Assembly: GCA_013166835.1 (NCBI GenBank)
Contig: JABLTI010000025.1
Coordinates: forward strand, 1 to 29,675
DNA from: Promethearchaeati archaeon
Lineage (GTDB): Archaea; Asgardarchaeota; Heimdallarchaeia; JABLTI01
Direction of reading: 5' to 3'
DNA: 29,675 nt
Shown: positions 1-29,675 of the stretch, piece after piece
Numbering within the stretch: the first letter of the stretch is position 1
Layout of the letters: the number at the start of each line of letters is the position of its first letter
Translations under genes and position numbers: made by a program
Notes under the pieces: generated by a model
Seen by the model: only the letters and a program-made list of their open reading frames with translations
The model's database searches: none
Told to the model about the DNA's origin: nothing

Positions 1-1422
1 AAAGATCATTGTGGCATTATAGGAATTCGAACAACTAAACGAATTCACGATTTAGGTTTCTTGTTATATCAAGGTATGTTAGCTTTACAACATCGAGGAC
101 AATCAAGTGCAGGAATTACAGTCATTAATAAAAAAAACATGAAAACAATATCCGATGTTGGTTATGTAAAGGATATCTTTGATAAAAATACTTTAGCAGC
201 TTTAAAAGGGAAATTTGGAATAGGTCATGTTCGATATCCAACAGCTGGAACAGATTTAACTGTTGGCATTCAACCTTTTGTTCTTCAAACAAGACAATTA
301 AAAATTGCAATTGCGTTTAATGGTACAATTGCGAATTTTGAAGAAGTTAGAGATTTTCTTATGGATCAAGGCTTCAGATTTAGTCACGATACAGATACAG
401 AAGTGATTGGAAAATTATTAGATTATGCACTTGAAGAAGAAAATGGTGATATGACAAAAGCAAGTAGAAAACTAATAGGTTATTTAGATGGAGCATATTC
501 GATTTTAATTGCCACAAATAAAGGTGAAATTATTGCTTTTAGAGATCCTCTTGGTTTTAAGCCTCTATGTTATGGGAAAACAAAGGAAGGGGATTTTGTA
601 ATTGCTTCCGAAACCATGGGATTAACTATCGTCGGTGCAGAATTTGAGGATGATGTGAAACCAGGTGAAATGATCATTATTAATGAGAAAGGCATTAAGA
701 AGAAACACTTATTCAAAGAAGAAAAATTTGCTCATTGTATGTTTGAATGGGTATATTTCGCTAGACCAGATGCAGTTTTGGATGGGATTTCTGCATATGA
801 AGCAAGAGAAAGAATTGGAAAAGGATTAGGTAAACTATTCAAAGAAAGAGGATATGAAGCAGATATTGTTGTCCCAATCCCTGATTCCGGTAGAATAGCA
901 GGTATTGGTTTCTCAAAAGAAACTGGTATTGAATATTCAGAAGCATTGATTAGAAATAGATATGTAGGACGAACGTTTATCATGCCACGTCAAACTGTAC
1001 GAGAGGAAGCAGTAAAACTTAAGCTAAATGTCTTGTCGAATCTAGTGAAAGGAAAGAAAGTAGTTCTAGTAGATGACTCAATAGTAAGAGGAACAACTTC
1101 TAGGGGAATCATACAAATGATTAGGGATGCAGGAGCTACTCATGTGTATTTTGCTGTGAGTTGCCCTCAACTCATTAATCCTTGTTTCATGGGAACTGAC
1201 TTTCCAACTGAAAGAGAACTAATTGCTTGTGGACGTACAGATGAAGAAATCGCAGAAATCCTTGGTCTTGATGCTGTTATTTACAACACAGTTCCATTAC
1301 TTGTTAATGCAATTGGTTTTGACAAGTGGCCTGAAAATAATAATTTGTGTTTAGCTTGTTTAACAGGCAATTATCCATTGAAAACAACACCCTCACAATT
1401 ACTCTGTGTAAGGGAATCATAA
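1..1422 (+). CDS. purF: Amidophosphoribosyltransferase (Fe-S type), 5'-truncated by the window edge
   Basis: Frame 1 is open from base 1: KDH-CGIIG (catalytic Cys at 10-12), LQHRGQ, GHVRYPT, PRPP motif VLVDDSIVRGTT, Fe-S ligands HCMFE, SCP, LCLAC. The true start lies upstream of the window; the track's TTG at 61 is internal. Confidence 0.97.
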   Translation, partial: KDHCGIIGIRTTKRIHDLGFLLYQGMLALQHRGQSSAGITVINKKNMKTISDVGYVKDIFDKNTLAALKGKFGIGHVRYPTAGTDLTVGIQPFVLQTRQLKIAIAFNGTIANFEEVRDFLMDQGFRFSHDTDTEVIGKLLDYALEEENGDMTKASRKLIGYLDGAYSILIATNKGEIIAFRDPLGFKPLCYGKTKEGDFVIASETMGLTIVGAEFEDDVKPGEMIIINEKGIKKKHLFKEEKFAHCMFEWVYFARPDAVLDGISAYEARERIGKGLGKLFKERGYEADIVVPIPDSGRIAGIGFSKETGIEYSEALIRNRYVGRTFIMPRQTVREEAVKLKLNVLSNLVKGKKVVLVDDSIVRGTTSRGIIQMIRDAGATHVYFAVSCPQLINPCFMGTDFPTERELIACGRTDEEIAEILGLDAVIYNTVPLLVNAIGFDKWPENNNLCLACLTGNYPLKTTPSQLLCVRES

Positions 1423-1511
1423 CCAACTTTTCACAGGAATCAGCAATCAATTTATTCAGCAAAATTCTTATTTCAAATAATATTCATTTGAATCATACAA
1501 TGGTGTAAGAA

Positions 1512-2846
1512 ATGGCAAAAGATAGAGTATTGTTAGTGGGACAAGGTGCAAGAGAACATGCTATAGCAAAAGCTTTGAAGAAAAGTGAAGTTGATTTATT
1601 CGCATTTATGAAAGCAAAAAATCCAGGAATCGCTAAGTTATCAACTAAAGTGAAAATAGCCAAATTAGATGATTTCGATGCTCTTGGAGATTTCATTAAG
1701 TATATTCAACCAGATTTTGCTGTTATTGGACCTGAAAACCCTCTTGCAGATGGTATCGTGGATTTTTTGTTGGAAAAAGGAGTAAAGTCAATCGGACCAA
1801 CAAAATCTGCAGCACGAATGGAATCATCGAAAAGCTTTACTCGAGATTTGTTAACAAAATACAATATACCGGGACAACCCGAATACAGAATCTTTGCTCC
1901 TGATACTGTGTTAATGGAGATCTCTGAATATATAGCAAAAGTAGGAAAAGTTGCTGTTAAGAGAGATGGTTTAGCAGGAGGAAAAGGAGTAAAATTGATG
2001 GGCGAGCATTTGCAAAATGTTGAAGAAGTCTTGGATTTTTGCCAAGAGGTTTTTGCTAAAGGGGAAGCAATAGTTTTTGAAGAATTATTAATTGGGGAAG
2101 AATTTTCTCTACAATGTTTTGTTTCAGGTGAAGACATTTCTCCATCACCAATAGTCCAGGATCACAAAAGAGCCTATGAAGGGGATACAGGACCAAATAC
2201 CGGGGGCATGGGTTCCTATAGTGCAGAAGATCACTTACTACCCTTTATACCAGCAGAAATTGTAGAAGAAGCTAAAGAGATTATTCGACAAACTGCAAAA
2301 GCCATAAAGCAGGAAATCGGAAGTGATTACATAGGAATTTTGTATGGTGGTTTTATGCTCACAGCAAATGGATTAAGAATTCTCGAATACAATACTCGTT
2401 TTGGTGATCCAGAAGCTATGAACATTTTACCTTTGCTAAAAACACCATTACTTGATATATTCAAAGCAATGATTAAGAAAGAGCTCTCAAAAATTAAGGT
2501 AGAATTTGCAAAACAAGCAACTGTTTGTAAGTATCTTGTTCCCGAAGGATACCCTGTCTCACCTAGAAAAGAAGAACCAATAGAAGTTGATGTTGAGAAA
2601 ATCATAAATGAAGGAGCAGATCTATTCTATTCATCAGTAAGTGAAGTGGAACCAGGAAAAATAATAACCACATCATCTCGAGCAATAGCTATTATAGGAA
2701 TAGCCAATGAATTAGCAAAAGCGGAAGAAATCGCTGAAAAAGCAACATCCTATGTGAAAGGACCATTATTCCACAGAAAAGATATTGGAACAAAAGAATT
2801 AGTGCAAAAAAGAATTGACCATTTGAAAGAGTTGAATGTATTATGA
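1512..2846 (+). CDS. purD: Phosphoribosylamine-glycine ligase (GAR synthetase), archaeal type
   Basis: VGQGAREHA, GPENPL, GLAGGKGV, QDHKRAYEGDTGPNTGGMGSYS, EYNTRFGDPE; archaeal-style PEGYP and HRKDIGT. Confidence 0.98.
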   Translation: MAKDRVLLVGQGAREHAIAKALKKSEVDLFAFMKAKNPGIAKLSTKVKIAKLDDFDALGDFIKYIQPDFAVIGPENPLADGIVDFLLEKGVKSIGPTKSAARMESSKSFTRDLLTKYNIPGQPEYRIFAPDTVLMEISEYIAKVGKVAVKRDGLAGGKGVKLMGEHLQNVEEVLDFCQEVFAKGEAIVFEELLIGEEFSLQCFVSGEDISPSPIVQDHKRAYEGDTGPNTGGMGSYSAEDHLLPFIPAEIVEEAKEIIRQTAKAIKQEIGSDYIGILYGGFMLTANGLRILEYNTRFGDPEAMNILPLLKTPLLDIFKAMIKKELSKIKVEFAKQATVCKYLVPEGYPVSPRKEEPIEVDVEKIINEGADLFYSSVSEVEPGKIITTSSRAIAIIGIANELAKAEEIAEKATSYVKGPLFHRKDIGTKELVQKRIDHLKELNVL

Positions 2847-3826
2847 TTGCCTTTTTCGATCTTGAAGGACCACTTTGTCCAATTGATCATGCAGCAGATG
2901 TCATAGCTTTAATTGGCAAAAAACTTGGAAAAGAACAAGATTTCTACAGATTATTTCAAATGATTAGCTTATATGACGATGAACTTTTCTTGGTGGACAA
3001 GAAAAAGGATTATTGGCCAGGTGATACGCTCAAACTTATAGCTCCTATCGTAGTCTCTTTTGCAGATGAAGAATTGTTGTTTAAGATATCTCGAGAAGCT
3101 GAACCAACTCCCGGAGCTATAGAACTTTTCCAATATCTGCAACAAAAAGAAATTCCAACTTACATAATCTCTACTAGTTATACTCATCATGCCCACACCA
3201 TTACTAAAAAACTGAATCATCCTATAGAAAATGTTAGATGCACCACTCTTGATTTCTCTTTAAAACCAGATAATACTGAAGCTCTTACACCTTTATTAGA
3301 AGATATTTTTCCAAGATATTTAGTAGATGGTATGACTGAAGTAAGGGAAGACCTCGATAAGTTCTTTTTCACAGATATTCCCGAATCAGATTTTGGAGCT
3401 ATTTTTGACTCTACTATCGTTTGTGGTGGTGGACGTAAGAGGAAATCTTTAATAGAGATTTTGGAAGAACACGAGTTGGATGCTTCCGATTCTATTGCAA
3501 TAGGTGATAGTATTACTGATATTCAAATGCTAGAATATGTAAGAGATAACGGTGGAACAGGTGTGTCATTTAATGGAAATGAATTTTCACTTCGACCATC
3601 AATGATTGCTTATTCAGGCAAGTCTATTTATCCGTTAACAGAATTAATCAAAGCGTTTCCAAAAACAATGGAATTTGTTTCTAGTCGATCAAAAGAAGAA
3701 ATGAGTGAAACCGAAGAATTTTTTGATATATCACTTGATATAAATGAAGAAGAATTTCAAAGGATTTTACTTTTGCAAAAGAAATATCGCAAATATCTAA
3801 GAGTGAAAGCAGCAGAATTGACTTAG
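2843..3826 (+). CDS. HAD-superfamily phosphohydrolase (COG4030 / EhaR-like)
   Basis: Motif I variant FDLEGPL, ISLYDD, YWPGDTLKLIAP, motif II ISTSY, motif IV GDSITD, SFNGN; ATGA overlap with the purD stop at 2843-2846. Confidence 0.85.
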   Translation: MIAFFDLEGPLCPIDHAADVIALIGKKLGKEQDFYRLFQMISLYDDELFLVDKKKDYWPGDTLKLIAPIVVSFADEELLFKISREAEPTPGAIELFQYLQQKEIPTYIISTSYTHHAHTITKKLNHPIENVRCTTLDFSLKPDNTEALTPLLEDIFPRYLVDGMTEVREDLDKFFFTDIPESDFGAIFDSTIVCGGGRKRKSLIEILEEHELDASDSIAIGDSITDIQMLEYVRDNGGTGVSFNGNEFSLRPSMIAYSGKSIYPLTELIKAFPKTMEFVSSRSKEEMSETEEFFDISLDINEEEFQRILLLQKKYRKYLRVKAAELT

Positions 3827-3918
3827 AGAAACATATGCTTGAGTAATATAAAAGCTTAAATGCCATTTTTATTGTGCTATAATTATCGCAATTAAATAAT
3901 TTTGAGTGGTTAGAAAAA

Positions 3919-5328
3919 TTGTCAATTATAGATAAGGATGATGAAGTTTTACTTATAGCACAAGTAGATCCTACACCAGGTAGACAATTGCTAACCAAAA
4001 GTGAAAGAAAGAAAAACATCTTTTTCTTTACAATAACGTCTTTTTTCGCTAGTTCAGCAAGCAGCATACATTTTGTTTTCTACAGTCTGTTTTTTTTGGA
4101 TATCAATGATTCTGAAAAATTGTTCGGAATTATTGGTACTGTTTCATCAGTTGTAGCTATTGTTGGATTAATTTTAGCTGATTACTTGAATAATATTTTA
4201 GGTTACAAAAGAGTTTTTATTATCGCTCAGGTTTTGATTGCTGTTTCATTTGGATTCTTTATTTTTAATCCAGTGAAAATATACATAGTAATTATTGCAG
4301 TTTTAATGTTAAGTTTGGCTTTCTCTCTTAATGAATCCCCATACAATATTATTTTAACAGAATCCGCTGGAGAAGAGAGAAAAGGATTAATAGCATCCAT
4401 TACTGCGTTTTTTGGTCGATTTGGTGAAGTAACTGTATCAACTATTGTTTTCATTTTAACTTTCGCAGTTGGTTTTGAATTTACAAATAAGGAACGAGCA
4501 TATTTCTATATATATGGAACAGTAGTAGTTGCTCTAATTGCTATTGGAACTATTTTCATTATAACAGATCCTTCAAGGAAATTGATTAAAGAAAATCAAA
4601 AAGCATTTCCAATAAAAGAAAAGAAAAAAGAAGAAACCACTGATGATAGTGAAGAAAAAGAAACTAAGAAGAAGACTAGTTTTATTGGAGGATTTATTGC
4701 TGCATTCAAAGACAAATGGGTACTTAGAATAGCACTAACATTTTTCTTAGATGCTTTCTTGTGGAGCATTGCACTTGGAGTTCATTGGGCTGGTTTGCAA
4801 GACGAAGATATCTTTGGTGCGAATGCTTTCGATGATAAACAAATCAGTCTTTTAATTATGGTTACAAGCATCACAATATTAGTTGCTATGTATCTTGGGA
4901 GATATGTAGATAGATTAGGTGCGAGACTCTTTCTATTTATATCAGAGCTCTGTGGACTAGTCTGGATAATTTTAACTGTGCTATTTGTTTTTTATCAAGA
5001 TTTGTTTTTCTTGATGATAATCGCAAGAATAGCTTTAGGGTTTTCAGTTGCTCTATGGATACCATCAACTGTCGCACTTTTCACAAACGTTGAACCTGAA
5101 CGTAAAAGTAAAGTGTATAATTCAATAGCTATTTTCCGATCTATTGGATGGTTACCTGGAGGTTTTATTGCTGGTTTTCTATATGATGCTATCCCACAAC
5201 CCTATGGGTACTTGACTCCTATGTTCATCTTAATCGCTGGTTTTCTGATTATCATCCCAGTTTTCTATACCATACCAAACAGACCAAGTGATATGAATAA
5301 AGCTAAGAAAGCAGCAAAATCACAGTAA
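3919..5328 (+). CDS. Major facilitator superfamily transporter
   Basis: About 12 hydrophobic segments in two halves joined by a K/E-rich loop; motif A variants ADYLNNILGYKR and GRYVDRLGAR; TTG start is tentative. Confidence 0.9.
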   Translation: MSIIDKDDEVLLIAQVDPTPGRQLLTKSERKKNIFFFTITSFFASSASSIHFVFYSLFFLDINDSEKLFGIIGTVSSVVAIVGLILADYLNNILGYKRVFIIAQVLIAVSFGFFIFNPVKIYIVIIAVLMLSLAFSLNESPYNIILTESAGEERKGLIASITAFFGRFGEVTVSTIVFILTFAVGFEFTNKERAYFYIYGTVVVALIAIGTIFIITDPSRKLIKENQKAFPIKEKKKEETTDDSEEKETKKKTSFIGGFIAAFKDKWVLRIALTFFLDAFLWSIALGVHWAGLQDEDIFGANAFDDKQISLLIMVTSITILVAMYLGRYVDRLGARLFLFISELCGLVWIILTVLFVFYQDLFFLMIIARIALGFSVALWIPSTVALFTNVEPERKSKVYNSIAIFRSIGWLPGGFIAGFLYDAIPQPYGYLTPMFILIAGFLIIIPVFYTIPNRPSDMNKAKKAAKSQ

Positions 5329-5396
5329 TGCTAGCAAACAAAACTCCTTTAAGTTAGCAGAAGTCAGTTATTTTACTCATAACTGGAGTGTTAACA

Positions 5397-6320
5397 ATGC
5401 CCGAAACATTCGACGTCATCTCTTTAGGTGCAGTTTTAGTTGATATGATTGCGCTTGTAGAAGAGTTTCCGAAAAGAGACGGGGAATCGTTTGTACGGGA
5501 TTTTAAGTTTATGCCAGGGGGGGCAGCAGCAAACGTAGCGGTAATTACTAGTAGATTAGGTTTGAAAACCGCGTTCTCGGGAAAAATTGGCAAAGACACA
5601 TTCGGAGACCTACTTCTCAAAGATCTCACTAAAGAAAAAGTTCACTACAAGAATACTGTAGTCATTTCTGATGAGATAAGCACTGGATCATGTTATATCT
5701 GTGTTGATAAGAAGGGTGATCGAATGATTATGGCCTACAGTGGTGCAGCAGATACTTTAGCGATTGGTGATTTACCACTTGAATTATTTGCAAAAGCAAA
5801 CTGGGTAAACTTGTCTGATCTAAGGAATATTGCATCCATTGAAGCCTTACTTGAAAGTGATATTGAGATCAATTTCTCTATGAGTCCCGGAGCTCTTATT
5901 GCTCAGAATCCGAGCAGAGCATATCGATTAGCACAAAAGGCGAAACTCATTGTAGCTAGTGTAGATGAAATAACTCAAATCTTTCGATGTGCTGAGGAAG
6001 AAATTAATGCTATAGCTGTTGATTTAATAAAGGAAAATAAGGAAAGAGTAATTGCTGTAACCAAAGGCAGCAGAGGAGCAACAATTTATAGTAAAAATGA
6101 AAAAGTGAATATCCCCATTTTCAAAGTAGATGTCGTTGATACTACTGGAGCTGGAGATGCTTTCACTGCTGGAATGCTGTATGCATTAACTCGAGGAAAA
6201 TCACCCAAACAAGCAGGAAGAATTGCTGCTGCTTGCTCCGCTATTTGTATTCAAGAAGTGGGTGCACGAAGTGGACCCAAAAGCAAAATGGATTTACTGA
6301 AATTCTTAAGAAAAAACTAA
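5397..6320 (+). CDS. PfkB/ribokinase-family kinase
   Basis: PGGAAANVA, GKIGKDTFG, VTKGSRGA, DTTGAGDAF. ATG 5397 preferred over GTG 5388 because GGAGTG (5385-5390) sits at RBS distance. Confidence 0.93.
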   Translation: MPETFDVISLGAVLVDMIALVEEFPKRDGESFVRDFKFMPGGAAANVAVITSRLGLKTAFSGKIGKDTFGDLLLKDLTKEKVHYKNTVVISDEISTGSCYICVDKKGDRMIMAYSGAADTLAIGDLPLELFAKANWVNLSDLRNIASIEALLESDIEINFSMSPGALIAQNPSRAYRLAQKAKLIVASVDEITQIFRCAEEEINAIAVDLIKENKERVIAVTKGSRGATIYSKNEKVNIPIFKVDVVDTTGAGDAFTAGMLYALTRGKSPKQAGRIAAACSAICIQEVGARSGPKSKMDLLKFLRKN

Positions 6321-6362
6321 GAAATGTTAATAGATATCCAAATAAGTCATAATTAGTAAAGA

Positions 6363-6812
6363 ATGGTTGTGTTAATGATGGATGAGCCAGTTGTTACGGT
6401 TATATCTGGATCGAAATCAGATAATGAAATTGTTGAGAAAGTTGTTGGAGTTCTAAAGGAATTTGATGTTCCACATACTGCTGTTGTTTTATCTGCTCAT
6501 AGAAACGCAAAAGAACTTGATGATTACCTTGCGAAAACTCCAGCAAAAGTAATAATTGCCATTGCGGGATTAGCTGCAGCCCTACCAGGTGTTTGTGCAA
6601 GCAAAACAAAAAAAGTAGTAATTGGGGTTCCAGTTTCTTCTAAACTTGGTGGAATGGATGCTTTACTATCAATTGTTCAGATGCCCTCAGGAGTTCCAGT
6701 TGCAACCGTAGGAATTGATAATGGAAAAAATGCTGCATATCTAGCAATTAGAATTCTAGCTTTGAATCAAGATAATCTAGGGGAGAAATTATGTAAGAAA
6801 CTTAAGAGTTAG
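6363..6812 (+). CDS. purE: PurE (AIR carboxylase / N5-CAIR mutase)
   Basis: GSKSD, SAHR, AGLAAALPG, VIGVP, GMDALLSIVQMPSGVPVATV, NAAYLA. Start could be ATG 6375 or 6378. Confidence 0.96.
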   Translation: MVVLMMDEPVVTVISGSKSDNEIVEKVVGVLKEFDVPHTAVVLSAHRNAKELDDYLAKTPAKVIIAIAGLAAALPGVCASKTKKVVIGVPVSSKLGGMDALLSIVQMPSGVPVATVGIDNGKNAAYLAIRILALNQDNLGEKLCKKLKS

Positions 6813-6833
6813 TATCTCAAGGAGATTAATAAA

Positions 6834-8867
6834 ATGGTTGAAGAAGAACAGAAAGAAGATGGTATTAAAGATATAAAAGAGGTCTTTTATGATAATCTAG
6901 ATAATTGGCCGACAGAGACAATTAAAAAGAACCTTTTCAGGTTGCGACCCGAGGAAGGAGCCGAAGTTTATCTTAACTTGAGTGAAGGTTACCATGATAT
7001 CACAAATCAGGGTTTAGAAGTTGAGAAGAAGTTCAGACCGAAAGTCACTATTCGTACACAAGAATTAAAGACCGAATTAGATAGATGGAAAATTGGAGGA
7101 GGAGCTTTCTTCAGAGTAGTTGCAGATTCCCCAAATCTTAATACAGCGATGAAATTGTGTATACAATACTTCATTGTCTGGACAAGACAGCTATTTCCTT
7201 TTCAATTCAGCTTTTTGAGTATTCCATTTTTCATTGCGACACTTTTCTTGTCACAATTTACCTTAGCATATCAGCCAGAAAGTGCTACCCTCGGAACTTA
7301 TCTGACGTTTTTAATCACTGGTTTGCTATTCATTTGCTTAGGTATTTGGACGTATTTTGAGGGATTGTATAAGAGATTCATTAAAGGCTACAAGAGCTGG
7401 AAAACTGTCCCGGATAGTATGATAGGATTTGTAATACCTGGATTGCTTTTCTGGTCAACTGCTTTGGAATATGCAATATATAATTTATCATCAACAAATT
7501 TGATAAAAACGTTAATTCCAGTCAGTGCTTGGTTATCACTTCTCATAGGAGCTGTTGTTCTATTCATTGGAACAGATGCCTTTTTGAGAGGAGAGAAATC
7601 ATATGTAGAGAAATTTTCACATCCCATGGATTATGCTCCACTCATGCTGTATTTGTATAAGAATAAAGCAGGAAATTGGGATATAGAAGGAACTCAATTT
7701 GATTATTTCCATTATAAGACATCATTTATTCCCAAAGAGAAATTATCTTACAAAGAAGATGAAGATGAAAAGAAAGAACATCCTTGGTTCCTAATTGATA
7801 GATCGTGGCATGCTTTTAGAGAATACATCAAACCTAATATAATGATCAGATTATTTGCTAATGTAATTTTCATTATCATTGCATGGCTGATTATCGTTGG
7901 TGTCTATGTTATTTTTGTGCTAGAGAAATTCTGGTTGGATATTGGAACACTAGAAGCTAATTTTACTCATCCAGTATTCTTTATGCTAATCTACGTTTTA
8001 CTGCCAATTATGGTTGTTTTCATGCTATGGTCAATTAGTCGAACAAGAGAATACAAGTTGCATATCTGGGAAGACCTTTCAGAGAAAGACGATGATGAAA
8101 TAATAAGAAATCATCACTTATCATATGATAGATTGCGCATTCTCTGGAACCTTCGAAATAGAGAGCACATAGGAGAACAACGATTCACCGAAATCTGGTC
8201 AAAAAGTGACTGGATAGAAGGAGACAGTTCACGTTTAGTTGCTCGAGTAAAAATGCAATTCCCATTTGACCGTTACAAAGATTGGCACACATTAAGAGAC
8301 ACACAAGAAGAATTGTTATCATTAATTGCTGTCCAAACAAAAGAAGAAGAACTAAGAAAACTACATGCAGAGATTGCAGAAGTAAAAAGAGATCTACAAA
8401 AACAAATGATAGAAGGAATTGACTCAATCGAAGAAGAACTCGATGAATACTTTGATGAACAAAAAGAGGATATTGAGGAAGAAAGAGCGGAATTGAAGGA
8501 GAAACTTGGAGTAATTGAAGATACTGTCGTTGAAGAAACTGCGGTAGAAGAAATTGAAACTGAAGAAATCATTGAGGAAACTAAACCAGAAGTTATTGAT
8601 ACAGTTGACGAAATCATCGAAGAAATTGAAGAAGTAACCGAGGAAGTATCTGAACCAGTAGTTGAAGAAATTTTTTCGGAAACAGAAATTCCTGATATCC
8701 CAGATGTCGATGAGGAGAAAGAAGAAACACCTGTCAAAGAGGATATAGAAGATTTAGGTGTTCCTGACTTACCACCAATAGAAGAAGATAAAAAAGAACC
8801 AGAGGAAGAAGAAGAGGAATTTACTATTCCTGACATTCCAATAGATGTAGAAAAAGAAGAAGATTAG
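6834..8867 (+). CDS. Unknown multi-pass membrane protein (about 6 TM) with a coiled coil and a long acidic C-terminal tail
   Basis: 677-aa ORF with GGAG RBS; about four hydrophobic helices at aa ~120-250 and two at ~335-405; heptad-like segment, then an E/D-rich tail. Confidence 0.85.
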   Translation: MVEEEQKEDGIKDIKEVFYDNLDNWPTETIKKNLFRLRPEEGAEVYLNLSEGYHDITNQGLEVEKKFRPKVTIRTQELKTELDRWKIGGGAFFRVVADSPNLNTAMKLCIQYFIVWTRQLFPFQFSFLSIPFFIATLFLSQFTLAYQPESATLGTYLTFLITGLLFICLGIWTYFEGLYKRFIKGYKSWKTVPDSMIGFVIPGLLFWSTALEYAIYNLSSTNLIKTLIPVSAWLSLLIGAVVLFIGTDAFLRGEKSYVEKFSHPMDYAPLMLYLYKNKAGNWDIEGTQFDYFHYKTSFIPKEKLSYKEDEDEKKEHPWFLIDRSWHAFREYIKPNIMIRLFANVIFIIIAWLIIVGVYVIFVLEKFWLDIGTLEANFTHPVFFMLIYVLLPIMVVFMLWSISRTREYKLHIWEDLSEKDDDEIIRNHHLSYDRLRILWNLRNREHIGEQRFTEIWSKSDWIEGDSSRLVARVKMQFPFDRYKDWHTLRDTQEELLSLIAVQTKEEELRKLHAEIAEVKRDLQKQMIEGIDSIEEELDEYFDEQKEDIEEERAELKEKLGVIEDTVVEETAVEEIETEEIIEETKPEVIDTVDEIIEEIEEVTEEVSEPVVEEIFSETEIPDIPDVDEEKEETPVKEDIEDLGVPDLPPIEEDKKEPEEEEEEFTIPDIPIDVEKEED

Positions 8868-8881
8868 AGAGAAACACAGAA

Positions 8882-9838
8882 TCATTCTGTTGTTTCAACA
8901 CTATTCTTTTTTCTCTTTATTTTTTCTCTCCATTTTTTCCATCTTTCTTTTAGAAGAGTTCTTGTTGTTTGATTGTCTGATTTAGCGATTTTGTTTAGGA
9001 AATTAATATCAAATTGCTGTTTCTTTGTGAAGAATTGTCTGGTAAACATGATGTTTGTAATTATACTTGTAATAAATGAAGCAGATAATAACATCAGAAA
9101 TATCACCACTTGATAAATAGCAGCTTCTACAGGAGGAATTCCGCCAATAATCATGCCAGCCATTAATCCTGGAATAGTAACAATCCCTAATGATGCTACT
9201 CTATTAATAGTTGGAGTAAGACCTGCGCGATAACTTTCACGAAGTATGTTTTGAATAGCTCTATATGGACTATCACCTAAAGCGAGAGCAGCTTCGATGT
9301 TTCCTTTTGATTTTATTATATCTGATTTTACTCGTTCAACTGCTATTCCTGACACTCTCATAGCAAAAGAAATAACCATACTTCCGATAGGAATTACATA
9401 TTCACCTGTTAGTCCTGTTATAGTTCCAGTTTCATTTGGTATGATTCCATCAAAACCTGGTATAACATATGAAAACATTACTAGAGTCATAATAACAAGA
9501 CTACTAGAAGTAATTGCTAGGAAACCGATTAGAAACATTCGTTGATATGGATAACTTCTTGCATTTGTAAAACCAGCGAAAAGACACATCAAAAATAAGA
9601 TGAAATACAATATCCAAAGTTTACGAATACCAAAGATTAGACCTAGAATCGAGCCAAAAAGAACTACTTGTATTGTACCTCTGAGAAAACTCCAAATAAA
9701 TTTCGATTCAAGTTTGGTTTTCTGCCAAAATGAAAGCCCAATCAAAACTACTAATAAAATGAATGCTAATCCGATTCTAATCCAGATGTTTACTTGCCTT
9801 AGAGAATCCCAAATATCTATTAAAAATTGAGGAGCCAT
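8882..9838 (-). CDS. fetB: ABC transporter permease, UPF0014 (FetB/YbbM/STAR2-like)
   Basis: RGTIQ, YVIPIGSMVI, IEAALALG, LGIVTIPGLMAGMIIGG.PP.EAAIYQ; TAATG coupling with the upstream ATPase and GGAGG RBS. Confidence 0.88.
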   Translation of the reverse strand: MAPQFLIDIWDSLRQVNIWIRIGLAFILLVVLIGLSFWQKTKLESKFIWSFLRGTIQVVLFGSILGLIFGIRKLWILYFILFLMCLFAGFTNARSYPYQRMFLIGFLAITSSSLVIMTLVMFSYVIPGFDGIIPNETGTITGLTGEYVIPIGSMVISFAMRVSGIAVERVKSDIIKSKGNIEAALALGDSPYRAIQNILRESYRAGLTPTINRVASLGIVTIPGLMAGMIIGGIPPVEAAIYQVVIFLMLLSASFITSIITNIMFTRQFFTKKQQFDINFLNKIAKSDNQTTRTLLKERWKKWREKIKRKKNSVETTE

Positions 9839-10581
9839 TATTTACCCTCCTTATTTTTGAAAAATGAACGAATTTCTTGATCATTATACCGTTTAAAGAA
9901 ATCTTTTGTAGTTGTTTTTTCTATCAATAATCCTTCTTTAAGAAATAATAACTGCTCAGTTAACCGCTTAGTTTGTTCGAGAGAATGTGTAACAATAATT
10001 ATTTTTATGCCTTCGGAAGCAAGTTGCTTCAAAGTGTTTTCGATAATTTCCTCTGAAACAATATCTAATGCTGTTGTTGGTTCATCCAGTAACAAAACAA
10101 TGGGTTGATTTGCTAAGCTTCTTGCAAGACTTACTCGTTGCTGTTCGCCACCTGATAATCCTTCAACATCTCTTTCTAAGAAATCAGCTTCCAAACTAAC
10201 AGTATCTAAAAGCTTGACTAACTCAGGATCAATATAATCAATGTTCCAGATTTTAGGACCATAGAGAAGGTTTGATTTCACTGTACCTTTGAACAAAAAC
10301 GGTCTTTGTAGCACCATTCCAATCTCTTTTCGTAAATCCTGAGATTTCATTTCAGCTATATCAGAATCTTTGAATTTTACTATGCCTTGGGTTGGTGAGA
10401 TTAACTTGTTTAGTAATCGAAGGAAGGTACTTTTCCCTGAACCGGAAGGACCAATAATGCCAGTTATGCCACTAGTGTCAATTACCACATTGATTTTTGA
10501 AAGAATTACTTTACCATCGATATCAAAACAAACATCTTCTAACGAGAAGAGATTCGAGAAGGAATCTTTTATAGAACTCAT
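9838..10581 (-). CDS. fetA: ABC transporter ATP-binding protein (FetA/YbbL/STAR1-like)
   Basis: Walker A GPSGSGKST, LSGGEQQR, LLLDEPT, VTH; coupled to the UPF0014 permease. Confidence 0.85.
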   Translation of the reverse strand: MSSIKDSFSNLFSLEDVCFDIDGKVILSKINVVIDTSGITGIIGPSGSGKSTFLRLLNKLISPTQGIVKFKDSDIAEMKSQDLRKEIGMVLQRPFLFKGTVKSNLLYGPKIWNIDYIDPELVKLLDTVSLEADFLERDVEGLSGGEQQRVSLARSLANQPIVLLLDEPTTALDIVSEEIIENTLKQLASEGIKIIIVTHSLEQTKRLTEQLLFLKEGLLIEKTTTKDFFKRYNDQEIRSFFKNKEGK

Positions 10582-10605
10582 AATTTCAATAAAGAATATG
10601 AAATA

Positions 10606-10620
10606 ATTTTAACTTTTCCG
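10606..10620 (-). promoter_or_regulatory. Putative BRE-TATA promoter for the fetAB-like pair (probably leaderless)
   Basis: Minus strand reads CGGAAAAG-TTAAAAT about 25 nt before the ATG at 10581; no RBS is visible. Confidence 0.5.
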
Positions 10621-10635
10621 AGAAAAAAGAAACAG
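10621..10635 (-). terminator. Putative oligo-T terminator after the purP-purP-NTF2 unit
   Basis: Minus strand CTGTTTCTTTTTTCT just after the TAG at 10639. Confidence 0.45.
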
Positions 10636-10638
10636 AGT

Positions 10639-11037
10639 CTATTTCTTCTTTGGTTCAAAATCTGTTTGGAATATTTTATTCACAATTTTCCATTCATCAT
10701 CAGAGATTTTAACTATATTCAAGTAATCAGTGTAAACTATAATTCCTTTTGTTCCTTCTATAACTGTTCTTACTTTAGCATTCGCAACAGATTTGTAAAT
10801 ATCCAAATTAAGGATTTCTGCTTTCTTTTTAGCACCAGGATCATCTGAAGGTCCTGCAAACCATTCTCTCCAAATAGATCGAGGATAAACAACTACTTCT
10901 TTTTGGGCATTTATACCAAACATATGACAATCGGCATGCCATGCTTTCTCTACTAATTCGAATTTTCGATTGTTTTGACCATTCAAATAATTCCAAACAG
11001 TCTCAACTATTAGTTCTTTATCTTTCGTATCAGTCAT
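10639..11037 (-). CDS. NTF2/SnoaL-fold protein (putative lumazine-binding family)
   Basis: Y..G....ELVEKAWHAD, ILNLDI...ANAKV, YTDYL..VK....WKIVNKIF pattern. Confidence 0.82.
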   Translation of the reverse strand: MTDTKDKELIVETVWNYLNGQNNRKFELVEKAWHADCHMFGINAQKEVVVYPRSIWREWFAGPSDDPGAKKKAEILNLDIYKSVANAKVRTVIEGTKGIIVYTDYLNIVKISDDEWKIVNKIFQTDFEPKKK

Positions 11038-11047
11038 TACAGAACCC

Positions 11048-12310
11048 CTATGTTACTATTTTTGATAATTTTCCAGTCTTAAATGCCTGACAGATTTCTA
11101 TCATTGGTAAATCAATTGGAGAAGTTATCTGATTGACACCTTTTGGCAAGTATTTCTGATATTTCAAAGTTAAACTATTCATCTGAGGACTAGCAGCTAC
11201 TGCAGGATCACCGGGAACTCTCATACTAATATCAAATACAACCCAATCAGGTCGATTATCCTTTGGGCTAATTGGAACCGCTCCTTGTAGGCCAAATAAA
11301 CCAATCATACCTGGAGGATATAATTTTGCAACAGTTTCCAAGAACTTGGGTATGGATCCTACTACTTCGCCCATTTTTGATTCTCGCATAGTAGCCATGG
11401 TATGTCCAATTTCTTCGTTTTTAATCTTGATTTTATCACCAATTTGCTGCTGGATTTTTGCTGGTAAATTCAAGAAACCACTACTATTTGTTTGCATTCT
11501 TTGACCAAAACCAACAAAATCCCAATCAACTATTGGATTTCTAAATGGATCATGTTCGTGTTTTAACCAATTAATACCATCAGTTAGTTTGTAACCTTTA
11601 GCTTTTCCTTTGTTTAAACCAGATGCCCAACCATTGCAGTTGAAATAAGGACCAATAATAAATTCCTCTATACGAGCTTCAGCTAAAGTTTGATCATTGA
11701 TTAGCCCTTTTACTTTCATAGCTTCGGCTTGCTCATGATAATCATCTTCAGAAGTTATGTAGAAGAAAGCTCTCTCAAGAGGATTATCTGCTTGTTGAAC
11801 CTTAACTAATGCTACTGGGACTTCCTTATCAATCCCGATTATATCTAATTCATCTTTACTAATTTCTCTTGGAGACCTAATACCAGAGCGCTTCAAGATT
11901 CCATATTGATCAATGTATTCTTTTTCGTTTGTTGTTCTATCCTCACTCTTAAGCAAGAATCTGTTTCCGTATATGGGAATTTTTAATTCGTTTTCAACTT
12001 TTTCCGCTGAAAGATAGACAACAAGAGATCGATTAGGAATTAGAATACCGTTCTTCTCAAGTAGCTCATTTTGTATTGAATCAAACAACATTTGATCCCA
12101 TTCATCGACAACAATAGTCTCATCAAAAAGATGGCATTGTTCCTCGAGATACTGTCTTTCTCTTCCCTTCTTTACAACAACTATGTTATTCAAACCCATT
12201 CTTTTGGAAGAGAGTCCAGTCTCTATTGCTGAATGACTTCCAAAAATGACAATTGTTGGTTTTTCTTTATACTCACTTACTAAATGTTGCATTTCTTTTC
12301 TTTTGATCAA
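11048..12310 (-). CDS. PurP-like ATP-grasp protein (COG1759, divergent paralog class)
   Basis: GSHSA, GRERQY, PNRSL, YGNRFLLKSEDR, VKVQQA..LERAFF, IEEFIIG, RES, FDISMRVPG. The TTG start directly follows the purP TAA, with GGAGG upstream. Confidence 0.9.
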   Translation of the reverse strand: MIKRKEMQHLVSEYKEKPTIVIFGSHSAIETGLSSKRMGLNNIVVVKKGRERQYLEEQCHLFDETIVVDEWDQMLFDSIQNELLEKNGILIPNRSLVVYLSAEKVENELKIPIYGNRFLLKSEDRTTNEKEYIDQYGILKRSGIRSPREISKDELDIIGIDKEVPVALVKVQQADNPLERAFFYITSEDDYHEQAEAMKVKGLINDQTLAEARIEEFIIGPYFNCNGWASGLNKGKAKGYKLTDGINWLKHEHDPFRNPIVDWDFVGFGQRMQTNSSGFLNLPAKIQQQIGDKIKIKNEEIGHTMATMRESKMGEVVGSIPKFLETVAKLYPPGMIGLFGLQGAVPISPKDNRPDWVVFDISMRVPGDPAVAASPQMNSLTLKYQKYLPKGVNQITSPIDLPMIEICQAFKTGKLSKIVT

Positions 12311-13318
12311 TTAAATCTCCTCCAACTTAGGGGAATCAACAGTTATCAAATCTATTTTCTTTTTCTCATAAGCTTCCTTAATCTCTCGAGCAATGCGTTT
12401 ACCCATATACATAGGTTCACCCCAGAGATTGTTAGCATAAGTATTTCCATACGGAACCCAAACAGTAGTTCCCGCAACAATTCTTCCTGAAAATTCAAAA
12501 GCATAAATTTTAGGATCAGTGGTTACAATTGTTTCGATACAGAATGGACCAACCAATCCAGTTTGTTCCACAAAATTCCTGCCCATGTGATGGTATTCAG
12601 GAACTAACGATTCTCGGACAACAATGGGAATATTACCAATAACTGTAAATGAAGGTTCATCTGTAGAAACGAGATGTTGGGAATTAGCATTAGATTCAAG
12701 TCTACGATCAAATCCTAATAATTCGCATCGTTTTTCTATTGGGGAACTGAAATAATGAGCATAAACAGATACTCCACTAATATATTCTTGAATGAAATCT
12801 ATGTTCTTACCCTTACTTTTCTTCTGGAAATCTGCTTTATTGTTAGCAATAAAGTATCCTTTTCCACCTTCTGCTCCATGTAATTTTACCATAACTGGGC
12901 GATCAATTGCTTCACTATCTGAAAAAACCTTTGGAGTATTAATTCCAGAAGCTATAAGCAATTCAGAGTTGCGATTTCTATCTCCTTCATATCCAAGAAT
13001 TTTTACTCCGCCAAGAATAGGATGCTTTAATTGTTTTAACTCAGCCACAGATAAATAACGAACAAATGATCCATGAGGAACAATAACTACATCTCCATCA
13101 AGGGAATTAAAAGCTTTAACAGTTGCTTTAGAATCGCTGTAGTCTTTCACTCGTATGATATTAATTTGGTTCAAAAAATCCGGATATTGTGACCAGAGTT
13201 CCCAATCTCTATCAAAACAAACAACATAAACTTCCAATCCTTCTTCAATTGCTCCAGGAATAATATTATAAAAAGAAGAGTGTGAACTGGTTGTTGCGAT
13301 AACTGCTTTTGATCCCAT
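12311..13318 (-). CDS. purP: Formate-dependent FAICAR synthetase PurP (ATP-grasp)
   Basis: SSHS, PHGSFV, IDRPVMVK, GAEGGKGYF, IQEY, DRRLESN, GNIPIVVRESL, GPFCIE, FEFSGRIVAGT, MGKRIAREIK. Confidence 0.92.
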   Translation of the reverse strand: MGSKAVIATTSSHSSFYNIIPGAIEEGLEVYVVCFDRDWELWSQYPDFLNQINIIRVKDYSDSKATVKAFNSLDGDVVIVPHGSFVRYLSVAELKQLKHPILGGVKILGYEGDRNRNSELLIASGINTPKVFSDSEAIDRPVMVKLHGAEGGKGYFIANNKADFQKKSKGKNIDFIQEYISGVSVYAHYFSSPIEKRCELLGFDRRLESNANSQHLVSTDEPSFTVIGNIPIVVRESLVPEYHHMGRNFVEQTGLVGPFCIETIVTTDPKIYAFEFSGRIVAGTTVWVPYGNTYANNLWGEPMYMGKRIAREIKEAYEKKKIDLITVDSPKLEEI

Positions 13319-13530
13319 GATCTCACGACAATTTAAAGTATGGTTTGACAGAAATTAAAGTTCCTATAAAAAATTATTGAAGAAATCACTTATCATGTAA
13401 AAAAAATCACTTAAAATTTGATTGTGATACGATATTTTCGCGCAAATCATTATGCGGATAAATTTTTAATTACGAGACAAATCTTTTAAATTAACAGCAT
13501 TCTAGCAATCGCAAGAAAGAAGTGAATAAC

Positions 13531-14205
13531 ATGGGAAGAATAAGAATAAGTGGTTTTTTAAGAAAAAGAGCAGAAGATGAAATGCATCTAAAAATAACTA
13601 ATCATTTATCAAGAATACAAATTGGAACAAAAGCACTGTTGAGAGCAGTAATAGCCTGGAGAAACAAGAAGTTAATTGAACTTGATAAAGAGGTTGGAAT
13701 TGTAGGTGCAGAAGAAAATGCAGCAGATCATTTGTTAGCTGAAATATGGTTGGAGTTAACAAAAGGAACATTAAAAACAAAATTACGATCAAATATTTTG
13801 ACTTTTGTTAAAAGAGTTGATGAAATAGCTAATTATGCAAAGAGAGCAGCAGAAAATATCCTTATCTTACATAAATTAGAGTTGCCTGATCATATTTTTG
13901 ATGAAATAGAAAAAGTGTGTGAACTAATTAATATAGCAACGGATAAACTTGCAGAGGCTCTTCTAATCTATAGAAAAGACATTCAAAGAACTGTTGATAT
14001 TACAACAGAAATAAGCTTCTTAGAACATCAAGTAGATGGACTTTATTCTCGATTGAAGAATCACTATTTTGATTATCACAAGTACTCAGATAATTTCGCT
14101 GGTTTAGTGATTTTTGATCACGCTATGATTGATTTGGAAAAAGCAGCAAATTCTGCTGAAGATGCTTCTGATGTGTTACGATCAATTGTTATTAGTGAAG
14201 TTTAG
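13531..14205 (+). CDS. DUF47 / PhoU-like phosphate transport regulator
   Basis: Helical repeat with EENAAD, VDEIANYAK, LEHQVD and LEKAANSAEDASD; directly upstream of PiT. ATG 13531 preferred (AAGTGA RBS) over GTG 13522. Confidence 0.9.
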   Translation: MGRIRISGFLRKRAEDEMHLKITNHLSRIQIGTKALLRAVIAWRNKKLIELDKEVGIVGAEENAADHLLAEIWLELTKGTLKTKLRSNILTFVKRVDEIANYAKRAAENILILHKLELPDHIFDEIEKVCELINIATDKLAEALLIYRKDIQRTVDITTEISFLEHQVDGLYSRLKNHYFDYHKYSDNFAGLVIFDHAMIDLEKAANSAEDASDVLRSIVISEV

Positions 14206-14245
14206 AATAAAATTTAGGAAATTCAAAAGTAACCTTGGGATGCAA

Positions 14246-15247
14246 ATGGTTGAGACACTAACTCTTGTATTAGGGATAATTTCAGTTTTACTGGCTTTCG
14301 CAATTGGTTCAAACGATGAAACCTTTGCATCAGTCGTAGGAGTTAAGAGATTATCCGTCAAAACTGCAGTGATTATGGGAGCAGTAATTGCAATTCTAGG
14401 TGGTTTTCTTCTCTCAGAAAGAGTAGGGGAGACACTACGAGATGATATTTCTCCAGGTCTATTTAATGCTGCTGTCAATCTCGATCAAACTGCTATACTG
14501 ATATCACTTTATGTAGCAATGGCAATTAGTTTAATCTTAGCCTCAGTATTTGGGTTACCTATTTCATCCACTGAAGCGCTAGTTGGTGCGATTATTGGGT
14601 TATCTTTCGCTAATGGTAATAAAATAGTCTGGGGTATGGAAGGAATGGGGAAGGTACTTGTAACATGGATAACTTCTCCTATAATTGGATTCACGATTTC
14701 ATTTCTAATAATGAAATTAGTGAATTTTGTTCTTGGTAAAACTGTTACGAGTTTTAGAAAACATGATAAAGCAAATAACATCTTTGGTGTTTTATTACTA
14801 GGAATGGTTGTTTGGACAGGTTTGTCGAGAGCAGGAAATGACATTAATAATGCAATTGCTCCTATTGTTCCATTATTTAGTGATGGAGGATATTGGTATA
14901 GTAGATTACCATTATTGATTGGAGGTATTGGATTAGGATTAGGGCTAATAATTATTGGATGGAGAGTGCTGAAAACTCTTGGAAATGAGGTAGTGGAATT
15001 AACTCCGGAATCGGCATTTGTGACTGAAGGATCCGCTGCAATAATTATATTTCTTGCAGTTATTATTGGTATACCTGTTTCAGGAACGATGGTCTTAGTA
15101 TCAGCATTCATAGGTGCTGGAGTAGGGATGAAAAAACCAATTAATTTCAAAACTTTGAGAATGATTGCAATCTTTGTTTTACTAACCCCTGTAATAAGTG
15201 GTATTTGCGCTATTGGTTGTTTCTATGCAATTAGGGGGTTCTTCTAA
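14246..15247 (+). CDS. PiT-family inorganic phosphate transporter
   Basis: Two signatures IGSNDET and AGNDINNA, GLPISSTE, WITSP, GIPVSGT. Start at ATG 14246 or 14240; the track's 14129 start overlaps DUF47 and is unlikely. Confidence 0.92.
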   Translation: MVETLTLVLGIISVLLAFAIGSNDETFASVVGVKRLSVKTAVIMGAVIAILGGFLLSERVGETLRDDISPGLFNAAVNLDQTAILISLYVAMAISLILASVFGLPISSTEALVGAIIGLSFANGNKIVWGMEGMGKVLVTWITSPIIGFTISFLIMKLVNFVLGKTVTSFRKHDKANNIFGVLLLGMVVWTGLSRAGNDINNAIAPIVPLFSDGGYWYSRLPLLIGGIGLGLGLIIIGWRVLKTLGNEVVELTPESAFVTEGSAAIIIFLAVIIGIPVSGTMVLVSAFIGAGVGMKKPINFKTLRMIAIFVLLTPVISGICAIGCFYAIRGFF

Positions 15248-15249
15248 AG

Positions 15250-16005
15250 ATGTTTGATAGAATACTGGGATTTAGAACGATTCAAAGACAAGTTGAAGAA
15301 AAACTAATACAATTATCATTTATTCCAAGTAAATATTTCGAAGCACTCTATGTAGAATCAAGCACTAAGATAACGTGCCATACTTGCGATATTTGTGAAG
15401 TAGAAGAAGTAACAGTTAGAGCGGAGTTACTTAAGCTAATGAAGCAGGGAGAAGTTGATACAAAAGTAGAACTGGAAAAATTCCAATTATTTGAAAGAAT
15501 TAATAGTGTCTCTGTGAAAAGTAAAGAAATTCGCACATTAATGAATAAATATTTTGAAGAAATGAAAAAGGAAAATTATGATAAATTAGTTAAGTTTCTC
15601 AAAGAATCTGCTTATGCAGGAAAAATGATGCATTATTCGGTAAAAGGTCTTTATGATGACTATGATACTGCTTTGGAAAGAGTTGAAGAGTTAATAGCTG
15701 TTTGCAATAAAATTATTGGGAACTTGATTTCTTTCAGATTTCATGCTAAAGATGATAATGGATCACTAGATTATTCCTTTGAAGGGCCTGAATTTTTAAT
15801 TGGTAATTCATTAAGGGATACATTACAAGATATGATTTTTGTAGGGGAAAAAGTAGCTCATATTGTGAAAACTTTTAGCTTTAATCATAAAGCCGTAGAA
15901 GTAGATGAAGAAAAACTTCAAGAGAAAGCAGAAGAGGAAAAGAAGAAATTAGAGAAAAAGAAAAAAAGAAAACAAAAAAAATCAAAGAAAGAGAAAAAAA
16001 AATAA
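15250..16005 (+). CDS. Hypothetical helical protein, probable degenerate DUF47/PhoU-like paralog, with a Lys-rich tail
   Basis: Starts 2 nt after the PiT stop; DUF47-like length and pattern (E....VRAELLKLMKQG...FQLFERINSV...K); CHTCDIC motif. Confidence 0.6.
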   Translation: MFDRILGFRTIQRQVEEKLIQLSFIPSKYFEALYVESSTKITCHTCDICEVEEVTVRAELLKLMKQGEVDTKVELEKFQLFERINSVSVKSKEIRTLMNKYFEEMKKENYDKLVKFLKESAYAGKMMHYSVKGLYDDYDTALERVEELIAVCNKIIGNLISFRFHAKDDNGSLDYSFEGPEFLIGNSLRDTLQDMIFVGEKVAHIVKTFSFNHKAVEVDEEKLQEKAEEEKKKLEKKKKRKQKKSKKEKKK

Positions 16006-16019
16006 TTCGTTGATTTTAA

Positions 16020-16982
16020 TCATATTCTCTGCTTCTCAGCTCTATTTCTTATGAGTATTGCACTTAGATTAAACCCAAATACTACTACAACTAGAATTAG
16101 TGCAATTGCCCACTGGATGTTTCTAGTCGAAGAAGGAGCAGATACTGCCATACTATATAATTCGAAAGGAATCGCTGGAAACCTGGAAAGAAATCCAGTA
16201 AAGGCAGGAATACCCGTTGCTACACCAACAAATAGAATAGCAGCTGTTTCTCCGGCTGCTCTACCCAATGAAAGAATCACTCCTGTAGAGATTCCAGGAG
16301 TGGCTGCTGGTAAAACAACGTGTCTGATTGTTTGCCATTTAGTGGCACCTAGAGCTAAGCTGCCTTCTCTATAATCATGAGGTACAGTTTTCAAAGCTTC
16401 TTGCGACGTTCTAATTATGGTTGGTAATATCATGCAAGCTAATGTAAGCCAAGCTGCAACTAATGACTTACCAATTCCTAAAGCTAGGACAAAGAATGCA
16501 TAACCAAAAATGCCAAAAACAATTGAAGGAACACCGGCCAGATTGTTTATTCCTTGATTAATAATATTGACAATAATTCCTCCTTTCGCATATTCATTTA
16601 GATAAATTGCTGCAGCAAGGCCTAAGGGGAGGGCAAGCCCAACAGCACCAATGATTAGGAGTATAGTTCCTATAATCGCAGGTCGTATACCATAGTCAAC
16701 CTCAGGCCCTGGTTTCATGAAGATCAATTTGAAGGAAACACCTCGAGAACCGTTAATTAATAAAATCAAAACAAAAGTTATGAGAAGAAGAAAGATAAAT
16801 ACAGCAGAGGATGCTAACATAGTAAAGAATATTTTTTGAGTTTTTTTAGGTTCAACTAAGCGTTTCCGTTTATCTAGGGCATCAAAATCCAAATTTTCAA
16901 AAGAATAAGTTTTCTGTTCACCTAATTCCAATTTTTGTTCATCATTCGTATGAGGTGAGTTTTCATCATGTGTGTCAGTCAT
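16020..16982 (-). CDS. pstA: Phosphate ABC transporter permease PstA
   Basis: GIRPAIIGT, AIYLNEYA, NLAGVPSIVFG, REGSLALGATKWQTI, GRAAGETAA. Confidence 0.96.
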   Translation of the reverse strand: MTDTHDENSPHTNDEQKLELGEQKTYSFENLDFDALDKRKRLVEPKKTQKIFFTMLASSAVFIFLLLITFVLILLINGSRGVSFKLIFMKPGPEVDYGIRPAIIGTILLIIGAVGLALPLGLAAAIYLNEYAKGGIIVNIINQGINNLAGVPSIVFGIFGYAFFVLALGIGKSLVAAWLTLACMILPTIIRTSQEALKTVPHDYREGSLALGATKWQTIRHVVLPAATPGISTGVILSLGRAAGETAAILFVGVATGIPAFTGFLSRFPAIPFELYSMAVSAPSSTRNIQWAIALILVVVVFGFNLSAILIRNRAEKQRI

Positions 16983-16986
16983 CTTC

Positions 16987-17961
16987 TTATGCCCCCCTGA
17001 ATTTCTTGGTAAATCGTTTGATAATTAGATCTCCTGTAAGATTGACTACAAAAGTTATCATAAAGAGAACAATTGCTATGCCAAATAACGCATGAAATTG
17101 CGTGTCACCTTGTGCTGCTTCTCCAAGTTCTCGAGCAATAATTGCTGTTAATGGATCAACTGGAACAAGAATATTGAAAAACGGTTTTGGAATCTGCGAT
17201 GCTCCGCCAGCCACCATAAGTACAGCCATAGTTTCTCCTATAGCTCTTCCGAATGCTAGTATAACAGCAACAGTTATTCCTGATAAGGCAGCAGGTAAAA
17301 CTACTTTTCTTATTGTTTGCCATTTAGTCGCACCCAATGCAAGAGAGGCCTCCCGAAAAGAGCTTGGAACAGCTCGAATAGCATCATCTGTTATGGAAAC
17401 TATAGTTGGGATAACCATTATAGCTAAAATCAATCCGCCAGATAAGGCGTTTTCACCAGTTGGTAATCCAAAAATGTATTTGACTGCGGGAACTAGAATA
17501 AATAATCCGAAAAATCCGTAAACAATTGAAGGGATACTTGCGAGCATTTCGACTGATGGTTTTAGGATTTTCCTAATTCTCTGTGGGGCAATTTCTGACA
17601 TATAAATTGAACAAGAGATACTAATTGGAACCGCAACAACCATTGCTATCAAAACAACCATAACTGTGCCAATGATTCCATGAAGAATCCCATATTGATC
17701 TGCTGCTGGGTTCCAGCTTGTTCCAAAAAGGAATTTAATGAAACCAACTTCTGGAATAACTTGTAGACCATTAACTAGAATAAATATGAAAATAAGAATT
17801 ACAACAATAACAGAGATTCCAGCAAATAGCATTAAGACTATTCTTTGCCAACTAATTTTTTGTTTTCCAATTTCTAAAATAGAACCTTCTGAAGTACTCT
17901 CGTCTTCCTCTAATGACTCAATTGTTGGTTCTTCAATTGTTTCAATTTGATTTTGCGACAT
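16987..17961 (-). CDS. pstC: Phosphate ABC transporter permease PstC
   Basis: FLFGTSWNP, YGIL, EMLASIPSIVYG, REASLALGATKWQTI, GRAIGETMAVLMVAG. Confidence 0.96.
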   Translation of the reverse strand: MSQNQIETIEEPTIESLEEDESTSEGSILEIGKQKISWQRIVLMLFAGISVIVVILIFIFILVNGLQVIPEVGFIKFLFGTSWNPAADQYGILHGIIGTVMVVLIAMVVAVPISISCSIYMSEIAPQRIRKILKPSVEMLASIPSIVYGFFGLFILVPAVKYIFGLPTGENALSGGLILAIMVIPTIVSITDDAIRAVPSSFREASLALGATKWQTIRKVVLPAALSGITVAVILAFGRAIGETMAVLMVAGGASQIPKPFFNILVPVDPLTAIIARELGEAAQGDTQFHALFGIAIVLFMITFVVNLTGDLIIKRFTKKFRGA

Positions 17962-17988
17962 CGAGTAACCTCTGGAATCTTAGTGTTA

Positions 17989-18903
17989 TTATGTAAAAAC
18001 ATCATCAGTTGTTGGTGCTACATTGATGAAACCAGTTTCTAATACAAGATCTTGTCCTTCTGGACTCATAGACCAATTAATGAATTCATAAACCATACCT
18101 TCGGGCACCCCTAAGGTGATTAGAAATAGTTCTCTTTGAATAAAATAAGAATCATTGAGAACATTCTCTAGAGTTGGTTCAACACCATTTATAGTTACAG
18201 CTTTTACTGTTGAATCCAGGTAACCAAGGCCTATATAACCAACATAGTTCGAATTAGCTGCCACAGCATCTTTTATCAATTGATTACTGCTTTTTTGAAT
18301 GGCACTACTTACATACTCACTTCCAGGTTCGATTTGTGCACTATCTCCCATCACAAGTTCATTGAAAGCATCTCTAGTTCCAGAACCAGATTCTCTTACT
18401 ACAACTTGTATTGCTCCAGTTAATCCGGCTGATGCCACTAATGGATCAGACCAATCAGATATTGTACCATTAAATATTGCACGAGCAACATCAATAGTTA
18501 AATCTAAAGGATTTGCAGAAGCATGAGTTATAATTGTTAAAGCATCCTTTGCAAAGGCAACTGCATTTAGACTTCCATTTGCTGCAGTTTGCTCCGTATC
18601 TTTATACGGTCTGGAAGCCATTGCGATATCTGCTTGCTCATCTATTAATGCAGTTATACCAGAGCCTGTCCCGGAACCAGTAACTGAAATAATTACTCCA
18701 GAATGATATTCCGCAAATGCTTTGTATGTAGTATCAATTATTTTGAATACTGTATTAGAACCTTCGATGGTAATATAATGTGTTTCACCAGTATTATTAA
18801 CAGATTTTGCTAAAAACCAACTTGAAACAGCAGCAGCTGGTATTAGAATTATTAGGAAAAATACTAAACGATCTCTTTTTCTGGAGAATGACATTTTTTT
18901 CAT
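17989..18903 (-). CDS. pstS: Phosphate-binding protein PstS, N-terminal membrane anchor
   Basis: IEGSNTV, GSGTGSGI, DIAMASR, RESGSGTRDAF, GYIG, Y.IQREL. Start uncertain (TTG 18912, ATG 18903 or ATG 18894). Confidence 0.94.
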   Translation of the reverse strand: MKKMSFSRKRDRLVFFLIILIPAAAVSSWFLAKSVNNTGETHYITIEGSNTVFKIIDTTYKAFAEYHSGVIISVTGSGTGSGITALIDEQADIAMASRPYKDTEQTAANGSLNAVAFAKDALTIITHASANPLDLTIDVARAIFNGTISDWSDPLVASAGLTGAIQVVVRESGSGTRDAFNELVMGDSAQIEPGSEYVSSAIQKSSNQLIKDAVAANSNYVGYIGLGYLDSTVKAVTINGVEPTLENVLNDSYFIQRELFLITLGVPEGMVYEFINWSMSPEGQDLVLETGFINVAPTTDDVFT

Positions 18904-18946
18904 CCTTTGCAATTTTATTTTTCTTAAAGATTTGAAGAATTTTTAA

Positions 18947-19627
18947 TTACTCTATTTTTTCTCTTTCACTTGTAACTACATATTTGCTTTCTTCAACAAT
19001 GTTACAAGCATGGTCAGCAATCCTCTCAATATATCTCGTTGCTAGAATTAAACTGATTCCCGCTCTCACAAAGTCCGGATTCTTCTCCATAATTGAACCG
19101 ATTTCCATTATTATTTCATCGTGTTTGTTATCAACTTCATCATCTAATTTCTTCCAATCATTGAAATCAAGCACTTTTTTGTTAAGAAAAGCAGTCGTAC
19201 TCTCTTTGAACATGTTTAATGCAAGTTCACCTAATCCACCGATATCTGCTATGCATCCATTAAACATCTTCTTCTCTCTATCAACAAATTCAGAGCTATG
19301 AGCAATATGAACAGCATCATGGGCACAACGATGGATTTCATGCCCAATTTTTATGCTAGAAATAATGTATCTTAAATCACTTGCAAAAGGCTGATGTAGA
19401 GCAAGACTACTAAGAGCGGAACTATCTAAATCATTGAATAGTGTATGGATTTTACTAACGTCTCTTTGTAGCTTCTTGTATGCTTTTTCATCATCCTCTA
19501 AAAGAGCTTTAACACCTTTATCTATCATCTTTGCAACTAATTTTGAAAGTTTGGAAACATGTCCTGTTAATTCATTCATTAGTTCTTTAAATCGTATAGT
19601 TCCACCAAATTTTTCTTTTAGATCCAT
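18947..19627 (-). CDS. phoU: Phosphate uptake regulator PhoU
   Basis: ALHQPFASDLR, LDDEVD, RYIERIADHACNIVE. Confidence 0.95.
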   Translation of the reverse strand: MDLKEKFGGTIRFKELMNELTGHVSKLSKLVAKMIDKGVKALLEDDEKAYKKLQRDVSKIHTLFNDLDSSALSSLALHQPFASDLRYIISSIKIGHEIHRCAHDAVHIAHSSEFVDREKKMFNGCIADIGGLGELALNMFKESTTAFLNKKVLDFNDWKKLDDEVDNKHDEIIMEIGSIMEKNPDFVRAGISLILATRYIERIADHACNIVEESKYVVTSEREKIE

Positions 19628-19628
19628 T

Positions 19629-20516
19629 TTATCCGAATCTCCCTGAGATGTATTCTTCAGTCATTTTTCGTTCCGGTGAACTGAATATCTTCTTGGTTCT
19701 ATTAAATTCAATAAGTTCTCCAAGATTAAAGAAGGCAGTGTAATCAGAAACACGAGCAGCTTGTTGCATATTGTGTGTAACAATAACAACAGTGTATTCT
19801 TCCTTCAACTTAGTAATAAGATCCTCAATTTTTGCAGTAGCATGGGGATCTAAGGCACTGCAAGGTTCGTCAAATAATATTACTTCAGGTTCTACAGACA
19901 ATGCTCGGGCAATGCATAATCGTTGCTGTTGTCCCCCAGACAAAGATAAAGCAGTATCACCTAAACGATCTTTCACTTCTGTCCACAAGACAGCTTTTCT
20001 TAAACACCCTTCAATTATCCTTGGAAATTCTTTTTCATTTATCCCATGAACATATGGTCCATAAGCAATGTTATTCTCTATTGACATAGCAAAAGGATTT
20101 GCTTTCTGGAAAACCATTCCAATTCTTTTTCGTAATTGATTCAAATCTACATTTTTTTCGTAAATATCTTGATCATCAAGTAATACTTGACCGGCAATTC
20201 TTGCAGAACTAATTAAATCATTCATTCTGTTCAAGTCGCGCAAGAAAGTTGATTTCCCGCAGCCAGAAGCACCAATAATTGCTGTCACCCTGTTTTTAAA
20301 CATTGGAAGAGAAATACCAGAAAGAACTTGTTTGTCACCATACCAATGAGACAAATTGATTGTTTCCATTTTTAGTTCATGAGTTCTAATTAATTCCTCA
20401 CTCACAATTTCGTGTTCATCTGTTAGTTCACTAGCAATTTTGATAGCAATAGCAGCATCTTTTTCACGATCGAGTTTTTGTTTAGTTATCAATACCTCAT
20501 CGTCGCCATTTGACAA
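19629..20516 (-). CDS. pstB: Phosphate ABC transporter ATPase PstB
   Basis: [72 protein letters not shown]; TTG start with GGTGA RBS (20522-20526). Confidence 0.97.
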
Positions 20517-20551
20517 TCAATTCACCATTAATTATAATCGATTGCGTATAT

Positions 20552-20570
20552 GCTTTAAAATCTTTTATTC
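20552..20570 (-). promoter_or_regulatory. Putative BRE-TATA promoter of the pst operon
   Basis: Minus strand GAATAAAAGA-TTTTAAAGC about 37 nt upstream of the pstB TTG. Confidence 0.5.
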
Positions 20571-20701
20571 ACATTATTTAGCATAACATATTTTTAAAAA
20601 ATCAGTAAATAGTCGAAAGGAAATTGTTTTTTCAACGAATCTTTTCAAAAAAGAGAATTTTTTTAAAAAATAGTTTTAAGTCATTTTTCAGATGTTTATC
20701 C

Positions 20702-22882
20702 ATGTCAGAACAAAAAAGGAATAAAAAAAGAGTATTAGCTGTTGAAGATCTTTTCAAATTGAAACAAATAGGAGAACCTACATTTAGACCAGGAACTACC
20801 GAAGTATATTACACAATTGCACAAGCAAATGAAAAGGAGAATAGTTACAGAAGAGCCATTTGGCGATTTAAAGAACACTCACAACAATTCACCCAAGGTC
20901 TTACAAGTGATTTTTCAATAAAATGTTCACCTAATGGTGAAACACTTGCATTTGTTTCTATACGAGGTGCTCCGGGGCAGGATGATAAAGGTGTAAAACC
21001 AACCCCCCAGATATATGTCATGCCGTTCACTGGTGGCGAAGCTGTACAACTGACTTCTGTAGAAAATGGTGTTACAGATTTCAATTGGAGTAAGGATAGT
21101 AAGAAAATAGTTTTCATTAGTCGGTTGAATAAAGAAGAACTTGAGAAACCCTCTCCAGATAAATTAAGGAAAATGGATTCCGATGATCTAGCATTGCTTG
21201 AAATGAAAAAAAAGCAAAATGAGAAAGTAAAAGTTGATCCGAGAGTGATTAGAAGAGCAGATTATCTTTTAGATACTACTTTTCGAGATGATCGTAACGG
21301 TCAGATTTTCGTTATTGACCTAAAATCTAAGAAGACAAAACGATGGACTAACAATACTGATTTTGATATACAACAAGCATTTCTTGCTCTTGATAATTCG
21401 TATGTATTTTCAGTTAGACAAAAAGCGGAAGAAGATGATGAAACTCGAAATTATGAATTATTGAAAATAACAGAAGAAGGAAAAATCTCTATTATTACAG
21501 AAATTCAAAGTTGGGGTTTAACTAGTTGGGGGTGGACAAGTGCTCCGCTTGATCTTTCCCCAGATGACAAATATATAGCAATGAATCTCTTGGACAAAGA
21601 GAAAAAGGCATTAGGTTTTACCCAAGTGGTTCTCATTAATGTTGAAGATGGTTCTCAGAAAATCTTAGCTGAAGAAGTTGATGCAGAGAAATTCTTGTTA
21701 AAATGGTCTCAAGATAACAAATATCTCTACTTCCAGGTAGAGGAAAAAAGTGTTTGTGGAATTTGGCGGATAAATATTGACGAAAATAAGACTGAGCAAA
21801 TAGTTGGAGGGATAAAATACATTCTAGGATATGATCTCTCCAAAGATGGAGAATGGTTAACTTATCAAGCATATCAAGTAACTGATCCCTCAATGCTATA
21901 TAGATATCACATACCATCAAAAACAGAGGAGCTTTTACACGCTCCAAACGAGGAGTTCTTAAATAAAATCCAACTCGGAAAAACAGAAGAAATCTGGTTT
22001 AATGGTTACGAAGACGATTACAAAATTAATGGTTGGATTCTTAGACCACCGGGTTTCAGTTCAGAGAAAGAGTATCCCTTAGCATTAAACATTCACGGAG
22101 GTCCACATGTAATGTGGACACCTCATCAAAGTATTCCATTGTTTCATGAATTCCAACTATTAGCTGCTGAAGGTTATGTAGTCATATATTGTAATCCTCG
22201 AGGTAGCGGTGGGTACGGATCAGAGTTCCGTATCGCAATTGAGAAAGAATGGGGTGAAAAAGCATCAAAAGATATCCTTCTTGGAGTTGAGCATGTGGTG
22301 GAAAAAGGATTCATTGATAAAAAACGCATGGGAATCACTGGCGGATCTTACGGTGGATATATGACAAGTTGGGTTATTGGACATGATGATCGTTTTGCTG
22401 TAGCTGTTGCTCAACGAGGAGTGTATTCATTACCACAACTTTGGAGAACAACCATTGCGAGAAAACTACTTGACGATGAATTTGGTGGAGGACCACTTGA
22501 AGAACGAGATTTACTCTGGAAAAATTCACCATTAGCATATGCGAAGAATGTCAAGACCCCACTCTTAATTATTCATGCAGAGAAAGATTTTCGAGCACCA
22601 ATGGCTGATGCTGAAGCACTTTTCACTACTATAAGAATTGCTAATCCAAATCTAGACCTTGAATTTGTGAGATATCCTAGGGAAGGTCATGAGCTTTCTA
22701 GAAGTGGTGAACCATTACATCGAATTGACAGGTTGAAACGTATTGTTGGTTGGTTTGACAAATATTGCCAACCCAAGAAGGTTAAAGACATAGAGAAACA
22801 AGAACTTGCCCGTTCAAAAGCTAAAGAATCCATGCGAAAACTCCAAGGAAAAATGTTTGAAAGCAAGAAAAAGAAACAATAA
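20702..22882 (+). CDS. S9-family (acylaminoacyl/prolyl oligo-) peptidase with beta-propeller
   Basis: SPNG/WSKD/LSPD propeller repeats, IHGGP, NPRGS.GYG, nucleophile GGSYGG, HAEKDFR, EGHELSRSG. ATG 20702 preferred over TTG 20624. Confidence 0.95.
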   Translation: MSEQKRNKKRVLAVEDLFKLKQIGEPTFRPGTTEVYYTIAQANEKENSYRRAIWRFKEHSQQFTQGLTSDFSIKCSPNGETLAFVSIRGAPGQDDKGVKPTPQIYVMPFTGGEAVQLTSVENGVTDFNWSKDSKKIVFISRLNKEELEKPSPDKLRKMDSDDLALLEMKKKQNEKVKVDPRVIRRADYLLDTTFRDDRNGQIFVIDLKSKKTKRWTNNTDFDIQQAFLALDNSYVFSVRQKAEEDDETRNYELLKITEEGKISIITEIQSWGLTSWGWTSAPLDLSPDDKYIAMNLLDKEKKALGFTQVVLINVEDGSQKILAEEVDAEKFLLKWSQDNKYLYFQVEEKSVCGIWRINIDENKTEQIVGGIKYILGYDLSKDGEWLTYQAYQVTDPSMLYRYHIPSKTEELLHAPNEEFLNKIQLGKTEEIWFNGYEDDYKINGWILRPPGFSSEKEYPLALNIHGGPHVMWTPHQSIPLFHEFQLLAAEGYVVIYCNPRGSGGYGSEFRIAIEKEWGEKASKDILLGVEHVVEKGFIDKKRMGITGGSYGGYMTSWVIGHDDRFAVAVAQRGVYSLPQLWRTTIARKLLDDEFGGGPLEERDLLWKNSPLAYAKNVKTPLLIIHAEKDFRAPMADAEALFTTIRIANPNLDLEFVRYPREGHELSRSGEPLHRIDRLKRIVGWFDKYCQPKKVKDIEKQELARSKAKESMRKLQGKMFESKKKKQ

Positions 22883-23088
22883 AAAATGCTGAAATCGAGA
22901 CAAATGATTATTTAGAAAAACCTTGTCTGCCAAGAATCATTAAGAATTGTGAACTTAAAATATATTACAACACAATCTATTGAAATGAAGGAACTTTAGA
23001 ATCTATGGTTTTTCGGATTTAGTTTTTATCTTTTAAATAGGTGTTATTTTCTATGATAATACACAATACTATTCTTAGATGAAGAATT

Positions 23089-24027
23089 GTGTTTAGTGTT
23101 GCTGGTTTTCTAATCACTATGCGTGAATCAATTGAGGCTGCTTTGATAATTGGTATTCTATTAACCTACCTAAGTAAAATGGGACATAAGGAATTAAGAA
23201 AAGACATCTGGTTAGGAACAATTGCAGCTATTCTTACTTCAGTTGGTGCTGCAATGTTGTTTTACTTTGTCCTTGGTGGATTTGAGCAATACGAGGAAAT
23301 AATCGAAGGTTTTGCTATGATAATTGCAGCAATAATTCTTACATGGGTTATTATTTGGATGATGAAAACGGGCAAAGATATGAAAGGAAAACTTGAGGAT
23401 CGAATTGAGCTAACAATTAGTAAAGAGAAACGCTTTGGTTTAATATTTCTAGCTTTTATCTCTGTATTTAGAGAGGGTATTGAGACTGTTTTGTTTATGG
23501 TAGGTGTGGTTACTGTAGAAACAAATGTTTGGGCAATCATTTGGTCAAGTATCGCAGGCATTGCAGTTTCTGTGGTAATTGCAATTGCGCTCTTTTGGTC
23601 TGGTCAAAAAATCAATTTAAAACATTTCTTCAATATAACTAGTGTAATCTTGATTATTTTCGCAGCAGGATTATTTGCTCATGGATTACATGAATTCCAA
23701 GAAATTGGATGGTTCGGTTCTGAAGACTTCTTTTTCCAAAGAATCGTTTGGGATACGAGTGCCGTTCTCAATGATAAGACAATGGAACTAGGAAAATTCC
23801 TCAGAGCACTTGTTGGTTATCAAGACAAACCCACGCGGCTAGAGTTGATTTCTTATGTTACGTATGTGATTGGTGCTAGTATAGGAATTATCTTGATTAA
23901 ACGTCCAGGAAGAAAAGACAAGCAAGAAGTTGAGGAAGAAGAAACTGATGAAATCTCCATAGAAAAAACCTTGGATCCTTTACCAAGTGAGACATCTATA
24001 GAGGAAGCAGTAAAGACTAATTACTAA
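23089..24027 (+). CDS. FTR1/EfeU-family iron permease
   Basis: Two RExxE motifs (RESIE, REGIE), about 7 TM, AAGLFAHGLHEFQE, ALVGY; GTG start. Confidence 0.93.
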   Translation: MFSVAGFLITMRESIEAALIIGILLTYLSKMGHKELRKDIWLGTIAAILTSVGAAMLFYFVLGGFEQYEEIIEGFAMIIAAIILTWVIIWMMKTGKDMKGKLEDRIELTISKEKRFGLIFLAFISVFREGIETVLFMVGVVTVETNVWAIIWSSIAGIAVSVVIAIALFWSGQKINLKHFFNITSVILIIFAAGLFAHGLHEFQEIGWFGSEDFFFQRIVWDTSAVLNDKTMELGKFLRALVGYQDKPTRLELISYVTYVIGASIGIILIKRPGRKDKQEVEEEETDEISIEKTLDPLPSETSIEEAVKTNY

Positions 24028-24038
24028 CCTTAAAGACT

Positions 24039-25130
24039 TCATTGACTAGCTCTATTCTTAATCGCTAAAATCTGACCTCGAGAGAAGACTTCCTTTGTCA
24101 TTCTTTTAGTTAATTCCTCTGGTATTTTTCCTTTTGATATAATTTCTTTGCCAGCTTGTTTTATAGCTTCAAAGACTGGTGCGTATAAGGGTTGTAAGTT
24201 AGGAATAAACATCATCCAAGTAGCTGGTAAGAGTATTTCACCGAGATATGTCAAGTGCATGTTTTTACAAATTTCTTTGACATGCTCAACCATAGGATGA
24301 AAATTATCCATCTCGGAATAACCGCAAGGAGATAACAAAACGAGATGGGGCATCTTCGGATACCTCACAGGATGCCTATTGTGATTATCTATTATGATGA
24401 ATTCAGGATCTAGAATACTTATTGTTCTATCAAAGTAATTTTTTAATGCTCCTGGAAGACCATCAGCATAAACTGGAGTAGCTAGGATCATTAAATCATA
24501 TTCATGCATTTTATGGATGAGTTCATTAACATCATCATCATGAACGCATTTCTTATCTTTCCCTTCCCAGCAAGTGAAACAACCGTTACAAGTTTTATTT
24601 TCCAAATCTGGTAAGTAGACAGTATCTACTTCGCATTCACTTTCATCTAATCCTTGCTTAAGAATTGAATAAAGAAAACTTGTTGCACCTTTTTTCCTAG
24701 GAGAGCCAATTAAACCTAAAACTTTTCGAGGTTTAGTCCATTTCCCATCTCGTATTTCCTTTTCGTTTTCAGTTAATGAATAATTTTTAATTTCCATCTG
24801 TATTCCTTCTGGATCACCAGAGAAATATTTCTCAAATTTTTCAAGTGTTTTATCATCACCTTCAACAACTAATTTACCACTAGAAATTGCTTCTTCAATC
24901 AAAAGGTCCTTCGATAAGATAGCAATCCAATCTTTTGTTGTAGTAGTGATTTTTACAGAATGATTCTCAGGTTTCCCATCAATAAATTGACATTTTCCCT
25001 GACTAATCGCAAGAGCACAAGCTTCATCCTTTTTATCACTAAAATCAAAGAAATATATTTCTTCCACATTTTTTGCTTCTATAATATTCAAAATCAATGG
25101 CCAAACTTGCATAATTTTCTTCATGAGCAT
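24039..25130 (-). CDS. SCP2-like domain fused to an iron-sulfur flavoprotein (Isf / FMN reductase)
   Basis: N-terminal ITTTTKDW..I......EAISSGKLVVEGD (SCP2-like); C-terminal GSPRKKGAT, CNGCFTCW...KC, DD, ATPVY, LKNYFDR. Start at 25130 or 25124. Confidence 0.88.
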   Translation of the reverse strand: MLMKKIMQVWPLILNIIEAKNVEEIYFFDFSDKKDEACALAISQGKCQFIDGKPENHSVKITTTTKDWIAILSKDLLIEEAISSGKLVVEGDDKTLEKFEKYFSGDPEGIQMEIKNYSLTENEKEIRDGKWTKPRKVLGLIGSPRKKGATSFLYSILKQGLDESECEVDTVYLPDLENKTCNGCFTCWEGKDKKCVHDDDVNELIHKMHEYDLMILATPVYADGLPGALKNYFDRTISILDPEFIIIDNHNRHPVRYPKMPHLVLLSPCGYSEMDNFHPMVEHVKEICKNMHLTYLGEILLPATWMMFIPNLQPLYAPVFEAIKQAGKEIISKGKIPEELTKRMTKEVFSRGQILAIKNRASQ

Positions 25131-25185
25131 CCCTAGAATACAATTGACGATTAATAATATAAATGATTATTAATTAGAAAATAAA

Positions 25186-25293
25186 TGGCAGGCCCGGAGG
25201 GATTTGAACCCTCGACCCCCTACTTTTTTCGAAGGAAGTAGCTACTTGCCTTCTTAGAAGGCAGGTGCGCTGTCCTAACTGCGCTACGGGCCT
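25186..25293 (-). tRNA. tRNA-Arg(TCT) with a 30-nt intron at 37/38 (25225-25254) and encoded CCA
   Basis: AGGCCCG/CGGGCCT acceptor stem, GCGC D-stem with A20, CCTGC/GTAGG anticodon stem, TCT at 25256-25258, GAGGG-TTCAAAT-CCCTC T arm, GCCA end; 78 nt after intron removal; relaxed BHB motif. Confidence 0.95.
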
Positions 25294-25524
25294 AAGAATT
25301 AAATTCTTTAGTAGTTTTTTCCTCTCTTTTTCTGTTTAAAATACTTATGGTGAGAAGAATAAAATATAGATTTTCCTTAAAGTGGATTAACTCAAATACT
25401 AATGCCTACGATTATAAAGCAATTAACAATTTCTATCATAAATAATCCCTAGAAGAAAATGTCTTTATTATAAAATAAGGCACAATTATTAATATCTATA
25501 TAACAAATGATTTTTGTGAAGATA

Positions 25525-26277
25525 ATGACTCCAAAACTCAAAAAGCGAAGACGAATTCTTTTAGGATTGATTCCAGTTTATGTAATTATTATTCTATTAG
25601 TTGGCTCTTTAATTTTCTTATCACAATCTTACAAACCCATGACTGAAGCATATACAGCTCTGAATTCAAATGAAGATGTTACAATTACTAATGGAAAAGA
25701 TTGGATCACATTTATTCCAACAGAAAATGCTTCAACAACAGGCTTCATTTTTTACCCCGGTGGAAATGTAGAACCAGAATCTTATGCAATAATTGCTCGA
25801 AATATTGCACTAAATAATTATACCGTTATTATTATTAAAATGCCATTTGATTTAGCGATTTTTTCTCCAAAGAAAGGAGAAAAAGTTATGGCTCTATATC
25901 CCGAAATTACTTCATGGATTATTGGTGGTCATTCGTTAGGTGGAGCAATGAGTTCTCGGTTTGTTTATGATGAACCTGAATTATTTTCAGGATTAATATT
26001 GCTTGCTTCTTATCCAGCTGATTCAAATAACTTATCAAATTATAATCTACCAGTATTGTCGATTTATGGTTCATTAGATGGTATAATTAGTACACCAATA
26101 CCAGATACACTTAGTTTATTGCCAGTAAATACAACTTTATTTGAGATAGTTGGTGGAAATCATGCTTACTTTGGTTCATATGGTGAACAAAAAGGAGATA
26201 ATACAGCAACTATCACTCGAGCAGATCAACAAAATCAGACAGTTATAGCAATATTAGATTTTTTGTTGGTTAATTAA
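25525..26277 (+). CDS. Membrane-anchored alpha/beta hydrolase (Abhydrolase_5-like carboxylesterase)
   Basis: N-terminal TM, FIFYPGG.V...Y, GGHSLGG, YGSLDG, GGNHAYFGSYGEQKGD. ATG 25525 (GTGA RBS) or 25507. Confidence 0.9.
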   Translation: MTPKLKKRRRILLGLIPVYVIIILLVGSLIFLSQSYKPMTEAYTALNSNEDVTITNGKDWITFIPTENASTTGFIFYPGGNVEPESYAIIARNIALNNYTVIIIKMPFDLAIFSPKKGEKVMALYPEITSWIIGGHSLGGAMSSRFVYDEPELFSGLILLASYPADSNNLSNYNLPVLSIYGSLDGIISTPIPDTLSLLPVNTTLFEIVGGNHAYFGSYGEQKGDNTATITRADQQNQTVIAILDFLLVN

Positions 26278-26404
26278 AACTAATTCTAAAAATTTTCATT
26301 ATAATTATTAAAATTGACATAAGAGATTTCGCTAATTTTTTATTCAAAAAATTGTTCAAATAATAATAAAACGGAAAAAGAAGGAATAGAGAACTATTCT
26401 TTCT

Positions 26405-28366
26405 TTATATCCCTAGTTTCTTTCGATTTGCTACTATATGGTTTTCAATGTTTTCCACTGCTTTTACTGCGTCTTTCTCAACGTCTAGTAATCCACCGGT
26501 TATGTCCTTCAAATCTTTTGTTAGTAGTCTTACGAGATTTGTTCCACCTGTAACTGTTGGTATTGGATTCACATAAGTATACAATCCGTATGCTAAAGCA
26601 AAAATTGCATCGATTGTTGCTTTTTGTTCCATGTATTCAGGTGCTGCAGCTGCTACTGGTAGATCTGGTATTGGTACTCCTCCAAGTGCTGCTGAGACTG
26701 CGTGAACTAAATCTGCTAATCTTCCGGTATCTGTGCATGTTCCGTAGCTTAGAACTGGAGGTATTTTCAGTGCATTGCACACTGCTTGTAATTTAGATCC
26801 TGCTAATTTTATAGCATCCAAACTACATAATCCAGCTACTTGGACAGCCCCATTCCCGCATCCGAGTGAAAGAACGAGTATGTCTCTTTTGATTAATTCT
26901 TTTACAACAGCAACTGTATGAACGTCTTGTCCGTAATCTCTTAATGATGTACATGAAACCATTCCAACAATACCCTTAATTGATCCATCTTTAATCGCGT
27001 TTAGTAATGGTTCTAGTGTCCCGCCTAGAGCTTCTAAAATGCTTTCTGTTGAGAAGCCAACAATTGCTTCCCTCATTGGTAGACCTGTGATTGGTTCAAC
27101 AGTTTTCCTTCTTTCTTTGAAATTATCAACTGCCATTTGTAATAATTGAGCTGCTTGCTCCTCTGCTTTCTCTGGAAGATAATTTACTCTGTCAGTTACT
27201 CCATCAAATGCTACTAATTCGCTTACAGGAACTAATTTGAACTTGAATTTCTCTGCATAAATTGGATCCACAGGCATTGAGCAATTCATGTCTGCTACGA
27301 ATATGTCTACACTACCACTTGCTAGGATTGCCTCTTGCATGATCCAATTCCCAGTAAACCCATATAACACATCATCCATTTCCCATCTTTGGATCATTTC
27401 TTGCCCAGTTTCAATGTTTGCGATTATTCGCAATCCTTTAGCTCCTTGTGCTTTTGCTTTTTCTTGCCATTCTTTCTTTCGGGCTAATTGAACTAAAGCA
27501 AATCCAAGAAATGGTTCGTGACCATTTGGTAAAACATTAACATAGTCTGGATCTAAAACGCCCAGATCAACTCTCATTGTGTGAGGTTTAGGAATGCCAA
27601 AAATAACGTCCTGCAAGTATTCAGTCACAATTTGACTTTGATAAGCCATGGCAATACCAATTCTCATAGCTTTTAGAGCTAAACTAACGTAATACCCATC
27701 AACATTTGTTAAACAAGAACTAGTTGAAAGCAGTATTTCTCCATGAACTCCTCCTGGGAAAATCCCCAATTTTTTCCAGAGTTCTTTTCGTTCTTTTGGA
27801 GCTAATTTTTCAACGATAACACTTGGTTCATCATATTTCCTATTGAAGTCTTTTTCAACAAAATCACAAAATCGTATGGCTATTTTGTTTATGTCTCCAG
27901 AAACATCCACTCCTAATCGTTGAGCAAAAGTCTTCAGTTTTTCTGGTTCTGTTATCTTGAAAGGTGTTTTTCCATTTGCTATTGCTCTTAGTGTTTTCAC
28001 TGTTTGCTCAGTATGATATTGATAGGTCGATGTTCCCATGACATTTCTTAATAACATCATTCGCATAGCCATACCATCGCCTGTCATACCACAAACCCCA
28101 CGCCTATCTGTTGCGACATTAGCACGACAAGGACCATTAGAACATAAATCGCACCTAACTCCTTGAAGACAGAATTGACATCTTCGATCAGGGTCTCCAA
28201 AAGCTAACCCTTGATCTTCAAATCGATCCCAAACATTCGTGATGCCTTCTTTCTCAATTCGTTTGTAAACTCTATCAATTTTTTCGTGTTCTTCCACTAA
28301 TTCACTTCTAAGACGATCATACATTTTTATGACAGATTTATGCTCAGATATTCTTTCTTCTTCCAT
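26405..28366 (-). CDS. cooS: Anaerobic CO dehydrogenase-family protein, non-canonical (CooS-V / clade D-like)
   Basis: CQFC and CDLCSNGPC...GVCG (D/B clusters), NGHEP, IETGQE, DMNCS, VSCTS, LGCG, GTCTD, PEYMEQKA; GGTGAT RBS at 28372-28377. Confidence 0.93.
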   Translation of the reverse strand: MEEERISEHKSVIKMYDRLRSELVEEHEKIDRVYKRIEKEGITNVWDRFEDQGLAFGDPDRRCQFCLQGVRCDLCSNGPCRANVATDRRGVCGMTGDGMAMRMMLLRNVMGTSTYQYHTEQTVKTLRAIANGKTPFKITEPEKLKTFAQRLGVDVSGDINKIAIRFCDFVEKDFNRKYDEPSVIVEKLAPKERKELWKKLGIFPGGVHGEILLSTSSCLTNVDGYYVSLALKAMRIGIAMAYQSQIVTEYLQDVIFGIPKPHTMRVDLGVLDPDYVNVLPNGHEPFLGFALVQLARKKEWQEKAKAQGAKGLRIIANIETGQEMIQRWEMDDVLYGFTGNWIMQEAILASGSVDIFVADMNCSMPVDPIYAEKFKFKLVPVSELVAFDGVTDRVNYLPEKAEEQAAQLLQMAVDNFKERRKTVEPITGLPMREAIVGFSTESILEALGGTLEPLLNAIKDGSIKGIVGMVSCTSLRDYGQDVHTVAVVKELIKRDILVLSLGCGNGAVQVAGLCSLDAIKLAGSKLQAVCNALKIPPVLSYGTCTDTGRLADLVHAVSAALGGVPIPDLPVAAAAPEYMEQKATIDAIFALAYGLYTYVNPIPTVTGGTNLVRLLTKDLKDITGGLLDVEKDAVKAVENIENHIVANRKKLGI

Positions 28367-28548
28367 GAAAAATCACCAAAAGGAAACGGTATTTGTATGC
28401 TTTACGATAATTGGTATGTGTAAAAATCTATTGCTTAACAAATAAAAGGAAAATAAAATCCCCAAATAATCAGCTTTTTGCAATCATTTTATAATGAATT
28501 GACTAGTATTGATTTGTTTTAAAATAATCAATTGTTTGTTGAGTTAAG

Positions 28549-29277
28549 ATGGAATACAGAAAACATTTGAAAAACCCAATAATAACAGAAGAATCTGATC
28601 AAAGGAAAGGATTACCACTTCCTCCGATGCAAAAACCTTATCCTGAGGATGCTAAATTAATTGATTTAGTTTCTCCAGAGGATTTCAAAATTGGTGATGT
28701 TTCACTATTAAAGGCGATTAAGAACCGAGTTAGCCACCGCAATTATTCCAATGAATCATTAACTTTGGAGGAATTATCATTCTTGCTTTGGTCCACTCAA
28801 GGTGTCAAAGAGCTTGCAAGGGAAGGTCGTATAACATTACGAACAGTTCCTTCAGGTGGTGCTATGCATCCCTTTGAGACTTATCTTTTAATTAACCGAG
28901 TAGATAGCTTAACACCAGGTCTTTATCGATATTTGGCAATTGAACATAAATTGCTACCAAAAACAACAGAAGCCAAAGATTTACCAGAGGAGATTAATGA
29001 AATCTGCAATAAACAGACTTTTGTTGGAAAAAGTGCTGTTGTGTTTATTTGGAGTGCTAGACCCTATCGTACAGAATGGCGCTATGGTGATGATTCTCTC
29101 AAAGACATTTTAATAAGTGTTGGACACATTTGTCAAAATCTCTATTTGGCTTGTGAAGCAATAAATTCAGGAACATGTGCTATAGTAGCCTACAATCAAG
29201 ATAAACTTGATGAATTCATTAGTGTTAATGGAGATAATGAAATATCTCTTTATGTAGCACCTGTTGGTAAATTATGA
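28549..29277 (+). CDS. SagB/ThcOx-type nitroreductase-family flavoprotein
   Basis: NRVSHRNY, LTLEELSFLLW, RTVPSGGAMHPFETY, GLYRY, GHICQNLYL. Confidence 0.92.
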   Translation: MEYRKHLKNPIITEESDQRKGLPLPPMQKPYPEDAKLIDLVSPEDFKIGDVSLLKAIKNRVSHRNYSNESLTLEELSFLLWSTQGVKELAREGRITLRTVPSGGAMHPFETYLLINRVDSLTPGLYRYLAIEHKLLPKTTEAKDLPEEINEICNKQTFVGKSAVVFIWSARPYRTEWRYGDDSLKDILISVGHICQNLYLACEAINSGTCAIVAYNQDKLDEFISVNGDNEISLYVAPVGKL

Positions 29278-29392
29278 TTTTAATACAAAATACATTCATT
29301 CGAGAAGTTTTTACTTCTCTTTTTTTTTATAATCAATTAATATTACTTGAGATCTTATTATAAGAAATAGATTTTTAAATTTAGAAGACGAT

Positions 29393-29623
29393 TTGATGAT
29401 TATGTCAATCGAGAAGAAAGGCGATAAAGTTAAGTTTTCCATTCATATCTGCGATATTTGTGCTTCAGAACGACAGATGAAATTTGATATTTTTCGTTTG
29501 AAACGAACTCGAGTGCGAAATAAGCAACCATGTGCTATTTGTAATGCCTCAACTAATTCGGCTTATGTAGGTATTGCAGATTCTGAGACTGAAGCTGAAC
29601 AGATAAAAGAGAAACTTGCATAG
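29393..29623 (+). CDS. Small putative zinc-binding protein (CxxC-x23-CxxC)
   Basis: HICDIC and PCAICN; TTTTTAAAT TATA-like box just upstream; start at 29393, 29396 or 29402. Confidence 0.7.
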   Translation: MMIMSIEKKGDKVKFSIHICDICASERQMKFDIFRLKRTRVRNKQPCAICNASTNSAYVGIADSETEAEQIKEKLA

Positions 29624-29666
29624 ATAAAATGGGTTTGTATTTTTTTCTTTAAATCCCATTTTTCTA
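29621..29666 (+). terminator. Inverted repeat enclosing a T-tract; putative terminator
   Basis: AAAATGGG (29626-29633) / CCCATTTT (29655-29662), extendable by TAGA/TCTA, with T7 in the loop and T5 at the 3' end. Confidence 0.55.
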
Positions 29667-29675
29667 ATTACTTTT

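What the first reader, a model, noticed from the sequence alone, without database searches (positions are those of the whole stretch)
6990..7817. Vps62/NPP1-like motif series split by an inserted four-helix membrane bundle
Seen, in order: KFRPKV (aa ~66), CIQYFIVW (aa 109), about four TM helices, HPMDYAPL (aa 263), FDYFHY (aa ~290), HPWFLIDRSWHAF (aa 316), then two more TMs. From memory, Vps62/NPP1-like domains run (Y/F)AP, IQYWFFY, HxxDWE, SxH, P.VY...GSHA: the same order and similar spacing apart from the ~140-aa hydrophobic insert. Inference: a His/Asp-site beta-domain held at the membrane by helices inserted in its own loop. This would evade standard HMM hits and would be notable if the host is an Asgard archaeon, since Vps62 is a vacuolar-sorting family.
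Basis: inference. Interest (0 to 1): 0.72.

Follow-up and report, generated by a model that had tools for sequence, protein, structure and literature searches.

The report
Membrane-stapled NLP-fold protein of Asgard archaea
A Heimdallarchaeal membrane protein carries on its cytoplasmic face a domain related to one that folds like the NLP toxins of plant pathogens, but cut in two places by six membrane helices; it defines an undescribed Asgard protein family whose function is still unknown.

Summary
ORF 6834-8867 (+, 677 aa) holds the quoted motifs at aa 66, 109, 263, 289 and 316, with four hydrophobic helices between the second and third and two more after the last.

Thorarchaeota encode natural TM-less paralogs (~310-330 aa) in which the same motifs are contiguous. 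Profile comparison links them to the window family in two collinear pieces (E 5e-17 and 4e-8), leaving the 4-TM and 2-TM blocks as insertions.

A confident AlphaFold model of one paralog (pLDDT 90.8) matches only NLP/NPP1 toxin structures. The seven NLP entries score Z 9.1-10.0 and the next best 4.1-5.0. The seven best Foldseek hits are all NLP, but at weak E-values (7e-3 to 3e-2).

H263, D266, D290, H293, Y294 and H326 are invariant in 69-70 of 70 family members. Loop charges put all soluble parts in the cytoplasm.

Not shown:
- Sequence-level membership of Pfam NPP1 or Vps62: no hits, and hhalign is marginal at best.
- Residue-level overlay on the NLP cation site.
- Any function.

Best reading: a new, membrane-integrated, cytoplasmic branch of the NLP/Vps62-like fold. 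It occurs in Heimdall-, Hod-, Odin- and Thorarchaeal lineages and probably holds a metal/head-group pocket at the inner membrane face.

The parts
6834..8867 (+). Whole gene, 677 aa (P0001), stop included
   Evidence: Homologs at 54-95% identity, mostly named Heimdallarchaeota. One copy in G000 and in 10 of 10 other genomes of the genus.
6963..7190 (+). First piece of the NLP-like core (aa 44-119): FRP, GGG.FFRV and CIQYFIVWTRQ strands, ending at invariant Q119
   Evidence: hhalign window 44-123 vs TM-less paralog 20-89, Prob 95.0, E 3.9e-8. Maps to strands 57-67 and 74-86 of the model. R94, Q111 and Q119 conserved.
7191..7574 (+). Insertion 1: four transmembrane helices (aa ~120-141, 153-175, 197-216, 227-247). 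With its linker it spans 143 aa between the Q119 and H263 columns.
   Evidence: The same gap is 4-9 aa in 30 of 30 TM-less relatives and 105-191 aa in 37 of the 38 full-length TM rows (P0069: 38 aa, probably misaligned).
7608..7829 (+). Second piece of the core (aa 259-332): SHPMDYAPL, FDYFHY and SWHAF strands with invariant H263, D266, P269, D290, H293, Y294, W325, H326
   Evidence: Maps to strands 89-102, 105-113, 116-122, 130-135 and 140-145 of the model.
7839..8036 (+). Insertion 2: two transmembrane helices (aa ~336-362, 380-401)
   Evidence: 100 aa between the F328 and L429 columns, against 15-20 aa in TM-less relatives.
8049..8333 (+). Third piece of the core (aa 406-500): HLSYDRLRILWNL, RLVARVKMQFPF, TLRD. 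It includes a clade-specific 22-aa insert, aa 441-462 (nt 8154-8219).
   Evidence: hhalign window 239-522 vs paralog 72-229, E 5.1e-17. The NLP match of the model runs to residue 193, which aligns near window aa 482. The 22-aa insert is seen in alignment A3.
8292..8513 (+). Long charged helix, probably a coiled coil (aa ~487-560)
Evidence: The coiled-coil reading is an inference from the sequence.
8514..8864 (+). Acidic tail (D+E 45% of aa 521-677) with two IPDIP motifs at aa 619 (nt 8688-8702) and aa 665 (nt 8826-8840). The C-terminal F.IPDIPIDV.KE.D is conserved in part of the clade.

Best explanation
The gene encodes a member of an undescribed Asgard protein family built on an NLP-like (NPP1/Vps62-like) beta-sandwich domain that faces the cytoplasm.

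In this branch of the family two loops of the domain each acquired hydrophobic insertions. Four transmembrane helices sit in the hairpin between the 'IQY.Y.W..Q' strand and the 'H..DY.P' strand. Two more follow the 'WH(S/A)F' strand. The domain is thereby stapled to the inner face of the membrane.

Shown:
- The motif series and its conservation.
- The existence of TM-less paralogs.
- Their homology to the window protein.
- Their NLP-like predicted fold.
- The same-side, cytoplasmic topology.

Inferred:
- The invariant polar set (Q119, H263, D266, D290, H293, Y294, H326) forms one pocket equivalent to the cation/head-group cavity of NLPs.
- Because the insertion points lie within 0-12 residues of Q119, H263 and H326, that pocket sits at the membrane surface.
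- There it binds a metal ion and a polar lipid head group, or hydrolyses one.
- The C-terminal helix and acidic IPDIP tail recruit soluble partners. In relatives this role would fall to TPR, HEAT, Macro or DUF362 modules.

My odds: anatomy and fold about 0.85; a metal/head-group pocket at the membrane about 0.35.
For: Motifs and TM segments.

Family: 28 close homologs and 37 representatives in 1.84 billion proteins. Source names are Heimdall-, Hod-, Odin- and Thorarchaeota.

TM-less paralogs: in the six-frame genome search, profile positions ~85-125 and ~251-321 are hit contiguously in ~330-aa ORFs. Sequences are, and 179 such proteins were found.

Homology: hhalign E 5.1e-17 (window 239-522 vs paralog 72-229) plus E 3.9e-8 (44-123 vs 20-89), collinear.

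Fold: AF2 pLDDT 90.8, pTM 0.89.
- Foldseek against PDB: ranks 1-7 are all NLPPya entries, E 7e-3 to 3e-2, prob 0.97-0.99.
- VIA-align against 48,161 chains: 3st1 Z 10.0 (rmsd 3.6, 158 aligned of 212) and 9wsc Z 9.1, next Z 5.0.
- Second look: seven NLP entries at Z 9.1-10.0, all 14 chains with Z>=8 are NLP, next 4.1.

Conservation.

Topology, K+R per loop: 0.1 / 4.6 / 0.4 / 0.9, and 3.8 after TM6.

Insertion states: 30 of 30 soluble rows against 37 of the 38 full-length TM rows. One branch (SH-aLRT 95) separates them.

Weak concordant leads:
- Language-model features of the paralog rank a Vps62 cluster first (0.83) and an NPP1 cluster 17th (0.78).
- hhalign against a widened Vps62-like profile aligns IQY/H..DYE/HY/WHSF with RYW/H.GDWE/SNH/GSHA at P 0.047.

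NLP heptapeptide as part of a Mg2+/GIPC head-group cavity: PMC8311650 (passages read). Vps62 HVGDWEH likened to the NLP motif GHRHDWE: PMC13159263 (passages read).
Against: The confident model is of a paralog only ~21% identical to the window protein in A5. The window protein's own model was poor in the core: mean pLDDT 54.4, and 24-59 in the ten-residue blocks of the core (aa ~30-120, 251-340, 411-500).

No Foldseek match reaches E 1e-3. The tool notes that best Z values of 7-8 are common for unmatched models.

No sequence-level link to NPP1 or Vps62:
- Pfam silent for the protein, its three soluble pieces, 36 family members and 5 of 5 unfused paralogs.
- PDB profile searches silent for NLPs.
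- hhalign against Thorarchaeal Vps62-like proteins gave E 0.44 and E 0.025, both in wrong registers. A5 against the widened profile gave E 0.057, also in a wrong register.

The Glu of the NLP/Vps62 '(D)WE' position is Ala in 29 of 40 TM forms.

No coordinates were available, so neither clustering of the His/Asp residues nor their overlay on the NLP site was measured.

No conserved gene neighbourhood beyond the genus.

Metal or lipid binding is inference only.
Confidence: 0.6

Rival explanations
1. Membrane-bound enzyme rather than a binding module. The invariant H/D/D/H/H set is the metal centre of a hydrolase or transferase that works on inner-leaflet lipids or lipid-linked envelope precursors. 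The NLP-like sandwich is only its scaffold.
For: Three His and two Asp, plus Tyr, Arg and two Gln, are invariant over 66-70 of 70 sequences. That is stricter conservation than a mere binding surface usually needs. The insertion points put them next to the membrane. Some relatives are fused to DUF362 or Macro domains.
Against: No catalytic activity is known to me for NLP or Vps62 proteins (own knowledge). There is no similarity to any hydrolase family in Pfam, NCBIfam or PDB. No metabolic gene neighbourhood is conserved.
Confidence: 0.2
2. Convergent fold. The family is an unrelated beta-sandwich that happens to resemble NLPs, and the motif likeness to GHRHDWE/HVGDWEH is coincidence.
For: Sequence identity to NLP chains is 8-12%. 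No HMM or robust profile-profile link exists. Foldseek E-values are only 7e-3 and weaker.
Against: The match covers 152-158 residues of NLP chains of 206-222 and nearly the whole domain of the model (13-193). It stands 4-5 Z units above the next hit in two searches. No other sandwich family intrudes. The best hhalign register against Vps62-like proteins pairs the same strands and the same His/Asp motifs. Language-model features independently rank Vps62 and NPP1 clusters.
Confidence: 0.12
3. Passive scaffold or anchor. The six helices and the sandwich only tether the C-terminal helix and acidic tail (elsewhere TPR or HEAT repeats) to the membrane. The conserved residues are structural.
For: C-terminal and N-terminal additions are interchangeable across the family: acidic tail, TPR, HEAT, Macro, DUF362. 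The soluble paralog carries a winged-helix-like C-terminal domain at weak Z 4-5.
Against: Invariant His and Asp side chains are unusual as purely structural residues in a cytoplasmic domain. They are kept in both the membrane and the soluble branch.
Confidence: 0.12
4. A cytolytic toxin like the NLPs of plant pathogens.
For: Only the shared fold.
Against: There is no signal sequence and the N-terminus is acidic. The orientation is cytoplasmic. It is an integral six-helix protein. It is a single-copy, vertically conserved gene in 10 of 10 other genomes of the genus and 19 of 22 of another genus.
Confidence: 0.02

Closest known systems
NLP / NPP1 cytolysins (Pfam PF05630; PDB 3gnz, 5nnw, 5no9, 6qbd, 6qbe, 3st1, 9wsc)
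   Same: The predicted fold of the TM-less paralog matches at Z 9.1-10.0, with 152-158 aligned residues. Both have a strand pair carrying an aromatic-rich 'Y.W' strand followed by an H..D(W/Y)(E/A) strand. In NLPs that motif lines a cation/GIPC head-group cavity that meets the membrane (PMC8311650, passages read).
   Different: No HMM-level similarity. Cytoplasmic rather than secreted. No signal peptide, and none of the disulfide cysteines named in PMC8311650. Interrupted by 4+2 transmembrane helices. Extra invariant D..HY and WH motifs. Housekeeping-like distribution in Asgard archaea rather than in plant pathogens.
Vps62 family (Pfam PF06101), including the small Vps62-like proteins of Thorarchaeota found here (L061-L094) and the 'Vps62-related protein' of an Acaryochloris plasmid
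   Same: Same order of motifs: (Y/F)AP, aromatic RYWFWY strand, H.GDWE, S.H, GSHA.Y. The best hhalign register pairs them with FRP/IQY.Y.W/H..DY(E/A)/D..HY/WHSF. A Vps62 cluster is the top language-model neighbour of the paralog.
   Different: The statistics are marginal (P 0.047 in one of four comparisons, wrong register in the other three). There is no Pfam hit. The Thorarchaeal Vps62-like proteins themselves score 21.1 bits against a 22.1 cut-off, and they are absent from the window's genome. Nothing links the window protein to vacuolar sorting.
TM-less paralogs of Thorarchaeota (~310-330 aa, undescribed; alignment A4) and HEAT-fused 750-aa forms
   Same: True homologs (E 5e-17 and 4e-8) with the same invariant residues.
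   Different: No membrane insertions. Glu instead of Ala after D-Y. A winged-helix-like C-terminal domain instead of the helix plus acidic tail.
ORF8 of haloarchaeal plasmid-vesicle plasmids (pR1SE-like)
   Same: An archaeal protein reported to resemble NEP1/NLP by predicted structure and thought to interact with membranes (PMC10818511, passages read).
   Different: It is a plasmid-vesicle component of Halobacteria. No relation to the present family was tested here.

Membership tests
NLP / NPP1 (PF05630) | Scores above the Pfam gathering cut-off (21 bits) | tested here: not met
   No hit at E<=10 for the whole protein, its three soluble pieces, 36 family members or the TM-less paralogs. No six-frame hit in the own genome or in five Thor/f26 genomes.
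NLP / NPP1 (PF05630) | NLP beta-sandwich fold | tested here: met
   Tested on a TM-less paralog (pLDDT 90.8): Z 9.1-10.0 to seven NLP entries, next best 4.1-5.0, and Foldseek ranks 1-7 all NLP. The result transfers to the window protein through hhalign E 5e-17 and 4e-8. The window protein's own model was too poor to test.
NLP / NPP1 (PF05630) | GHRHDWE heptapeptide lining a cation pocket | tested here: inconclusive
   The window has S-H-P-M-D-Y-A. H and D are invariant, W is replaced by Y, and E is kept in 29/30 soluble forms but is A in 29/40 TM forms. Residue-level superposition was not possible because no coordinates were available.
NLP / NPP1 (PF05630) | Secreted protein with conserved disulfide cysteines | tested here: not met
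   Acidic N-terminus without a hydrophobic leader. The loop charges place the domain in the cytoplasm. Only one partly conserved Cys, C109.
NLP / NPP1 (PF05630) | Cytolysis of membranes that contain GIPC | not testable with these tools
   Needs protein and membranes.
Vps62 (PF06101) | Scores above the Pfam gathering cut-off (22.1 bits) | tested here: not met
   No hit. In five other Asgard genomes the model hits different genes, not the paralog loci.
Vps62 (PF06101) | Profile-profile similarity to recognised Vps62-like proteins | tested here: inconclusive
   A4 against 29 Thorarchaeal Vps62-like proteins: E 0.44, wrong region. A5 against the same: E 0.025, wrong register. A4 against the widened set of 32: E 0.047 in the motif register. 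A5 against the widened set: E 0.057, wrong register.
Undescribed Asgard split NLP-like family (this report) | Invariant R94, Q111, Q119, H263, D266, P269, D290, H293, Y294, W325, H326 in this order | tested here: met
Undescribed Asgard split NLP-like family (this report) | Hydrophobic insertions after the Q119 column and after the WH(S/A)F strand | tested here: met
   Window: 143 aa and 100 aa. Of the 38 full-length TM rows, 37 have 105-191 aa at the first site (P0069: 38 aa, probably misaligned) and all 38 have 73-157 aa at the second.

The most novel reading that the evidence does not exclude
Asgard archaea possess an intracellular, housekeeping branch of the NLP/Vps62 fold. It uses a metal-type His/Asp pocket pressed against the inner membrane leaflet to recognise or cleave lipid head groups, with interchangeable cytosolic adaptor modules (acidic IPDIP tail, TPR, HEAT, Macro, DUF362). 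It would be a membrane-surface sensing or remodelling device, and the first case of a toxin-type lipid-recognition fold built into a polytopic membrane protein by loop insertion. It could be the cellular context from which secreted NLP cytolysins and eukaryotic Vps62 proteins are offshoots.
Probability: 0.15. Interest if true: 0.8.

Novelty: new variant of a known kind. Interest (0 to 1): 0.62.

Why it matters
NLPs are known as secreted cytolysins of plant pathogens that recognise a sphingolipid head group. Vps62 proteins are widespread but functionally obscure.

Here a related domain is found as a conserved cytoplasmic and membrane-integrated protein family across several Asgard lineages. That gives the fold a cellular, non-toxin context.

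It also gives a clear natural example of transmembrane helices inserted into loops of a soluble beta-domain, with soluble and inserted forms both still extant.

It supplies a concrete, testable candidate for a protein that reads or modifies the inner leaflet of Asgard membranes, whose lipid biology and membrane dynamics bear on eukaryogenesis.

It also shows that standard HMM annotation misses the family entirely. In the held paper library no paper pairs 'Asgard' with 'Vps62' or 'Nep1-like'.

Tried and rejected
**Family and sequence searches**
- Pfam, for the protein, its soluble pieces and all family members: only TPR, HEAT and Macro hits on fused parts.
- NCBIfam: only far-sub-threshold noise, e.g. 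HtpX at 17 bits against a 285 cut-off on the TM5-6 region.
- PDB sequence-profile searches with A2 and A4: no NLP and nothing below E 0.1.
- PF06101 and PF05630 in the own genome: no match, but the control genomes were silent too, so this is uninformative.

**Structure**
- First AlphaFold run on the window protein with 29 close homologs: mean pLDDT 54, core unusable. It was not used for fold search.
- ESM Atlas with the window protein: only unnamed bacterial clusters at 0.85-0.86, low recognition.
- BFVD viral structures: nothing at E<=1e-3. A Megaviridae 'vacuolar protein sorting-associated protein' at rank 2 has E 5e-2 and prob 0.23, too weak to use.

**Vps62 link**
- hhalign against Vps62-like proteins: three of four comparisons gave the wrong register or were not significant.

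**Gene neighbourhood**
- PfkB-purE-gene-UPF0014 is conserved only within the genus.
- Other lineages have unrelated neighbours: amidohydrolase, glutamine synthetase and aminotransferase in one, MFS and roadblock in another.
- A link to purine synthesis is therefore rejected.

**Transcription**
- Contigs from four metatranscriptome libraries lie on parts of the gene. Two are ~92-94% alike over 923-1160 nt, and three 151-nt pieces have 0-2 differences.
- DNA carry-over is not excluded, and uncovered parts mean nothing.

**Other**
- The toxin reading is rejected on topology and distribution.
- I considered reading the IPDIP tail as an MIT-binding or other linear motif. This was an idea from memory only and was not tested.
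Full report
**Observation**

The finding lies inside one ORF, 6834-8867 on the + strand, 677 aa. All five quoted strings are there:
- KFRPKV at aa 66
- CIQYFIVW at aa 109
- HPMDYAPL at aa 263
- FDYFHY at aa 289
- HPWFLIDRSWHAF at aa 316

Hydropathy and the helices of a first AlphaFold model give four membrane helices between aa 120 and 247 and two between aa 336 and 401. The rest of the protein is a long charged helix and an acidic tail. The tail is 45% D+E and has two IPDIP motifs.

**Known families by sequence**

Pfam finds nothing, even at E<=10, for the whole protein, for its three soluble pieces or for 36 family members. The exceptions are TPR, HEAT and Macro domains fused to some relatives. 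NCBIfam and PDB sequence-profile searches are equally silent.

**The family**

- A word-seeded search found 28 homologs at 54-95% identity. Most that carry an organism name are Heimdallarchaeota; two carry other MAG labels.
- An exhaustive phmmer run over 1.84 billion representatives found 37 proteins. The distant ones are 27-35% identical over aa ~23-445.
- Named members of those clusters are Hodarchaeales, Odinarchaeia and Thorarchaeota, with one Pacearchaeota label.
- In the 36-sequence alignment A3 the invariant columns are G90, R94, Q119, H263, D266, P269, D290, H293, Y294 and H326.

**The decisive lead: natural TM-less paralogs**

I searched 400 genomes of the phylum in six frames with the A3 profile. 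100 had a match. Strong full-length matches fell in:
- the window's genus (10 of 10 other genomes)
- a second genus of the same class (19 of 22)
- two further small families
- about ten genomes of family f31

Many f31 genomes also carry ORFs of ~330 aa in which profile positions ~85-125 and ~251-321 (and sometimes ~403-454) are hit back to back in the DNA. Fetching 18 such loci showed proteins reading ...F(V/I)GV(F/Y)GRV...CLQYLYVWDYQAVPAHE(G/A)DYEPIFV(F/Y)LD...YAIYDLVHYCSRR...IPGWHSFLP...PLSDQHL..WW.IP...RLKI...PF... This is the same motif series with no hydrophobic insert. 179 such proteins exist in the large collection, nearly all named Thorarchaeota. None has a Pfam hit apart from HEAT repeats in a 750-aa fused form.

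hhalign of the membrane family (A3) against the soluble one (A4) gives two collinear hits (first seen):
- window 239-522 with paralog 72-229: Prob 98.8, E 5.1e-17
- window 44-123 with paralog 20-89: Prob 95.0, E 3.9e-8

The space between the Q119 and H263 columns is 4-9 aa in 30 of 30 soluble rows and 105-191 aa in 37 of the 38 full-length membrane rows; the window has 143. One row (P0069) shows 38 aa, probably a misalignment, and two rows are fragments. The space between the F328 and L429 columns is 15-20 aa against 73-157 aa; the window has 100.

A quick maximum-likelihood tree was built on the shared 181 columns. It used 69 of the 70 rows; one fragment was dropped for under 60% fill. The 39 membrane rows separate from the 30 soluble rows by a single branch, SH-aLRT 95. 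One insertion history is therefore enough. The tree is unrooted, so the polarity is inferred from the contiguous NLP fold.

**Fold**

The window protein's own model, built from 29 close homologs, was poor in the core (mean pLDDT 54.4). The result was pLDDT 90.8 and pTM 0.89, with a beta-sandwich at residues ~57-145 flanked by helices.

| Search | NLP matches | Next best |
|---|---|---|
| Foldseek vs PDB | ranks 1-7 all NLPPya entries (5no9, 3gnz, 5nnw, 6qbd), E 7e-3 to 3e-2, prob 0.97-0.99, ~150 columns; 6qbe, 9wsc, 3st1 lower | none reaches E 1e-3 |
| VIA-align vs 48,161 representative chains | 3st1 Z 10.0 (rmsd 3.6, 158 aligned of 212, model 13-193); 9wsc Z 9.1 | Z 5.0 |
| VIA-align second look | seven NLP entries Z 9.1-10.0; all 14 chains with Z>=8 are NLP | Z 4.1 |

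Residues 199-306 of the paralog give only weak winged-helix-type matches (Z 4-5).

The core of the family therefore has the NLP/NPP1 fold. Through the hhalign links this applies to window aa ~44-119, 259-332 and 406-482.

**Where the helices sit**

I mapped the model's strands onto the window protein.
- Insertion 1 lies in the two-residue hairpin between strand 74-86 (CIQYFIVWTRQ in the window) and strand 89-102 (SHPMDYAPLMLYLY).
- Insertion 2 follows strand 140-145, which starts right after W325-H326.
- Q119 is the last residue before TM1. H263 comes about 15 residues after TM4. H326 comes about 10 residues before TM5.

In a beta-meander, the end that holds the 86-89 hairpin also holds the 113-116 hairpin (D290, H293, Y294). 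This suggests one polar cluster near the membrane. That is an inference from the secondary-structure string, not a measurement, because no coordinates were available.

**Topology**

In 27-29 close homologs the mean K+R count is as follows:

| Loop | Mean K+R |
|---|---|
| TM1-2 | 0.1 |
| TM2-3 | 4.6 |
| TM3-4 | 0.4 |
| TM5-6 | 0.9 |
| first 19 residues after TM6 | 3.8 |

By the positive-inside rule the N-terminus is in, and all three pieces of the sandwich and the tail are cytoplasmic. This fits the absence of a signal peptide and the existence of plainly cytosolic paralogs. It is the opposite of the secreted NLP toxins.

**Relation to Vps62 and NPP1 at sequence level**

This is the weak part.
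- The Pfam models do not hit the family.
- The Vps62 model did pick up, below threshold, a different Thorarchaeal protein of 235-250 aa. It scored 21.1 bits against a 22.1 cut-off.
- That protein has a textbook motif series: DYAPILHFHPEE, LRYWFWYNYN, GEHLGDWEHVEVRIY, FSNH, WVALGSHALYP.
- It is present in 63 of 89 genomes of the last three families of the tally. All listed hits are in f31, and it is absent from the window's genome.
- It is related to an annotated 'Vps62-related protein' on an Acaryochloris plasmid (E 3e-5).

hhalign of our family against this Vps62-like family gave:

| Comparison | E-value | Register |
|---|---|---|
| A4 vs 29 Thor Vps62-like | 0.44 | wrong region |
| A5 vs same | 0.025 | wrong |
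| A5 vs widened set | 0.057 | wrong |

Protein language-model features of the paralog rank a Vps62 cluster first (0.83) and an NPP1 cluster 17th (0.78). Both are below the tool's 0.9 line. These are concordant hints, not proof.

From the papers (passages read):
- The Vps62 peptide HVGDWEH has been likened to the NLP heptapeptide GHRHDWE (PMC13159263).
- That heptapeptide lines a cation (Mg2+) cavity that engages the GIPC head group (PMC8311650).
- Part of what Pfam calls Vps62 is really a beta-tripod (PMC7613979, PMC8624791).
- An NLP-like protein has been inferred by structure prediction in haloarchaeal plasmid vesicles (PMC10818511).

**Context and accessories**

- The PfkB-purE-gene-UPF0014 order holds only within the genus. 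Elsewhere the neighbours differ, so I see no operon logic.
- Relatives carry N-terminal DUF362 (three proteins of 1023-1224 aa), C-terminal TPR, N-terminal HEAT or a Macro domain.
- The window clade has a 22-aa insert (aa 441-462) and the acidic IPDIP tail.
- Contigs of four metatranscriptome libraries from three studies lie on parts of the gene. This fits transcription but does not exclude DNA carry-over.

**Mechanism and verdict**

Shown:
- A conserved Asgard family whose core is homologous to proteins with a confidently predicted NLP fold.
- Two hydrophobic insertions at defined loops.
- Invariant His/Asp/Tyr/Gln/Arg positions.
- Cytoplasmic orientation.

Inferred: the invariant residues form a metal/head-group pocket, equivalent to the NLP cavity, held against the inner leaflet, and the variable termini recruit partners.

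I put about 0.85 on the anatomy and about 0.35 on the pocket function. Rivals are an enzyme version of the same idea, a passive scaffold, fold convergence and (very unlikely) a toxin.

It is not a member of Pfam NPP1 or Vps62 by their own criteria. It works, structurally, like a membrane-integrated relative of them. In the held library no paper pairs Asgard with Vps62 or Nep1-like (listing).

Noticed in passing
L061:1225-1929 (+), L062:1222-1941 (+), L065-L094: Thorarchaeota carry a small (235-250 aa) protein with the full Vps62 motif series. It scores just under the Pfam Vps62 cut-off (21.1 vs 22.1 bits). It is present in 63 of 89 genomes of the last three families of the tally and absent from the window's genome. 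It is related to an annotated Vps62-related protein on an Acaryochloris plasmid.
   Followed up: partly
L032:1298-2224 (+) and 17 further loci (L031-L048): The TM-less paralogs pair the NLP-like domain with a C-terminal region that gives only weak winged-helix-type structural matches (Z 4-5). This could mean a ligand-sensing DNA- or protein-binding protein.
   Followed up: no
L049:2788-6459 (-), L050:1547-5200 (+), L051:1025-4093 (+): Long relatives (1023-1224 aa) fuse an N-terminal DUF362 domain (E 1e-40 to 1e-47) to the membrane-inserted module. Others carry TPR, HEAT or Macro domains.
   Followed up: partly
window 8688-8702 and 8826-8840: There are two IPDIP motifs in the acidic tail. The C-terminal F.IPDIPIDV.KE(E/D)D is conserved in part of the Heimdall clade and looks like a short linear docking motif. 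The partner is unknown.
   Followed up: no
window 8154-8219: A clade-specific 22-aa insert (RNREHIGEQRFTEIWSKSDWIE, with invariant W455, K457, W460, I461) lies between the LWNL and RLVARVK motifs. It is absent from the distant relatives.
   Followed up: no
window 8273-8836 (-): A 187-aa Ser-rich ORF lies antisense to the acidic tail. It is most likely just the mirror image of the GAA/GAG-rich coding strand, not a gene.
   Followed up: no
window 1-6812 and 11048-13318: Purine-synthesis genes surround the locus: purF-like amidotransferase, purD, purE, and two tandem PurP-type (DUF1246/DUF1297) genes on the minus strand. They are interleaved with HAD, MFS, PfkB, UPF0014 and ABC ATPase genes.
   Followed up: no
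G080:C714, G084:C48, G079:C157 and others (table): Several homolog matches contain single in-frame TGA, TAA or TAG stops. I did not examine whether these are assembly errors, pseudogenes or recoding.
   Followed up: no
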